Positions 1 to 64,000 of a stretch of DNA of 64,000 nt are shown here, piece after piece (positions within the stretch are counted from its first letter, which is position 1; every line of letters begins with the position of its first letter). The notes beneath the pieces were generated by a model. The model was not told the DNA's origin. It was given only the letters and a program-made list of their open reading frames with translations, and ran no database searches. This DNA is from Candidatus Nanosyncoccus sp. (GTDB lineage Bacteria > Patescibacteriota > Saccharimonadia > Saccharimonadales > Saccharimonadaceae): assembly GCA_045604885.1 (NCBI GenBank), contig JAZUOY010000015.1:1424-65423 (forward strand). The letters are read 5' to 3'. A program made the translations under genes and the position numbers.

Positions 1-1711
1 ATTAGGGCTCATGATAGTACTCGCTTTCCATAACAGTATGGATCCTCTCATGCTGGGTGGTGGTCTCTTGGTAACTTTCGCGGGGACAAGATCTGTAATC
101 ACACGAATCACGAGTTACGCCCTCGGTTGTTCTATAGTTGCAATATTTAACAGAATCGGCGGAGGCAATTTCACAAAAGCTGCGGATATTGGTTCTGACA
201 AAGTCGGAAAGATTGACTACGATTTGGAAGAAGACGATTCTAAAAATCCTTGCACTATCGCTGATAATGTAGGCGACAATGTTAATGATGTTGCAGGAAA
301 TGGTTCTGACCTGAATGAGAGTGCTATCAACTCAATCGCAGCGAGTATTGTGACACCACTTGTCACTTACTTAGTGACGGGATTAGCCAGTAGGGAAGCG
401 GTAATGGCGATGATTAACTATTGCGTTATACTATTTTTCATTGGCTTACTCGGTACGGTAGTGGGCGTAATCTTCGTATTGAATCACAAGCCGACTAAGG
501 TCGCAGCGCACGAGCTGGACATTATGAACTACTTCACCTATGGGGCAATTGCTATTGGTGGATTAATATTAACATTTGTTATCTTCCACAGTATAGAATT
601 ACCCAAAGAGTTCAGGTATGGTGAGATGTCAATTTGGTACTCATCTATGTTTGGCAATGTCTGCGCAATATTGGTAGCACTGCTGACGGAATATTACACC
701 AGTGGAGCATGCAAACCGACCCAGCGTTTGGCTTATGATGCTAAGAGTGGTGAAGCAGCTGTAGCGAGCGGAATGTTTGCTATCGGGCTGAAATCTACTT
801 TGCCAATTATGGCTACTATTGGTATGGCGATGGTAGGATGCTTCTATATGGGTGGTGGAGTAGGTGTTGCAATAGGTGCTGTAGCAGTATTAGCTTCAGT
901 AGCAGCGACTGTATCAGCGGATGCTTTTGGACCAATCGCGGATAATGCGGGAGGCATTGCAGAAATGTGTAAATTACCTGAATTTGTGCGTGCTATCACC
1001 GATGAACATGACGCAACTGGTAATACAAAGGCTGCTGTTGGAAAAGGTGCTGCAATAGAAGGTGCGGCTTTTGCAGCGACATCTATGTTAATATCTTTCA
1101 TTTATGGTTATCAAGCTGGTACTCCAGTTCTGAATATCGCTAATACGATTATTTTCGTGGGGACGATGATTGGTGTAGCTACTATTGCTTACTTCGCTGC
1201 TATTATTATTCAGGATACAAATGATTCTTCTGAGAAAATGGCGGAAAGCGCTAGAAGACAGCTCAAGGAACGTCCGGGTATTTTGGCTGGTACGGAAGAC
1301 CCGGATCATAAGGAATTGGTCAAATTAGCAACTAGAGAAGCGATGAAGAAAATGGCATTTCCGGCGCTCTTGGCTATCGTCGTATCGGCAAGTGCAGGTT
1401 GCTTATTCGGTCCGGCGTTCGCTGCGGCGGTTAATGCTGGCATGATCATCGTGGCAATTATGTTTGCGATCTTCTTCGGTGTATCTGGAGGAGCGGCAGA
1501 TAATGCCAAGAAGTTAATAGAAGCTGGTTTCCTCGGGCCCGAATTTGGCAAACATTCTGATGCGCACAAGGCTTCAGTTTGTGGCGACACAATCGGCGAT
1601 ATATTCAAAGATTGTGACGGTCCTGACATGGATGTAATAGTCAAGATTTCCATGACGGCATCCAACACGATGCTACCGATGTTCATGTCGGTGCAGTTGT
1701 TCCATATTTAA
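1..1711 (+). CDS. hppA: Membrane-integral cation-pumping pyrophosphatase (divergent), 5'-truncated by the window edge
   Basis: Motifs GGGNFTKAADIGSDKVGK, DNVGDNVNDVAG, DAFGPIADNAGGIAEM, GNTKAAVGKG and GDTIGDIFKD; many TM helices; the frame is open upstream of position 11 to the window edge. Confidence 0.93.
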   Translation, partial: LGLMIVLAFHNSMDPLMLGGGLLVTFAGTRSVITRITSYALGCSIVAIFNRIGGGNFTKAADIGSDKVGKIDYDLEEDDSKNPCTIADNVGDNVNDVAGNGSDLNESAINSIAASIVTPLVTYLVTGLASREAVMAMINYCVILFFIGLLGTVVGVIFVLNHKPTKVAAHELDIMNYFTYGAIAIGGLILTFVIFHSIELPKEFRYGEMSIWYSSMFGNVCAILVALLTEYYTSGACKPTQRLAYDAKSGEAAVASGMFAIGLKSTLPIMATIGMAMVGCFYMGGGVGVAIGAVAVLASVAATVSADAFGPIADNAGGIAEMCKLPEFVRAITDEHDATGNTKAAVGKGAAIEGAAFAATSMLISFIYGYQAGTPVLNIANTIIFVGTMIGVATIAYFAAIIIQDTNDSSEKMAESARRQLKERPGILAGTEDPDHKELVKLATREAMKKMAFPALLAIVVSASAGCLFGPAFAAAVNAGMIIVAIMFAIFFGVSGGAADNAKKLIEAGFLGPEFGKHSDAHKASVCGDTIGDIFKDCDGPDMDVIVKISMTASNTMLPMFMSVQLFHI

Positions 1712-1723
1712 TTCCCAATTACG

Positions 1724-1754
1724 TTGCCCCGAGCAGAAGCCCGGGGCAATTTTT
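1724..1754 (+). terminator. Intrinsic terminator after hppA
   Basis: ttgccccg...cggggcaa stem followed by ttttt. Confidence 0.8.
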
Positions 1755-1764
1755 GTTCAAAATC

Positions 1765-1839
1765 TGGTGATCTCTGCGAGAGTCGAACTCGCATTGACGG
1801 GATGAAAACCCGTTGTACTAACCGTTATACTAAGAGACC
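1765..1839 (-). tRNA. tRNA-Glu (TTC)
   Basis: Cloverleaf on the minus strand; anticodon arm ACGGG-TTTTCAT-CCCGT; TTCGA T-loop; CCA end. Confidence 0.96.
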
Positions 1840-1877
1840 ATGACAGTATTATAACAAAGAAACAGTGGAAATGCAAA

Positions 1878-2348
1878 TTAACTTGCGTTCCACCAACAAT
1901 CATAAGTGTATTTTACTTCGTAGTCGGTTTTGCCATAAGGAGGGTAAGGGAAAATCTGAATGGAGGTATGATTAGTGTTACAGAAGTACTGTCCGTCAAA
2001 ATAACCTCTGTAATCAGCATGCCTTCCATTATCGAAAAGCAACAATTCGCGGAGGTAAATCCTCTGGAAACCATAATCATGGTAGGTCAAAAAAGCCGTC
2101 GCGTAATCTTCTTCCGGTAAGCCTGAAACGAAAATATCATAATAATAATTCTCGTAATAATCCTTGGCGAGTTCCTCTATCTTCTCTTCCGCAACTCTTT
2201 CTGGATTGAAAATGGCGTGCGCCCCCAAGTTAAAAAACACTAGACAAATGCAGAGAATAATCGCGAAAGTCGTAAATTTGCGCATAAAAGGCTCCAGCGG
2301 AAAATTAAGAGGCTCCGCCTTGTATGGATATGAATAATACCTCCGCAT
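1878..2348 (-). CDS. Hypothetical protein with N-terminal TM helix
   Basis: 156-aa ORF with hydrophobic FAIILCICLVFFNLG segment and a Tyr-rich outer part. Confidence 0.75.
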   Translation of the reverse strand: MRRYYSYPYKAEPLNFPLEPFMRKFTTFAIILCICLVFFNLGAHAIFNPERVAEEKIEELAKDYYENYYYDIFVSGLPEEDYATAFLTYHDYGFQRIYLRELLLFDNGRHADYRGYFDGQYFCNTNHTSIQIFPYPPYGKTDYEVKYTYDCWWNAS

Positions 2349-2420
2349 GATAAGACTATTTTAACATAAAAATTTTTCAGAATACAATAAAAACAAATAC
2401 CCTTATGATATAATCAAGTT

Positions 2421-3854
2421 ATGAGTAAACTATTTAAACGAACAAAGATTCTGGCGACGATTGGACCAGCCACTTTCACGGAAGAAAAGATAGAAGAATT
2501 GATTATGGCTGGGGTGAACGGCTGTAGGCTGAATTTCTCGCATGGTAATTATCAAGAACGTGATCAGCAAATTGAATGGATCAGAAAAGCTGCCACGAAA
2601 AAAGGTCGCTCTGTAGCGATTGTTCAAGATTTACAAGGTCCAAAAATTCGTCTTGGTGAAATTAAAAATAATCACCTAGATTTACACACGGGTGATGAAC
2701 TAATTTTGGATCATGCTTGTGTAGAGCATGACGGGGGTAATATCGTACCTGTACAGTACAATCTAGCAGAAAAAGTCAAAGTAGGTGAGTCGCTTTCTAT
2801 GTTTGATGGTAAAGTCAAATCTACTGTTACGGAAATTGTGAGCAAAACTGCCATTAAGGTAAAAATTGAGAACGACGGTTTTATTATGAGTCACAAGGGT
2901 CTTAATCTGCCAGATACAGACTTTGGCGGTGATATTATCACGGAAAAAGACATGGCGGATATTGAGTTTGGTGCTTCACGCGATTTTGACTATGTAGCAC
3001 TATCTTTTGTGCAGAGCGCTGACGACATAGAAAAGTTACGCCAAATTTTACTCAGTCATGGCTCCTCCGCTCAAATTATTGCCAAGATTGAGACTAAGAA
3101 AGCCATAGAGTCAGATGAGGCAATGGAAGCAATCGTCAAAGCTACAGATGGTATTATGGTGGCGAGAGGTGATATGGCGGTAGAAGCTGGGGCAGAGGTA
3201 GTACCGATTGTCCAGCGCAAGCTGATCGCAATGTGCCGTGAGCATAGTAAATTATGTATCGTAGCAACACAGATGATGGGGTCAATGGTGGATAATCCTG
3301 AGCCGTCACGTGCAGAGGTGTCTGATGTAGCAAATGCCGTGATCCAGGGCGCGGACGTCGTGATGCTATCGGATGAGACCGCTAATGGTAAATACCCAGT
3401 AGAAGCGGTGAAAGCCATGAAAAAGGTGATTTTGTATACGCAAAATCACGCTCATGTTTCTCCGATTAATCATGATGTAACTGGCGAGTTCAAAAATTAC
3501 GATGTTATCGCAGAAGGGGTAGTTAAGTTAGCAGAAAAAATTGATGCCGATGTAATTGTTTGTCAAACAGCTTCAGGCGCAACGGCGGCGGCAATTGCTG
3601 CACAGCGTCCGACTTTACCAATCGTAACTGTCACCAGTAGCAATAGAGTGGCGGGGCAATTGGCTCTTGCATATGCCAATTCGGCTTTCGTGCGAAGTTA
3701 CTCAGAAAATTACGGCTTGGATTTGGCGCAAGAACTGAAAGAAAATGGATATTTACAGGTTCGTGAAGGACACGAAGATATTTTAGCAGTTATCATGTCT
3801 GGGCATAAGGATACTGCGGGTGGTACAGATACAATCAAGATAGTTCGTATATAA
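2421..3854 (+). CDS. pyk: Pyruvate kinase
   Basis: RTKILATIGPA, RLNFSHG, DLQGPKIR, MVARGD, MLSDETA motifs. Confidence 0.98.
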   Translation: MSKLFKRTKILATIGPATFTEEKIEELIMAGVNGCRLNFSHGNYQERDQQIEWIRKAATKKGRSVAIVQDLQGPKIRLGEIKNNHLDLHTGDELILDHACVEHDGGNIVPVQYNLAEKVKVGESLSMFDGKVKSTVTEIVSKTAIKVKIENDGFIMSHKGLNLPDTDFGGDIITEKDMADIEFGASRDFDYVALSFVQSADDIEKLRQILLSHGSSAQIIAKIETKKAIESDEAMEAIVKATDGIMVARGDMAVEAGAEVVPIVQRKLIAMCREHSKLCIVATQMMGSMVDNPEPSRAEVSDVANAVIQGADVVMLSDETANGKYPVEAVKAMKKVILYTQNHAHVSPINHDVTGEFKNYDVIAEGVVKLAEKIDADVIVCQTASGATAAAIAAQRPTLPIVTVTSSNRVAGQLALAYANSAFVRSYSENYGLDLAQELKENGYLQVREGHEDILAVIMSGHKDTAGGTDTIKIVRI

Positions 3855-3875
3855 TGATGAATAATTGGAGGTAAT

Positions 3876-4961
3876 ATGTTTCACAAAGAAAGTCTAGAAA
3901 ATACAAAAGTCCGTAATCAAACCGTGCTAGTTCGTGTTGACTATAATGTACCGATGAAAGATGGGAAAGTAACAGATGATCTACGTATCAGGGCCAGTTT
4001 GCCGACAATTGAGCTACTGGAGAAAAAAGGTGCTAGACGTATTGTTCTGATGTCGCATTTGGGTAGACCGAAAGGAGAAAAGCATCCAGAATTATCATTG
4101 GCACCCGTCGCAGAAAGGCTAAAACGGCTTTTGCCAGAGAGGAAGGTGTTTTTTGTAGCAGATGTTTCTGGGCCAGATGTGGAGGAGGCAGTAGAAAAAT
4201 TACCAGTTGGAGGGATTCTATTATTGGAGAATTTACGCTTCTTCCTCGGAGAAGAGGCTAACTCGTCAGACTTTGCAAGAGAAATTGCCGAGTCTACCCA
4301 TGCGGATATTTTTGTTCAAGATGGCTTTGCAGTGGTCCATCGGGCGCATGCATCTACCTCTGCGATTACCTCAGAATTACCTTCTGTGGCAGGGCTATTA
4401 TTAGAGAAGGAAGTAACCACTTTGCAGACAATTTTGGAGAAGCCAGCACATCCCTTTATAGTTGTAATTGGTGGAGCAAAAGTTGATGATAAACAGCCTC
4501 TGATTGACAAATTCTCTAAAATTGCCGATAAAATCGTCGTAGGAGGCAAGATTGCCGCAGATGGCTATACTAGCTCACATGAGAATGTCTATGTCGCAGA
4601 AGACTTCAGAGAGGCTACAGAGGGGGAAGATGCCGGAAAAAAGCTGGATATTGGACCGATTTCCTCTGAGAAAATCTGTGATCTCTGTAAAAATGCTAGA
4701 ACTGTCCTCTGGAATGGGCTGCTAGGAGCCGCAGAAAGGCCAGAATTTGCCATTTCTTCGCAAGAGTTGGCAGAGACACTAGGTAGAGCAGAAAAGCTTA
4801 CTAGTATCATCTGTGGAGGCGATACGACCGGTTTTGTAGAAAATTTACAGAAAAATGAGCCAGATTTGCATTATTCGTTAATTTCTACTGGTGGTGGGGC
4901 AGCACTAGAACTTCTCTCAGGAGTGGAATTGCCAGGTATAGAGGCGCTAGACAATAAATAG
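3876..4961 (+). CDS. pgk: Phosphoglycerate kinase
   Basis: VRVDYNVP, SHLGRPKG, LLENLRF, HRAHAS, GGAKV, ISTGGGA motifs. Confidence 0.98.
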   Translation: MFHKESLENTKVRNQTVLVRVDYNVPMKDGKVTDDLRIRASLPTIELLEKKGARRIVLMSHLGRPKGEKHPELSLAPVAERLKRLLPERKVFFVADVSGPDVEEAVEKLPVGGILLLENLRFFLGEEANSSDFAREIAESTHADIFVQDGFAVVHRAHASTSAITSELPSVAGLLLEKEVTTLQTILEKPAHPFIVVIGGAKVDDKQPLIDKFSKIADKIVVGGKIAADGYTSSHENVYVAEDFREATEGEDAGKKLDIGPISSEKICDLCKNARTVLWNGLLGAAERPEFAISSQELAETLGRAEKLTSIICGGDTTGFVENLQKNEPDLHYSLISTGGGAALELLSGVELPGIEALDNK

Positions 4962-5084
4962 CCTTTTTTCTATCATTTTTTGCTAAAACGTGCTATAATG
5001 TAATTACTAGATTATTACTTGTATCGTTTTTCTCCCTGAGGTAAGGGAAAAACCTGCATATTTTACAAAAAAGAAGGATTTTTT

Positions 5085-7229
5085 ATGAATAAACAAGAAC
5101 AAGAGCGTCGTGCAAAATTGTTGGCGACGGCTAGAGAGAGGATCCCAGGGATCAAGGAACAGTTTGAAGAGGCACAAAATCGGCATTTTAACAGCAATTT
5201 TGAGCCAGGTGGTAAGGATGCCCACTTAGTAGGAAGCGGCCGTAAAACGGCCTCTAAAGGAGCAAAGAGGGCAAAACCTACTCAGAAAACCGCTAAAAAT
5301 ACTAAAAAATCAGATAATAATCAGAAAAAGGTGGATGCGTCTGCAAAAGTTTCTCTTTCGGTTTCTACTCGCAAGGGAGAAATGGTGCATCACCAGAAGA
5401 TGTTATCTCAGGACGTTAATGCACAAGCCACTCAGCATATTATCGGTGTACCAGTGAACAAATCACGCTACAATGGTTATAACGGTGCTCAAGTGACTAA
5501 TGCGATGTTGAAATCTGCTCGTCCTGATCCAGAATCTGTCAAAATTATTCCAATTGGGGGTGTTGGCGAGTTTGGTATTGGTAAAAATATGACGATCATA
5601 GAATACAAAGGTGAAATGATTGTGATTGATATGGGTGTACTCTTTGCTGGAAGTGATTATCCAGGGGTGAATTACATGATCCCGGATATTAAATTCCTAG
5701 AGGACAACAGGGATAAGGTAAAAGCTCTACTCTTTACACATGCTCACCTTGACCATATTGGGGCATGCCGTCATCTGTTGCCGAAATTTAACCCTTTAAC
5801 ACCAATTTACGGTACTGATTTTACAATTGGCATGATTAAGAAACAGATGAGCGAGTTGGATGATGAACCAGATCTTAATTACAATGTAGTGGATCCATTT
5901 AAGCACGAGAAGATTCAGGTTTCTGAGCATCTTTCTGTAGAATTTATCCATGTTCTACATTCTATTCCTGGTAGTACTGCGATTGTTGTGCGCACACCTA
6001 ATGGTTTAATTTATTTTTCTGGAGACTGGCGTCATGAAGAGAATCCTTATGGCAGACAGACCGACTACGAGCGGATAGATGAAATTGCCAAAAATGAAGG
6101 TATAGACCTGATGTTTAATGAGTCAACTAACATTGACTCTCCTGGACATCATCCTCATTCTGAGTATGATGTCGGTGATAATTTAGGGAAAGTGATGGAT
6201 CATTATGCGGACGGTCGGGTGATAATTTCCTGTTTCTCTTCTCAAGTATCCCGAATTGAGTCCACTCTGCGTGAAGCGGCGAAGCGTGGTCGCAAGGTAG
6301 CATTTGCTGGTTTCTCCATGATTAACAATGTTGAGGTGGCACTCAGAACCAAAGAAATCAAAGCGCCAAAAGACACCATCATGAAGATGGAAGACATTAT
6401 TAAACTACCAGATGATAAGATCACAATTGTCTGTACTGGTTCTCAAGGGGAATTGAATGCCGTGCTGAATCGTATGGTAACTGGAGCACATAAATACATC
6501 AAGATTAAAGCGACTGATACAGTTGTATTTTCGTCTAACCCAATTCCAGGTAATGAGCCGCATGTCGTCAATACGGTAGATGGTCTTTTGCGAGAAGGCG
6601 CACAGGTTATCCAAAATGGTAAGACGCACCTAACCAACATTGGTCCATTACACCTTTCCGGACATGCTTACTATGAGGACCATGTAGATTTTGTAACGCG
6701 TTTGCAACCAAAAAATTACTGTCCTTATCATGGCGAATTTTATATGTTGCAACATAATGCAGAAATGGCGGAAAATGTAATTGGTATTCCGCGAGATCAG
6801 ATTATCGTGTCTGACGATGGCGATATTATTGAGTTTACAAAGGACAAAAAAATCAAAAAGAATGGTCGTGTACACGCTGGCAATAAACTTTATGATGATG
6901 CTGATCAGCCTGTGCATGAGGCGGTAGTAAAAGATCGTATTCATATTTCGCGCGAGGGGATTTTTGTGATTGTCTTAACAATCAGTAAAAAGACTGGTCG
7001 TCTAGTCAAGACTCCAGATATTGTCTCACGGGCATTTATTTATTTGGATAATTCAGAGGATTTAATTGGTAAGATTCGGCATTATTTGCGTGTTAAGGCG
7101 GAGAAGACTGTTTCTTCTGATCCGGCCATGAAAGACCTTAAAGAAGAGATAAAAGAAGATGTAACGCACATTCTTTATGATGCTACGGGGCATACGCCGA
7201 TTGTGATTCCAGTTATCAACAAAGTATGA
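5085..7229 (+). CDS. rnj: Ribonuclease J with a basic N-terminal extension
   Basis: THAHLDHIGA metallo-beta-lactamase motif, SGDW, GSQGE, HLSGHA, PIVIPVI C-terminus. Confidence 0.96.
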   Translation: MNKQEQERRAKLLATARERIPGIKEQFEEAQNRHFNSNFEPGGKDAHLVGSGRKTASKGAKRAKPTQKTAKNTKKSDNNQKKVDASAKVSLSVSTRKGEMVHHQKMLSQDVNAQATQHIIGVPVNKSRYNGYNGAQVTNAMLKSARPDPESVKIIPIGGVGEFGIGKNMTIIEYKGEMIVIDMGVLFAGSDYPGVNYMIPDIKFLEDNRDKVKALLFTHAHLDHIGACRHLLPKFNPLTPIYGTDFTIGMIKKQMSELDDEPDLNYNVVDPFKHEKIQVSEHLSVEFIHVLHSIPGSTAIVVRTPNGLIYFSGDWRHEENPYGRQTDYERIDEIAKNEGIDLMFNESTNIDSPGHHPHSEYDVGDNLGKVMDHYADGRVIISCFSSQVSRIESTLREAAKRGRKVAFAGFSMINNVEVALRTKEIKAPKDTIMKMEDIIKLPDDKITIVCTGSQGELNAVLNRMVTGAHKYIKIKATDTVVFSSNPIPGNEPHVVNTVDGLLREGAQVIQNGKTHLTNIGPLHLSGHAYYEDHVDFVTRLQPKNYCPYHGEFYMLQHNAEMAENVIGIPRDQIIVSDDGDIIEFTKDKKIKKNGRVHAGNKLYDDADQPVHEAVVKDRIHISREGIFVIVLTISKKTGRLVKTPDIVSRAFIYLDNSEDLIGKIRHYLRVKAEKTVSSDPAMKDLKEEIKEDVTHILYDATGHTPIVIPVINKV

Positions 7230-7261
7230 TATTATAGATATAACGTAAGAGGTTATATTAA

Positions 7262-8791
7262 ATGAATAGAGTAAAAAAATTTGTTACGGCGATGGTGCTA
7301 GCGTTGATAAGTTTGTTGTTGCCAGTTACTCAAGTGAGCGTTTATGCTGAGCCGACTTCGCCAAGTTCGGATCCTGCCCACAATGCTAGTGCGGGTATTA
7401 CTGTTACGGCTGGTACAGGTACTTATGCGATTTCGCGGCAGAATCCTGTCACGGGTGAGCCGGTGATAGTAAACGAGCCTTATGATGAGGGAGGAGAAAT
7501 CTACATTAATGATACAATGTGGGACCATAATGCGAACCTTGAGTATGACGTAGCACCTGGTGATACTACAGTCAATTTTACATTTGAAACGTTTTGGAAC
7601 GAAAGATTCTATGATGACATCATCATCAATGATGTTCCATATATGGTGGCAGATTATTTAGACTTTGACGATAGAGATGAGTGGTTATTAGCAAACCATG
7701 GTACTCAGTTAATTGCTTTTACAATTCCTGGAGTAGCTAAGGCTGATAATTATAATGTCGTAGTCAAGCACGGAGAGAATAATGGCACCAGATGGAATGC
7801 TACCTTCCTTTGGACTGCTGATCCTGCGCAAGCAGGTGGCTTTGACTATATTGGTCATTCCACATTAGAATTTGTCAAAGCAGAATATACCGTAGCTAGC
7901 ACTAATTATGTAGTGACAGAAGACGATATTGCTACCGATGTTACGCGTGACGGTGGTCGGTATGTCTTTAACTCGCCTGATGGTTATATGAGCTACATGA
8001 GGTTGGCAGATGTAAATTATGATGACGGTGGTGTTACCCTGCCAGGCGGTGCTAAAGTTACCATGCGTGTTGTTCCGGAATACGGTTATCAGGTAACCAG
8101 TGTTAATGGCGGCTCTGATTTTGCCACTACGGATGCTGATGTTTCTGAGTTTACCGTTACGGTAGGTAATGGCGAAGCAGGATATTTCCAGGCTGAGGTT
8201 ACATTTATTGGTGATGAGGTAACGGCTAACTCAGAGAAAGTTACAAGTGGCACAGTGGTGATTGCTGATGGAGAGTTTGATTCCGGTACGGTTCAGTTGA
8301 CAGTTGATGATGTTGAATTAAATCAAGATAAGACGAATGATTTTGAGGAAGCGGCAGGCAACTACCAGATTAAGTCATATCTTGATATCAATTTGAGCAA
8401 AGTCCTATATAAAGGTTCTGAAGATAGTACTGATATTTGGGAAGAACAGGTTCATCATCTGAGCAACAAGGCCTTAGTCTCGCTCCAGCTAGAAGACGGA
8501 ATAGATGGTAATGATATTGTAATTGTTCACAATATTGATGATGGTGACGAATATGAGGTAATAGAAATAGAATCTTATGATCCGACCACTAATACGATCA
8601 CTTTTTGGACGGATAGCTTCTCTAATTATGCCATTGCGGCACGTACGGTAGTTTCTCCAGATACTGGCTATATGAGTAAAAAGGCTGAAGTAATTTCATG
8701 CGTAGAATCTTCATTTTCAGTGGCGACAGTATTTGTTGCTACCGTTATTGTCGCTAGTGCATGGCTAGTGTTTAGGACAAACAAGAAATAA
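7262..8791 (+). CDS. Secreted acidic cell-surface protein with a C-terminal sortase-like anchor (SPDTG + TM + basic tail)
   Basis: Signal peptide; Asp/Thr-rich beta-type body; VSPDTG followed by a hydrophobic helix and RTNKK. Confidence 0.8.
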   Translation: MNRVKKFVTAMVLALISLLLPVTQVSVYAEPTSPSSDPAHNASAGITVTAGTGTYAISRQNPVTGEPVIVNEPYDEGGEIYINDTMWDHNANLEYDVAPGDTTVNFTFETFWNERFYDDIIINDVPYMVADYLDFDDRDEWLLANHGTQLIAFTIPGVAKADNYNVVVKHGENNGTRWNATFLWTADPAQAGGFDYIGHSTLEFVKAEYTVASTNYVVTEDDIATDVTRDGGRYVFNSPDGYMSYMRLADVNYDDGGVTLPGGAKVTMRVVPEYGYQVTSVNGGSDFATTDADVSEFTVTVGNGEAGYFQAEVTFIGDEVTANSEKVTSGTVVIADGEFDSGTVQLTVDDVELNQDKTNDFEEAAGNYQIKSYLDINLSKVLYKGSEDSTDIWEEQVHHLSNKALVSLQLEDGIDGNDIVIVHNIDDGDEYEVIEIESYDPTTNTITFWTDSFSNYAIAARTVVSPDTGYMSKKAEVISCVESSFSVATVFVATVIVASAWLVFRTNKK

Positions 8792-8823
8792 AATAATGCC
8801 CTACAGGCATTCTTTTATTTCTA

Positions 8824-8910
8824 TGGTCCCCGAGACTGGACTCGAACCAGCACATCCTTACGGACACTAGCACCTGAAGCTAGCGCGTCTACCAATTCCG
8901 CCACTCGGGG
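8824..8910 (-). tRNA. tRNA-Leu (CAG)
   Basis: Anticodon arm CTAGC-TTCAGGT-GCTAG, long variable arm, CCA end. Confidence 0.96.
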
Positions 8911-8933
8911 ACATACGATTATTTTAACATATT

Positions 8934-9704
8934 TCAGAGGTAATAGCTACTCAATTTTTGCCAATCAGTTAAACTAAGATCTGACGGTCTAACATTTGTA
9001 GAGAGACCAATTTCTGTGAAGATTTTTTTTGCCTCATCTTTGGACTTTTGGCCTAAGTTTTTGATTAATTTTTTGCGAGGAGCGGCAAATCCACGTCTGA
9101 TTAAGAGGAAGATCTCTGGTGATATTTGGGGCTGTGATAACGGTGAAATGATTATAATCCTACTATCCACTTTTGGAGCTGGCGTGAAAAGTTCTTTTTT
9201 AACTATTGGTCCGAGAATTACGGTAGCTTTATTTTGAACAAAAAGTGATAATAAACTATGATCCCCCTTTTGTGCGGCAATACGTTCAGCGACTTCCTTT
9301 TGTACCAAGAGAACTATTCGCTCTGGTTGGTTTGGAGTGGAGAGCAATTTCTCTATGATTGGAGAGGTAATATAATAGGGAATATTGCCAGCTACAATAT
9401 ATGGTGGTCTAATCAAATTAGTATCCTCCAGATTAAATTGTAAAAAATCTTCGTTGATGACAGTGAGATTTTTGCCAGGAAAAGACTTTGGGAGGTTTCG
9501 TGCTAGTTTTTCGTCGTATTCAACTGCAACTACCCTAGAAAAAACTTTTAGCAGACTAGATGTGAGAGTGCCAAGTCCTGGTCCAATCTCCAGACAAAGC
9601 GAAATGTCCTGGGTATCATTTTTCGCTAAGTTTGCGATTATATCTAGTGTAGTTCTGTCTTTGAGCCAATTTTGCCCGAGCGATTTTTTATTTTGAAGTG
9701 CCAT
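8934..9704 (-). CDS. rsmA: 16S rRNA adenine dimethyltransferase
   Basis: KKSLGQNWL, EIGPGLG, GNIPYYITSPI, VQKEVAERI motifs. Confidence 0.97.
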   Translation of the reverse strand: MALQNKKSLGQNWLKDRTTLDIIANLAKNDTQDISLCLEIGPGLGTLTSSLLKVFSRVVAVEYDEKLARNLPKSFPGKNLTVINEDFLQFNLEDTNLIRPPYIVAGNIPYYITSPIIEKLLSTPNQPERIVLLVQKEVAERIAAQKGDHSLLSLFVQNKATVILGPIVKKELFTPAPKVDSRIIIISPLSQPQISPEIFLLIRRGFAAPRKKLIKNLGQKSKDEAKKIFTEIGLSTNVRPSDLSLTDWQKLSSYYL

Positions 9705-10781
9705 TTAGTACCAATGTCCAGATTTAGAAGTGCCATTACAAGTGCCAGTACACCACCAGAAATCAAGGGCTTGTGACCAACCACCATAGCGTCTGGTGAC
9801 GTAATCTGCCATCCACCGGATTTGGGTGACCGGATTAGTCTCCCAGTCGTCCCCCATACTAGACATTTTGCTACCTGGTAGAGCTTGTGGGATGCCATAG
9901 GCACCAGAGTAGCTATTAGTTGCACCAGTACGACAGCCAGATTCGTGATAGATTAGAGTTAGAGCATTACTTAGATCGGCTTCTGATACGCCAGCTTGTC
10001 TTACCCATTCGGCACATGTTTCCCATTCAGGTGGGATGTTAGAGGCAGCTTGCTTAGAGCCGACTTTGGTGATTTTCTCTACTGGAGCTTTTACAATCTC
10101 TTCTGAAATTAATTCGCGAGAGACTTCTACTCCATCTACGAACTGTACGGCATAACGCATTATTTTACGACCAGATTCACCCTCTTGGGTAACCTTTGTT
10201 TCACCTGCTTCTAGAGAAGAATCTTGTTCAGTCTTTTCTGTAAACGGAATGGAAACTTCTGTAGTGATGGTTTCTCCGCTATTGCGAGTGATCTTATAAG
10301 TGGTAGAAATACCTGTCTCTAAGAAATTCTCACTTTCTACCATAGTTATTTCATCACCGTCATAGATGGTGAGGCCAGCGTTTTCCGCAATGGTGCGCGG
10401 ATCATAACTTGCAGTCATTAGATATTTTTTTATTTTTCCATCTATGAGTAAGACTGGTCTGGAACGGTAAATGTTAATATGGAAATTATCCACATTAATG
10501 AGCGTATTACGATCAGGGTCAACAATGTCGGTATCGGATAATGAATAGCCAGCTCTGGTTAGTGCCTCACCAACAGTTACAGCATCAGTTTTGACGGTTA
10601 ATTTTTTATCTTTATCATGAATAGTAACAAAATGAGGCTCAATTAGTCGGTGATCACTTTCGCTATCATCAGCAAAAGTATCATGGGTAACTACTTTCAT
10701 GACAAAAGCAAAAACCATAGCGATGATCGCTATACTAAAAATTATAAGAGACACTCTGGTACGATTGCGTGAAAGTCTCAT
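9705..10781 (-). CDS. RpfB/YabE-like protein (DUF348-like, G5, lytic transglycosylase); probable start 10781
   Basis: N-terminal TM; G5-like TQEGESG...EEIVKAP; HESG catalytic Glu; AYGIPQALPG; adjacent to rsmA as in the rpfB/yabE-ksgA arrangement. Confidence 0.85.
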   Translation of the reverse strand: MRLSRNRTRVSLIIFSIAIIAMVFAFVMKVVTHDTFADDSESDHRLIEPHFVTIHDKDKKLTVKTDAVTVGEALTRAGYSLSDTDIVDPDRNTLINVDNFHINIYRSRPVLLIDGKIKKYLMTASYDPRTIAENAGLTIYDGDEITMVESENFLETGISTTYKITRNSGETITTEVSIPFTEKTEQDSSLEAGETKVTQEGESGRKIMRYAVQFVDGVEVSRELISEEIVKAPVEKITKVGSKQAASNIPPEWETCAEWVRQAGVSEADLSNALTLIYHESGCRTGATNSYSGAYGIPQALPGSKMSSMGDDWETNPVTQIRWMADYVTRRYGGWSQALDFWWCTGTCNGTSKSGHWY

Positions 10782-10884
10782 ACCGTTTAAGTATATCACA
10801 AATGGGCTTTTTTCTCAAATAAACCTTGCAGTATTTAAGCATAAACATTATAATAAAGGTAACAAGTCAAAAGGAAATTTTTTC

Positions 10885-12405
10885 ATGAATCCGGAAGAAG
10901 ATCAAAAAAATCCAACTCAATCACCAGATGCACAGAATACCTCAGACACTTCATCTGAGTTGCCATCTCTTGATCAAGTGGCGGCAGATCTCGTATCTGC
11001 AAGCGCAACGGAGACAACTACTCCTGAAAGTGCGACAACTCCAGAGTCGGTAACATCAACGGTACCAACCGAGCAGGCAGATGTGGCCCAACAGCCTGAA
11101 GAATCGTCAGCTGCTCAATCTAGTGAGATAACTGTTCAGTCAGAGAATAACACGACACAACCAGAAGCCAGTGTGGAGCCAGTTCTTCAGCCAGAATCAA
11201 TCGTCCAACCTGAGTCAGCTACTCAGACGGAGACCACAATCCAGCCAGAAACTCTTGCACAGCCTGATACTCCTACGACTCCGGATGTCGTATCTGATCA
11301 GCCAGCACAAACGACTGAAAGTCCAGCAACAATAGATCAGACTACGCCTAGTGCTGAAGTTGTCTCTCCGGAACCAGAGCAACAAACTTCCTTTGGGGCA
11401 GTGGAAAATCCTGATCTCTCTGGCGTTTCTCCAGTGATGGATACTAATCTTGATGGTAGTCCAGCTGAATCTTCTTCTGATGATAATGATACTTCTACGG
11501 CTAACGATACGGCCTCTACTAACCCCGAGACCAATAATGATGTTACTGACGCTTCTTCAACTGATACAGAAGCGACTACTGATAATGAGTCTCCGTCTGT
11601 TACCTCGGCAAGTTTTATTGGTGATGCGCCTAAGCCGAAGAAACAAGAGACGAATCCAGAAGATGAAGAACCGCTCGTTCCAGCAGAACCCGTTCCTGGA
11701 TCAATCGGCAGCGCCCTAGCTTACTCAGAGACTGCACCTGGTCATTCAGCTCCAGTTGCGAAGAAACAGAAACGAAAACTTTTTGCGAGGTCGTCTGATG
11801 CGTCAGAGGCAAATGCTACTACAAATGGTAAAAAGATCAGCACGAAGACTTTAATCGTCATTATTGCGACATTCGTCCTTGTAGTACTCGTTGTAATTAT
11901 ATTATTCTTTGTCTTTAGCGGGTCATCCAATAAGAATAAGACATCCACCAAGACGGAGCAACCAGTAGTAACGCAGCCTGTGGCATCTAGTCTTATTTGC
12001 GAACGTGATAGTGCAGAGGGGGCAATTTTCACGGATTATCCGGATGCTTTATCGGCAAGTGAGGAGATAATCGTTATGTATAACAATGACGTTTTGGCAA
12101 GCTTTGGTGATAATCTTACACTTTCCTATGAAACTCCTGAATTGGCGACGGCAAAAATGAATGATATTCGCACGAAATATGTAGATGCTTACACTGCCTT
12201 AAAGTTCACTTCTGATCCATTTGAGAGTTCATACAATGCTAAAGGTACGGTCGTTACAACGAACCGCCAAGCAGATGGTGAAGACATTGATGCTACGAGT
12301 GCACGGTTATTGGGCTTTACAGTGCTGAAAGGTGAAGTTTATGATGACATTGATACCCTTCAGGATCAGTATGAAACCGCTGGTTTCGCTTGCTTAACGA
12401 AGTAA
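10885..12405 (+). CDS. Membrane protein with a long acidic low-complexity N-terminus; probable start 10885 (MNPEED)
   Basis: aaggaaa upstream of the ATG; ~330 aa rich in E/T/S/P/Q; one TM helix; folded C-terminal domain. Confidence 0.8.
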   Translation: MNPEEDQKNPTQSPDAQNTSDTSSELPSLDQVAADLVSASATETTTPESATTPESVTSTVPTEQADVAQQPEESSAAQSSEITVQSENNTTQPEASVEPVLQPESIVQPESATQTETTIQPETLAQPDTPTTPDVVSDQPAQTTESPATIDQTTPSAEVVSPEPEQQTSFGAVENPDLSGVSPVMDTNLDGSPAESSSDDNDTSTANDTASTNPETNNDVTDASSTDTEATTDNESPSVTSASFIGDAPKPKKQETNPEDEEPLVPAEPVPGSIGSALAYSETAPGHSAPVAKKQKRKLFARSSDASEANATTNGKKISTKTLIVIIATFVLVVLVVIILFFVFSGSSNKNKTSTKTEQPVVTQPVASSLICERDSAEGAIFTDYPDALSASEEIIVMYNNDVLASFGDNLTLSYETPELATAKMNDIRTKYVDAYTALKFTSDPFESSYNAKGTVVTTNRQADGEDIDATSARLLGFTVLKGEVYDDIDTLQDQYETAGFACLTK

Positions 12406-12424
12406 AATAGGTTAAAATATAGAT

Positions 12425-13849
12425 ATGTCAAATATCTATCTTACCACTGCTATACCTTATGTGAACGGTGCTCCTCATATTGGACACGCCATGGATTATT
12501 TGATTGCAGATGTTTATGCGCGTTACCAAAAAGGGAAGGGTAATCAGGTGCGTTTCCAAGCTGGCACAGATGAGCATGGCAATAAGAATTATAAGAAGGC
12601 AGAAAAGTTAGGTATTCCAGTACAACAATTTGCTGACGAAAATTCTGCGAAATTTCAAGATTTTATCAAGAAGCTGGGAGTAGAAAATACAGATTTTATT
12701 CGTACGACTGATAAAGTGCACGAACAGCGTTGTCAAGAGATCTGGAAATTGTTGAGTGACCATATTTATCGTGATAGTTACGAAGGTTGGTATTGCGAAG
12801 GATGCGAAAGATTTATCACCCAGAAAGAATATGATGATAATCATGGAATTTGTCCGGATCATAACAAGTCGTATGAGAAACTAAAAGAAGATAATTATTA
12901 TCTTAGAATCGCAGATTTTAAAGATCGTATCAAGACTGCAATTGAGTCTAAGGAAATGCAGATACTACCCGATTTTAGAGCGAAGGAGATTTTGCGTTTA
13001 CTAGAGGATAGTCCGGACGTATCTATTTCGCGCCCAGTAGAGCATTTACCGTGGGGCGTGCCAGTTCCAGATGACGATGGACAGGTGATGTATGTTTGGA
13101 TTGACGCGCTTGCGAACTACATTACAGTGTTAGGGTTTCCGGATCAGGATATTTCAGAATATTGGCCAGCAGCAGCACAATTCGTCGGGAAAGATGTTTT
13201 GCGTTTTCATACGATTATTTGGCCAGCAATGCTTCTTGCGTTAGGATTACCGCTTCCAAAAGTTGTATGTTCACATGGTTTTATCTTGGCGGATGGACAG
13301 AAAATGAGCAAAAGTATTGGCAATGTAGTTGACCCGATAGAAGTCTTGGAGAGCAAAGGACTTTCTGCTTTTCGGTATTATTTTTTGCGTCATGCAGATT
13401 CTTTTGCAGACTCTGATTTTACTTGGGAAAAATATAATTCGGCATACAATAATGAGCTTGCTAACGACTTAGGTAATCTCGTTCAGCGGTTGGCGAATTT
13501 ATGTAAGAAGCAAGGTCTACCTGGTCGCCAATATGATGTACGACAAGATCCAGAATACAATGAAATCATGGATGAATTTTATTTTAGTAAGGCGTTTGAT
13601 TATATTTGGGAGAAAATTCAAGGATTAAATCGTCTGATCGACGAGAAGAAACCTTGGGAACTTGCAAAAGACGAGACTCAGCACAATCAATTAGTGCAAA
13701 TCTTAAATAATTTAGCGGATCAGTTACTACAAGTAGCGTACTTGCTACGTCCGTTCTTGCCAGATACGACCAGAGAAATTGAATCTATCTTTACTAGTGC
13801 AAAAATTATTCCGCCAAAGACGCCACTTTTTCCGAAGGCACGCGAATAA
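12425..13849 (+). CDS. metG: Methionine--tRNA ligase (short form)
   Basis: YLTTAIPYVNGAPHIGH, GTDEHG, YVWIDAL, KMSKS motifs. Confidence 0.98.
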   Translation: MSNIYLTTAIPYVNGAPHIGHAMDYLIADVYARYQKGKGNQVRFQAGTDEHGNKNYKKAEKLGIPVQQFADENSAKFQDFIKKLGVENTDFIRTTDKVHEQRCQEIWKLLSDHIYRDSYEGWYCEGCERFITQKEYDDNHGICPDHNKSYEKLKEDNYYLRIADFKDRIKTAIESKEMQILPDFRAKEILRLLEDSPDVSISRPVEHLPWGVPVPDDDGQVMYVWIDALANYITVLGFPDQDISEYWPAAAQFVGKDVLRFHTIIWPAMLLALGLPLPKVVCSHGFILADGQKMSKSIGNVVDPIEVLESKGLSAFRYYFLRHADSFADSDFTWEKYNSAYNNELANDLGNLVQRLANLCKKQGLPGRQYDVRQDPEYNEIMDEFYFSKAFDYIWEKIQGLNRLIDEKKPWELAKDETQHNQLVQILNNLADQLLQVAYLLRPFLPDTTREIESIFTSAKIIPPKTPLFPKARE

Positions 13850-13850
13850 T

Positions 13851-15668
13851 TTATTTTATAAAATACTGTTCACCAGCAGAAAGATCGTAAGTCAATAACT
13901 GATAGGATGACAATGCTGTATTCATAACTGGAGCATCTTCGCCAAAGTAATTATCGCTTAGGATTGGCTCGCTTGTACATATTTCATCTAAGAGATAGAA
14001 AGAAGTCGGTTTGGTTATTTGTAAAGTATTTAGCAGAGTATTTGGTAAACAGTTTGGTGTGGTCGTTGGTAGATTGCCAGAGAAGGTAGTGTAATTGGTA
14101 TAAATAAAATATGGTGTTAAATGAATGAGGTCAGAAACAGATTTATCATCGTTTTCATGAACTTGCATAAATACGCCAGGGCTGTGATCACCATAAAATA
14201 GAACTACCACCTTTTCGTCATAAGATTCAAGTTTCTCTATAAATTCTCCCAGAAATTCATCTGATTTATGGAGACTCATTAAGTAGGTTTCTATGGCATT
14301 TTTTTCTGCTTCATTTTCAGCATTTGTCACTTCATAATTTGGATCGCCGTACTCGTGGGGATTATATGGAGCGTGATTTTGCATAGTGATAAGTGAGATA
14401 AAATCTTTACCTTCTGTTTGCCGCATGTAATCTAGGGTTTCATTATAGGCGGAACGATCATTAATATATTCACTTTCACCTTCTTTTTCGTCATAAGAAA
14501 AATCTTTTTGTTCATGAAAATGATCAAAGCCAAGTTTTGGTAAAACAGTGTCGCGTTTATACATACCGCCGCTGAAAGGGTGGATTGTTGTGGTATTAAA
14601 ACCCTGTTCTTTTAGATAGCTTGCAAGACTTGGCACACGCGAAACATGGGAAAGTAGATTAGTGTAGGGAACTGTACGTAACCAGTAATTCGTTAGTCCG
14701 GTAATCGCTTCGTATTCTATATTAGCTGTTCCGCCTCCGTAATCTGGTGAATACATATATCCACTAAGAGTTTCTTGCTGGATTTTGTGTAGATTCGGTG
14801 TGACGTCACCACCGGTGTAATGATAGTAATCTGCGATGATGGACGGATCATAAAATGATTCATTTAGAATAATAATCAGATTGTAATCTACTTGAGAGGC
14901 TGATGTGAGGTCGTGAATGACAGTAGATTCTTGTGCCGTTAAATTATCGCGAATCGTAGCCAATTCTGCTTTGCTATATCCATCTGGGGCAGTAATAGTG
15001 AGTTTGGCAGTATTATATAAAAAACCGAGAAGGAAACCATTGTCAGCATAATTATCAGTCTGATTCCAATCAGTAAATTTACTACTGAGGAACGGTAACT
15101 CAATTTCTCGTTCTTTACCGTGATGCCGAACAAAATCCGTTGTAACAAGAAAAGCTGATAATGCTATAGCAACAATTGCGATACGTGAAACGATGCGATA
15201 TCTAGGCTCTTTTTGTAACCATTTCGTACTTAACTTGTCTAGCAATATACCTAATATTATTACGAGGATTACAGCGATAATTAAACGCATGATATCAGAA
15301 AAGTCTACGAATTTAGTTAGTGCGCCGGCTTGTGAACTTAGCTGAAAATCTTCTGGTAGAAGCGGAGTGCCACGAAAATTAAATTTAGCAATGTGAATAT
15401 AACCAAAAATTAAGATTAGAGCGGTACTAATGGAAATACTTGTAAAAATCTTTCTAACAATACCATATATAATAGTTAGTAGTGTCAGCATGATTAGAGA
15501 GTTGTACAAGAAAACTTTTGTTCGCGTAAACACAAATTCCCAAGCATCTGAAGTGTCGTTGAGAAAATGACGATATTCTAGTAGCCATGTCAAAAAGAGG
15601 GCAGCAATAACTAGAACGAACATTTTAATGACTATTTGCTTGGTGCGTGGGTTTATTTTACGGCACAT
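13851..15668 (-). CDS. LTA synthase family / membrane sulfatase-fold protein
   Basis: N-terminal TM bundle; NESF, GGGTANIEYE, TMQNHAPY, YGDHSP motifs; start codon uncertain. Confidence 0.88.
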   Translation of the reverse strand: MCRKINPRTKQIVIKMFVLVIAALFLTWLLEYRHFLNDTSDAWEFVFTRTKVFLYNSLIMLTLLTIIYGIVRKIFTSISISTALILIFGYIHIAKFNFRGTPLLPEDFQLSSQAGALTKFVDFSDIMRLIIAVILVIILGILLDKLSTKWLQKEPRYRIVSRIAIVAIALSAFLVTTDFVRHHGKEREIELPFLSSKFTDWNQTDNYADNGFLLGFLYNTAKLTITAPDGYSKAELATIRDNLTAQESTVIHDLTSASQVDYNLIIILNESFYDPSIIADYYHYTGGDVTPNLHKIQQETLSGYMYSPDYGGGTANIEYEAITGLTNYWLRTVPYTNLLSHVSRVPSLASYLKEQGFNTTTIHPFSGGMYKRDTVLPKLGFDHFHEQKDFSYDEKEGESEYINDRSAYNETLDYMRQTEGKDFISLITMQNHAPYNPHEYGDPNYEVTNAENEAEKNAIETYLMSLHKSDEFLGEFIEKLESYDEKVVVLFYGDHSPGVFMQVHENDDKSVSDLIHLTPYFIYTNYTTFSGNLPTTTPNCLPNTLLNTLQITKPTSFYLLDEICTSEPILSDNYFGEDAPVMNTALSSYQLLTYDLSAGEQYFIK

Positions 15669-15733
15669 TATACTCTATATTTTACAAAAAATAGCACCTG
15701 TGAACAAGTGCTATTCAGCGCAAAATCAAAAGT

Positions 15734-16672
15734 TTATTTTTTCGCAATTTCTTTACAGTGACGACATTCGCCGCAGTGATGGCATTCACCAGAAAGGCGA
15801 GAAGAGAAGTCGCCGATGGCAAAGCCGATCACACCTCCCAACATCGGGAAGATGACGTATGTGAGCAGGGCCAAGCAGACATTGCCAAGTACTGCGCCAA
15901 ATGTATCTCCGCTAGTTGGAAGAATTTGATACATTAATGCTGCTGCAGGGTTGAGAATGAAATTATTCTGCAATTGCAAGAAACTTGATGAAATAACGAT
16001 AGTGATGAGTAATGCTACACAGATACCAGTGCCGTAAATTGTTGCAAAGGTAAGAGTGCTTCGCTTGTAAGCTAGTGCACGTACGAAGAAGAATCCTAGC
16101 ATAATTGCGCCAACGAATTCAATCATCGTAACGACCCAGAACTTACCATCTGGAACTTCCGCCATGACTGGTAGTTGTGCACCTGCGTCATCGCCAGCTG
16201 TGTTGATGAAAGCACTAGAAAGTAGATAAGCAAGCCATGCGCCAAGTACCTGAGAAAGGATATAGACGACGCCGCGGATTGCAGAAATGCGGCGGCTAGC
16301 CATCATACCAACGGTAATGATAGGGTTGAGATTTGCTCCAGATAAACCATATACAGCGCCGGTGATTGCAATCATACCAAACATGATATACATTGGCTGA
16401 TAAACACCGAGTAGGAGCAGAACCATCGTCAAGAGCATCGTACCGACGACCTCACCGATGATTGCACCATAGATGCGTGGGGTTTTGAAGATTGTTAAAA
16501 TGTTTTCGTTTGGATCACACTTACGCCCGAAAAATCCTTTCATTGGACTCTCATTCGTAGGGGTTTCCACAACAGACTCTTTAGTCTCTACCGCTTTCGT
16601 AGTAGTAGAAACTGTAGTCTTTGGCCGCGAAGTGGTTTTCTTCGCAGTCTTTTTAGACTTGGTTGTAGCCAT
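15734..16672 (-). CDS. MIP/aquaporin-family channel
   Basis: GEVVGT, SGANLNPI (first NPA variant), LNPAAA; six TM helices. Confidence 0.85.
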   Translation of the reverse strand: MATTKSKKTAKKTTSRPKTTVSTTTKAVETKESVVETPTNESPMKGFFGRKCDPNENILTIFKTPRIYGAIIGEVVGTMLLTMVLLLLGVYQPMYIMFGMIAITGAVYGLSGANLNPIITVGMMASRRISAIRGVVYILSQVLGAWLAYLLSSAFINTAGDDAGAQLPVMAEVPDGKFWVVTMIEFVGAIMLGFFFVRALAYKRSTLTFATIYGTGICVALLITIVISSSFLQLQNNFILNPAAALMYQILPTSGDTFGAVLGNVCLALLTYVIFPMLGGVIGFAIGDFSSRLSGECHHCGECRHCKEIAKK

Positions 16673-16773
16673 TATTCCTCCTTAATTGGTATATGGTTTT
16701 ATTATATCACACTTGTCAATAGGGTGAGAAAAAGTTTACAATATAAAAACCTTTATGCTATAATCAAGACATT

Positions 16774-17001
16774 ATGGGAATTATGGTATCAAAAAACAAT
16801 GAGGAAAACTCGCGTCTGAACGACAGAATTGCGTCTGATCTTCGCGAAAGAGCAAAAGAAACTGACAGAGGACAAGATCCTGATTTAGTAGAGGACTCAG
16901 ATTATGCAAAAGATCTCAAAAAAACTGGGAAATATACCTGGATTTGGATTGTTTTGGTGATTTTAGCAATTATATCTATCGTTGTAATGGTGATGATATA
17001 A
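16774..17001 (+). CDS. Small membrane protein
   Basis: 75 aa with a C-terminal TM helix; TATAAT at 16759-16764. Confidence 0.75.
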   Translation: MGIMVSKNNEENSRLNDRIASDLRERAKETDRGQDPDLVEDSDYAKDLKKTGKYTWIWIVLVILAIISIVVMVMI

Positions 17002-17025
17002 ATCATCTTATGATATAATATATAC

Positions 17026-17967
17026 ATGTCAAATGTAGAAAAAATCAAGGCAGAGATTAAAGCACTGAATGCTGAGTATGCGAAGATTAAAACGATTATG
17101 AAGGAAGAGCGCAAGGCTTTTGGACAAGAATTGAACAAAAGACGTGCGGCATTACAGAAGCAACTTCAGCAAGCATTAGACCAGGAGACTTCAGAAAAAA
17201 TTACTCCAATAGATATTACTGCTCCAGTAGCACCAAATATGGATATCCCTACTTATAAGCGTGGTAGCAAGCATCCATTAATGGCTGAGCTAAATCGTGT
17301 CTTGGATATTTTTTCACGCATGGGTTTTGATATTATGGAAGCACAACAGCTTGATGATGAGTTTCACATGTTTGAATCCCTAAATTTTCCAGAAGGTCAT
17401 CCTGCTCGTGATGGCTATGATACATTCCGTACAGCAGAAGGTTTTATTCCACCTGCTCATACCTCTACTATGCAACATCGTGCGCTAAAGAAATACAAGA
17501 AGAACTTGGAACATGGTGGTCAAATTGCTGTTGTGATCCCCGGACGAGTTTTTCGCAATGAGGATGTTGATGCTACGCACGAGCATACATTTTATCAGTG
17601 CGAGGGGATTTTTGTATCGCGCGATGCGACGATGGGGCAATTACTCGGTACATGGAAAAGTTTTTATGAGGCGTATTATGGGCAAAAATTGAACATTAGA
17701 ACACAACCAGGCTATTTCCCATTTACGGAGCCGTCTGTGGAATTTTTGATTGAAAAGCCTAAATCTTTAGGCGGTGATGGTTGGCTGGAAATGGGTGGCT
17801 GTGGCATGGTACATCCAAATGTACTAAAAATGGCAGGAATTGACCCCACGATTTATAAGGGTTTTGCTTGGGGTGGTGGAATCGATCGTCTCGTGATGCT
17901 GAAATACGGGATAAGCGATGTACGCTATTTTGAATCTGGTAAGTTGGATTTTCTGAAGGAATTTTAG
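17026..17967 (+). CDS. pheS: Phenylalanine--tRNA ligase alpha subunit
   Basis: GSKHP, HPARD, HTSTMQ, GRVFR, FPFTEPS, FAWGGGIDRL motifs. Confidence 0.98.
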   Translation: MSNVEKIKAEIKALNAEYAKIKTIMKEERKAFGQELNKRRAALQKQLQQALDQETSEKITPIDITAPVAPNMDIPTYKRGSKHPLMAELNRVLDIFSRMGFDIMEAQQLDDEFHMFESLNFPEGHPARDGYDTFRTAEGFIPPAHTSTMQHRALKKYKKNLEHGGQIAVVIPGRVFRNEDVDATHEHTFYQCEGIFVSRDATMGQLLGTWKSFYEAYYGQKLNIRTQPGYFPFTEPSVEFLIEKPKSLGGDGWLEMGGCGMVHPNVLKMAGIDPTIYKGFAWGGGIDRLVMLKYGISDVRYFESGKLDFLKEF

Positions 17968-17979
17968 GGAAGGAAAAGT

Positions 17980-20463
17980 ATGAGAGTATCGTTAAATGAA
18001 ATCAAAAAACTAGTTCCGCAAGCTGCAAAAATTGGGACAGATGAGCTAGTAAAACTGATTGGTGCAAGGTTAGTAGAAGTTGAGGAAGCAATCTCTCTTG
18101 CCCCAAAATATACTGGTATATATATTGTAAAAGTCGTAGAATGTGAAGCGATCCCAGACACCCACTTACATTTATGTAAAATTGACGCAGGAAAAAACGA
18201 ATTGATTCAGGTGGTTTGCGGTGCGCCAAATGTACATTCTGGGATGCTTGCCGTTTGGATTGCTCCTGGCAGTATTGTACCGCAAACTTACGGGGCAGAA
18301 GATTTCAAGCTAGATGTTAGAAAATTACGAGGCTATGAGAGTAACGGTATGCTCGCGGCGATAGACGAGCTAGATCTTGGTGATGACCATGAGGGAATTG
18401 CAGTGGTTAACCCTGCACAGAGGAATGCAAAAACGGGAGAAATAGTTCAGCCAGGTGATCGGTTTGCAGAGGTGTATGATTTAGATGATATCGTTCTTGA
18501 TATAGAAAATAAATCTCTTACGCATCGTCCTGATACTTTTGGACTCATTGGTTTCGCAAGAGAAGTAGCGGGCATTATGGGGGAAAAGTTTGACGAAAAG
18601 AACGAACTTCGTGTTGATAAAATGAAATTGCCTAACACGCTTGCACCAGTTATTACGATCTCTGACACTACTCTTTGTTCGCGTTATTCTTGCGCGGTGA
18701 TAGAATATGATGATAGCTTGAAAGACGATAAGTTTTTGACGGACATGGATATTTTCTTAGCGAAAGCTGGAATGCGTGGTATCTCGCGAATTGTAGATAT
18801 CACTAATTATCTCATGTTAATGACTGGACAGCCACTACATGCTTTTGACTATGATAAATTTATCGCGGTTGGACAATCTGGTGAGAATACAACGGACACC
18901 CCCCGCATTCTTATTCGTACCGCAAAAGATGGCGAGGAATTACAATTACTCGACGGAAAGATTATCACATGTGATGCGAACGATATTCTAATCACTAGCA
19001 ATGATGTTCCAGTTGCGCTAGCTGGAGCAATGGGTGGAGCCTCCACGGAAATTGATGCCTCAACAAAGAAGATTATTCTAGAATCAGCAAGTTTTTCACT
19101 CTATCATTTACGTAAAACTCAGATGAAACACGGCATCTTTTCTGAGGCAATTACACGATTTACGAAGGGGCAACCAGCTTCACAGACGATGTCAGTTCTA
19201 GAGAGTGCATGTCAGATGCTTGTTCCAAATGAAAAAGGTAGCAATGATGCGATACTCGCTATTGTAGATCAATATCCAGAACCGACCAAGGAAAGTGTTG
19301 TAAAAATTACAACATCTGAAATCAATGACTTATTAGGAACAAATTATGATATTGCAACAATAAAGCAAACCTTAGAAAATGTTGGTTTTGTAATTAAGAC
19401 TGAGCAGTCTCAGCTAGAAATTACAGCACCACTCTGGCGCACGGATATTCACATTAGAGAAGATATTATAGAAGAAGTGGGTCGTCTATTAGGCTATGAT
19501 AACATAGCTTTAGACTATCCGTTACGTCCTTTTGCCTGTGCGGAAAGTGATCCTTTGTTAAGACTCAAAAACCAATTGCGTACAATTCTTTCTGAACGTC
19601 TATCAGCACACGAGGTTTTATCCTACTCGTTTGTCAGTAAGAGATTGCAAGAAAGCGTGGGGGAAGATCCGTCTGATTCGTACGAAATTATCAATAGCAT
19701 ATCTCCAGAATTGCAATGTTTTCGTCAGAGTATTGTACCGTCACTACTGGAAAAAGTTCACGACAACTTGAAGGCTGGTTATAAGGATTTTTCACTGTAC
19801 GAGATTAATCAGGTGACGAAAAAATCCTACGGTTATGATGGTGATAACGTACCTAGGCTCTATACTCATCTTGCGTTCGTGACAGTAGGTGATTATTATC
19901 AGATGAAAGCAAATTTGGTTGCACTTTTAGATGAACTTGGTTTTTCTGGCAATTACGATTTTCGCCAATATGATGGTCATTTTCCGTTTTTGGAATCACG
20001 ACATTCCGCAACTATTACTACTCCACATATTTGTTGTGGCGAAGTCAAAATGTCTGTACTCAAAAAACTCAAGATTGATACGACAGTTAGTGCTTATGAA
20101 ATCGTATTAGAACATTTGCTAGAAGAATTACCGGCTACGACAGTGCAAGTGCCGCGTATCTCGCGTTATCCATCTACGGAAAGAGATCTTACTTTGAAGG
20201 TGTCTAACAATTATTCATTTGCACAGACGGAAACTGCGATTCGTCAAGCATTTGATCAGAATACGGAGTTAGTATATGATTTGGCAACCGTCTCAATTTA
20301 CCAGCCAAACAGTGCACCAGGTCGTGAAGTGACTAGTCGTAACATCACTTTCCGTCTGCATTTTGCAAGCTTGAAAAAAACTCTCACCAATGCAGAAATA
20401 TCTGTTATAATGGACACAGTTATCAAGAGTGTGAAGTCGGCAGTGGGCGCTGAAATCATCTAA
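17980..20463 (+). CDS. pheT: Phenylalanine--tRNA ligase beta subunit
   Basis: VVCGAPNV, LRGYESNGM, HRPD, QPLHAFD, WRTDI, ferredoxin-like C-terminus; directly after pheS. Confidence 0.97.
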   Translation: MRVSLNEIKKLVPQAAKIGTDELVKLIGARLVEVEEAISLAPKYTGIYIVKVVECEAIPDTHLHLCKIDAGKNELIQVVCGAPNVHSGMLAVWIAPGSIVPQTYGAEDFKLDVRKLRGYESNGMLAAIDELDLGDDHEGIAVVNPAQRNAKTGEIVQPGDRFAEVYDLDDIVLDIENKSLTHRPDTFGLIGFAREVAGIMGEKFDEKNELRVDKMKLPNTLAPVITISDTTLCSRYSCAVIEYDDSLKDDKFLTDMDIFLAKAGMRGISRIVDITNYLMLMTGQPLHAFDYDKFIAVGQSGENTTDTPRILIRTAKDGEELQLLDGKIITCDANDILITSNDVPVALAGAMGGASTEIDASTKKIILESASFSLYHLRKTQMKHGIFSEAITRFTKGQPASQTMSVLESACQMLVPNEKGSNDAILAIVDQYPEPTKESVVKITTSEINDLLGTNYDIATIKQTLENVGFVIKTEQSQLEITAPLWRTDIHIREDIIEEVGRLLGYDNIALDYPLRPFACAESDPLLRLKNQLRTILSERLSAHEVLSYSFVSKRLQESVGEDPSDSYEIINSISPELQCFRQSIVPSLLEKVHDNLKAGYKDFSLYEINQVTKKSYGYDGDNVPRLYTHLAFVTVGDYYQMKANLVALLDELGFSGNYDFRQYDGHFPFLESRHSATITTPHICCGEVKMSVLKKLKIDTTVSAYEIVLEHLLEELPATTVQVPRISRYPSTERDLTLKVSNNYSFAQTETAIRQAFDQNTELVYDLATVSIYQPNSAPGREVTSRNITFRLHFASLKKTLTNAEISVIMDTVIKSVKSAVGAEII

Positions 20464-20488
20464 TTCAGTTTTTATATAAAGGAGGTAT

Positions 20489-21193
20489 ATGGACGAATCA
20501 TTATTAAAAACTAGTGTAACACAGAGAATTTGGATCATTATTATTGCCATCTTTCTGCTCGGCTCTACGATCGCTACTTACGTTGCAATTGTGGCGTCGT
20601 CTAATAATACTAACACTAGTAGTCAGAGTGAGCTAGAGCAGCAATACTCTGACAAACAAGATGAAATTACGGCTTATGCAAATACACTTTCGGAGCATTA
20701 TTTACCAGAATTTTCTGGTGTGCGATCACAGGTGAAAGCATATAATGCGGAAGCTGCAAATAGTTCTGGTGTCCAGAAGAACGACCTTAAAGAAGGCGAC
20801 GGTAGGGAATTAACTACTGGCGATTTGGATTATTTTGCTTACTATGTTGGTTGGTGTGCGGACGAGACAGTTTTTGATTCATCTTACGACGATTTTTCCA
20901 ATCCGACTTCCCTCAAGGTACCACTCTACGCCGGACAAGGTTTAATTGAGGGATGGAACGAGGGCGTCGTGGGTATGAAGCTAGGCGGCATTAGAGAAAT
21001 CACAATGCCAGGTGAGTTGGCTTATGGTGAAACGCGTGAAATCTGTGGCGGCACAAATTCTCCGCTGAAGTTTATTATCCTCGCATTAGAATCAGATGAT
21101 AAATTGACTACGCTTAATAATGAACTTCAAGAACTATATATGCAAATTATGCAGCGTTACTATGTAAATTCTGGTAGTAACTCTAGCTATTAG
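20489..21193 (+). CDS. Membrane-anchored FKBP-type peptidyl-prolyl isomerase
   Basis: VFDSS, GLIEGWNEGVVGMKLGGIREITMPGELAYG; N-terminal TM; AAGGAGG RBS. Confidence 0.92.
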   Translation: MDESLLKTSVTQRIWIIIIAIFLLGSTIATYVAIVASSNNTNTSSQSELEQQYSDKQDEITAYANTLSEHYLPEFSGVRSQVKAYNAEAANSSGVQKNDLKEGDGRELTTGDLDYFAYYVGWCADETVFDSSYDDFSNPTSLKVPLYAGQGLIEGWNEGVVGMKLGGIREITMPGELAYGETREICGGTNSPLKFIILALESDDKLTTLNNELQELYMQIMQRYYVNSGSNSSY

Positions 21194-21218
21194 ATGAAGA
21201 AAGATTGAATAAACCGAT

Positions 21219-22430
21219 ATGATTTATCTAGATCATGCCGCTGCTACACCTGTTAGTAAAAAAGCTCTAGCTGCTATGATGCCATATTTTGCTGAGCAGT
21301 TTTTTAATCCATCATCGCCGTATCTTCCGGCTCATCATGTGAGGCAGAACTATGAATTTGCCAAATCCCAAATTGCACATACAATTGGCGCGAAAGGTAA
21401 TGATATTATCATTACTGCCGGTGCGACAGAATCCATTAATTTAGCTTTCACGGCAATTTCCTCAATCATAGCGGAACAACCAGATTACGAAGAGGGAAAA
21501 TTTAATATTATAATTTTATCTACGGAACACGCCTCTGTACGCGACACTGCTCGTGCAGTTGCGGAGCGTGATGGGCTAGAGATAAGAGAAGTTAAGGTAG
21601 ATAAAACTGGTTTAATTGACATAAAAAATTTTTGTGAAATGCTTGACCATAATACTATATTCGTGTCAATATCATTAGCGAATAATGAACTTGGTACGAT
21701 TCAGCCTTTGGCGGAAATTGGTGAAGCAATAGAAAAGGAACGACAGCAGCGCCTGACAAGAGCACGGATTTTGCCACTTTTCTTTCATTCTGATGCTTCT
21801 CAGGCATTTAATCTGTGTGATATTTCAGTTTCTAGAATGAATACTGATCTTTTAACGATCAACGCCGCAAAAGTCGGTGGTCCGAAAGGGGTCGCAGCAC
21901 TCTATGTAGCGCATGGTGTAAAACTAACTCCGCTTGTTCATGGAGGCGGTCAAGAGTTGGGATTGCGTTCTGGCACGGAAAATGTTCCAGGAGTAATGGG
22001 CTTTGCAGCAGCAGTGACAGAAGCTAAAGAACACTTGTCCGGTAACCGTAAAAAATATGAGAAACTTCGTCAGATTCTACGAGACGAACTACAAAAATGT
22101 GAAATTGAACCAATTTTCTTAGGAAATCAGAAACATCAGTTAACCAATTTTTTGCCGGTGAGTTTTCCAGGGGTAGATGCAGAACGTCTGATCTATCGTT
22201 TAGAAGAAAAACAAGTTTATTTATCAACTGGTGCGGCGTGTGCCGCAAACAAAGGCACGATTTCCCATGTGTTAACCGCAATTGGTTTGCCAGAAGAAGA
22301 GATTGCTGGTTCGTTACGAATTTCTTTGGGTGTGCTGAATACGGAAGAAAATGTTCGTGAAGCAGGCAAAATTATTTGTCAGGCGGTAGCGGCAGAATTA
22401 TCATTAGTAAAGGGGCAGGAAAATGCCTAA
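21219..22430 (+). CDS. iscS: Cysteine desulfurase (IscS/NifS type)
   Basis: IYLDHAAATP, NNELGTIQP, HSDASQA, AKVGGPKG, RSGTEN, STGAACA motifs. Confidence 0.95.
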   Translation: MIYLDHAAATPVSKKALAAMMPYFAEQFFNPSSPYLPAHHVRQNYEFAKSQIAHTIGAKGNDIIITAGATESINLAFTAISSIIAEQPDYEEGKFNIIILSTEHASVRDTARAVAERDGLEIREVKVDKTGLIDIKNFCEMLDHNTIFVSISLANNELGTIQPLAEIGEAIEKERQQRLTRARILPLFFHSDASQAFNLCDISVSRMNTDLLTINAAKVGGPKGVAALYVAHGVKLTPLVHGGGQELGLRSGTENVPGVMGFAAAVTEAKEHLSGNRKKYEKLRQILRDELQKCEIEPIFLGNQKHQLTNFLPVSFPGVDAERLIYRLEEKQVYLSTGAACAANKGTISHVLTAIGLPEEEIAGSLRISLGVLNTEENVREAGKIICQAVAAELSLVKGQENA

Positions 22431-23481
22431 TATGAAAACAGTTTTTTTGGGAATGTCAGGCGGAGTGGATTCGTCGCTTTCAGCAGTATTACTCAAAGAG
22501 CAAGGCTATCATGTAGTTGGTGTGTATATGAAAAACTGGTCGCGTGATTTGCCAGGCATGAAATGTCCTTGGGCGGAAGATCTAGCGGATGCGAAGCGTG
22601 TAGCGGTGAGGTTAGGAATTGATTTTAGAGTGTATGATTTTGAAAAGGCTTACAAACAACGAGTTGTAGATTACATGCTGGATGAATTTAAAAAAGGGCG
22701 CACGCCAAATCCGGATATAATGTGCAATCAAGAAATTAAGTTTAAACTATTCTATGAAACGGCAAGAGAACAGGGCGCGGATTTGATTGCGACTGGACAT
22801 TATGCACGCATTTCCGCTTCTGGTCAGCTTTTACGTGCGGTTGACGAGAACAAAGATCAGACTTATTTCTTGTATAGAATTTCTGATGATGCTCTTTCTC
22901 ATACATTGTTTCCAATTGGTAATATGATGAAAAGCGAAGTCAAAGAAATGGCGGCTAAAAAAGGGCTAGACAATGCCTACAAAAAAGAGTCCATGGGTGT
23001 ATGTTTTGTCGGTGAAGTTGGAATGAAAGATTTTCTAAAAGAGTATATTGATATACGGCCAGGAGAAATACGTGATGCGGAAAGTGGGGTTGTACTCGGT
23101 ATGCATGAAGGGGCAGTATTTTATACGGTTGGTCAACGTCATGGTCTAAAAGTGGGTGGTGGCCTGCCATACTATGTTGTAAAAAAAGATATGCAACAAA
23201 ATATCGTATATGTCTCTAGTAACTTAAATAATGAGGACTTGTGGACGACGGAACTAAAACTAGAAGATGTGATTTTGCGTAACGAGCAGAGTAATGCGGC
23301 AGATTTGCCAATTTTGGTGCGTTTGCGTCACCGCGCGCCGCTCTTACCAGCGAAATTAAATTGTACACAATCCAATTCAGCAACAGTATCTTTTGAAAAC
23401 GCGGTCAAAGCACCTGCAACTGGACAGTCCGTGGTGTTTTATGGCGACGAGGTCTGTCTTGGCGGTGGCATCATAGTCTAG
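22423..23481 (+). CDS. mnmA: tRNA 2-thiouridylase
   Basis: GMSGGVDSS, PNPDIMCN, ATGHYA, KDQTYFL, ESMGVCF, TGQS motifs. Confidence 0.98.
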   Translation: MPNMKTVFLGMSGGVDSSLSAVLLKEQGYHVVGVYMKNWSRDLPGMKCPWAEDLADAKRVAVRLGIDFRVYDFEKAYKQRVVDYMLDEFKKGRTPNPDIMCNQEIKFKLFYETAREQGADLIATGHYARISASGQLLRAVDENKDQTYFLYRISDDALSHTLFPIGNMMKSEVKEMAAKKGLDNAYKKESMGVCFVGEVGMKDFLKEYIDIRPGEIRDAESGVVLGMHEGAVFYTVGQRHGLKVGGGLPYYVVKKDMQQNIVYVSSNLNNEDLWTTELKLEDVILRNEQSNAADLPILVRLRHRAPLLPAKLNCTQSNSATVSFENAVKAPATGQSVVFYGDEVCLGGGIIV

Positions 23482-23534
23482 ATTTTTTCGCGGAATTGGT
23501 GTATAATGTTACAGTTTACGAGGTAACAGGCGGC

Positions 23535-26420
23535 ATGGATGATAATGTAATCAAAATCAGGGGCGCGAGGCAGCACAATCTCAAAAATATAGATGTAGAT
23601 ATTCCGCGCGATAAGTTAGTGGTCCTGACTGGATTATCTGGTTCAGGTAAGTCTAGTCTGGCTTTTGACACAATTTACGCTGAGGGTCAGCGTCGCTATG
23701 TAGAAAGTTTGTCATCTTATGCCCGAATGTTTCTCGGCGTAATGGATAAACCTGATGTAGATACGATTTCAGGGTTATCTCCAGCGATTTCTATTGATCA
23801 AAAATCTACTTCACGTAATCCGCGTTCTACGGTTGCAACTGTGACGGAGGTTTACGACTATTTGCGTTTGCTTTTCGCGAGGGTAGGAGTGCCGCATTGT
23901 CCGATTTGTCACTCTGAAGTATCTCGCAGAACCGCAGAAGATATCGTAAATGAAGTGATGAAATTACCACTTGGTAGTAAATTGATGCTACTTGCGCCAA
24001 TCGTTCAACAGAAAAAAGGTGAGTTTCTTCACATTCCAGAGCAATATCGTGCTAAAGGTTTTTCTCGTGTTCGTGTGGATGGTGTGATTTATGCTTTGGA
24101 TGAGTTTCCGGAGCTAGCTAAGCAAGAGCGTCACGATATTGAAATCGTAGTGGATCGTTTTATCTTATCGCCAGATTTATTGTCGCGCATCTCTGGCAGT
24201 ATTGAACAAGCACTTGATCTTGGGCAGGGTATCATTCAAGTTCTAAAGATTACGGATAATTCCACTGCTCTGGATGAAAAAGGTACTGGCGTTGATAATA
24301 CTGAAGTTCTGACTTATTCTCAGCGTTACGCCTGTCCGAATCACCCAGACGAGTTGATTCCGGAGCTAGAACCACGCCTCTTCTCTTTCAATGCGCCGCA
24401 AGGTGCATGTCCGACTTGTACTGGACTTGGTACACGTTTAGAAATTGATCCAGAGCTGGTCTTTAACCCAAATTTAACGATTGCGGAAGGTGGGATTCGT
24501 CCGTTTAATCGGGTGACTCAAGATTCTTGGTGGCTGAAGCGGTTAGATGCTGTCGGCAAGAAAAATGGCTTTTCTATTCATGTACCGATTCGCGATCTAT
24601 CTGACGAAGTAAAGCAGAAGATCCTTTATGGTACTGGCGCACAGAAATACACTGTGAGAATTTCTGGTTCTGGTAAATGGAAAGAAGGTGCGGTCTATGA
24701 GTCAACTTATGAAGGTGTCATTCCGACTTTAGAGCGTCGTCACCGTGAGACAGATTCAGATTTTATTCGTAAAGATATTGAACGTTTTATGCGAGTACGA
24801 GAATGTCAAACTTGCCATGGTGCAAGATTAAGGCCAGTAGTTCTAGCTGTAACGATTCACGGACTTAATATTATAGATATGTGTAATTTAGACGTGGATG
24901 CAACTCTAGAAGTACTAAACAAAGATTTGGAATTTACAGAAGCGGAGCATCAAATTGCCGATCCAATTTTAAAAGAAATCCGCGAACGCGTGAAATTTAT
25001 GCAAGATGTTGGTCTAGGCTATTTGGAACTTGGTCGAGCAGCGAACACATTGTCAGGTGGCGAAGCGCAACGGATTCGTTTAGCAACTCAAATTGGTTCA
25101 GGCTTGCAAGGAGTATTATATGTTCTTGATGAGCCTAGTATCGGTCTTCATCAGCGCGACAATGACAAATTAATTGCTACGCTTAAACATTTGCGTGATC
25201 TTAAAAATACAGTTCTCGTTGTAGAGCATGATGAAGATACGATGCTCTCTTCTGACTATGTGATTGACATTGGACCGGGTGCAGGTGTGAATGGTGGTAG
25301 AGTTGTGGCTGCTGGTACACCAACGGAAGTAATGCAAAATCCTAATTCGTTAACAGGACAGTATCTGGCTGGGACAAAGAAGATCACTGTGCCGAAGAAA
25401 CGACGCAAGGCGAAGAAAGGTCAATTTATAGAGGTAATCGGTGCGAGGGAAAACAACCTGAAAAATATCAATGTTAAGTTTCCACTTGGAGTGATGACGG
25501 TAGTCTCTGGGGTATCTGGTTCTGGTAAATCAACCCTTGTTAATGATATTCTCGCCAATGAACTTTTGGCGCGTCTTCATCGTGCGCAAACTGTGCCTGG
25601 TACTCACGAGAGAATTGATGGTATAGAAAACTTGGATAAATGTATCGTGATAGATCAGAGTCCGATCGGACGTACGCCGCGTTCTAATCCAGCAACTTAC
25701 ACTGGGGTATTTAACCAAATTAGGGAATTATTTGCTGCGCAGCCCGAAGCAGAGGTACGGGGTTATAAGGCGGGACGTTTTTCCTTTAATGTCAAAGGCG
25801 GTCGCTGTGAAACCTGTCAAGGCGATGGCGTCAATAAGATAGAAATGCACTTTTTACCGGATGTTTATGTTACCTGTCCGGCTTGTCATGGTAAACGTTA
25901 TAATCGGGAAGCACTAGAAATCAAATACAAAGACAAGACAATTGCTGATGTGCTTGATATGACGATAGATGAGGCAGTAGAATTTTTCGCGAACATTCCG
26001 TCTATTGCCCCGAAACTTCGCACTATTCAAGAGGTTGGACTAGGCTACATTCGTCTAGGTCAGCCGGCTACTACTTTTTCTGGTGGCGAGGCACAGCGGA
26101 TTAAACTTGCCACAGAATTAGCACGCCGTAGCACAGGCAAGACTCTTTATATTTTAGACGAGCCGACTACTGGGCTCCATACAGCGGATGTTGGGCGCTT
26201 GCTTGATATTCTCAACCGTCTAGTAGATGGTGGTAATTCCATGATTATCATCGAACATAATTTGCATGTCATTAAATCTGCAGATTGGGTGATTGATATG
26301 GGACCAGAAGGTGGACAACATGGTGGCATGGTGGTAGCAGAGGGGACGCCAGAAGAGCTAGCGAAGTCCGCTCAGACTCCGACCGGGCAATACCTGCGCC
26401 TTTATCTTGACAAAAAGTAG
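23535..26420 (+). CDS. uvrA: Excinuclease ABC subunit A; probable start 23535
   Basis: [10 protein letters not shown], two Walker A motifs ([16 protein letters not shown]), zinc fingers, LSGGEAQR. Confidence 0.98.
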
Positions 26421-26525
26421 AAAGTGTGCTATAATGAAGACATGTGGGACTAAAGGTCCCTACTCTTGCATTTTCTGCCAAAATAAGGTAAAATAGTCAG
26501 AAGTTAGAAGAAAAAAGGAATAATT

Positions 26526-27215
26526 ATGTCTGACAATAAATTGTCTTTAGAAAAGCGTACTTTGACTGGAAAAAAACTTTCTGGTCTACGTGCAGATGGT
26601 TTAATCCCATCTGTGATTTATGGCGAGGGTGAGCCAATTCTTGCACAGTCTGCATATAATGAAACAGAAAAAGTTTTACATAATGCAGGTTATCATTCCA
26701 CCATTGATATGGATGTTGCAGGCCAAAAATCCATGGCGATTGCCAAAGATGTTGCAATTGATCCAGTTTCTCGCAAAATTATCAATATTGAATTTCAGGC
26801 GGTATCTGCTGATAAACCAGTAGAGGCTACTACGCCAATTGTCCTAGAAGGCTATGATGCGTCTGAGGCTAACAAGTTGCACTATACTCTACTCCAGGTG
26901 ATGGAAGAAATCAGTGTCAAGGCGAAACCAGCTGACCTGCCAAAGCAATTAACAGTTGATGCGTCCAAGATGGCAACATTAGAAGATAAAATTACCGTTT
27001 CTGACATTGTGTTGCCAGAAGGTGTCGTTTTAGCGGATAAGGAGCTTGACAAAGATCAGGTTATTGCTAATCTTTATGATCCAGCTGCTGAGGCTGCTGC
27101 TCGTGAGGCTGAAGAGGCTGCCGCCAAAGAAGCAACTGATGCTGCAGACGTTCCATCTGATAATGGTAGCAAGCCAGAAGAAGCAGGCGAGACAAAAGAA
27201 GAAAACAAAGAATAG
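26526..27215 (+). CDS. rplY: 50S ribosomal protein L25 (long/CTC form)
   Basis: LRADGLIPSVIYG, DPVSRKIINIEF, acidic C-terminal tail, high-expression codon use. Confidence 0.93.
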   Translation: MSDNKLSLEKRTLTGKKLSGLRADGLIPSVIYGEGEPILAQSAYNETEKVLHNAGYHSTIDMDVAGQKSMAIAKDVAIDPVSRKIINIEFQAVSADKPVEATTPIVLEGYDASEANKLHYTLLQVMEEISVKAKPADLPKQLTVDASKMATLEDKITVSDIVLPEGVVLADKELDKDQVIANLYDPAAEAAAREAEEAAAKEATDAADVPSDNGSKPEEAGETKEENKE

Positions 27216-27282
27216 ATTTTCATACTTGAAATAATTTTTCTTGTGCGATACAATTACTTTACCGTAAAAAGGATAATGTGAA

Positions 27283-27642
27283 GTGAGTCATACTCTTAAT
27301 GAAGTTTTGAGCAACCCTGCCGTTCGTAGTATGAACGAACAGCTAGGTAAACTGTCTGGTGGGTTGCAGTTTAAAATTAAAACATTTCCATCGGGAGAAT
27401 GGACCGCCGAGTCTACAAATATTAGTGGTATTGTAACTGGTGGCGGTCAAGATGACGATATGGATGGGATGATTAAGGATGCAATCTTTACTTTCTTTGA
27501 AATACCAAAAGATTATTGTATTGGTAAACTATTAAAACAGGTGGGCGAAAACGAAAAGGAACGGGGGAAGGCCACCTATTTGATTGATCCTGGTGTTGTG
27601 TCCTTGCAAGACATATCCAGAAATGAACAAGAAAATTTATAG
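27283..27642 (+). CDS. HicB-like antitoxin-domain protein
   Basis: EWTAES...GIVTGG...MIKDAIFTFF resembles the HicB N-terminal fold; GTG start after aagga. Confidence 0.55.
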   Translation: MSHTLNEVLSNPAVRSMNEQLGKLSGGLQFKIKTFPSGEWTAESTNISGIVTGGGQDDDMDGMIKDAIFTFFEIPKDYCIGKLLKQVGENEKERGKATYLIDPGVVSLQDISRNEQENL

Positions 27643-27705
27643 AGATCTCAAAAAACTTGGTTTTACAGATCGAGAATTAAATGAAGCGTTGAAGAAATCT
27701 TAGTA

Positions 27706-29514
27706 TTATTTCTTCTTCAACGCCTCGCAGTTAGCAATTAATCGTTCGCGGAAAGCGTCCTGAGCAGCGGAACGGTTGTCATTATTGCCATGCCAAGTTT
27801 CTAGGGCTGGGGTTTGCAAGGCACGGGAGAACGAGAAAGTAACAGGCCATGGGAAAGGACCATTATTGGTGACGGCTTGTAGGTTGTTGGTGGCTTGTTC
27901 TACATTCTGACCGCCAGATAGGAACACGACACCAGCAATGTTTTCTGGTACATGTGACTTGAGTACATCGGCAGTGGTACGACCAACCTCTTCTGGCGTA
28001 GATTGAACTGGATATTTTTTGCCAGCTAACACCATATTGACCTTGAGGATGCAAGCGTCTAGCTTGACGCCGGCCTTGGCTAATTCATCAAAGAGCATAT
28101 CTAAGACCTTGCCTGTAATATCGGCTGACTGTTCTAGGGTGTAATTACCATCATAAACAACTTCTGGTTCTACGATCGGTACAAGGTTGTTGTCCTGACA
28201 GAGTTTAGCATATTCGGCGAGGAGCTGACTGTTTTTGGTGAGAGCCATTTCGCTCGGCTTGCCCAAGTCAATTTCGTAAGCGGCACGCCATTTGCAGAAA
28301 CGTAAGCCCTGAGCATAATAGGCTGGTAAGCGTTTCTTAAGGGATTCTATGCCTTTGGTGTATTTTTCATCGCTATCTGGGAAATCTGCTAAACCTTCAT
28401 CTACTTTGACGCCTGGAACGATCCCATGGGCAGTCAAATAAGAAACGAAATCACGTCCATCGTCAGCTTTTTGGTGGGTAGTTTCATCAAAGAGAATTAC
28501 AGCATTAACATAGCGCTCCAGCTCTGGGGTAGAAAGTAGAATGTTACGATAGTCGCGACGATGCTGCTCGTCATCTGGGATCATTAGACCTTGGAACTTC
28601 TGATGGATGTTGCCACCAGATTCGTCAGCTGCGAGGATGCCCTTACCAGCGGCTACCATAGTTGCGGCAACTAGGCGAATATCGGTCTCTTCGGTTTTTT
28701 GCGTGTTGGCGATGGATTTAATTTTTTCATACGGTAAAGTACCAGAGAGGGAAGATCCTTCGGCGTTGATTTTGGCGTAGCGTAGAGCATCCTTAACGGA
28801 AACCCCCTTTACTAAAGCTCCAAAAACAGTAGCAGCAATAATGGAATGTACGGTCAAGTGGGTCATAAGATCTGTACGTTCAACACGCCAAAGCTGAGTA
28901 TGACCATTTAGAGTAATATCTTGATCAGAAATGTAGCAAATTGAAGCGTTAGTATTGATTCCGCTCAAATCTTCTTCGCTGAAGATGAGACTTGCCATTT
29001 CTAAGAGTTTGCGATCGGCATCCGTCAAATCCTTTGCGGCATAAACAGCTACTCGTGTCCTAGAAGACATTGCGAGGAAGTTTTTTAGCTCTTTGATCAG
29101 GCCGTCAGTCACGCCAGTGGTGCGGTCAATATAGATCCAATCTACAGCTTCTTCTGGATTAATCCAGGATGTTTCCTCTCTTTCGTTTGGGACGAGATAA
29201 GAAATCTTGTTGCCATGGCAGAGCATATAGCGGTAACCATCAGCGTGTTGACCATTGGAAACGATTTCTCCACCAGCGAATCCAAGTTTCGCTCCGGCGA
29301 TGCGAGCAGATAGATCATAGCGATTAAGCACCTCTAAGGCAATTGCGGCACCACCGTAAATACTAATTCTACGGAAGAACTTATGCGAGCTACCGTCAAA
29401 ACCAAAGTCTAACCATGGTGTGCCATGCTCGTCTGTTTCAAAGTTGTTTAAGCGTTCGTCCATCCGGAGATAGACATCTTTTAGTACATTCCCAATTATC
29501 AATATATTACTCAT
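27706..29514 (-). CDS. fba: Fusion of a degenerate PfkB-like domain and class I fructose-bisphosphate aldolase; probable start 29514
   Basis: C-terminal half has KGILAADES, KVDEG, FCKWRA, IVEPEV, ILKVNMV, FLSGGQ, FSFSRALQ; N-terminal half has PfkB-like IGNVLKDVY and GGAAIA. Confidence 0.9.
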   Translation of the reverse strand: MSNILIIGNVLKDVYLRMDERLNNFETDEHGTPWLDFGFDGSSHKFFRRISIYGGAAIALEVLNRYDLSARIAGAKLGFAGGEIVSNGQHADGYRYMLCHGNKISYLVPNEREETSWINPEEAVDWIYIDRTTGVTDGLIKELKNFLAMSSRTRVAVYAAKDLTDADRKLLEMASLIFSEEDLSGINTNASICYISDQDITLNGHTQLWRVERTDLMTHLTVHSIIAATVFGALVKGVSVKDALRYAKINAEGSSLSGTLPYEKIKSIANTQKTEETDIRLVAATMVAAGKGILAADESGGNIHQKFQGLMIPDDEQHRRDYRNILLSTPELERYVNAVILFDETTHQKADDGRDFVSYLTAHGIVPGVKVDEGLADFPDSDEKYTKGIESLKKRLPAYYAQGLRFCKWRAAYEIDLGKPSEMALTKNSQLLAEYAKLCQDNNLVPIVEPEVVYDGNYTLEQSADITGKVLDMLFDELAKAGVKLDACILKVNMVLAGKKYPVQSTPEEVGRTTADVLKSHVPENIAGVVFLSGGQNVEQATNNLQAVTNNGPFPWPVTFSFSRALQTPALETWHGNNDNRSAAQDAFRERLIANCEALKKK

Positions 29515-29567
29515 GCTTTCAGTATAGCACAAGATAATAAAAGAGGTCAAAAAATTATGAAAATCAC

Positions 29568-29840
29568 TTATCTAACTTCTACGCGGACACGCGGTAAGCT
29601 TTTACCAGAGAAGTGAGTCTTCTTGGTTTTAACAAAGGCTACGACGCCGTCTTTGGCGGCATGAATCGTGAAGTTACGGGACATATAAGTACCAGGACCA
29701 GCAATTTTGGTGCTGCCAGTTTGGCGAACAATTACCTCGCCGTTTTTGACCTGTTGTCCACCAAAACGCTTTACACCAAGGCGCTGACCAGCGTTATTAT
29801 GTATATTCTTGGCGGTACCACCAGCTTTAACATGTGACAT
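29568..29840 (-). CDS. rpmA: 50S ribosomal protein L27
   Basis: MSHVKAGGTAKN...GQRLGVKRFGGQ...IVRQTG. Confidence 0.97.
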   Translation of the reverse strand: MSHVKAGGTAKNIHNNAGQRLGVKRFGGQQVKNGEVIVRQTGSTKIAGPGTYMSRNFTIHAAKDGVVAFVKTKKTHFSGKSLPRVRVEVR

Positions 29841-29841
29841 A

Positions 29842-31026
29842 TTATTTTTTCCTTAAAACTATTATTTCTCGCGCTACAATCTGACCCTCCCTATAATAGA
29901 GTAAATCTTGTAGGCTCAAATTTTGATACTTTACCACATTATACCCCAGTTGGTTGACTTCGTCAAGGGTTTCTGGTTTCGTGAGATCAAACAAACGGTG
30001 ATAACTATGATCAGGGCGTAGCCAGGCGGGAACCGCAATCACGACAGGAGCGCCAGGAGCTATCTGTCTTGACAAATTACGCAAAGTGTGATAGTATAGA
30101 GGTATAAGGTCTTTCATGACCGATTTCATCTTGATGTCTGGGGGAATTTGGCTCATTGGTGGGCCTAAGTAACCTTCACAAGCGACCGCATTAAGGGGTT
30201 GTTCCCATGCAAAATCTGAGGCGCTACCTACGGCTAGTCGGAATGTAGAGGTCCGTGCAATGTTTTCTGTCAGCCATGTCAGATTCTTTTTGCTATATTC
30301 TATCATTCGCGCACTGAGATCTGTACCATAGGCATGATAACCCATCAGGACAGCCTCCTGTAAAACTACTCCAGTTCCACAAAAAGGATCAAGGACAGTA
30401 GCGCCTTCTGGAAGTGGTCCACAGAGATTGATGAGGATTTGGGCAAGTTTGGGTGGTAGCATCCCCACTCTAGCATCGCGTGCAGGACGGGCTTGATCAC
30501 GCGCGGTGTAAGAAGTGATGTTTTGCACTCCTATGCCAACGAACCACCTTTTCTGGAAGTGAATAAATTCATAATGGCCGGGCTTGTCGCCGAGATGGTT
30601 ATGAAACACCGTTGCAGTGGACAAAATAGCAGATTTATTATCTAATACCCGAACACTATAATGCTGTTTACGAAGTTCTTTTTTGAGTTGCAATGCGGTA
30701 ACTTGACAAGTTTTACGATTTGCTTTTTTGGAATAATCTGATATACCTATGATTAGTTTTCCAGAAAAATGAGAATCATTTATATCATTTATGATATATT
30801 CAAGGGGATCATTGATTTCTCTAGCCAACTTGAGAGAGCCGCCTAGGCGGTCGTTATCAGGTATTTTTGAGCCAGAATAGTTGGATTTGACGGGGGAATT
30901 GTCGCCCAGAGTGAAAGTTGCAAGTTGAGGGGAGATCTTCTTAACATCCAAAAAAAGACTTTCTAATTCCGCTAATGATAAGGCAGATTGCCTACCTAAT
31001 ACTGCCAAGAAAGTCGCATTCTTCAT
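29842..31026 (-). CDS. Trm11/TrmG10-like SAM-dependent RNA methyltransferase
   Basis: LPPKLAQILIN, VLDPFCGTG, ACEGYLGP motifs. Confidence 0.85.
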   Translation of the reverse strand: MKNATFLAVLGRQSALSLAELESLFLDVKKISPQLATFTLGDNSPVKSNYSGSKIPDNDRLGGSLKLAREINDPLEYIINDINDSHFSGKLIIGISDYSKKANRKTCQVTALQLKKELRKQHYSVRVLDNKSAILSTATVFHNHLGDKPGHYEFIHFQKRWFVGIGVQNITSYTARDQARPARDARVGMLPPKLAQILINLCGPLPEGATVLDPFCGTGVVLQEAVLMGYHAYGTDLSARMIEYSKKNLTWLTENIARTSTFRLAVGSASDFAWEQPLNAVACEGYLGPPMSQIPPDIKMKSVMKDLIPLYYHTLRNLSRQIAPGAPVVIAVPAWLRPDHSYHRLFDLTKPETLDEVNQLGYNVVKYQNLSLQDLLYYREGQIVAREIIVLRKK

Positions 31027-31073
31027 AATGTATATTATAACATATTTTAGTGTTTTGTAGTATAATAATAGAT

Positions 31074-32858
31074 ATGGTAAAAAAGAGTAAAAAACCGGTT
31101 AGTCTAACCAGAAGAACATTGCATTACTACTGGCAAGGGCAGAAACGACAGAAAGGATTAACTCTGGGTACTTTTTTGAGCACGCCAGTTGTAATTTTGT
31201 GGCGTGATGTGTTTTTTACCTATATGCTTTCTGATATTATCGCCAAAGTGACGGAGCATCCAGATTTAGAATACACGATAAGAGAGGTACTTCCGGAGGC
31301 AATTTTGGTAGTCGTGTTGCGGATTATTTTCTCAGCCATACTCGGTGAACTGAGAGTATATTGGCATTGGAAGATGGAGATTAATACGATTTACTATTTG
31401 CAGAATCTATGTTTTGACACGGTAGCGGCGCAATCTATGCAATTTCACAATGATCGTTTTTCTGGATCCTTAGTTTCGCAAGTTAATAAGTTCACGAGCG
31501 CCTATGAATTATTTATGGATGAGATTGTCTGGGAGATTTTGCCAGTCGGTGTGACAATTATTGCCTCGTTGGCTGTACTATTCGTGCGAGTACCAATTTT
31601 TGCAGGTTTGATGACAGTTTTCATCATTGCTTATATTATTGCGGCGTACTTTGCCTTTAGAAAAATGGCGCCACTTAATCGGGAGATGGCAAGTGCGGAG
31701 AATAAGCGTACGGGGCAGCTATCAGATAGCATCTCTAATATATCCGCGGTCAAATCATACGCAAGGGAAGCACACGAGCATCGCCGTTTCAAAGGCTATA
31801 GTAAAAAAGTGGCGGATGCTACCATTAATTTACTTAATCAAGAAATTAAGCGTAATGTGCAATTTGATTTTGTCTATGTGGGAATTACGGTGATTGTCTT
31901 GGCATTTCTCTTGACTGGGCAAGGACTATTTGGTGTATCGCTTGCAACCCTGATTCTGGTGTTTCAATATTCACTAAACATTACAAATTATCTTTGGGGT
32001 TTTAATAATATTTTTAAGCATATCAATCGGGTATTTGGGGATGCAAAAGAGATGACAGAAATCTTAGATACTGTAGATGATGTAATAGATGAACCAGATG
32101 CAAAGAAACTTGTAATCACACAGGCTGAAATTACTTTTCGTGATATTTCCTTTCAGCATCGTGATGCGAAAACTCCGCTCTTTTCTAATTTCTCATTGAC
32201 AGTGTCGCCCGGAGAACGAGTGGGTCTAGTAGGCATATCTGGTTCTGGTAAAACTACGCTCACCAAATTACTCTTGCGTTTTGCAGATGTGAATGAAGGA
32301 GAAATTGACATAGACGGGCAGAACATTCGCTATGTTACACAACAATCACTCCGAGAAAACATTGCCTATGTACCACAAGAAACTGCACTTTTTCACCGTA
32401 GTATTGCTGAGAATATAGCTTATGGAAAACCTGGCGCTAGCCAGACAGAAATCGTCAAAGCGGCCAAACTTGCTAATGCTGACGAATTTATTCGGGATTT
32501 ACCAGATGGTTATAATACCTTGGTGGGGGAGAGGGGAGTAAAACTTTCTGGTGGGCAGCGACAGCGGGTGGCAATTGCACGAGCGATCCTGAAGGATGCT
32601 CCGATTTTAGTACTAGATGAGGCGACTTCTGCGCTTGATTCTGAATCAGAGGCGTTGATTCAGGATGCACTCAAAAAACTAATGAAAGGGCGTACTAGTA
32701 TTGTGATTGCGCATCGTTTATCTACGGTGGCAGACTTAGACAGAATAATAGTCTTGGATAAAGGAAAGATTATAGAACAGGGAAGTCACCAGGAATTACT
32801 GGAAACTGGTGGGGCATATAGTAAGTTATGGGCACGACAGTCGGGGGCATTTCTATGA
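31074..32858 (+). CDS. ABC exporter, fused permease/ATP-binding; probable start 31074
   Basis: TM domain, GISGSGKT, LSGGQRQR, LDEATSALD. Confidence 0.95.
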   Translation: MVKKSKKPVSLTRRTLHYYWQGQKRQKGLTLGTFLSTPVVILWRDVFFTYMLSDIIAKVTEHPDLEYTIREVLPEAILVVVLRIIFSAILGELRVYWHWKMEINTIYYLQNLCFDTVAAQSMQFHNDRFSGSLVSQVNKFTSAYELFMDEIVWEILPVGVTIIASLAVLFVRVPIFAGLMTVFIIAYIIAAYFAFRKMAPLNREMASAENKRTGQLSDSISNISAVKSYAREAHEHRRFKGYSKKVADATINLLNQEIKRNVQFDFVYVGITVIVLAFLLTGQGLFGVSLATLILVFQYSLNITNYLWGFNNIFKHINRVFGDAKEMTEILDTVDDVIDEPDAKKLVITQAEITFRDISFQHRDAKTPLFSNFSLTVSPGERVGLVGISGSGKTTLTKLLLRFADVNEGEIDIDGQNIRYVTQQSLRENIAYVPQETALFHRSIAENIAYGKPGASQTEIVKAAKLANADEFIRDLPDGYNTLVGERGVKLSGGQRQRVAIARAILKDAPILVLDEATSALDSESEALIQDALKKLMKGRTSIVIAHRLSTVADLDRIIVLDKGKIIEQGSHQELLETGGAYSKLWARQSGAFL

Positions 32859-34033
32859 ACAGGATTCCATTAGCCGAACGAATGCGCCCACAAACCCTAG
32901 ATGGAGTAGTTGGGCAAGAGGATATTATTGGAGAGGGTAAAATTCTGACTGAGATTGTAAAAAAAGGCGAGCCAGTAAACCTGATTTTTTGGGGACCTCC
33001 TGGTACTGGAAAGACTACACTCGCCCGTATTTTGGCGCACGAGTTTGAGGCAGATTTTGTGGAGCTTTCTGCGGTGACAGCACATAAAAGTGATGTTGAG
33101 AAAGTAGTAGAGCGTGCTAAGCAAAACTGGAATTTACAGACTAGAACCGTACTTTTCGTAGATGAAATTCATCGTTTTAATAAAGCTCAACAGGATGCTT
33201 TTTTGCCACATGTAGAATCAGGATTGATTATTTTGATTGGTGCCACGACGGAGAATCCGAGTTTCACGGTCATTTCGCCACTTTTGTCACGTTCGCGGGT
33301 AGTGGTAGTAGCTCCACTCAAGAAAGCAGATATCGTTACGGTTATTGAACGTGCAATTAAAGCAGAAAAAGCTACAAAACGTGTTACGAAAAAAGCGATT
33401 GACTATCTTGCGGAATTGTCTGGTGGAGACGCTAGAAGTGCATTGGGTGATTTAGAATTAGCATTGTCTTTATCGCAGAAGATAGATGAAAAAGTTGTCA
33501 AGGAAGCAGCTGGACGCAAGGTACCAGGTTATGATAAAAAAGGCGATAAACACTATGATAACATTTCAGCATTCATTAAGTCTATGAGAGGTAGTGATGT
33601 AGATGCAACGTTATATTACTTGGCGCGTATGGTTGAAGCAGGAGAAGACCCGCTGTTTATTGCCAGAAGGATGGTAATTTTCGCAAGTGAGGATATTGGT
33701 ATCGCCGGAAATGGTGCATTGAACTTAGCTGTTTCGGCGTTTCAGGCGGTTGAACGAGTTGGGATGCCGGAAGGTGGGATTATTTTGTCGCATGTTGCAG
33801 TGGTACTTGCTAAATGTAAGAAAAATCGCAAGACGATAGACGCTTGGTATAAAGCACAAGATTTAGCACATAAATCTATGGGTTTACCAGTGCCAATCCA
33901 CTTGCGAAATGCGCCCACCAAGTTGATGAAAGATTTGCACTTTGGTGAGGGGCAGAAATGGGAAGCTGGATTTCATCTGGATAAAAATTATTTGCCAGAT
34001 GACATTGCTGACCAGAAGATTTACGAAGAGTAA
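32855..34033 (+). CDS. rarA: Replication-associated recombination protein A (MgsA); probable start 32855
   Basis: PLAERMRP, WGPPGTGKT, DEIHRFNKAQQD, SAFIKSMRGSD, HLRNAPT; ATGA overlap with the upstream stop. Confidence 0.96.
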   Translation: MNRIPLAERMRPQTLDGVVGQEDIIGEGKILTEIVKKGEPVNLIFWGPPGTGKTTLARILAHEFEADFVELSAVTAHKSDVEKVVERAKQNWNLQTRTVLFVDEIHRFNKAQQDAFLPHVESGLIILIGATTENPSFTVISPLLSRSRVVVVAPLKKADIVTVIERAIKAEKATKRVTKKAIDYLAELSGGDARSALGDLELALSLSQKIDEKVVKEAAGRKVPGYDKKGDKHYDNISAFIKSMRGSDVDATLYYLARMVEAGEDPLFIARRMVIFASEDIGIAGNGALNLAVSAFQAVERVGMPEGGIILSHVAVVLAKCKKNRKTIDAWYKAQDLAHKSMGLPVPIHLRNAPTKLMKDLHFGEGQKWEAGFHLDKNYLPDDIADQKIYEE

Positions 34034-34127
34034 TATATATGATATAATTATGACGAGTGGGATTATGTGATTCCATTTTTTTGTAGGAACAAAATGTGAA
34101 TAGAACATTAAGAAGGGAGTGATTTAT

Positions 34128-34763
34128 GTGAAGCTTGGTAAAGTGGTCTTGATGGATCATCCGCTGATTGAGCATAAAATTGGCATTATTCGGAACAAGG
34201 ATACGGGAACCAAAGAATTTCGTAAAATTGTCGGTGAGATTGCTGGTTTGATGTGCTACGAATCTACGCGCGATCTCAAGTTGCAGGAGATTGAGGTGGA
34301 GACCCCACTAGAGTCTACTACGGCGAAGAAACTAAGTGGCAAGAAATTGGTGCTGATACCGATTTTGCGCGCTGGCCTTGGGATGGTGAATGGAATTTTA
34401 GAACTTATCCCTTCGGCAAAAGTCGCACACATCGGCATGTATCGCGACGAAAAAACCGCTCAACCGGTGGAATACTATTATAAGATTCCTGCCGAGAGCG
34501 AGGAAAGGGAATTTTTCGTTTTAGATCCGATGTTGGCTACGGGAGGTTCTGCTATCATGGCAATTGATCGTCTGAAGCGCGACAATATTAGACATATTAG
34601 GTTTATGTGTATCATTGCCGCACCGGAAGGTCTGGCCGCACTCAGGAATGCGCATTCAGATGTGGACATTTATATTGGCGCATTAGACAGATGTCTTAAT
34701 GAGACCAAATATATTCTGCCTGGTCTTGGAGATGCTGGAGATAGAATCTTCGGTACCAAATGA
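34128..34763 (+). CDS. upp: Uracil phosphoribosyltransferase; probable GTG start 34128
   Basis: [43 protein letters not shown]. Confidence 0.97.
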
Positions 34764-34771
34764 TAAATCGC

Positions 34772-34801
34772 TAAAATGCCCGCTAAGATGCGGGCATTTT
34801 A
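34772..34801 (+). terminator. Bidirectional-type intrinsic terminator after upp
   Basis: taaaatgcccgc / gcgggcatttta perfect 12-bp stem. Confidence 0.8.
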
Positions 34802-35104
34802 TGAAGTGGACGATAAAATTGAAAAGGGGTGATTTTTTGGAAATATTAGTGATACCAGCAGAAGGCGATAATACCGAAACTGAAACTTGGTATATGAACG
34901 ATGTGCGTCGGCGATATGAAAATACTAAAGTAAGTACGTTGGGTATAAAGAGCGGTACGAATATTGGCAAAGATGTTGACGACAGTATTAGACATTTGTT
35001 TGATATTCAATCTAGCAAGATGTACGAAATACATGCACAAGGTGGCTTTTCTCGCCCCAAAATCTATAAAAAAATTGTATTATATGCTATAATAACGAAA
35101 GGTT

Positions 35105-35180
35105 GGCTCTGTAGCTCAGTTGGTAGAGCAGAGGCCTGAAGAGCCTTGTGTCACTGGTTCAAGTCCAGTCGGAGCCACCA
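35105..35180 (+). tRNA. tRNA-Phe (GAA)
   Basis: Anticodon arm GAGGC-CTGAAGA-GCCTT; CCA end. Confidence 0.97.
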
Positions 35181-35320
35181 ATTTGCTTTGCAAATTGTAA
35201 AACGAAACTTGGTTTCGTTTTTTTGTTGCTTCGTAACAAGTAGCTTCTTGAGTCTATCCCAACGTAATTGGTATGGTATAATTTCAATATGTATCACCGA
35301 TATAATGCGGAGAGACGATA

Positions 35321-37387
35321 GTGACATCTGAACTTATTACCTCTCAGCCAAGAATAAGAAAGGATCATGATTGGTTGGGTGACGATGTGCCAGAATTTTC
35401 TGCTGATAAGAAAGAGAAGGATTTTAGAGGCGTTTCTTTTAATAAGCATTTTGTAGAGTGCTTTTCTGACAAAATGTACGAAAAAATTCTTAGTGATAGG
35501 GAAGTATTAGCTAGTGTAGGCGACAATTATTTACATCAATATGACGATAACTCTTCCGCCTCAGCTGTCAAGCTAGCCTTTAAGGAATCACTAGACCATT
35601 ATATTTTGTCACAACTTACCAGTGAGAATACCGAAAAATTTATACAGAGTGAAGCGTTTTCAAATTATTCATCATATATCATGAATATTGCAGAAAATAA
35701 TTTCATGAAAGTTAGAAATGGCGAGTTATTTTCTGAAATTGTTGCTAATCCAGTTCTGAGAAATGAAAAAATGCGTGAGCTTATTTTGGAAAAAACATAC
35801 CCGCCAGAAAAAGCGCGACGATATAGCGATAGTATCAAAAAACAAATTGATTTTTATCAAAAAGGGCTTTCCTCAGTAGAAGAAATTATGGACAAGCGGG
35901 GGAAATTATCGCAAAAACAGGTGGATTATCTTGGTGATTATTTATATTCCAGCAAAAAATATGATGACGGATTGGCGAAGAAATTTGCAGAGTATTGTTT
36001 TAATGAGATTCATGCAGATTCTGATATTAAGCCGTCCACGCAGATGATTGGTGCGCTGACGAATTACTTTGCGTATTGTTATTCGTTGGATGAAAAGGTC
36101 AGACGGGATAGCAGATTTATTATTGCAAATTATTCTCATGAGAGGACAGACGAATCTGGCAATATTCAGAGAAAATCAGTCCATGTGGGGGTATCTACTT
36201 CATTTGGTTGCGTATTAGAACAGAATCATTTTACTCGGATGTCGCTTATGTCGGATGACTCATTGAGCAAATCGCGAACTAACACCTATAACGATATTTA
36301 TCGCTTGATGATGGTGTCATTTCACGAATTAACCCATGATCATCAGCGAAATCAAATGATGGCAGGAGATGATAGTAGCAGTAGTATGTCCTATATTTTG
36401 CATAATGTCTTGATGGAAGATAAAAGAGAATGTTTTCCACGAGTTGGGAAAGACGGCTCTATTCACGAGACATCATATTACAAGGCCAATCACGATTGTG
36501 ATGAAATAGAAATTGAGGCAGATGAAGAGGCATGGCGTCAGTGTCGAACTTTTTTAGTCAATCATCGTCAGCAATACGCTTGGGATCATCATGATGATGA
36601 TATTTATCGGCAGTATTCCGAGCAGAGAGGAAAATGTCTGGATAATGAAGAAGAAGTGCGAACGAGGCGTGCTTTTACGAGAAAAATTGATGCGACTGGG
36701 CAAGAAATGTCATATATCCAGTATGATATTGAAAACCTCAAGTCATTTGTGGCGAATGACCCAAAATTACTTCAGAGATTTCCCCAACTTAATAAATATC
36801 TTGATCAGGACGGAAATTTAAGGTCAGAATTATTATTAGAAAAGCGCATTGGGGGAATTGATACGAGTGATAATTTGTATCATCGCACGGACGATTTTGG
36901 AGTGGAAGTTGGAACTTATATAATCACTAATAACGAAGATGTGAAAAACATTATCAGTCATATTAATAACAGTACATTATCTAGTCAACAGGTGCAAAAT
37001 TTAATGACGAATCTTTGGAATATAATACATCAAAATGCGCTCAAAGTACGTCAGTTGAAGAAGGCTAATTTTGATAACTATGACGAGACCGAGACGCGTA
37101 TGGGGTTCACACCTCAAGAGATGAAAGATGCATTTTTGAAGCAATATCTCAGACAATTGTATAATTCTGTGCATATTGCAGAGGTGATACGCGGTACACA
37201 TCCAGAATTAGGAGACTATATTACTAGGCAAGAAGAGGGATATATGAGTAGTTATTATGATGAACTGCAACATGAAGGCAAAGTTAAGTACGAAGAAGCG
37301 AAGAAAATATATGACAAATATCAGCGTACGAATAATCCTGTTCTTATGAAGATTGCTACAAAAATTGCAAGAGATTATCAATTATGA
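35321..37387 (+). CDS. Large hypothetical protein with an HExxH zincin-like motif
   Basis: 688 aa, no signal peptide or TM; SFHELTHDHQ followed by EIEIEADE. Confidence 0.75.
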   Translation: MTSELITSQPRIRKDHDWLGDDVPEFSADKKEKDFRGVSFNKHFVECFSDKMYEKILSDREVLASVGDNYLHQYDDNSSASAVKLAFKESLDHYILSQLTSENTEKFIQSEAFSNYSSYIMNIAENNFMKVRNGELFSEIVANPVLRNEKMRELILEKTYPPEKARRYSDSIKKQIDFYQKGLSSVEEIMDKRGKLSQKQVDYLGDYLYSSKKYDDGLAKKFAEYCFNEIHADSDIKPSTQMIGALTNYFAYCYSLDEKVRRDSRFIIANYSHERTDESGNIQRKSVHVGVSTSFGCVLEQNHFTRMSLMSDDSLSKSRTNTYNDIYRLMMVSFHELTHDHQRNQMMAGDDSSSSMSYILHNVLMEDKRECFPRVGKDGSIHETSYYKANHDCDEIEIEADEEAWRQCRTFLVNHRQQYAWDHHDDDIYRQYSEQRGKCLDNEEEVRTRRAFTRKIDATGQEMSYIQYDIENLKSFVANDPKLLQRFPQLNKYLDQDGNLRSELLLEKRIGGIDTSDNLYHRTDDFGVEVGTYIITNNEDVKNIISHINNSTLSSQQVQNLMTNLWNIIHQNALKVRQLKKANFDNYDETETRMGFTPQEMKDAFLKQYLRQLYNSVHIAEVIRGTHPELGDYITRQEEGYMSSYYDELQHEGKVKYEEAKKIYDKYQRTNNPVLMKIATKIARDYQL

Positions 37388-37428
37388 TCACCTGTCTTCT
37401 CTAGTATCATGTATGGTATAATTTAATT

Positions 37429-38751
37429 ATGAAAAAATTTAATACCTCTCCAATTTCTGGCATGCAAGAGCTTTTGCCGCCTTTGCAAGCTGTTTTCAAT
37501 AATTATAAAGCAAAAATTGCTGAGGTATATCATCTGCATGGATTCCAAAATATAGAAACGCCTATGATTGATCGCAATGAGATTTTATTTGCGAAAGCTG
37601 GCGGTGATACTGAGAAGCAAATTTATCGCGTCATTAAGACGGATGAGACGGCGGAAGCGTCGTCGCAATCACTTCGTTTTGACCATACGGTGCCGCTAGC
37701 AAGATATGTTGTGGAGCATGAAAGCGAGCTAAATTTTCCGTTTCGCGTTTCTCAAATTGGGCGCAATTTTAGAGGGGAACGAGCACAAAAAGGGCGTTAT
37801 CGCGAATTCTATCAGTGTGATGTGGATGTAATTGGGCGCAATGCTTTACCGATTTTCTACGATGCACAGGTAATTGATACTTTTTATTCTGCAGTCAGTT
37901 CATTCGTAAAGACGCCAGTAAGAATCCGCCTCAATAATCGTAAATTCGTCTCTGGTTTTATTGAGGCGCTTGGAATATCGGATTTAGCGAGTGATGTTTA
38001 TAGTATTATCGACCATGCAGAGAAAGTTCCAGAAGAAAAAACAATTTCTTTTTTGAGGGAACTTAATATCCCAGAAGAAATTGTTGTAAAAATTACAACA
38101 TTTATTCATACGCACGGTAATTATGACGAGATTGTTACCATGTTAAAGGAAATTGGTATGATGGATGCAGACGGCATGGTAGAAAATGTGCAAATGAGAG
38201 ATGGTCTAGCGGAGCTAAAAATTGTTACGGGTGAGCTAGCTAAAATTGGGATGAAAGCTGAAAATGTGGAAATTGATTTAAAGATCGTGCGCGGGCTGGA
38301 TTATTATACGGGAACTGTGTTTGAGGGAATCTTACCAGAGTACCCACAGGTAGGATCCATTGGTGGCGGTGGCCGTTATGATAATCTTGCAAGTAATTTT
38401 TCTGATCAAAAGTTTCCTGGAGTTGGTGCGTCTATTGGTTTGTCGCGGCTATTTTATATTTTGACGGAAAATAATCTTCACGACGAAGAATCCAGGACAC
38501 CAATAGATTATGCAATTATTCCGATGACGTCAGAGCAGAATGAGATGGCATATAAGATAGCGGATATAATTCGTAACCGTGGTGAATCTACGGATATTAT
38601 TTCAGTGGAAAAGAAACTCAGCGATACAATGAAAATTGCTTCACGAGTAGCAAGCTATGGAATTGTACTTGGTGAAAATGAAGTCAAAAATAAATCTTGC
38701 ATGGTAAAAAAATTTGCAACTGGTGATCAGAATTTGATGAAACTAAGCTAA
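37429..38751 (+). CDS. hisS: Histidine--tRNA ligase
   Basis: GGDTEKQIY, LRFDHTVP, GRYREFYQCD, VRGLDYYTG, GGGGRYD motifs. Confidence 0.98.
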   Translation: MKKFNTSPISGMQELLPPLQAVFNNYKAKIAEVYHLHGFQNIETPMIDRNEILFAKAGGDTEKQIYRVIKTDETAEASSQSLRFDHTVPLARYVVEHESELNFPFRVSQIGRNFRGERAQKGRYREFYQCDVDVIGRNALPIFYDAQVIDTFYSAVSSFVKTPVRIRLNNRKFVSGFIEALGISDLASDVYSIIDHAEKVPEEKTISFLRELNIPEEIVVKITTFIHTHGNYDEIVTMLKEIGMMDADGMVENVQMRDGLAELKIVTGELAKIGMKAENVEIDLKIVRGLDYYTGTVFEGILPEYPQVGSIGGGGRYDNLASNFSDQKFPGVGASIGLSRLFYILTENNLHDEESRTPIDYAIIPMTSEQNEMAYKIADIIRNRGESTDIISVEKKLSDTMKIASRVASYGIVLGENEVKNKSCMVKKFATGDQNLMKLS

Positions 38752-38790
38752 TTTGACTTCCTATTCCTACTTTCATCTTATCATTCTAGC

Positions 38791-38997
38791 ATGCGTTCGT
38801 ATCCACTATCGTTTGTGTTGGGAGGATACTTTCGCTTGGATAATAGCAAATTATATAATCAAAAAGCATACGGTAACTATTGGTCTACTACTGTCTACTC
38901 GGACGCTAATGGGTACAATCTAGAAACAAGTGGTTCATCCGTCAATCCGACAGACTATAGCAGAAAACTTCATGATTGGGGAATTCGTTGCGTCTAA
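38791..38997 (+). pseudogene. Orphan CLec/FISUMP-like C-terminal cassette 1
   Basis: RSYPLSFVLGG...YWSTT...WGIRCV; no N-terminal domains or signal peptide. Confidence 0.7.
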
Positions 38998-39437
38998 GTT
39001 CTACTATTGATTCGGTCTTATCCACTGTCGTATGTATTGTCAGGTACTTTCTACTGGAATAGTAGTCAATTATACAATCAAGGTGTCTATGGTAGTCGGT
39101 GGTCTAGCACGATATATTCCAAAAATAATGGATGTCGTTTACTTATGGATAGCTCTACTGTTGATCCAGCAGATAATGTTGGCAAATTCTATGGATTCAC
39201 TGTTCGTTGAAATTAAAAATATCATGCTAATTGCGATATATAACGAAGCGCCCTACCAACATATTTATTAAAATAATCCGACGTTCCGACAGAGGAATCA
39301 AGCAGCATCATGTAGTATGCTCGTGCACGAGAATTGACAGTAGCAGGATACCAACAACCGTGAACTCCCTGATTATATACCCTACCAGTATCCCAGCCGA
39401 AACTCCCTCCCAACACAAACGATAGTGGATACGAACG
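38794..39437. repeat. Perfect 32-bp inverted repeat (38794-38825 / 39406-39437)
   Basis: cgttcgtatccactatcgtttgtgttgggagg and its exact reverse complement. Confidence 0.97.
39007..39210 (+). pseudogene. Orphan CLec/FISUMP-like C-terminal cassette 2
   Basis: RSYPLSYVLSG...RWSST...YGFTVR then TGA where cassette 1 has TGC (Cys). Confidence 0.7.
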
Positions 39438-39440
39438 TAT
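39222..39440 (-). pseudogene. Orphan CLec/FISUMP-like C-terminal cassette 3 (inverted)
   Basis: Frame extends upstream of the tracked ORF as IRSYPLSFVLGG...VGRALRYI; collinear with cassettes 1 and 2. Confidence 0.7.
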
Positions 39441-39465
39441 ACTAGCAGATGATATATAAAGGGAT

Positions 39466-40170
39466 CTATCTTTTTAGGCCAGCGTCTAAGTATTTTTTGA
39501 CATAATCCCATCCCCAATTATTGTCAAAGCCGCTAGTTGTGAAATTGCCAAATTTAAAATATGGTAGTCCGCCACCAATTAAATTCCAAGCGCGTTCGGT
39601 ATCCTCTGTTACTTTAGACAAGAGCTTGTGCTCAGAAATACAACTTTCAAAAGTCTCACTTAAACCGATCGACTGACCAATTTTCAGCCAGTAGTTATCT
39701 GGTAAATCTTCTATTGGTTCTGAGGTTTTTGATACGCCGATTCCTTGTGATTGATAATCATCCCAGAGTGCTGCCAGTGCAGCATGATAGTATTCCCAGA
39801 ATTTCCCCTCGTCTTTTGCGCAATAAATTGCTTCAGCGCTATTGCGGGACATTTCGCTATGATTTTCGCCGTATTCGTAGAGTATATCTGTTACGCGAAC
39901 TTCATATAAAATATCTTTCCCGACGATATAATCTTTTTGGAATTCGTCCTCATGCTTCATGATTGCGCGCGAAAAAGCGCTACAGTATGGACAGGCAAGA
40001 TCAGTATACATAATATAATAGTTTTTTGCATCTAATGCTCCGATAGTAGCGTTTTCGTCCCAGACACTATCTGAATGATTGGTCTTTGTAGAAGAGCTAT
40101 AAATAAATAATGCCACCAGCAAAACCGCAATAACACCAATAATAATCCATTTAATGGCTTTTTTCATCAT
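39466..40170 (-). CDS. Membrane-anchored DsbA/thioredoxin-fold protein; probable start 40170 or 40167
   Basis: YTDLACPYC active site, AEAIYCA, GGGLPYF; AAGGAGG RBS. Confidence 0.88.
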   Translation of the reverse strand: MMKKAIKWIIIGVIAVLLVALFIYSSSTKTNHSDSVWDENATIGALDAKNYYIMYTDLACPYCSAFSRAIMKHEDEFQKDYIVGKDILYEVRVTDILYEYGENHSEMSRNSAEAIYCAKDEGKFWEYYHAALAALWDDYQSQGIGVSKTSEPIEDLPDNYWLKIGQSIGLSETFESCISEHKLLSKVTEDTERAWNLIGGGLPYFKFGNFTTSGFDNNWGWDYVKKYLDAGLKR

Positions 40171-40795
40171 CCTCCTTTTTCTTCTGACGCCACTGTTCAT
40201 CTTTTATTATAACATAGCTCTCTACGCCAACCCTTTTGATTGACAGTAATAAGATGATAATTGCGACACCAGTTAAAATGCCTGATATTGCTCCGGCTAT
40301 CGCATAACTTCCACTAGAGAAAATAGAACCGATAATGGGCGTAATTAAGGCAGTGCCACAAGTAGGGCAGCCACTTCCAAGTAATGCAAGCCCAGCTGCA
40401 ATACCGGCGTTCTGCACAGATGAGGCAGAATCATTTTGTTCGTTTTGCTTAGGTTTGGTATTATTGAGTCGTTTTTTCCAGACTAGAACAATGAGAGAAA
40501 TAAGAGTTGCCTGTAAAAACGTAATAGAAAATAATAATAGCCAGTCCCAGAAAGTCTTGCCAACTCCAAAAAGTGATAAGAGGCTATCTCTTAAGATGGT
40601 AATTTTGCCTTCTAGATCGGTAGCGAAGAACAAATTAAGAGGTCCAAATCCGCCCGATAAGAGGCTAAGTAGGATACCAAATATTACAAAAACCATTAAA
40701 AAAACAATCCAGAAACGAAGTCTTCTAGTGGCAAGTATGATGCCGAGTATGGCAAGATGCCATTCATCACACCATTTTGCGATCTTTTTTTGCAT
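40151..40795 (-). CDS. Integral membrane protein with a CxxC motif (GCPTCG)
   Basis: Four hydrophobic segments; overlaps the DsbA-like gene. Confidence 0.8.
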   Translation of the reverse strand: MQKKIAKWCDEWHLAILGIILATRRLRFWIVFLMVFVIFGILLSLLSGGFGPLNLFFATDLEGKITILRDSLLSLFGVGKTFWDWLLLFSITFLQATLISLIVLVWKKRLNNTKPKQNEQNDSASSVQNAGIAAGLALLGSGCPTCGTALITPIIGSIFSSGSYAIAGAISGILTGVAIIILLLSIKRVGVESYVIIKDEQWRQKKKEDDEKSH

Positions 40796-40949
40796 AAACT
40801 TATTATAGCATCTAGAAGACTAACTTAGAAAAATATGGGAGATCAATTTAATTTCCTATAATAATATTAAAATTTGTCAAGGTGATTTTGTTTGGTTGCC
40901 TCTGTAAATTACAACAATTTTATATCATCAAAAATCTTAAAAATCAATA

Positions 40950-41089
40950 TTGACACAGTATTTGCTCATGCTAAAATAGAATTAGGGTAAGGGCGAAGTT
41001 GAGAGCCGTCTTTCACCCGTGGAGTTTCTAGCTTAGATCAGTTCACCTAGAAACGCAAAAAAGTGCACCCATAAAAAGGTGCATTTTTT
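40950..41089 (+). ncRNA. Candidate small RNA: promoter, two hairpins, terminator
   Basis: TTGACA (40950) and TG-TAAAAT (40972); stems 40985-40995/41007-41018 and 41024-41031/41047-41054; terminator 41057-41089; no ORF. Confidence 0.45.
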
Positions 41090-41144
41090 ATGAAAATAAC
41101 GACTAGCTATTGAAAAAAATCACAAAATGTGATATAATGAGAGT

Positions 41145-41876
41145 ATGGAACGCTTTTCTAGAGAAAAATACGAAGATTTTTTAAAAAAGATAGATTTAGC
41201 GAAATATCGAGAGAAGTATGCTAAGGTGAAGACTGTGGAGATGGATTTGCCATACGAAATTCAGGCTTTGCCAACAATTTATGCTGAGTACTGGGATAAC
41301 GTGAACCATAGAGAGGAACCACTTTCCTATGAGGAATATTACAAGTTATATTGGAATTCTTGTAAAGATGAGATTATGGCATTTCGTAAGAAAACTGGTT
41401 TTGGCGAAGATTGTGATTGTTATGAACGTGGCTTAGAAGCAAGAATCTATCGCACCTGGGCATCTTTAATTACTCAGATTCAGGGTGGATACGTAGCTGA
41501 GGAGGTTTTTGGCAAGGGAAGCGTCAGAATGAGCCCTGAGCTTGATCGTAAGAAAATTGATATTATGATCGTTAATAAGGATGGCAGTGAGCGTTTGCGG
41601 ATTCAAGTCAAAAAAGTTACTCATCGTCCAGAAATTGCCAGGATGCATAAGAATGTGAGAAATGAAAATGGTTCCGTAGATTTGTATTATGTAGTACCAT
41701 CTCCGCGTAATTATGAGCATCCGACCTATCTCATTAATGGTCGTAATCACAAAAGAGGCGAATTACGTCCATTTACGAAAGATTTCGTGAAATGGAATCC
41801 GGCGACCGCAACTATGGATAGACTAGATAATGGATTTATCATTTTCACAAAGAATGCTTTTTTGGGACTAGAATAA
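41145..41876 (+). CDS. TaqI-family type II restriction endonuclease
   Basis: KY..VKTVEMDLP, GLEARIYRT..S..TQ and PELD...ID...IQVKK match my recollection of TaqI-family motifs. Confidence 0.8.
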   Translation: MERFSREKYEDFLKKIDLAKYREKYAKVKTVEMDLPYEIQALPTIYAEYWDNVNHREEPLSYEEYYKLYWNSCKDEIMAFRKKTGFGEDCDCYERGLEARIYRTWASLITQIQGGYVAEEVFGKGSVRMSPELDRKKIDIMIVNKDGSERLRIQVKKVTHRPEIARMHKNVRNENGSVDLYYVVPSPRNYEHPTYLINGRNHKRGELRPFTKDFVKWNPATATMDRLDNGFIIFTKNAFLGLE

Positions 41877-43062
41877 TTTGGTAGTCGGGGCTTAGCCCCT
41901 TTTGCGTTAAAAAGGATCGTAGGCGATAGTCTAGAATTTGGTCAATGCTCGGTTTGATGCCCAGCTCCTGACATTTTTTGTAAGCAGTAGATTTTCGTGA
42001 GACAATCTCTGGGATTTGGACAAGGATATATTTATTATTGCGTCCATCTTCCAGGTTGGTCTCGTAAACTGCTTGACCAGTTGATCCAGACCCAGCAAAA
42101 AAATCTAAAATGATAGAGTTAGAAGTATTAGTCATGCGAATAAAATATTTTAGCATTTCTACTGGCTTCGGAGTATCAAAAATCCCTTGTAATCCTAATC
42201 TTTTGAGGTCATGTGTGCCTTGCCGTGAATAAAAATTAAGAATTGATGGAACATTATCTTCACTTTCTGTAAGGTATTTGATGGCGTAAGGGCGACCGTT
42301 TTTGAAATTGAGGCGATGTTTTTTCGCAAGTTCTATAAAATGTTCATCGGTAGCCCACCCTCTTGTCGGTAAAGGACTGAGGTGAAGATTGATAGACGGA
42401 ATATCGACTGCTCGGGGGGTACTAGGAGTAGAAAGATCTACGGCGAAAAAAATCCTACCCTTGTTATCTAACTGTGAATAATTTCTCAGCCACGTGATGT
42501 TTTGCTCATGACAGATAGACTTGATTCGTTTCGTAAGAGTTTTTTCTGCAGCGGATCTGCCTTGTTGCTTGAAAATAGTTTTAATTTCATTTTGAAGATC
42601 ATTGATCATTTGTTTTTGCTCCGGAATATCCGTGCGATGTACTATAAATTTCCGAATATTCTTCCTGTTTTTTGCATAACAGAGGACATATTCATGAACG
42701 GTGTTAATTAATTTGGAGTTACTACGCTGAGCTTGTTTGGTGATAAAGGTGCCAATAAAATTTTCGCTTCCAAAAACGCCATCACAGCAGATTCTCAGAT
42801 GAGGAAATTCGTTATCGTCTATAGAAATTAAAATCACCGCATCATCCGCCATGAGTCTTCGAGCTGCCTCTAAACGTGCGTGTATAAAAGCGACCCAATC
42901 ATTGCTGGTATTCTTATCTTTGTAGCTTTTCTGGGTCTGAGTATTATATGGTGGGTCGATGTAGATTAAGTGAATTGCATTCTGGTATTTCGTTAAAAAA
43001 TCAGAATCTTGCATTACATCAAGATTGTCTCCAATATAGACTTCATGATTAAGCGATTTCAT
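41845..43062 (-). CDS. Beta-class (Mod-like) amino DNA methyltransferase; probable start 43062
   Basis: IYIDPPYN precedes TPKP and LDFFAGSGSTG; convergent with and overlapping the REase. Confidence 0.92.
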   Translation of the reverse strand: MKSLNHEVYIGDNLDVMQDSDFLTKYQNAIHLIYIDPPYNTQTQKSYKDKNTSNDWVAFIHARLEAARRLMADDAVILISIDDNEFPHLRICCDGVFGSENFIGTFITKQAQRSNSKLINTVHEYVLCYAKNRKNIRKFIVHRTDIPEQKQMINDLQNEIKTIFKQQGRSAAEKTLTKRIKSICHEQNITWLRNYSQLDNKGRIFFAVDLSTPSTPRAVDIPSINLHLSPLPTRGWATDEHFIELAKKHRLNFKNGRPYAIKYLTESEDNVPSILNFYSRQGTHDLKRLGLQGIFDTPKPVEMLKYFIRMTNTSNSIILDFFAGSGSTGQAVYETNLEDGRNNKYILVQIPEIVSRKSTAYKKCQELGIKPSIDQILDYRLRSFLTQKGLSPDYQIILVPKKHSL

Positions 43063-43102
43063 TAAGGTCATTATAACAAAAAAGGTCTATTGCGACCAAT
43101 TT

Positions 43103-43187
43103 TGGTAGCCGAGACGGGACTTGAACCCGTATGAATTTCTTCATTCGATTTTAAGTCGAACGCGTATACCAATTCCGCCACTCGGCC
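43103..43187 (-). tRNA. tRNA-Leu (TAA)
   Basis: Anticodon arm TTCGA-CTTAAAA-TCGAA, long variable arm, CCA end. Confidence 0.96.
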
Positions 43188-43440
43188 AATTTTGCTTGGA
43201 GGACTATTCAACCCAAATGTTGAACCATCCCTTATTATTTTATCAGAATATCTTTGTAGTGACAAGTCGGCGGAGTTAATGGAATATACTCCTCTCTCTA
43301 GAATAGAGGTGGAAAGGGCTAGGGCGATGGAGGATTATGTCTTATAACGTACCAACTAAAACCTAATTAAACCATTTGTTACCTAGCATAGTTCTCCCAC
43401 GTCTCTCTCAAGCGCCCGAAGGGCGCTGTATTGGTTAGCC

Positions 43441-43579
43441 TGGTGAAATCGGGCGCTCATCAAACCCGTTTGTTTGGAATGATAGTGTATATCTAATACT
43501 GGAGATTACTTTGGTTGGAGTGCGGTCCTCTTCACAGGCAGGTATTGTCTTTTTAATGGTGAAATCGGGCGCTCATCAA
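43441..43579 (+). repeat. 23-bp direct repeat tggtgaaatcgggcgctcatcaa (43441-43463 / 43557-43579)
   Basis: Exact match at 116-bp period; weaker similarity continues for about 25 bp. Confidence 0.93.
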
Positions 43580-43844
43580 GCCCTTCCTGTTTAGATATAT
43601 GAGTATACCCTACCTAGGGACTCCCAGGCTACCCCGTTTAGGACGAAATACGTGCCTTATTTGCTAGCATCTTTGGTGATTTCGTCTGGTAGTATCACTC
43701 GTGTAGTTTCTTTGGATTTATTTTACTAACAGATTAGTTCATATGATAGCAGGGTTTTCCCGCCCGGCCTGCTTTTAATTAAAACACTCTACCGCTAGCA
43801 TTGTTTCTCTGATGTTTTTTCTTGGTGGCTGTTGATGCTAGTGC

Positions 43845-43873
43845 TTGCCATGATTAAAATTATCTGGTATAAT
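43845..43873 (+). promoter_or_regulatory. Sigma70-type promoter
   Basis: TTGCCA-17 bp-TATAAT with a TGn extension. Confidence 0.8.
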
Positions 43874-43881
43874 CATGGCAT

Positions 43882-44003
43882 CATCCAATTCCCACATTTA
43901 CAACTCAAACGGTAACCCAGAGACCTACATAGCGTCCAGAAAGGATGTCACGTAGGTACATAGGGCACTATGCTCTAGGTTACCGAAAAGTGGGAGTTGG
44001 ATG
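43882..44003 (+). ncRNA. Candidate structured RNA / leader (multibranch)
   Basis: Nested stems 43882-43895/43990-44003, 43910-43922/43973-43985, 43923-43928/43952-43957, 43959-43963/43968-43972. Confidence 0.6.
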
Positions 44004-44053
44004 CTAACACCTCGTGGCATCCTTTTTGTGGATGTTGCAGAAAGAAGGATACT

Positions 44054-44887
44054 ATGCAAGACCACAGCGATAATCAACAACCCCAGCCTTACCGAGTCAG
44101 AGTTGGCTGTTTCGTGACACTTAGAAACAATGATGATAATCGCGTCACTAAGTATAAAGTAGTAAGGTCGCTATACTCGTCAAATAATGCGTGGGCGGAA
44201 ACAAGCATTAAGGAGACTCCTACTTCTGGGAGTCTTTCTGTAAGTTCCCCACTTGGAGCTAGTCTGATTGGAAAAAAAGCTGGTGACATTGTTGGCAAAT
44301 ACAAAGTCATGCTAATAGAAGGTGGCGACCATGTAGTGCAAAATATTCAAGACTCGTATGAGCAGGATACCGCTGATAAAGCTAATAAGCTAAAAATGCT
44401 ATTGGAAAAGATACGGTCTGGAGAATGGGTCAAAGCATACGTTACGCGCATTCATCACGTCTGCATCCCAGTCAAAACTCGTCGCGCCAACATTAAGACC
44501 TCATTCCTTCCTGACGGTGTTATGGAGTCTATCGTTATATCGAACATGGCAGCCGAGGCAACAAATCTCTATAGGATAGATTTGTTTCTCTATCTCGACG
44601 ATGACCATGAAATTGGTGCCATGGCGGAAATGCTAATTGAGCGAGACACAGTGAGTGTTCTATGTAGCGACGTTCATAATCCATTGCCAAAAAATTGCTT
44701 AAACGAGAATTATGATTATGTCGTTGCTGATGAACAATCCTCTGAAGAGGGGATGGAATTAGTTCATGGTTTAGAAGTAAAATTATCGCCTGAAGACAGT
44801 AGCTTCACATGTAGGACCGCGCCTCACTCGACAACTAATCACCACTACATGAGAATAGTCCACGAGGACAGTTGTGAGTGTTATTAG
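44054..44887 (+). CDS. Protein with an N-terminal GreA/GreB C-terminal-like domain plus an unknown domain; probable start 44054
   Basis: VRVGCFVTL...LSVSSPLGASLIGKKAGDIV; aagga RBS before ATG 44054. Confidence 0.7.
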   Translation: MQDHSDNQQPQPYRVRVGCFVTLRNNDDNRVTKYKVVRSLYSSNNAWAETSIKETPTSGSLSVSSPLGASLIGKKAGDIVGKYKVMLIEGGDHVVQNIQDSYEQDTADKANKLKMLLEKIRSGEWVKAYVTRIHHVCIPVKTRRANIKTSFLPDGVMESIVISNMAAEATNLYRIDLFLYLDDDHEIGAMAEMLIERDTVSVLCSDVHNPLPKNCLNENYDYVVADEQSSEEGMELVHGLEVKLSPEDSSFTCRTAPHSTTNHHYMRIVHEDSCECY

Positions 44888-45467
44888 TGTTTTTGGAAAA
44901 ACGGAATACGCAAGTAGTAGCACGATTGGCGTCGCTATGTTTTTCGGTATACTTGCAACAGTTTTTTTATTTTTCCTAGCTAGCTCTAAAAACCACAACA
45001 AAACGACTAGAAATAGAAAGCACAACACCTTTGTGTATCGACCTCGCTCGATCAATGATGTACAGGAGCACCAGAGAATTAGACGCTGGGAGATAAAGCG
45101 CGCTGCTTTTGAGGAACAAAAGAAAACACCATTCTTCAAAGACTGGAAGCGCGAGCAATATCAGTGTCAATATGGTAAGTGTGCTTGGTGTAGGAAGTCG
45201 ATAGACCTTCATTCGCCCGATACCCAAGTCGATCATATTAAGCCATTGATGTGGTGGGGGACTAATGAGTACGATAACTTGGTTCTAGCTTGTAAAGAAT
45301 GTAATGAGGAAAAAGGCGATAGTCAATTTGGCTGGGCTGGTGCTAAAGGCATGCCTGGCGAGAATAGAAAACCAGCCTGGATTAGGCCTAATAGATGCTG
45401 TAGAAATTTCAAAGAGCAGAACTCTCAGACAGTATCATATACTACTCTGAACTCAGACAAGCCTTAG
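44874..45467 (+). CDS. Membrane-anchored HNH endonuclease
   Basis: N-terminal TM helix; CAWC...VDHIKP...GTNEYDNLVLACKECNEEKG. Confidence 0.88.
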   Translation: MSVISVFGKTEYASSSTIGVAMFFGILATVFLFFLASSKNHNKTTRNRKHNTFVYRPRSINDVQEHQRIRRWEIKRAAFEEQKKTPFFKDWKREQYQCQYGKCAWCRKSIDLHSPDTQVDHIKPLMWWGTNEYDNLVLACKECNEEKGDSQFGWAGAKGMPGENRKPAWIRPNRCCRNFKEQNSQTVSYTTLNSDKP

Positions 45468-45569
45468 AGAGCCTCTTATGGCCTCACAGAGGGTGTTTTG
45501 ACGGGGTGTTTTTGAGGTTGTCTTTCTCTTCGGAGGCTTTAGCCGACGAAAGCGCGTTAGCGCTTGCCC

Positions 45570-45598
45570 TTGCCTTAGTGTTTTAGACTTGATACAAT
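45570..45598 (+). promoter_or_regulatory. Sigma70-type promoter with no downstream ORF
   Basis: TTGCCT-17 bp-TACAAT with a TGn extension. Confidence 0.72.
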
Positions 45599-45604
45599 GA
45601 AGTC

Positions 45605-45990
45605 CTACACAACGGTATCAGGTAAGGAACGCTGGTACTGTGCTAGCTGAAATAATGCTAGGAGGAAACGCACCTTCCCGTGGTGGGCTGGCTAATGATT
45701 TCCTCGGATAGGTTGCCCATTGCTAAAACAGCCTTGATGGTAGCAGTAATGCCTGGACTAGTAGGCATGAAGTATCATCTGCCACACTATTGTAGCAAAA
45801 GGCGGACAATGGTTTTAGCGAATAATCCGATTCCAAGCCTGACGAAAGCAGGTTGCCGATGGACCTTCTAGCTGCCTTGGCACTAGGTCTGTAGGCAGAG
45901 GGATTATTTGCTATGCCAAAAAAAGCTAGCATAAATACAGGCGAGCAACATGAAGCTGGGAGAAACCTCGGCAAGCTGGTGACCTACCTT
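45605..45990 (+). ncRNA. Candidate large structured ncRNA (~385 nt)
   Basis: About ten stems, many with G-U pairs, downstream of a clean promoter; no credible ORF. Confidence 0.55.
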
Positions 45991-46108
45991 AAGTCTATAG
46001 AAGAGAAAAATATAACGCGATTCAAGGGTGATTCTTCCAGTAGTATGGTTGAGCCTGTTAGCGGCATCACAATTCTCTTTTAGAAGTGTTTCTGGTATAA
46101 TGATGGTA

Positions 46109-47677
46109 ATGTCATTGCTGCCAGGAGAGATAGATAAGACCAAGCTACGTTACATTGTTTACGTGCGCAAATCTACTGATGAGAAGGGAAAGCAGGAGAG
46201 GTCTGTTGAGGACCAAATCGCTGATTGCCTAGACTTAGCCAAACGTAGAGGGTTAAATATTATTGGTGAGCCTATTGTTGAAAAGCGTTCTGCTAAGGTT
46301 GATGGAGGCAGACCACTTTTTGCTAAAATGATTAAATTAATTCGTGACGGTAAGGCTGATGGCATTATTTCCTGGCATCCGGATCGTTTGTCTCGTAATC
46401 CGATTGATGCGGCCACGATTGTAGACATGCTGGACAAGAACATAATCAAAGACCTTGCCTTCCCTACTTGTGAGTTTTCAAACGACTCCAGCGGCAAGAT
46501 GCTACTCAATATATTATTCGCTATCTCAAAGCAATATTCGGAGCATATCAGCGAGGGTGTTACTCGTGGGCTTCGTAGAGGTCTTCAAGAAGGAAAATCT
46601 CAAGGTCGTTACGTCTGGGGTTATACCCGTAGCAAAGAAACTGGACTATATGAGCCAAGTGAATATTTTGAGATTGTCCAAGAAGCATGGGAGATGAAGG
46701 TGAACGGTGCTACGGATGCCGCAATTCTAAAGTTCTTAAAGAAAAATAATCTACGGAGAGCGGTCGAATCAAATCCTGGAAGATTTATAGAGCCTGTCAA
46801 GGAAACCCCAAAGAACATCTTCAAGAACCCAATTTACTATGGTGTTTTGGAGCAGGCAGGACAAGAAGTGGACCTAATTGAAGTTACTGGTGGCGCTTTT
46901 CAGCCTATGATTACTTATGAAACCTTTGCCAAAGTACAAGCTATGGAACGTAGCGGCAAATCGCATGGTGGGCGCAAGAAATCTGGTGGTATTTTCTACC
47001 CACTAAAGCACATGGTAACTTGTGGCGTCTGCAACCAAACTATGGTCGTCTATAAAAGCCGTAGCGGCCATGGGAAACGTGCTAACTACTTGTATTTTGA
47101 GTGTAGGAATAAAGATTGCACTCGTAGTCCCAAGGCTATAAGAGCAAGGGAAATATTTGAGCCGCTATTTGAAGCTGTCCGCCAGTTGCAGTTTACTGAG
47201 GAAGAAATAGAGAAATACAACCAAGAGATTGATAGCTTTAGCGAAGAGAGAATTGTTGAGCTACGTCAGGAAAAGAATAGTATAACTGCCGCTATTGCCC
47301 ACAAGAACAAAGAACTTGAGAAACTGTCTCTTAGCACACCCAATTTGACTAGTAGAGCATTAACTCTAATACGAAAGAGGATTGATTCGCTGTCCAATGA
47401 ACTAGATGAACTTGAGGAGAGCTCTAAATCTATTGATGCTCAAATAAAATCAGCTCAGCGAAGTAAGGTTTCTACTGAGCAAGTGTTGAACCTCCTAAAA
47501 ACGCTTCCTGACAAGATGGAGAATGGCTCCGCCGCTGAAAAAGATGCGATTGCCCGATTATTGTTATTGAACCTCACTATTGACGCACAAAAAAGGCCTC
47601 ATTTCCTCTGGAAAGAGCCTTTTGCTAGTCTGCTTGAATCCCGAAAAGGTGATTCTGGAGGCGCCTACCGGAATTGA
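46109..47677 (+). CDS. Large serine recombinase (resolvase, recombinase, zinc ribbon and coiled-coil domains); probable start 46109
   Basis: YVRKST catalytic motif, DRLSR, CGVC...C...C zinc ribbon, coiled coil; own TG-TATAAT at 46096-46101; last codons are antisense to tRNA-Cys. Confidence 0.93.
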   Translation: MSLLPGEIDKTKLRYIVYVRKSTDEKGKQERSVEDQIADCLDLAKRRGLNIIGEPIVEKRSAKVDGGRPLFAKMIKLIRDGKADGIISWHPDRLSRNPIDAATIVDMLDKNIIKDLAFPTCEFSNDSSGKMLLNILFAISKQYSEHISEGVTRGLRRGLQEGKSQGRYVWGYTRSKETGLYEPSEYFEIVQEAWEMKVNGATDAAILKFLKKNNLRRAVESNPGRFIEPVKETPKNIFKNPIYYGVLEQAGQEVDLIEVTGGAFQPMITYETFAKVQAMERSGKSHGGRKKSGGIFYPLKHMVTCGVCNQTMVVYKSRSGHGKRANYLYFECRNKDCTRSPKAIRAREIFEPLFEAVRQLQFTEEEIEKYNQEIDSFSEERIVELRQEKNSITAAIAHKNKELEKLSLSTPNLTSRALTLIRKRIDSLSNELDELEESSKSIDAQIKSAQRSKVSTEQVLNLLKTLPDKMENGSAAEKDAIARLLLLNLTIDAQKRPHFLWKEPFASLLESRKGDSGGAYRN

Positions 47678-47729
47678 ACCGGTGTAAAAGGTTTTGCAGA
47701 CCTCTGCGTAACCACTCCGCCAAAGCGCC
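47656..47729 (-). tRNA. tRNA-Cys (GCA)
   Basis: GGCGCTT...AGAGG-TCTGCAAA-ACCTTT...AGGCGCC-TCCA. Confidence 0.95.
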
Positions 47730-47821
47730 ACAAGTATATTTTATCATAAGATAGGAGAAAACGAAATCCCCGTTTTTTTCTTGCTTATTTAGTTAGTCTT
47801 TGGTATAATGAAACCAGATAT

Positions 47822-47898
47822 GCGAATGTAGCTCAGTTGTTTAGAGCGCTTCCTTGCCAAGGAAGAGGTCGAGAGTTAGAGTCTCTTCATTCGCACCA
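47822..47898 (+). tRNA. tRNA-Gly (GCC)
   Basis: Anticodon arm CTTCC-TTGCCAA-GGAAG; atypical T-loop TTAGAGT; CCA end. Confidence 0.92.
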
Positions 47899-47904
47899 TT
47901 TTTT

Positions 47905-48798
47905 TTACTTGTTTTTTATTTCTACCAAACTTATTTCAGCGGCCTTAATGAAATTTAGGGACTGACCGATTTTCGGTGCACAAAATTGGGCGCCGACCAT
48001 GCCAGGGTTGATCAAGGCGAAGGTGGATTGACTAGTCCTAAACACCCCCCTAGAGTGTCGTGGTAGAGGCATACGATTTGGTGAAATTAGTCCACGATGA
48101 ATATGTAATTTCGCAAAAATTTCATCTAAGCCCTTCGGTACGATACCGCCATGTGTGTGCCCGAATGATAAGATGTCAAATATACTTAATTTCTCGGCGG
48201 TTTCTTTGATTAGATATGGTGCATGAGCAGCGAACCAATTGATTTTTTTATCATTGACAGGGGAAAAATCGTAATCTTTGACTTGTCTATAAAATGCACG
48301 GGGATTATCGCGAAATTTTTGTTTTTCCGTGATCATACATTTCTCATTCTGAAAGGCTCCAAAAATACGAATTTTGGGCGTTTCATACCATTCATCACAC
48401 AAAAGTTTTACGCCGGTTTTTTGGCAGATTTTCCGCCAAAATGGTAGCGCAAAGTCTTTCATAATTCTTGCTGGATTGGTTGGAGTAATGTAATCATGTG
48501 AACCAAGTACTAGCACTGTAGGTGCAGCTTTTACACAGAGACGGAGGCTAGCAATTAATTTTTTGAGAGAAGTCTCACGTTTTAGTTCGGTAGGACTATC
48601 AATGAGGTCGCCCTGTAGAATTATCACATCAGGTTGTGTTGCTTCTAATGCTTCTTTTAAATAATGATATTGTCGGTCGGAAACGATTGGACTAATATGC
48701 CAGTCACCGGCGATCATCACTTTGGTAGTTGCAATATCACGATTCAATGTGATGCTGTGTAGGCGAACTTTCAAGGTATTTGGCTCATGCAAATTCAT
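47905..48798 (-). CDS. Calcineurin-like metallophosphoesterase (YkuE-like)
   Basis: GDWH, QGDLID, LGSHD, AH, GHTHGG motifs. Confidence 0.9.
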   Translation of the reverse strand: MNLHEPNTLKVRLHSITLNRDIATTKVMIAGDWHISPIVSDRQYHYLKEALEATQPDVIILQGDLIDSPTELKRETSLKKLIASLRLCVKAAPTVLVLGSHDYITPTNPARIMKDFALPFWRKICQKTGVKLLCDEWYETPKIRIFGAFQNEKCMITEKQKFRDNPRAFYRQVKDYDFSPVNDKKINWFAAHAPYLIKETAEKLSIFDILSFGHTHGGIVPKGLDEIFAKLHIHRGLISPNRMPLPRHSRGVFRTSQSTFALINPGMVGAQFCAPKIGQSLNFIKAAEISLVEIKNK

Positions 48799-48894
48799 TT
48801 GTTTTATTATATCATTTTTGTTATAATTAATATATCTAGATAGAGAACGACTCTCTGTTTGGGTGTGGAATAATAATTATCAAAGGAGGAAAAA

Positions 48895-49473
48895 ATGAGC
48901 GCAGGTGCAGTTGTGGCGATTGTGATAGGTGCCATTGTATTATTCGTTATTATTTTAATCTGGAGCAGTTACAACAGTTTAGTACGTTTGGATGAACGTG
49001 TCAACGAGGCTTGGTCTGATATTACCGTTCAACTTAAGCGCCGTTCTGATTTGATTCCGAATCTCGTAGAGACAGTAAAGGGCTATGCTAAGCATGAGAA
49101 TGACGCTATCCAGGCCGTATCAGATGCACGCGCCAAGATGATGGGTGCTCGTTCTGTTAAAGATACCGCCGAGGCAGACAAGTCATTCATGGGTGCGCTC
49201 TCTCGCATTATGGCAGTCACAGAATCCTATCCAGAACTAAAGGCGGATAAGAATTTCCAGCAACTTTCTTCTGAGTTGTCAGATACGGAGGATAAGATTC
49301 AGGCGGCGCGTCGCTATTACAATGCCGGAGCAAAAGATCTTAACACCAAGATTAAGATTTTTCCGATCAATCTTTTCCACGGTTTTGGCTTTAAGAAACG
49401 CGAATATTACGAAGTCGCAGAAGACGAAAAAGCTAAGATCCAGAATGCTCCAGAAGTGAAGTTTGACTCTTAG
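48895..49473 (+). CDS. lemA: LemA family protein
   Basis: AWSDITVQLKRRSDLIPNLVETVKGY, YPELKAD, ARRYYN. Confidence 0.96.
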   Translation: MSAGAVVAIVIGAIVLFVIILIWSSYNSLVRLDERVNEAWSDITVQLKRRSDLIPNLVETVKGYAKHENDAIQAVSDARAKMMGARSVKDTAEADKSFMGALSRIMAVTESYPELKADKNFQQLSSELSDTEDKIQAARRYYNAGAKDLNTKIKIFPINLFHGFGFKKREYYEVAEDEKAKIQNAPEVKFDS

Positions 49474-49489
49474 GAGGATAATAATCATC

Positions 49490-50345
49490 ATGATGCAAAA
49501 GCAGATTGCCGCTAATAAAAGAAATACAATCTTCGTAATTCTTTTCTTTGTAATACTGATTGGAATAGTCGGTGCTGTTTTTGCATATATTTTTCGCGAT
49601 GTATGGGTAGAGGTTTGGATATTGTTAATCGCAGTTATTTATGCTGTGATCCAGTATTTTGCGGCCGGATCTATTGCGGTAGCAATGACTGGTGCGCATG
49701 AAATACAGAAAAAAGATAACTCAAAACTCTATAATATAGTAGAAAATCTTGCGATTACGGCTGGGTTGCCAATGCCAAAAGTCTATATCATTGACGATCC
49801 AGCTCCAAACGCCTTTGCAACTGGTCGCGATCCGAAGCATGCCCTCGTAGCGGCGACAACTGGTCTGTTGGATGTTATGGATAAAAGCGAGCTTGAAGCA
49901 GTGATGGCGCATGAGCTATCTCATGTTAAAAATTACGATATTAGGGTTTCTATGATCACTTTCGGTCTCGTCTGCGTGGTGGGATTTATTGCCGACATTG
50001 GTCTGAGGATGATGATTTTCAACGACCGTGATGATGACAGAAGTCCAGTAGGTGCAGTCATTGTACTATTGACCGCTATTTTTGCGCCAGTTGCCGCTTC
50101 GTTAGCGCAACTAGCCGTTTCAAGAGAGCGGGAATATCTTGCTGACGCTTCTGCTGTCAATATTACGCACTACCCAGATGGAATGATTAACGCTCTAAAA
50201 AAATTAGAGACTCATTCGCGTCCGATGAAGCGTCAAAACTCTGCCACAGAAGCATTATATATTAACAATCCACTCAAGAAAGGAAGAATATCTAATCTAT
50301 TTAGTACTCATCCTCCGCTAGAAAAACGCATAGAGAGATTGGAAA

Positions 50346-50365
<20 letters not shown>
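49490..50365 (+). CDS. htpX: M48 zinc protease HtpX; probable start 49490
   Basis: PNAFATG, AHELSH, SREREYLADA, FSTHPP; follows lemA. Confidence 0.95.
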
Positions 50366-53334
<2,969 letters not shown>

Positions 53335-53354
53335 AAACGCCTGTTTTGTGAGAG

Positions 53355-54653
53355 CTACTGTGTCAAGAAAAGGTCTTTTGCTCGTGTGATACCAAGTTTG
53401 GTGTTCGCTTCTGCGATTCTCATTAGTTCATTATATTTTGCAATTCTTTCAGAACGAGAGAGCGACCCAGTTTTAATTTGACCAGCGCCTAATCCAACTG
53501 CTAGATGGGCGATGGAAGTATCTTCTGTTTCGCCAGAGCGATGAGAGATAATCGTATTGTAACCAGCTTTCTTAGCGGTCAACACTGCGTCTATAGTTTC
53601 TGTTAGGGAGCCAATTTGATTTGGCTTAACTAGAATAGCGTTAGCAACACCTTCCTTAATACCTTTTTTGAGTAATTTTGTATTGGTGACAAATAAATCA
53701 TCTCCGACTAATTGACACCTTTTTCCGAGACGTGCTGTCATATCTTTCCAGCCGTCCCAGTCGCTTTCTGAAAGACCGTCTTCAATTGACACGACCGGAT
53801 AATTATCTAAGATCCAAGTGTACCAGTTAATAAGATCATCAGCTGTTTTCCAATCGCCATTAGTTTTTAGCTCGTAGTGGTCATAATTATAAAACTCAGA
53901 CGAGGCAATATCCATGGCAATACAGACTTCTTTGCCTAAAAGATAACCGGCTTTCTCAATAGCAAGTTTGATACATTCTAGAGGTTCATTATCGCCGTCG
54001 CGCACATTTGGTGCATAACCGCCTTCGTCACCTACCGTAGTTGGGTAGCCACGTTCTTTCAAGATGGATTTCAGTGCATGAAAAACTTCTGCGCCAATTT
54101 GCATAGCTTCGTTCATACTGGTAGCACCAACTGGGATGATCATGTATTCCTGAAAATCCGTACTCCAATCGGCGTGAGCGCCTCCATTCATAACATTCAT
54201 CATTGGGAGCGGAAGAGACATTTGGTTGGTGGTACCAGCAAGTTCAGCGATGTATTCGTAAAAATATAGCTTTTTTGCCTTTGCTACGGCTTTGGCGGTC
54301 GCAAGAGAGACTGCTAGAATAGCATTGGCACCGAGTTTGGATTTATTTTCCGTGCCGTCCAAGTCTAACATTAGCTGATCTACAATTTTTTGTTCGGCAG
54401 AATTGCCTACAAGGACATCGCGAATTTTAGAATTGACATTCCAGACGGCTTTTAAAACGCTTTTGCCATTGTAGTATTTTTCGTCACCATCACGTAACTC
54501 TAAAGCTTCACCAGATCCAGTGGAAGCGCCAGATGGTACGGCTGCTCTTCCTATATGTCCACTATTTAAATAAACATCCGCTTCTACGGTCGGATTACCA
54601 CGGCTATCCAAGATTTGCCGTGCCTTAATATCAGAAATTGTAAATTTATCCAT
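53355..54653 (-). CDS. eno: Enolase
   Basis: [40 protein letters not shown] motifs. Confidence 0.98.
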
Positions 54654-54723
54654 AATATCATTATAACACTTATGCTAAAAATAACTTAAAAATAGGAAAA
54701 AAAGAAATGTTATAATATAGAAA

Positions 54724-56001
54724 ATGACAGATGCACTCAAAACGAAACTGAAGACTTTGCCGGCTGCTCCGGGTGTTTATTTTCATAAAAACAGAGATGG
54801 AGAGGTTATTTATGTTGGTAAGGCGGCAGTTCTAAAGAATAGAGTAAGGCAGTATTTTCAGAATACAGAGAAAGATCCCAAAACTACCGCTTTGGTAGCG
54901 GAAATCTATGATACGGACTGGATCGTGGTGGATACAGAAATGGATGCACTCTTTCTTGAATCAGAAATGATTAAGCGATACATGCCAAAGTGGAACATTC
55001 TTTTAAGGGATGATAAAACAGTTTCTTATGTTCGGATAGATATGAAATCAGAAGTACCGTTTGTCTCATTAACGCGTCAACCGCAGGATGATAAAGCGAC
55101 TTATATCGGACCATTTTACGCTAAAAATACCGTCTTGACGGCATTGAGGATTCTACGTAAAGTTTTTCCGTACTATGATAAGCCTTACGATGGCAAAAAA
55201 ACGCTTAATACGGATCTTGGATTAACTCCTGGCATAGAGGTCAATAAAACTACGCCTGCTGAATATAAGCAAAATCTGCGTAAACTTATACGCTATCTTG
55301 AAGGTGATAGGCAGAAATTGATTAAGGAATTAGAAAAAGAAATGAAGAAAGCGGCGGCACTAGGAGATTATGAGAAGGCAGTGGAGTATAGAAATCAGTA
55401 TTTTGGACTAAAGGGATTAAAGAAAAAAATTGTATTCTCCGATAAGGAGTTTTTGGATATTTCATCTGATCAAGCATTGCGGCAATTACAACGTCTTCTT
55501 CAGTTAGACGAGCCACCTCGCAGGATAGAGGGTTATGATATCTCCCACGAGCAGGGAACAAATGTAGTAGCTAGCATGGTGGTGTTTACGAATGGTGCAT
55601 CTGAACGGACGGAATATCGCAAGTTTAAGCTCCGTCATCAGAAGAATGATGATGCGGCAAATATGCGAGAAGTCATAGAACGCAGACTTAAACACCACGA
55701 ATGGGCCTTTCCTGATCTTATCATTCTGGATGGCGCGGAGGGGCAAATTAGTGCAGTCTGGGATTTGTTAAGGGAGGTCAAAATTCCAGTTATTGGGCGT
55801 GATAAATCAGGTGATCATACAAAAAATGCTAATGTAGTAATTGTAATACCCGTAGTTAGCGATGATGGCACTAGCTTTCGCCATGAGGTGTTACCGCCAG
55901 ATTCTCACGTCGCAAAATTAATTGCCCGAATAGATGATGAGTCACATCGTTTTGCAATTTCTTACCATAGATTACTCAAACGTAAAACTATGCTAAAATA
56001 A
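54724..56001 (+). CDS. uvrC: Excinuclease ABC subunit C (short, no HhH tail)
   Basis: GIY-YIG region (PGVY...YVGKA..LKNRV), UVR domain, RIEGYDISH, PDLIILDG, DESHRFAI. Confidence 0.93.
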   Translation: MTDALKTKLKTLPAAPGVYFHKNRDGEVIYVGKAAVLKNRVRQYFQNTEKDPKTTALVAEIYDTDWIVVDTEMDALFLESEMIKRYMPKWNILLRDDKTVSYVRIDMKSEVPFVSLTRQPQDDKATYIGPFYAKNTVLTALRILRKVFPYYDKPYDGKKTLNTDLGLTPGIEVNKTTPAEYKQNLRKLIRYLEGDRQKLIKELEKEMKKAAALGDYEKAVEYRNQYFGLKGLKKKIVFSDKEFLDISSDQALRQLQRLLQLDEPPRRIEGYDISHEQGTNVVASMVVFTNGASERTEYRKFKLRHQKNDDAANMREVIERRLKHHEWAFPDLIILDGAEGQISAVWDLLREVKIPVIGRDKSGDHTKNANVVIVIPVVSDDGTSFRHEVLPPDSHVAKLIARIDDESHRFAISYHRLLKRKTMLK

Positions 56002-56006
56002 TCAGT

Positions 56007-56375
56007 ATGATTAAACGGCAATTTTTAGCGTTTGTATTGAGGTGGATCCTATCAAGCTTTGGCATGTGGATTTCCATTACGCTTTTTGCACAGATTAATG
56101 GGGAGCCGACATGGTGGATTTATGTTGTGGCAGGTTTAATTTTCTCTCTGTTTAATGCTTTTGTGCGGCCACTCGCAATGACTTTTGCTTTACCGTTGGT
56201 GGTTCTAACAATGGGGCTATTTACGGTTCTAATCAATACGGCGATGGTTTCTTTGACGATCCGTTTTCTGCCTAATATTACGATGAATTTCTGGGGCGCA
56301 GTTTTGTCTTCTTTAGTTATGAGTGTGGGAAATGGTCTTGTCAATTTTTGGTCTACGCCGTATAATAAGAAATAA
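56007..56375 (+). CDS. Phage holin family (YvlD-like 4-TM) protein
   Basis: NAFVRP...LPL..LTMGLF...IN pattern. Confidence 0.85.
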   Translation: MIKRQFLAFVLRWILSSFGMWISITLFAQINGEPTWWIYVVAGLIFSLFNAFVRPLAMTFALPLVVLTMGLFTVLINTAMVSLTIRFLPNITMNFWGAVLSSLVMSVGNGLVNFWSTPYNKK

Positions 56376-56377
56376 TT

Positions 56378-56605
56378 ATGGAAATTGGTTCATTTATTCA
56401 GACGATTACACTTATCTCTGCAATTTTGTCAATTTTGTTGATTTTGCTTCAGAGACGAGGGGCATCATTAGGGGCAGGGTTCGGCGCTTCAGGAGAATTA
56501 TACACAACACGGCGTGGTTTGGAGAAGTCACTTTTTGTCACCACGGTCGTGATGGTATTGATTTTTGTGCTTTCCATCATCGCATTGTTAATAATCCCTT
56601 CATAG
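56378..56605 (+). CDS. secG: Preprotein translocase subunit SecG
   Basis: LILLQRRGASLGAGFG...TRRGLEK; two TM helices. Confidence 0.93.
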   Translation: MEIGSFIQTITLISAILSILLILLQRRGASLGAGFGASGELYTTRRGLEKSLFVTTVVMVLIFVLSIIALLIIPS

Positions 56606-56611
56606 GAGCAT

Positions 56612-58345
56612 ATGAAACACGGTATCAAAAAAAGTGGGCGGAAACTAGTTAGGCGTTTTTCGCGTTTTTCTAAAAAAGCTGGCGAAGAGGGCAAGGAACA
56701 TCTACGCGAAAATGTGGTGGATAGGATTTCCCATATTAAGAATATCAAGTTATTAATCTTAGAGTGGTCACTCCTAGTTCTTATTATAATCATGCTTTCC
56801 ATTACGCAGTCTTTCTTATATTCAGAATCCTATGCGACAACCACTTATACGAAGGGTGGCACCTATTCTGAAGCGACGCTTGGAAGGATAAACTCTCTTA
56901 ACCCTCTATTTGCGAATACAAATAGTGAAAAGGCTTTAAGTAAGCTGATGTTTTCAACATTGGCGGCGGTAGATTACTCTGGTCATATTGGGTTAGGCCT
57001 AGCATCTTCTATTACGGCGGACGATACCGGATCAGTTTGGACGGTAGTTCTGCGTGACGGCGCTGTGTGGTCTGATGGGGAGCCGATTACGAATGAAGAC
57101 GTAATTTTTACAGTTGGCTTGTTACAGTCTCCGTCTGTAATTTCCGCTTATTCTACTAATCTTTCTGGTGTACGAGTAGAAGATCATGATGGTAATTTAA
57201 TTTTCTATCTGCCGTCTGCTTATGCTGGATTTGCTTCCGCGCTAGAATTCCCAATTTTACCAGCACATATTTTAAAGGACGCCAATCCAGCATTGCTATT
57301 GGAACATTCTTTCTCTAATACGCCGATTACTTCTGGTCCATTTACTTTTAAAGCTTCCCAATCGGTTGGCAATACTGGAGAAAAAGTAGTCTATCTATCG
57401 GCGAATGAGGCATATTATAAAGGCACTCCGCTAATAGATAGCTTTGCTATTCATGCCTATATGACAAGTGATGATATTATCGCGGCAGTTAATGCTGGTA
57501 TGGTGACAGCTACAGCAGAATTATTACCGACAGATGCGGATGCAATTACCGCAACGAATATTTATGAAAAACAAACCGCATTAAATTCTGGAGTTTTTGT
57601 CTTCTTCAACTTAAATAGTCCAGTTATGTCCAATAAACTTGTCCGTCAGGCTTTGCAGAGGGGAATTGATATGCGTTCTTTGCGGGCACCATTGGGAGAT
57701 GAGATTGCATTAGACTACCCACTACTTCCTAATCAGATCAGTATGACAGATTTGCCGCCATTACCAGAGTATGATCCAGATACTGCAAAAGATTTGATTC
57801 AGCGCGCTGGAATAGAGAATGGACAATCCATTTCACTTGCGACCATTAGTTCTGGCTACTTTCCAGCTTTGGCAGAAAATTTGAAGTTCCAGCTAGAGAG
57901 GTTAGGTTTAACTGTTAACGTAGATATTTATAATCCTGGACAGGAATTTCTCATGACGGTAATTAGACCGCGCAATTACGATATTTTGCTTTATGAGATT
58001 GAACTTGGCTCAGATCCAGACTTGTTTGCTTATTATCATGCGTCACAAGTTTCAGAAAATGGGCTAAATTTATCCAACTATCGTAATACCATTGTATCTG
58101 ACGCAATTTTGGCCACTCGTACGACTCTAGATGAGAACTTAAGGAATGTGAAATACAAAACATTTCTTAAAGCTTGGGTAGAAGATGTGCCGGCTCTGGG
58201 AATATATCAGGTTAATTTGTCGTATTTTGTTAATAAAAATGTGAGAAGTTTTTCTGAAGATGCAAGGCTAGTATCCGCAGTGGATCGTTTTACGGATGTG
58301 CAATATTGGGCAACGGAACGCACCACTAAAAATCGTACGCCATAG
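56612..58345 (+). CDS. Family-5 (OppA/DppA-like) ABC substrate-binding protein
   Basis: LNPL, WSDGEPITNEDVIFT, SGPFTF, VRQAL motifs; N-terminal TM. Confidence 0.88.
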   Translation: MKHGIKKSGRKLVRRFSRFSKKAGEEGKEHLRENVVDRISHIKNIKLLILEWSLLVLIIIMLSITQSFLYSESYATTTYTKGGTYSEATLGRINSLNPLFANTNSEKALSKLMFSTLAAVDYSGHIGLGLASSITADDTGSVWTVVLRDGAVWSDGEPITNEDVIFTVGLLQSPSVISAYSTNLSGVRVEDHDGNLIFYLPSAYAGFASALEFPILPAHILKDANPALLLEHSFSNTPITSGPFTFKASQSVGNTGEKVVYLSANEAYYKGTPLIDSFAIHAYMTSDDIIAAVNAGMVTATAELLPTDADAITATNIYEKQTALNSGVFVFFNLNSPVMSNKLVRQALQRGIDMRSLRAPLGDEIALDYPLLPNQISMTDLPPLPEYDPDTAKDLIQRAGIENGQSISLATISSGYFPALAENLKFQLERLGLTVNVDIYNPGQEFLMTVIRPRNYDILLYEIELGSDPDLFAYYHASQVSENGLNLSNYRNTIVSDAILATRTTLDENLRNVKYKTFLKAWVEDVPALGIYQVNLSYFVNKNVRSFSEDARLVSAVDRFTDVQYWATERTTKNRTP

Positions 58346-58392
58346 CTTTACACTGTAACTTCGTTTATGATATAATATATACGTACATTTTT

Positions 58393-58481
58393 GCGCCTGT
58401 GGTGGAATTGGTAGACACGCTACCTTGAGGTGGTAGTGGCGATTTTAAGCTGTGCTAGTTCGAGTCTAGTCAGGCGCACCA
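58393..58481 (+). tRNA. tRNA-Leu (GAG)
   Basis: Anticodon arm CTACC-TTGAGGT-GGTAG, variable arm, CCA end. Confidence 0.95.
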
Positions 58482-58493
58482 AGATGAATCATT

Positions 58494-58518
58494 TGACCCT
58501 CTGAAGGGTCATTTTTTT
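58494..58518 (+). terminator. Intrinsic terminator after tRNA-Leu(GAG)
   Basis: tgaccct/agggtca stem followed by T7. Confidence 0.8.
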
Positions 58519-59159
58519 ACTCTGGTTGTTCGTAATAGTACGAGTAGTCAACGCCTTTCATAAACATTTCGCGGTCATCTATTTTATTAGTCAATGCCGC
58601 TTTGATAAGATACTTTATATCTGAGCAAGAATTGAACTGGCGCAAATTGGAAATTATCTTTTGCAATGTTCTTTGTACGAATTTTGCCGGCAAAATCATA
58701 TAGACCGCCAAAAATAAATGAATGAATTTGCTGCAGGCCTTTAACGGTTCCAACTTCGATATGGCTGTAAACTGGACTATCGAAGAGTTCGTAGGCCTTT
58801 TTCTGGCTACGTCCATCAATTGTCTTGTCTGAATATTCGAACCATTCGAGAAATTCGTTAGCTTTCTCGTTATGAATAGCGCGGGCGAGTTGAGAAATTC
58901 CAGTCTGATCTAGGACGGTAGTCATATATCTCTTGCCGTCATCTGCAGTTATTTTCAGTTCGTTACTATTTGTCACGAACTGACTACCTTTATTGCGGGA
59001 TTTGAGTTGGCGCCAATAGTTGTCGGCTTTCTTATAATCTGCCTCTTCATTAATTGCGGCGACAACATCAACAGCGGAAAACCACCACTTATTTGTCTCA
59101 TCATCCCAAACAGCACGAACTTCGTAATCTTTGTAAAATCTGATGGACATTTTGCTCAT
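58517..59159 (-). pseudogene. BRO-N-like/Fic protein pseudogene (internal deletion and frameshift)
   Basis: N-terminal part runs to FAPVQFL; the family C-terminus DIKYLIKAALTNKIDDREMFMKGVDYSYYYE is in another frame; no HPFxxGNGR in between. Confidence 0.75.
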
Positions 59160-59287
59160 GCTATGGAACTCCTTTTATAACCTTATTATATCATGGTTTT
59201 TATTTTTGCCTTGACATAAGCGAATTACAGCTATAAAATAACTATAAGGATATTTAGATACTATTACTAATAAAAGGGAGATGAGAG

Positions 59288-59998
59288 ATGTCTAAAATAA
59301 AAAAAGTTATTGTTGGGACTAGTGTTCTAGCTGGTTTGAGTGTGTTGAGTATTCCGGCATTATCTTATGCTGATACGCAATGTGTGACAGGAACGACCTG
59401 TAGCGAGTCTGCTACGCTTGACACTACCATCAATGTTGCAGAAATGATTAGCGTCCAATTCATCTCCTATTCTGGCGCTAGCTCCGTAACGAAGAACTGT
59501 AATTCTCAGGATCAGACTGAAAGTTCTGATGGTTGTACTGGCGCAGACCAGATTGCTAGCTCCACTCTCCTCCCTGGCACTTCCAACGTAGCGAATAACT
59601 CATCTTCAGCTTATACAGAGCTTCGCGTAAGTACTAATGCTCCAGGCGGCTATATCCTGACCTTAATAGACGCAGATGAGAATACTAGCCTCGTGAATAC
59701 AGCAGGTGATGTTATTAGTGCAATTAACTCTCAGCCCGTTGGCACTTCCAATCCAGGTTGGGCAGTATCTATCAACGGTACCGGTTGGCAAATTATGAAG
59801 CATAACAAAAGTTCTGACAATACAATCACCGCTGAGACTCCAATCACTGTGAAGACGAACAATCCTTCTACTTCTGGCACGACATCCACTACTATATCCA
59901 ATGATCTCTCCACTGTATATTATGGAATTGCAACGTCTTCTGCTCAGCCAATTGGTATATATACAGATATTGTAGAATATACTGCTACAACACAATAA
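59288..59998 (+). CDS. Secreted WxL-like surface protein A
   Basis: Signal peptide; VSTNAPGGYILT; C-terminus YGIATSSAQPIGIYTDIVEYTAT. Confidence 0.72.
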   Translation: MSKIKKVIVGTSVLAGLSVLSIPALSYADTQCVTGTTCSESATLDTTINVAEMISVQFISYSGASSVTKNCNSQDQTESSDGCTGADQIASSTLLPGTSNVANNSSSAYTELRVSTNAPGGYILTLIDADENTSLVNTAGDVISAINSQPVGTSNPGWAVSINGTGWQIMKHNKSSDNTITAETPITVKTNNPSTSGTTSTTISNDLSTVYYGIATSSAQPIGIYTDIVEYTATTQ

Positions 59999-60024
59999 TA
60001 TATTATATAGTGATGATCATAATT

Positions 60025-60047
60025 TAACCCCGTAAGGGGTTATTTTT
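60025..60047 (+). terminator. Intrinsic terminator
   Basis: taacccc-gtaa-ggggtta followed by ttttt. Confidence 0.8.
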
Positions 60048-60094
60048 ATTAAAGTGACTACAGGGGTGAACTTATATTGGTGGAAAAGATCCTG

Positions 60095-60163
60095 AAAAAA
60101 GTCTAAAAAAGTCTAAAAAAGTCTAAAAAAGTGCTTGACTTTAACATAAGCAAGATATAAAAT
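60095..60163 (+). promoter_or_regulatory. (AAAAAAGTCT)x3 plus a partial unit directly upstream of TTGACT-17-TAAAAT
   Basis: Tandem units at 60095-60132; -35 at 60135-60140; -10 at 60158-60163. Confidence 0.85.
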
Positions 60164-60215
60164 AGAAAATACAAAGGTCATATAAATAAACAACAAAATA
60201 GAAAGGAAAATAAAT

Positions 60216-60905
60216 ATGTCCAAAAAATCTACAAAAATTATCGCTGCTGCAGGCGTAGTTGCAGGTCTTGGTGTTGCTGCTCTTCCAGCAATGACATTTG
60301 CTACTTCAACTGTTAAAGGTCAAGTTAATCTTACCGCTGAAGTCAACGAAGCTATTGCAATGACGATCAAGGGTAATGTTGCTGCTGAAGCTTCTACCCC
60401 AGGCGTAGATGTTTTCACTCCAACTGGTGCTTCAACGATTGATGGTCACGCTGTTGGTACAGTTTATGATGCTGATAATCTTCAAGCTTCTTCATCTTAT
60501 GTTTCTTTGCTTCCAAACGCTGCAGACACGACTACTGCAACTTCAGAGATCAAAGTTTACACTAACGCTATTGGTGGCTTCTTCTTAACAGTTGAAGATG
60601 CTGACTCTGAGACTTCTCTTGTACGTACGGGTGCTACTCAAAGTGGTGATCCTCTAGCTTATGCTTCTACCGATATCATTGAAGCTAACGCTACTATTAC
60701 TGCTGGTCAAAATCACTGGGCATACAAAGGTGGTAGCGTAACCAACTTTGCAGCTATCACTGGTACTGCTGCTACTGTTTATACTCAGAGTGCTCCAACT
60801 TCTGGTGGTGCTACGATCAATATGACTTACGGTGTTTCTACTTCCTCTGATCAGAGTACTGGTACTTACACAGATACCATCATCTACACTGCTACAACTA
60901 ACTAA
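60216..60905 (+). CDS. Secreted WxL-like surface protein B (probable major subunit)
   Basis: Paralog of 59288-59998; strong GCT/ACT/TCT/GGT/GTT codon bias; own promoter and terminator. Confidence 0.75.
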   Translation: MSKKSTKIIAAAGVVAGLGVAALPAMTFATSTVKGQVNLTAEVNEAIAMTIKGNVAAEASTPGVDVFTPTGASTIDGHAVGTVYDADNLQASSSYVSLLPNAADTTTATSEIKVYTNAIGGFFLTVEDADSETSLVRTGATQSGDPLAYASTDIIEANATITAGQNHWAYKGGSVTNFAAITGTAATVYTQSAPTSGGATINMTYGVSTSSDQSTGTYTDTIIYTATTN

Positions 60906-60923
60906 TTTAGTAGTTTAGATGTT

Positions 60924-60948
60924 AATCCCCCAGCAATGGGGGGTTTTT
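60924..60948 (+). terminator. Intrinsic terminator
   Basis: aatccccc-agcaat-ggggggtt followed by ttt. Confidence 0.75.
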
Positions 60949-61012
60949 GATGAAATGCCTCTTGTAATCTTACCTTAAAACATATATAATAAGATAAATA
61001 ACAAGGAGGTTA

Positions 61013-61978
61013 ATGGCTAAAAAACTAAAAGTATTTCTTGCTGCATTTCTGGCAGTCGCAACTTTCTCTATTTATCAAGTTTTTTCTGTAAATACGGTAT
61101 TTGCGGATGAGGTTGAGCGTCACCCGATCCTATTGCAGATTTCCCCGACTAAGCAAAAAATTTCTCTCACACCAGGGTCTTCCTATGTTGGATCATTTAT
61201 TGTGCATAACGCCGGTACGCAGAAGTTCCGTTATTCTGTCTCTGCTACTCCGTATAGTGTCAAGTCGGAACAATACGATCCGAATTATTCTGAGTTAACA
61301 GCATACGCTCAAATGTCCGAATGGATTACTTTTGACAAAGATACTCAGAGTGGTGATCTAGAACCTGGAACGATGGTAGATGTTGCCTTTACGGTGAATG
61401 TTCCAGCGGATGTCCCAGCCGGTACGCAGTATGCAGCCCTGATGGCGCAGACGGAAGACGGCAATGCTGAGGATGCTACGATTGCCGTAGTGCACAGAGT
61501 AGGTATGATTCTAGCTGCGACGGTTCCAGGTGATACTCGTTCTTCTGCAGAAATTGTCAAAAACAATGTTAGTACCTTTTATTTTAACCCCCCAGTTACT
61601 ATGTCTTCTCTCGTAAAGAATACTGGTAACATAGAACAAACAGCTAGCTATACATACAAGATTTATCCACTTTTCTCTAACGAGGCAATCTATAGCAATG
61701 AAGAGACTCCTCAGAAGTTGGATATTTATCCAGACACGAGTAGATTTAACTCTATGACTTGGGAGGGTGCACCGACACTCGGCATCTTCTGGATGGAGCA
61801 AACCATAGAAGTAGCGGATCAGGTTTCCGTGGTGGGGAAGTTTGTGCTCATCTGTCCACTCTGGCTGATCTTTATCATCTTTGCACTACTCTTCCTTGCG
61901 ATCTTCTGGTTAATTTCTCGCGCAAAGAATCGCAACAAGAGATCAGAGAATACTCATAAGGAGGAAGATAATGCTTAA
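61013..61978 (+). CDS. DUF916/DUF3324-like (WxL-interacting) membrane protein 1
   Basis: Signal peptide, two Ig-like halves (VNVPADVPAGTQYA; VKNTGNI), C-terminal TM and basic tail. Confidence 0.72.
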   Translation: MAKKLKVFLAAFLAVATFSIYQVFSVNTVFADEVERHPILLQISPTKQKISLTPGSSYVGSFIVHNAGTQKFRYSVSATPYSVKSEQYDPNYSELTAYAQMSEWITFDKDTQSGDLEPGTMVDVAFTVNVPADVPAGTQYAALMAQTEDGNAEDATIAVVHRVGMILAATVPGDTRSSAEIVKNNVSTFYFNPPVTMSSLVKNTGNIEQTASYTYKIYPLFSNEAIYSNEETPQKLDIYPDTSRFNSMTWEGAPTLGIFWMEQTIEVADQVSVVGKFVLICPLWLIFIIFALLFLAIFWLISRAKNRNKRSENTHKEEDNA

Positions 61979-62936
61979 AAACTTTAAGAAAATAGTGGTT
62001 GCGGCGTTGGCGGCGGTCACTATCATGGCTTTGCCAGTTGCTAATGTGTGGGCGGAAGATGCTGGCGACGCTTCAAGTAGCTCTTGGCTACAGGTCGCTC
62101 CAGTATCAAATAGAATTAAACTAATTCCTGGTAGCGAGCTTGATTATTCTATCGTAGTGACAAATGTTGGTGAGAAGAACTTCAATTTTACCACTTTTGC
62201 AGCACCATACACAATTATAGATGAAGGATATAATCTCAGCTTTACAGATGAGACTCTGCGCACTCAGCTTTCACACTGGATTCAATTCATCAATCCAGAC
62301 GGATCATTGACAGATAAATACACTGGTTCTGTGGCAGCTGGTCAAGATGCAGTTGTGAATTATCGGGTTTCTGTACCTTCTGATGTCCCATCCGGCGGTC
62401 AATATGCGGTAATTCTTACACAGACAGAGGCTTCATCTGATGACATTGATGCTGCTGGCGTGATTACGGTTTCTAGGATTGGTATGGTGGTCTATGGCAG
62501 AACTGATGGTGAGACGACAGAGCAATCTGAGCTTGTTAGCTACGAGATCCCAAACTTCATGACTGGTGGCAAGATTACGGCTTCATCAGTCGTGAAAAAT
62601 ACTGGTAATGTGGATTTTGAGACCAAATATCACTTCACGGTGACTTCTATTGTTGGCAAGGAGCTATACACGTCAAATCCTGTTTCTAGCCTGATTTTAC
62701 CGGATACACAGCGTCGTGAGGAATTTGTCTGGGAGGATACGCCAGCGATCGGCATTTTCCAGGTACGCTATGCTATAGAAACTTATGGCGAAACGATCAA
62801 GGATGAGACGACTTATGTACTAATCATTCCAATTTACCTGATTGTGGTTACGATTTTACTCTTGACAATTATAATCATATGGATTATAATGCTAATCAGG
62901 AAACGCAAAGAGCGTAAGTCTCGCCTCTTGGTCTAG
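61971..62936 (+). CDS. DUF916/DUF3324-like membrane protein 2
   Basis: Paralog of the upstream gene (VSVPSDVPSGGQYA; VKNTGNV; C-terminal TM and RKRKERK). Confidence 0.72.
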   Translation: MLKNFKKIVVAALAAVTIMALPVANVWAEDAGDASSSSWLQVAPVSNRIKLIPGSELDYSIVVTNVGEKNFNFTTFAAPYTIIDEGYNLSFTDETLRTQLSHWIQFINPDGSLTDKYTGSVAAGQDAVVNYRVSVPSDVPSGGQYAVILTQTEASSDDIDAAGVITVSRIGMVVYGRTDGETTEQSELVSYEIPNFMTGGKITASSVVKNTGNVDFETKYHFTVTSIVGKELYTSNPVSSLILPDTQRREEFVWEDTPAIGIFQVRYAIETYGETIKDETTYVLIIPIYLIVVTILLLTIIIIWIIMLIRKRKERKSRLLV

Positions 62937-63021
62937 AACAAGAAAAGAGATTTACAACTGCGAAATCTTTGCGCAAGCCAAAACAAAAATTACAAAATAT
63001 AAATAATAAAGTGAGTGTGGA

Positions 63022-63630
63022 ATGAAAGTGAGCAAGAAAAAATTGCTGGGTTTCAGCGGGTTGGCTCTGGTTGCGGGACTGACCACCTATGCTGCAACTA
63101 TTCCTGTTGGCGCAACATCTGTCAGCGGGGAAGTAAATGTGATGGTTGATGTCTATAGTATCAACTATGAGACGCGGATTGATTCTCCGCTAGACGGTGC
63201 AACCTTTGATCAGCCTGTGGTTGATTTTGAAGAGCGGCACAGTAGAGTAGATAGTGTAAAGTACTATTTGACCAATGTGACGACTGGAACGACGTATGAA
63301 CTCAGCCAATATGAGATCTCTGGAACTGATGTAAGTGGCGTGACTACATTTACATTGGATCTTGATAACTACGGTGGTTACGGAGAATACATTTTCCGTT
63401 CCGTAGTGTTGTCCTATGGATCACATCTTGAAGGTGAGGATTCTGTACAGTTTACTTATGTATCTCCAGATTCTCCAAACGTGCCGGATACAGGTGGTTC
63501 TGGGCTAGGTGCGTTCTATGAATCGTTAAACATTTCTAAGTCTGATCTAATTACAACTGGTTTAATTGCCTTCTTGGCGGTTAGCTTGTTGTCGCTATAC
63601 GTAATTCGTAAATCAAAGCGCGAAGAATAG
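63022..63630 (+). CDS. Small secreted protein with an LPXTG-like anchor (VPDTG)
   Basis: Signal peptide, Ig-like body, PNVPDTG, TM helix, RKSKREE. Confidence 0.75.
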   Translation: MKVSKKKLLGFSGLALVAGLTTYAATIPVGATSVSGEVNVMVDVYSINYETRIDSPLDGATFDQPVVDFEERHSRVDSVKYYLTNVTTGTTYELSQYEISGTDVSGVTTFTLDLDNYGGYGEYIFRSVVLSYGSHLEGEDSVQFTYVSPDSPNVPDTGGSGLGAFYESLNISKSDLITTGLIAFLAVSLLSLYVIRKSKREE

Positions 63631-63770
63631 TTGCTATCCAGATGGAGCTTGGCTAGCTTTATCTGTAACTCAAAAGGATTTTGTTTTTGGCTATTTCTTT
63701 GGGTGAGCACCATGCGAGGGGTGCTCATCTCGCTTGAAATTATGGGGCGACTGTGCTAGAATAATCATGC

Positions 63771-63847
63771 GGGCGGTTAGCTCAGTTGGCTAGAGCGCGT
63801 CTTTGACGTAGACGAGGTCAGAGGTTCAACTCCTCTATCGCCCACCA
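63771..63847 (+). tRNA. tRNA-Val (GAC)
   Basis: Anticodon arm CGTCT-TTGACGT-AGACG; CCA end. Confidence 0.95.
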
Positions 63848-63861
63848 GATTTCTCAAGTTT

Positions 63862-63938
63862 GGGTCGGTAGCTCAGTTGGTTAGAGCACGGGCCTTTTAA
63901 GCCCGGTGTCGAGGGTTCGAACCCCTCCCGACTCACCA
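63862..63938 (+). tRNA. tRNA-Lys (TTT)
   Basis: Anticodon arm CGGGC-CTTTTAA-GCCCG; CCA end. Confidence 0.97.
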
Positions 63939-64000
63939 TTTTTTTGTCATGATTTTTATGTTTTTTGTGCTATACTAAGTCTAACTAAGGAGGATAAATA

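Follow-up and report, generated by a model that had tools for sequence, protein, structure and literature searches.

The DNA analysed here, referred to as the window, is a 64,000-nucleotide stretch of a Saccharibacteria genome, and the locus described below is an integrative element (or island) of 4,459 bp that occupies positions 43197–47655 and carries a TGGAGG core at each end. The element is bordered by tRNA-Leu (43103–43187) and tRNA-Cys (47656–47729). In four congeners (G015, G019, G022 and G030) these two tRNA genes are adjacent, providing the empty site and identifying 43197–47655 as an insertion in the 3' end of tRNA-Cys. The order of its components is a 650-nt arm free of ORFs, a promoter followed by a folded RNA, ORF1, ORF2, a second folded leader with a 56-aa ORF, and a large serine recombinase gene (46028/46103–47677) that ends antisense inside tRNA-Cys. 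Recombinases 39–44% identical to that of the element are encoded in about 25 Saccharibacteria genomes among those searched, two more of them being in the same genome, and a tRNA lies at the recombinase end in 19 of the 21 related loci that were scanned for tRNAs. The cargo of one sister element in the same genome includes an Eco57I-type methylase and a T5orf172 protein, which makes a defence-type cargo plausible for this class of elements.

ORF1 (44054–44887, plus strand) encodes a protein of 277 aa, the N-terminal part of which resembles the C-terminal domain of GreA/Gfh1/Rnk (Pfam PF01272, E 3e-8, with a weak match to Gfh1). The rest of the protein has no recognised resemblance, and its AlphaFold model is of too low a quality for use (pLDDT 59). 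A TTG at 43997 was considered as an upstream start codon for ORF1 and rejected, since the alignment with homologues begins at the ATG in position 44054. ORF2 (44874–45467, plus strand; 197 aa) overlaps ORF1 by 14 nt and combines an N-terminal hydrophobic helix with an HNH nuclease domain. A minus-strand ORF of 51 aa (43925–44080) was also considered, as a candidate type I toxin; it has a TTG start and no promoter, and was taken as a chance occurrence.

The sigma-70-type promoter upstream of ORF1 (43845–43873, plus strand) reads TTGCCA-17-(TG)gTATAAT, with 11 of 12 matches and a TG extension. A preliminary description of the region, made from its sequence, had placed TTGCCA-17-TATAAT directly 5' of a folded RNA, and this assignment is borne out. 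The same TCTGGTATAATnATGG -10 box is found at 46091, 5' of the recombinase gene, and at 47796, 5' of tRNA-Gly, a recurrence which indicates that the extended -10 type with a TCTGGTATAATnATGG box is the host's own strong promoter type. Upstream of ORF1, the -10 box ends 8 nt 5' of P1, the outermost helix of the RNA, and transcription is predicted to start at about 43879–43881, that is, 1–3 nt 5' of this helix.

Structure of the leader RNA

The core of the leader RNA spans 122 nt (43882–44003, plus strand) and is arranged as a closing helix (P1), an internal loop, a second helix (P2) and a three-way junction, with an RNAfold minimum free energy (MFE) of -58.5 to -59 kcal/mol and z = -9. In the RNAfold prediction for 43877–44005, P1 pairs 43882–43895 with 43990–44003 (14 bp, one of them U-G), and P2 pairs 43910–43922 with 43973–43985, in two blocks of 8 and 4 bp that flank a single C-A mismatch. 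The internal loop between both helices is asymmetric and contains an A/C-rich bulge of 10 nt (43900–43909). P2 leads into a tight three-way junction, with a single unpaired nucleotide, from which two arms emerge: P3 (43923–43957), an acctac/gtaggt arm with a gcgtcc-agaaa-ggatgt cap, and P4 (43959–43972), a catag-ggca-ctatg hairpin with AUAGGGCAC at its apex. The core as a whole has the shape [[][]]. RNAfold reproduces exactly the structure originally proposed, with its 14-bp outer stem containing one G-U pair, its 13-bp inner stem with one mismatch, its three-way junction and its two hairpin arms.

The predicted stability of this fold is far from that of shuffled sequence. The 129-nt segment 43877–44005 reaches -59.0 kcal/mol, as compared with -27.9 ± 3.5 kcal/mol in 200 dinucleotide shuffles (z = -9.0), none of which equals it, and the fold of a 191-nt stretch has z = -6.9. 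Across the whole 0.69-Mb genome, the fold (in register) ranks among the 5–10 or so most stable GC-corrected 130-nt segments of the plus strand; the other top-ranking segments are mostly multi-copy long-hairpin repeats, whereas the leader RNA is single-copy and branched. For the minus strand the fold is weaker (z = -5.1). A plus-strand RNA is favoured because the structure involves three G-U pairs and one C-A mismatch on the plus strand and the reverse on the minus strand. On the evidence of these folding models, the folded RNA is confirmed as real.

Competing hairpins in the linker

The ribosome-binding site of ORF1, previously placed just outside the fold, lies further away: 40 nt intervene between P1 and the Shine-Dalgarno (SD) sequence, and this linker holds a terminator-like hairpin, a U5 tract and a hairpin that would sequester the SD sequence (anti-SD hairpin). 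The terminator-like hairpin, formed by GGAUGCUA and UGGCAUCC and followed by the U5 tract (43999–44027, plus strand), has 8 bp and an 8-nt loop, with a predicted energy of about -10 to -11 kcal/mol, and the leader tail that follows it reads UCCUUUUU. The first 5 nt of this hairpin (GGAUG) are also the last 5 nt of the 3' arm of P1, and its energy, at -10.2 to -11.4 kcal/mol, makes it nearly iso-energetic with the closing of the P1 foot (approximately -11.7 kcal/mol). The terminator piece is stabler than 99% of shuffled linkers (z = -3.0).

The alternative anti-SD hairpin (44013–44056, plus strand) pairs CAUCCUUUUU (44018–44027) with the SD region gaagga (44044–44049) and CGU with the AUG (44054–44056), and with -13.5 kcal/mol it is the MFE state. 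In addition, GCAUCCUUUUU, which is freed when P1 is closed, can pair with GGAUGUU instead, yielding a GGCAUCC/GGAUGUU hairpin that extends to about 44039 (-10.8 kcal/mol). The SD sequence has a predicted unpaired probability of 0.12, versus 0.43 in shuffles, 5% of which reach values as low, and its occlusion is hence marginally unusual in these models. The GGATG/CATCC words on which several of these helices draw occur 5 times in 153 nt, as compared with once per 561 nt across the window.

The distance from the U tract to the ATG of ORF1 is only 26 nt, which leaves no space for a second promoter, and ORF1 would therefore be transcribable solely through the leader RNA. With the sole promoter of ORF1 located upstream of it, the RNA would thus constitute the 5' UTR of the ORF1 mRNA.

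Conservation of the RNA and the cargo genes

The comparison with Rfam through Infernal that the preliminary description called for yielded no family for this RNA in Rfam 15, either at gathering scores or at E-values up to 10, the only matches being tRNAs and noise. No further copy of the RNA was detected by blastn in its own genome or in 60 relatives, a single-sequence covariance model found none in 27 related recombinase loci or in 150 same-family genomes, and none was found in phages, plasmids or viral contigs. Within the scope of these searches, the RNA sequence is a singleton, without covariation evidence of its own. Another metagenome contains a second copy of the element, with 98.6% identity and no difference in the RNA. 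The differences between both copies are unevenly distributed: the 600-nt left arm shows 19 substitutions and the remaining 1.7 kb shows 5, whereas 43794–44382 has none. The substitution-free segment fits a constraint acting on the promoter and the RNA, but a recombination boundary, instead of selection, could also explain it.

The ORF1 family is very rare, with 5 relatives among 1.8 billion representatives. No relatives of ORF1 were found in 400 genomes of the class or in 400 genomes of the phylum (Patescibacteria), where the matches correspond to housekeeping GreA; genome, viral and JGI metagenome contigs contained nothing beyond generic GreA domains, and phages and plasmids yielded none. The one ORF1 homologue whose locus was examined (L007, 27% identity) has a short unstructured leader, with neither the RNA nor an HNH neighbour, and HNH homologues elsewhere stand alone, without ORF1 or the RNA. 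Across the loci compared, the ORF1-HNH pair is not conserved. The persistence of the structure upstream of homologous ORFs, on which the preliminary description had made its reading depend, is consequently not seen at the single homologue examined, and the covariation across homologous operons that it hoped to exploit finds no material in an RNA that is a singleton, has an identical second copy and is missing from that homologue.

A family of leader RNAs in Saccharibacteria mobile elements

A family of leader RNAs was assembled starting from a folded leader that lies behind an extended -10 promoter in a sister element on contig C17 and recurs in three other genomes. A model derived from those four leaders identified members in 2 of 27 related recombinase loci and in 10 of 151 class genomes, and the family as rebuilt (alignment A6) comprises 17 members, one of them in the same genome as the RNA studied here (G000:C17:28454-28613). 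Family members are found in elements with related recombinases, as in L075 (same genome), L059 and L084. The closing helix of the family, which begins with 5'-GUCU, is 96.7% paired and shows 44 double changes, a result that none of 500 shuffles reaches and that compares with 30–54% pairing in slid controls, and which is favoured by the fact that the alignment was fitted to its model. The first three pairs of this helix are G-C, U-A and C-G in 17–18 of the 18 aligned rows. Its 3' arm ends in AGAC, and the GAC of this word also opens a GACACC/GGUGUC terminator hairpin that is followed by CCUUUUU. No member of the family matches any Rfam 15 family, and LOOT has no match in the 13 family loci tested; the family is absent from Rfam 15, and no paper describing it was found.

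Both this family and the leader RNA of ORF1 are located in front of cargo genes in tRNA-integrating serine-recombinase elements, and they share a common layout. The -10 box upstream of ORF1 ends 8 nt 5' of the closing helix, and in most family members a -10-like hexamer ends 6–7 nt 5' of it. P1 has 14 bp here and 7–17 bp in all but one member of the family; the core measures 122 nt here and typically 100–140 nt in the family; and the energy of the terminator is about -11 kcal/mol here and typically -9 to -13 kcal/mol in the family. The start codon of ORF1 lies 26 nt 3' of the U tract, and in the family the SD sequence and the start codon fall within some 20–50 nt 3' of the U tail. The [[][]] shape of the core recurs in approximately half of the family (8/17), and with it goes a 3' hairpin whose apex carries GGGCAYC. 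This RNA shares the apical GGGCAY motif, with AUAGGGCAC at that position as compared with UAUAGGGCACC in two family members. The 3' strand of the internal loop reads CGAAAA here and GGAAAA(A)C in the family, and the tail is UCCUUUUU here and (C)CUUUUU in the family. All positional and geometric traits of the family are present in this RNA.

The interacting words, in contrast, differ. The overlap between P1 and the terminator amounts to 5 nt (GGAUG) in this RNA, as opposed to 3 nt (GAC) in the family. The invariant family words GUCU...AGACACC...GGUGUCC are absent from 43882–44031, which displays CAUCC...GGAUGC...GCAUCC instead, and the apical GGGCAC of this RNA has no complement in its terminator.

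Model searches relate the two at marginal scores. When the family covariance model (R3) is run unfiltered on the island only, its best match is 43883–44031 (plus strand), covering its full length with 11.5 bits and E 0.056. Over the whole window the same 11.5-bit match comes second, with an E-value of 0.79 that is at noise level, behind a spurious 12.3-bit match that overlaps a coding start and shows no unusual fold. A search of this RNA with the family sequence model through nhmmer found nothing. In the opposite direction, a model of this RNA (R1) searched over 14 loci places 7 of its 10 best matches on family leaders, on the correct strand. These reciprocal matches may only reflect structure as such: a model of a highly structured RNA favours any highly structured segment, and in each locus the RNA is the segment with the most structure. 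We take this RNA to be a sequence-divergent version of the family's design. It may or may not belong to the family itself, as it has the layout, scores marginally with the models and lacks one defining feature, the sequence words. The "unknown class" to which the RNA had been provisionally assigned is apt in that Rfam does not include it, and less so in that a recurrent family of leaders in Saccharibacteria mobile elements shows the same layout.

Discussion

The location of the RNA between the only promoter and the start codon of ORF1, and the sharing of one word between its closing helix and a terminator-like hairpin, point to a regulatory role in cis. In the reading that we favour, with a probability of roughly 0.58, the RNA is a cis-acting 5' leader of the ORF1-HNH cargo operon that attenuates transcription and additionally gates translation; attenuators in general have been surveyed elsewhere (PMC2965389). 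Transcription from the extended -10 promoter would start 1–3 nt 5' of P1, and the GGAUG at the 3' foot of P1 would then face two partners. Pairing with the 5'-terminal CAUCC would close P1 (approximately -11.7 kcal/mol), and pairing with the downstream GCAUCC would instead generate the terminator hairpin (-10.2 to -11.4 kcal/mol), followed by U5. During transcription P1 should form first, resulting in read-through by default, and if the P1 foot were held open the terminator would form and an RNA of about 145 nt would be released. With P1 closed, the freed CAUCCUUUUU could mask the SD sequence and AUG of ORF1, damping its translation. The stem at the extreme 5' end should also make the mRNA less prone to decay that depends on the 5' end, an effect known from stabilising 5' stem-loops like that of the ompA leader. 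Given the high stability of P1, only its lowest 5 bp can take part in any switch.

Part of this arrangement could be accounted for by a constitutive element with no switch, in which mRNA stability comes from the 5' stem-loop and a fixed level of expression from a leaky terminator. P1 does stand at the start of the predicted transcript, it forms before the 3' arm of the terminator is transcribed, and it is the slightly stabler of the two helices. We nonetheless consider such an element quite unlikely, because it leaves unexplained both the CAUCC/GGAUG repeats that make three mutually exclusive helices and the fact that the same overlap between P1 and terminator is kept in a covarying family.

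The promoter and terminator-like end could also delimit a free-standing, trans-acting sRNA of about 145 nt, running from approximately 43880 to the U tract at 44027 and serving as an antitoxin or immunity RNA for the HNH protein or ORF1, or as a regulator of the recombinase. Its compact and very stable fold, and its position beside a nuclease gene, in a mobile element with relatives that carry cargo of the defence type, would suit this role, and the preliminary description had likewise entertained an antitoxin-like RNA. Such an RNA is distinctly unlikely at this locus. There are no tandem or direct repeats in 43845–44053, and the best duplexes between unpaired segments of the RNA and other island transcripts stay within shuffle range, with no significant complementarity to those transcripts and no target in trans within the island above shuffle level. 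Furthermore, HNH homologues exist without the RNA, in keeping with the lack of conservation of the ORF1-HNH pair, and ORF1 can be transcribed only through the RNA. As the preliminary description had already stated, neither an RT nor a known toxin fold is adjacent, for Pfam and PADLOC find none in the island; an endoRNase partner is missing as well. Like the RNAs of type III toxin-antitoxin systems (ToxI) and the msr/msd of retrons, this RNA is structured and immediately precedes effector genes in a setting of mobile elements or defence, but it differs from them in the absence of tandem repeats, of an endoRNase toxin and of a reverse transcriptase. Both identities were rejected, the former on the grounds that the region lacks repeats and that ORF1 and ORF2 match no toxin family, and the latter on the grounds that the island encodes no RT.

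A further explanation is a selfish or DNA-level structure lying by chance between promoter and gene, whether a MITE- or PATE-like palindrome inserted as a single copy or a hairpin that the element uses as DNA. The same genome holds three multi-copy families of 110–130-nt long hairpins, which are of similar size. The leader RNA, however, is single-copy here and was not found in about 210 related genomes, it is branched and not a simple hairpin, no target-site duplication is seen around it, its G-U asymmetry favours the plus strand, and its position is precisely in register with start site and terminator, all of which makes a structure of this kind very unlikely.

Lastly, a true riboswitch, in which a small molecule bound at the three-way junction would set the balance between P1 and terminator, shares with the locus the ON-type topology whereby the 3' strand of P1 is the 5' strand of the terminator, but is highly improbable given a junction with one unpaired nucleotide, a combined P1 and P2 of 26 bp (14 + 12) that is too stable for ligand dependence, the lack of any Rfam family match at E-values up to 10, downstream genes that are neither metabolic nor transport-related, and a singleton status under which no conserved unpaired positions are demonstrable. 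The "riboswitch-like regulator" of the preliminary description survives as an architecture, that of a closing helix competing with a terminator in an RNA that would be the 5' UTR of ORF1, and is abandoned as regards a ligand-binding aptamer.

The attenuator reading can be placed among known systems on the same architectural basis. The pbuE adenine riboswitch is of the ON type, with the 3' strand of its P1 doubling as the 5' strand of the terminator. ON-type riboswitches and antiterminator leaders have in common with this RNA a promoter-proximal three-way junction and the mutual exclusion of closing helix and intrinsic terminator. Unlike the ON-type riboswitches, this RNA has no evident ligand pocket, its helices are far longer, it matches no family with a known ligand and its cargo is non-metabolic. 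On mobile elements, HK022 put is a cis-acting antitermination RNA, and it is likewise a promoter-proximal folded RNA located upstream of a terminator; a put-like action of this RNA on RNA polymerase is pure conjecture.

Several additional identities were considered and set aside. The GGAUG repeats brought to mind a leader that titrates or is regulated by CsrA, but the genome, although 98% complete, has no PF02599 gene, a family that was found in the control genomes. A hammerhead or other ribozyme is disfavoured by the lack of an unpaired junction core and of an Rfam match, and LOOT RNA (RF03000) has no match in the island (E up to 10) or in the whole genome (E up to 1). The TAGCGT in the P3 loop recalls an ssoA-type origin, for which there is no Rep gene and in which a 6-mer match is at chance level, and an attC-like site does not agree with the R'/R'' consensus or with a recombinase of the serine type.

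Saccharibacteria are ultrasmall epibionts in which gene regulation is almost unstudied. A recurrent leader spanning promoter to terminator, if it gates the swappable cargo of their small tRNA-integrating elements, would offer a handle on the control of acquired genes, some of which may be toxic, the membrane-anchored HNH nuclease being an example. The locus adds a version with the same geometry and different interacting words; if the two are homologous, this would be the type of evidence by which a functional switch is told from a hairpin that is simply stable. It is unlikely that this RNA is a true and very divergent homologue of the family in which all three words have changed together, from GUC/GAC/GUC to CAUCC/GGAUG/CAUCC. 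Were it one, this three-way covariation would be direct evidence from evolution that what selection maintains is the competition of the closing helix with the terminator, and a protein of the element could then act as the toggle, as might be the case for ORF1 with its RNA-polymerase-binding GreA-type domain.

A probable family of tRNA-targeting elements

Among the related recombinase loci scanned for tRNAs (L058-L079), 19 of 21 display a tRNA gene at the recombinase end, the same arrangement as in the 4,459-bp tRNA-Cys insertion of the window (hereafter the element), and the tRNA types found at this end in the related loci comprise Leu, Lys, Ala/Ile, Pro, Val, Asn, Gln and Ser. It looks as though Saccharibacteria harbour a family of serine-recombinase elements targeting tRNAs. 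A sister element resides in the same genome (G000) on contig C17 (L075 3023-8490, minus strand), and its cargo is of the defence type, with a 523-aa methylase of the Eco57I type and an 845-aa protein bearing a T5orf172 domain, alongside two unknown proteins. Just beyond the boundary of the element itself, beside tRNA-Leu, lies a restriction enzyme of the TaqI family, together with its N6/N4 methylase (window 41145-43071).

The left arm of the element (window 43203-43845) is devoid of ORFs and features a 27-nt direct repeat, TGGTGAAATCGGGCGCTCATCAA(A/G)CCC, present at both 43441 and 43557. When the element's two known copies are compared, this arm shows 19 substitutions in 600 nt, a divergence roughly 10 times that of the remainder. 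In the second copy, from another metagenome (L126), 76 additional nt (177-252) separate tRNA-Leu from the element end; this stretch contains a second TGGAGGCGCC core, and is perhaps a scar left by another insertion.

A conserved leader RNA family

The leader on the minus strand of contig C17 (G000:C17:28454-28613, equivalent to L075 8558-8717) and those at 16 other loci constitute a conserved leader RNA family (alignment A6) that is absent from Rfam and present in 10 of 151 genomes of the Saccharibacteria class. These leaders share a closing helix with GUCU that shows strong covariation and overlaps a GACACC/GGUGUC terminator, and they are placed between an extended -10 promoter, immediately 5', and the cargo genes, 3'. 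At the locus of one member (L157), a DUF3800-IX RNA (RF02968, 53.7 bits; 1350-1412, minus strand) directly adjoins the leader.

Antisense to the folded RNA of the element itself and to the start of ORF1, and overlapping both, runs an ORF of 51 aa whose N-terminus is hydrophobic (window 43925-44080, minus strand); it has a TTG start, no promoter was found for it, and it was taken as a chance occurrence.

Long-hairpin repeats

The genome also contains three multi-copy families of long, near-perfect hairpins (110-130 nt), located at C9:9676-9805, C9:35023-35152, C19:5594-5719 and C6:87-216 (family A), C20:6107-6236 and C18:4253-4382 (family B), and C20:14019-14148, C10:78584-78713, C2:2-131, C11:20252-20380 and C11:9877-9974 (family C). 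None of the three has a match in Rfam. Many copies sit at contig ends, and the families look like MITE-type repeats at which the assembly breaks.

Follow-up and report, generated by a model that had tools for sequence, protein, structure and literature searches.

The window analysed here is a stretch of 64,000 nucleotides from a gut Saccharibacterium, Candidatus Nanosyncoccus sp. Its plus strand carries, between positions 59288 and 63630, a cluster of five ORFs for secreted proteins, which are all currently annotated as hypothetical: p1 (59288-59998, 236 aa), p2 (60216-60905, 229 aa), p3 (61013-61978, 321 aa), p4 (61971-62936, 321 aa) and p5 (63022-63630, 202 aa). p1 and p2 are paralogues (32% identity, E 2e-16), as are p3 and p4 (31% identity, E 1e-44); p4 overlaps p3 by 8 nt and is translationally coupled to it. 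The initial annotation had described five co-oriented secreted genes, of which four form two pairs of paralogues and the fifth encodes a VPDTG-anchored protein, and all five were found at its coordinates.

Promoter-like sites on the plus strand are located upstream of p1 (59211-59239, TTGACA-17-TAAAAT, 11/12), p2 (60135-60163, TTGACT-17-TAAAAT, 10/12) and p3-p4 (60962-60990, TTGTAA-17-TATAAT, 10/12), all three being consensus matches only. A perfect sigma-70-like site (62862-62890, plus strand, TTGACA-17-TATAAT, 12/12) lies within the 3' end of p4 and upstream of p5. Terminator-like hairpins with a T-run follow p1 (60025-60042) and p2 (60927-60943) on the same strand. The -35 element of the p2 site is abutted by a series of four A6 tracts phased at 10 bp (60094-60133, plus strand; three times AAAAAAGTCT and then AAAAAAGTGC, read directly), which read like an UP-element or curved DNA. 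The codon usage of p1 is average (ENC 51.8). The lowest ENC among the 53 ORFs of the window is that of p2 (36.1, with 57% T-ending codons), which looks very highly expressed. This ENC, together with a promoter-like site and a terminator-like hairpin belonging to p2 (both consensus matches only), is compatible with the earlier view of p2 as a codon-optimised gene with a transcript of its own.

If the pilin genes are designated A, the genes of the p3/p4 type C and those of the p5 type E, A(-A)-C-C-E is the gene order of about 70 among 79 GTDB Saccharibacteria loci, with C genes of ~320 aa. The same cluster was found in many metagenome loci, including human oral Nanosynbacter contigs, so that its recurrence is far above chance. 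No usher-sized gene is conserved beside the cluster, and the conserved cluster comprises five genes only, none of which exceeds ~370 aa in typical loci.

Pilin-like proteins p1 and p2

The two motifs said to be common to p1 and p2, an internal one (TNAxGG[YF]xLT..DAD..TSLV) and a terminal one (YG..TSS.Q..G.YTD...YTATT), are indeed present in both. The mature proteins are ~200 aa long and end in ..YTATT[NQ], without a sorting signal or TM. Within the family, distant relatives terminate in ..YTLA, and long forms carry lectin-like domains. p1 has a signal peptide, four Cys, which likely form two disulfides, a pilin core and the C-terminal ..GIYTDIVEYTATTQ; it may be a minor pilin-like subunit. 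In p2 a highly conserved signal peptide (aa 1-29) is followed by a conserved N-terminal strand, STVKGQVNLTAEVNEAIAMTIKGN (aa 31-54), which is a candidate donor strand, by a variable insert (aa 57-91), an all-beta core and the C-terminal strands ..YGVSTSSDQSTGTYTDTIIYTATTN. When 118 homologues are compared, conservation of the mature protein peaks in the region of the N-terminal strand and in the C-terminal strands.

The AF2 model of p2 (pLDDT 89) is all-beta, with one beta domain preceded by the N-terminal strand. Its best fold matches in the PDB are the Csu (CsuA/B), CS20, CFA/I (CfaB), CupE, Fim (FimA) and Pap (PapE) pilins and the TasA fibre, which are all donor-strand polymers; these matches are weak, with E values from 4e-3 to 0.1, none at or below 1e-3, and TM-scores of 0.3-0.5. 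A profile search of the PDB sequences gave no match. The only recurrent family is NF058581 (CPR_Pam_pilin_C, "Pam pilus system pilin subunit"), a model of the truncated Ig domain at the C-terminus of Pam pilins. It matches 39 of the 118 close p2 relatives, at best with E 4.9e-7, and 15 representatives out of 53, all far under the curated cut-off (best ~30 bits versus 55). One family member, the L003 pilin, spans model positions 3-146 of 148 (E 3e-4), while p1 and p2 themselves give no match to NF058581 at E<=10. At the family level a weak link to the Pam pilin C-domain model is thus suggested by sequence, and p2 is regarded as a candidate for the major pilin.

Membrane-anchored proteins p3, p4 and p5

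p3 comprises two Ig domains, corresponding to DUF916 and DUF3324, and a TM helix from ~aa 283; its paralogue p4 has the same architecture. The AF2 model of p3 (pLDDT 89) shows two beta-sandwich halves and a C-terminal TM helix (283-320), in agreement with the two Ig-like halves first described for these 321-aa proteins. Their proposed assignment to the DUF916/DUF3324 type (WxLIP/CscA) is borne out by hhalign, which aligns the p3/p4 family with six Firmicutes WxLIPs from signal peptide to TM (97.9% probability, E 3.7e-13, 286 columns). PF06030 matches 12 of 22 family members below threshold, p3 and p4 individually stay under the Pfam cut-offs, and in a profile search of the PDB sequences EfmWxLIP1 is the best match of the family. 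For the p3 model Foldseek reports on top the WxLIP structures 9i1y (E. faecium; 9i1y_A, E 2.4e-13) and 9i25, followed by RbmA and then by the chaperones CfaA, CsuC, PapD and EcpB (E 5e-9 to 3e-7). p3 and p4 are full-length remote homologues of the Firmicutes WxLIP (DUF916-DUF3324-TM), and p3 is a candidate pilin chaperone resembling PamC/PamD.

p5 carries a signal peptide, an N-terminal strand (TSVSGEVNVMVDV) resembling that of the pilins, one Ig-like module and the conserved LNISKSDL.TTG. The predicted LPXTG-like signal is there as VPDTG (aa 154-158, nt 63481-63495), followed by a hydrophobic TM segment (~nt 63547-63606) and the basic tail RKSKREE. Most p5 orthologues have two modules and ~300 aa, and 60 of 60 orthologues conserve xPxTG without change; TIGR01167 gives E 4.5 for p5. 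A sortase, for which the initial annotation had proposed to search, was found neither in the window nor within 10 kb of the cluster in a close relative. We regard p5 as a candidate basal anchor or terminator.

A possible donor-strand pilus and its alternatives

Saccharibacteria spend their life attached to other bacteria, and type IV pili are the main known means of finding and holding such a host. We consider it fairly probable that the locus encodes a minimal Pam-type surface pilus, which is thin, not of type IV, built from single-domain pilins and assembled by chaperone-assisted donor-strand exchange. p2 as major and p1 as minor, disulfide-bearing subunit would be exported by Sec, each as an incomplete Ig-like domain after the conserved N-terminal beta-strand. 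p3 and p4, held in the cytoplasmic membrane by their C-terminal helix, would close the open groove of each new subunit by lending it one of their own strands. PapD-type chaperones act in this way, and the same has been predicted for WxLIP and WxL. The strand at the N-terminus of the next subunit would then displace the chaperone strand, so that the fibre would grow from its base. p5, with its pilin-like strand in front of the Ig-like stalk, xPxTG, TM segment and basic tail, could plug the last groove and fasten the fibre to the membrane or, should xPxTG be cleaved by a sortase, to the wall. The fibre would probably serve for attachment to the bacterial host of the epibiont. A non-type-IV filament with a major subunit and membrane paralogues as chaperones or anchors had been proposed initially. 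This proposal is supported: its putative polymer matches the Pam pilus, whose pilin model CPR_Pam_pilin_C p2 relatives match weakly.

The cluster can also be read as a surface complex of the WxL/Csc type that forms no filament. In Firmicutes csc clusters CscB and CscC are WxL proteins, CscA is the WxLIP (DUF916+DUF3324+TM) and CscD is a small LPXTG protein (PMC1534035, PMC9772566, PMC10599100). In such a complex p1 and p2 would be monomeric or hetero-oligomeric, p3/p4 would keep them at the envelope by inserting a strand, p5 would be a sortase- or membrane-anchored partner, and the whole would act as an adhesin or carbohydrate-binding complex. We hold this to be unlikely, although the full-length homology of p3/p4 to WxLIP speaks for it, as does a gene content that parallels real WxL loci (a small LPXTG protein first, next the WxL genes and last WxLIP). 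The motifs are co-linear (TNAxGG[YF]xLxV with RGxxxGWxLxV, GxYxDTIxYTAT with xSYxxxLxWxL), distant relatives end in ..YTLA, and the long lectin-like forms resemble 'large WxL' proteins. p1 and p2 have F/Y-x-L and Y-T-A at the WxL motif positions and no Trp in either motif; in proteins of real WxL loci, too, the W positions can be taken by Y, F or L. PF13731 (WxL), on which genuine WxL-locus proteins score weakly too, matches none of the ~170 family members (0/118, 0/53 and 0/3 distant p1/p2 family members). Alignment of the p1/p2 family with real WxL proteins by hhalign stays below significance (probability 1-16%, P 0.002-0.05, alignments short or of low confidence), and no WxL chain is within the top 50 fold matches of p2. 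An identification of p1 and p2 as WxL domains is therefore not supported. The csc-like architecture seen by the initial annotation holds for the WxLIP homology of p3/p4 and the xPxTG of p5, but lacks support for WxL family membership of p1/p2. Against the complex also stand the matches of the p1/p2 family to the Pam pilin model, and the N-terminal strand common to p2 and p5 and the extreme codon bias of p2 suit a polymer better than a receptor-like adhesin.

A matrix or coat similar to TasA or an S-layer, in which p2 self-assembles extracellularly without dedicated chaperones and p3, p4 and p5 are unrelated envelope proteins, appears very improbable. In its favour, p2 has the TasA fibre 8aur in third place among its fold matches (E 8e-3) and looks highly expressed, and its unusually conserved signal peptide recalls a dedicated processing such as that of TasA by SipW. 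However, the strict co-conservation and order of the A, C, C and E genes argue for one machine, p3/p4 have a chaperone-like two-Ig fold, and neither p1 nor p2 nor the 118 relatives match Peptidase_M73/TasA in Pfam. Still harder to credit is a pilus of the Gram-positive type, with subunits covalently joined by a pilin-specific sortase. The sorting-like signal of p5 is invariant, and more than half of the CPR genomes encode a sortase family (PMC6744442). Yet the YTATT[NQ] ends of p1 and p2 offer no sorting signal or TM, a sortase-like gene was found neither in the window nor near the cluster in relatives, and isopeptide-pilin families match none of p1, p2 and the 118 relatives.

Comparison with known systems

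With the chaperone-usher pili of Gram-negative bacteria, especially those of the archaic (Csu) and alternative (CFA/I, CS20) types, the proposed pilus has in common the N-terminal donor strand and the incomplete Ig fold; the pilin matches of the p2 model and the chaperone matches of the p3 model come from such systems. It differs by the lack of an usher and an outer membrane, by membrane-tethered chaperones, by a TM/xPxTG protein anchoring the fibre, and by the absence of any sequence similarity. A classical chaperone-usher pilus was rejected for this five-gene cluster without a conserved usher-sized neighbour. Bacillus TasA fibres and archaeal bundling pili are likewise donor-strand-complemented beta-sandwich fibres of cells without an outer membrane; TasA, however, needs no PapD-like chaperones and has other accessory genes (TapA, SipW).

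The Pam pili of Ca. Mycosynbacter amalyticus were solved by cryo-EM and are built by donor-strand exchange, with donor strand and groove as their most conserved parts; the operon also encodes the TM-anchored, PapD/FimC-like PamC and PamD and the RbmA-like anchor PamR, which has an N-terminal strand and a C-terminal TM helix (bioRxiv 10.64898/2026.03.03.709456). The comparison made here rests on this preprint description and NCBIfam NF058581. Both systems belong to the Saccharibacteria and have Ig-like pilins (candidates in the present locus) that are exported by Sec and fall into two paralogous classes. Both also have a pair of paralogous PapD-like proteins, each of two domains and ending in a TM helix (for p3/p4 according to the p3 model and Foldseek), and, with p5 as the candidate here, a further Ig/FnIII protein that is anchored by a TM and bears an additional strand at its N-terminus. 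An usher and an ATPase are lacking in both, and donor strand and groove strands, putative ones in p2, are most conserved. The major pilin appears very highly expressed, PamA ranking second in protein abundance in M. amalyticus (same preprint, supplementary table), and p2 relatives weakly match the Pam pilin C-domain model, p1 and p2 lying under every curated threshold. In contrast to p1 and p2, which have one domain and an N-terminal strand, PamA and PamB are two-domain pilins of 38.7-55 kDa with an internal linker strand. Their nine-strand N-terminal domain is absent from p1 and p2, which have only the 35-aa variable insert between strand and core, and the architecture therefore differs from Pam. 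The larger Pam operon, with PamE and PamT, stands against five genes here, and the invariant xPxTG of the p5-type anchor has no counterpart reported in the preprint. These findings suggest a compact version of the Pam pilus in animal-associated lineages, including Nanosyncoccus-like bacteria of ruminant and mouse gut and human oral Nanosynbacter. As Nanosynbacter strains are culturable and genetically manipulable, the system is directly testable.

WxL/Csc clusters share with the locus the full-length WxLIP-like proteins, small secreted beta-rich proteins in at least two copies together with a small xPxTG protein, a predicted chaperone-subunit principle, and the occurrence of short and long, lectin-bearing forms. 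The locus differs from them in that p1 and p2 give no detectable WxL-domain signal, that there are two WxLIP-like genes instead of one, that the anchor gene comes last in an altered gene order, and that no sortase was found nearby. Firmicutes WxL proteins are furthermore described as peptidoglycan-bound and not as polymers; the assumed role of the p3/p4 homologues in Firmicutes, which is to keep WxL proteins on the wall in non-polymeric form, was counted against a pilus. The homology of p3/p4 to WxLIP over the full length joins two systems that were treated separately, a CPR pilus solved by cryo-EM and the WxL clusters. The latter are poorly understood in enterococci, listeriae and lactobacilli and are implicated in virulence and adhesion. 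It is possible, although we put it forward tentatively, that Pam-type pili of CPR and WxL/Csc clusters of Firmicutes have branched from a single ancient donor-strand system, assisted by chaperones, in bacteria that lack an outer membrane. WxLIP/CscA may then be a PapD-like chaperone tethered to the membrane, the small xPxTG protein may be an anchor that donates a strand, and WxL domains may be pilin domains that have degenerated. If so, Firmicutes WxL proteins could form donor-strand-linked chains or short fibres beyond binding peptidoglycan, and the single-domain pilins described here would be an intermediate form linking WxL proteins to the Pam pilins with their two domains. The link between p3/p4 and WxLIP offers a concrete, testable mechanism for WxL clusters, which is chaperone-style strand complementation with a strand-donating anchor.

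Organization, surroundings and conservation of the locus

Five open reading frames on the forward strand make up the locus, namely p1 (59288-59998, 236 aa), p2 (60216-60905, 229 aa), p3 (61013-61978, 321 aa), p4 (61971-62936, 321 aa, sharing 8 nt with p3) and p5 (63022-63630, 202 aa), the last with a VPDTG motif followed by a hydrophobic segment and RKSKREE. p1 and p2 are paralogues (32% identity, E 2e-16), and so are p3 and p4 (31% identity, E 1e-44). At the gene level the initial annotation was thus accurate with regard to the ORFs, the two paralogue pairs and the VPDTG of p5. The locus is flanked by tRNA-Leu on one side and by tRNA-Val/tRNA-Lys on the other, and the window comprises ordinary Saccharibacteria core genome content (glycolysis, tRNA synthetases, UvrC, SecG). 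Since the flanking genes are kept in a close relative (71-79% identity), the locus belongs to the core and is not an island.

For p2 a word-indexed search revealed 230 homologues and an exhaustive search 1,898 cluster representatives at E<=1e-3, all named ones being Candidatus Saccharibacteria; 122 homologues were found for p3. A GTDB scan gave 293 relatives, the best 79 loci of which all derive from Saccharibacteria or Nanosyncoccus MAGs of ruminant and mouse guts. In these 79 loci ORFs were called and searched with HMMs of the p1/p2 (A), p3/p4 (C) and p5 (E) families, and the order A (1-2 genes) - C - C - E is kept in about 70 of them. A metagenome scan showed the same five-gene cluster (A180-A182-C318-C323-E323) in many contigs. 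Sequences identical to its proteins carry the label Candidatus Nanosynbacter sp.; one of these proteins is present on 271 contigs. Four metagenome contigs (L147, L149, L164 and L171) contain orphan p3-like genes, 283-288 aa long, and in the first three they adjoin anaerobic ribonucleotide reductase-like genes (nrdD/nrdG). These orphans show no evident signal peptide and, as they lack pilin-like neighbours, were set aside.

Consensus scans place promoter-like sites ahead of p1, p2, p3 and p5 and terminator-like hairpins 3' of p1 and p2. The effective number of codons of p2 (36.1, with 57% T-ending codons) is the minimum among the 53 ORFs of the window, among which the codon usage of p1 is average. 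The sole perfect (12/12) sigma-70-like site of the region lies at 62862-62890, still within the 3' part of the p4 coding sequence, and would provide p5 with a separate transcript. Four A6 tracts in exact 10-bp phasing (AAAAAAGTCT three times, then AAAAAAGTGC; 60094-60133) abut the promoter-like -35 of p2 on its upstream side; relatives have A-rich tracts at this position without the exact repeat. A TGTGGAAAAC-like motif is located about 110-130 nt 5' of the major pilin start codon in the window (60078-60091) as well as in related loci (L091, L011, L015, L018, L020, L025, L003 and L096), and a conserved leader (CACAAAGGTCATATAAA ... ATAGAAAGGAAAA) goes with it. Motif and leader may represent a regulator site and a conserved 5' UTR. 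Within the window the GTGGAAAA motif (core octamer) is not enriched (5 found, 2.75 expected). No public sequencing runs containing the locus are listed.

Between the tRNA-Leu (58393-58481) and the locus, a Bro-N domain protein (E 5.5e-8) is encoded on the minus strand (58587-59159), the C-terminal half of which looks Fic-like. A close relative carries an HNH endonuclease gene at that position, which marks the site as a small variable spot. Also on the minus strand, two adjacent genes (39466-40200 and 40151-40795) code for a DsbA-like thioredoxin (PF13462), which has a membrane segment at its N-terminus, and for an unassigned 214-aa membrane protein. An MdbA/VKOR pairing was noted for CPR (PMC6744442), and the present pair may be the disulfide machinery that p1 with its four Cys would need. 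The stretch from about 41100 to 47700 contains a large serine recombinase (46028-47677) as well as two DNA methylase genes (N6_N4_Mtase) and may represent a mobile or restriction-modification segment; just upstream, between 34 and 42 kb, the GC content is lower (0.37-0.39).

Family assignment of p3/p4 and p1/p2

None of the five proteins passed the curated Pfam/NCBIfam cut-offs in direct scans; the assignment of p3 and p4 comes from the family level. PF06030, currently named 'WxL Interacting Protein, peptidoglycan binding domain', is matched by 12 of 22 diverse family members (best E 1.4e-6), and the top PDB sequence match of the family profile is EfmWxLIP1. The AF2 model of p3 (pLDDT 89) consists of two beta-sandwiches and a C-terminal helix. 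Its top fold matches in the PDB are WxLIP structures (9i1y/9i25, E 2.4e-13), followed by RbmA and then by the chaperone-usher chaperones CfaA, CsuC, PapD and EcpB. Against six proteins annotated as WxLIP on plasmids of Enterococcus and Lactococcus, hhalign gives the family a probability of 97.9% (E 3.7e-13), with the alignment extending from the signal peptide to the TM helix. The homology of p3 and p4 to WxLIP (CscA) is therefore remote but spans their full length, and the initial designation of the two as DUF916/DUF3324 proteins was correct.

The WxL relationship likewise proposed for p1 and p2 was not borne out. The WxL model PF13731 matches none of about 170 family members, and no significant alignment with real WxL proteins, taken from WxL loci of Enterococcus and Lactococcus plasmids, was obtained by hhalign in three ways. 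Either no more than the signal peptide or the final strand was aligned, or the alignment was co-linear at a probability of only 1%, in which case (greedy mode) TNAxGG[YF]xLxV falls on RGxxxGWxLxV and GxYxDTIxYTAT on xSYxxxLxWxL. These alignments were discarded as evidence of homology. As genuine WxL-locus proteins score weakly on PF13731 and sometimes have Y, F or L in place of W, the outcome is soft, but still negative. Starting from a Lactococcus WxL protein, a homologue search gave only 24 close relatives and was too shallow to be of use.

The p2-family profile found nothing among PDB sequences at E<=10, and the fold matches of the p2 model (pLDDT 89) are all weak (E 4e-3 to 0.1), nearly all of them being donor-strand polymers (Csu, CS20, CFA/I, CupE and Fim/Pap pilins, TasA fibre). 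The only recurrent family among p2 relatives is the Pam pilin model NF058581 ('CPR_Pam_pilin_C', NCBIfam 20.0), matched by 39 of 118 close relatives (best E 4.9e-7) and by 15 of 53 family representatives. One member spans the entire model, starting after its own N-terminal strand. Neither p1 nor p2 itself matches NF058581, and their putative link to the Pam pilins is a transitive one that stays below threshold. The Pam proteins of Ca. Mycosynbacter amalyticus are absent from the best 80 GTDB loci and from the cluster members of long pilin-family forms.

In the pilin family, the conservation of the signal peptide (p2 aa 1-29, 60216-60302) exceeds that of most of the mature protein: its mean consensus fraction is 0.84 and 17 of 28 columns are at least 90% conserved, which hints at a dedicated processing or targeting.

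The anchor-like p5 family and distant members of the pilin family

The E family is always encoded by the last gene of the cluster. Its xPxTG, present without variation in 60 of 60 genome loci, precedes a conserved LNIS[RK]xD[YF]LxTG, after which come a TM segment and a basic tail. The number of Ig-like (FlgD_ig-type) modules sets the length of the family members (200-736 aa). Directly after the signal peptide p5 reads TSVSGEVNVMVDV and p2 STVKGQVNLTAEV, a pattern common in both families, and two E proteins score on the pilin HMM. A sortase involvement is not shown: the search for TLxTC-type motifs in the window and 89 loci gave no sortase, its sole good-looking candidate being a phage-type integrase. 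In genuine WxL loci on Firmicutes plasmids, the small LPXTG proteins (L004 3294-3584, L005 147-452, L006 3461-3802) begin with a short stretch resembling a beta-strand, which a disordered linker connects to the anchor. Their layout is that of p5 minus the Ig module, and by analogy they might also donate a strand to the WxL domain.

Several long members of the pilin family (P0291, P0312, P0345, L026 17715-19778 and L089 2261-3667) carry lectin-like domains. These are Fib_succ_major/FISUMP or Flg_new, placed after the pilin domain, or, in one case, a Laminin_G_3 domain ahead of a C-terminal pilin-like end (..SGAYANTIIYTGTTLP). Such long members are candidate tip adhesins. P0302 was discarded as a two-domain pilin, because its N-terminal 300 aa are integrase-like and indicate a fusion or a miscalled ORF. 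A distant relative (L001 586-6933) contains two modules in divergent orientation, each with a pilin-like gene (~200 aa, ..YTLA end), a gene for an N-terminally anchored protein of ~190 aa (GF[KT]CK end) without any family match, and a WxLIP-like gene.

Comparison with WxL clusters and Pam pili

[quoted passage not shown] 2023, PMC10599100). The main rival to a pilus is a WxL-type surface complex that forms no filament. The WxLIP homology of p3 and p4 speaks for such a complex, the negative WxL searches with p1 and p2 speak against it, and we regard it as rather unlikely.

Thin filaments of the Saccharibacterium M. amalyticus were solved recently (Troman et al., bioRxiv 10.64898/2026.03.03.709456). 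They are built from the two-domain pilins PamA and PamB, which donor-strand exchange joins, PamA being second in abundance among the proteins of the cell; PamC and PamD are PapD/FimC-like with a C-terminal TM helix, and PamR, an RbmA-like protein that combines a TM helix with an N-terminal strand, is the proposed terminator and anchor. WxL and DUF916 are not mentioned in that preprint. The filament with chaperone/anchor paralogues that had been proposed for the locus agrees with this independent experimental work on a related organism.

Because it shares its parts list with the Pam operon, the locus probably encodes a donor-strand pilus of a minimal Pam type, in which p2 would be the major subunit. 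Our confidence in this reading is only moderate, since we infer the polymerisation and the connection to the Pam pilins is indirect. Compared to the Pam operon the locus is a smaller form: the Pam pilins have two domains, whereas p1 and p2 are single-domain proteins with an N-terminal strand; p3 and p4, TM-anchored and chaperone-like, would be the counterparts of PamC and PamD, and p5, a candidate anchor with a pilin-like strand, that of PamR. What is new is the homology of the Pam-type chaperone-like proteins to the Firmicutes WxLIPs, which suggests a common origin and mechanism of the Pam-type and WxL systems.
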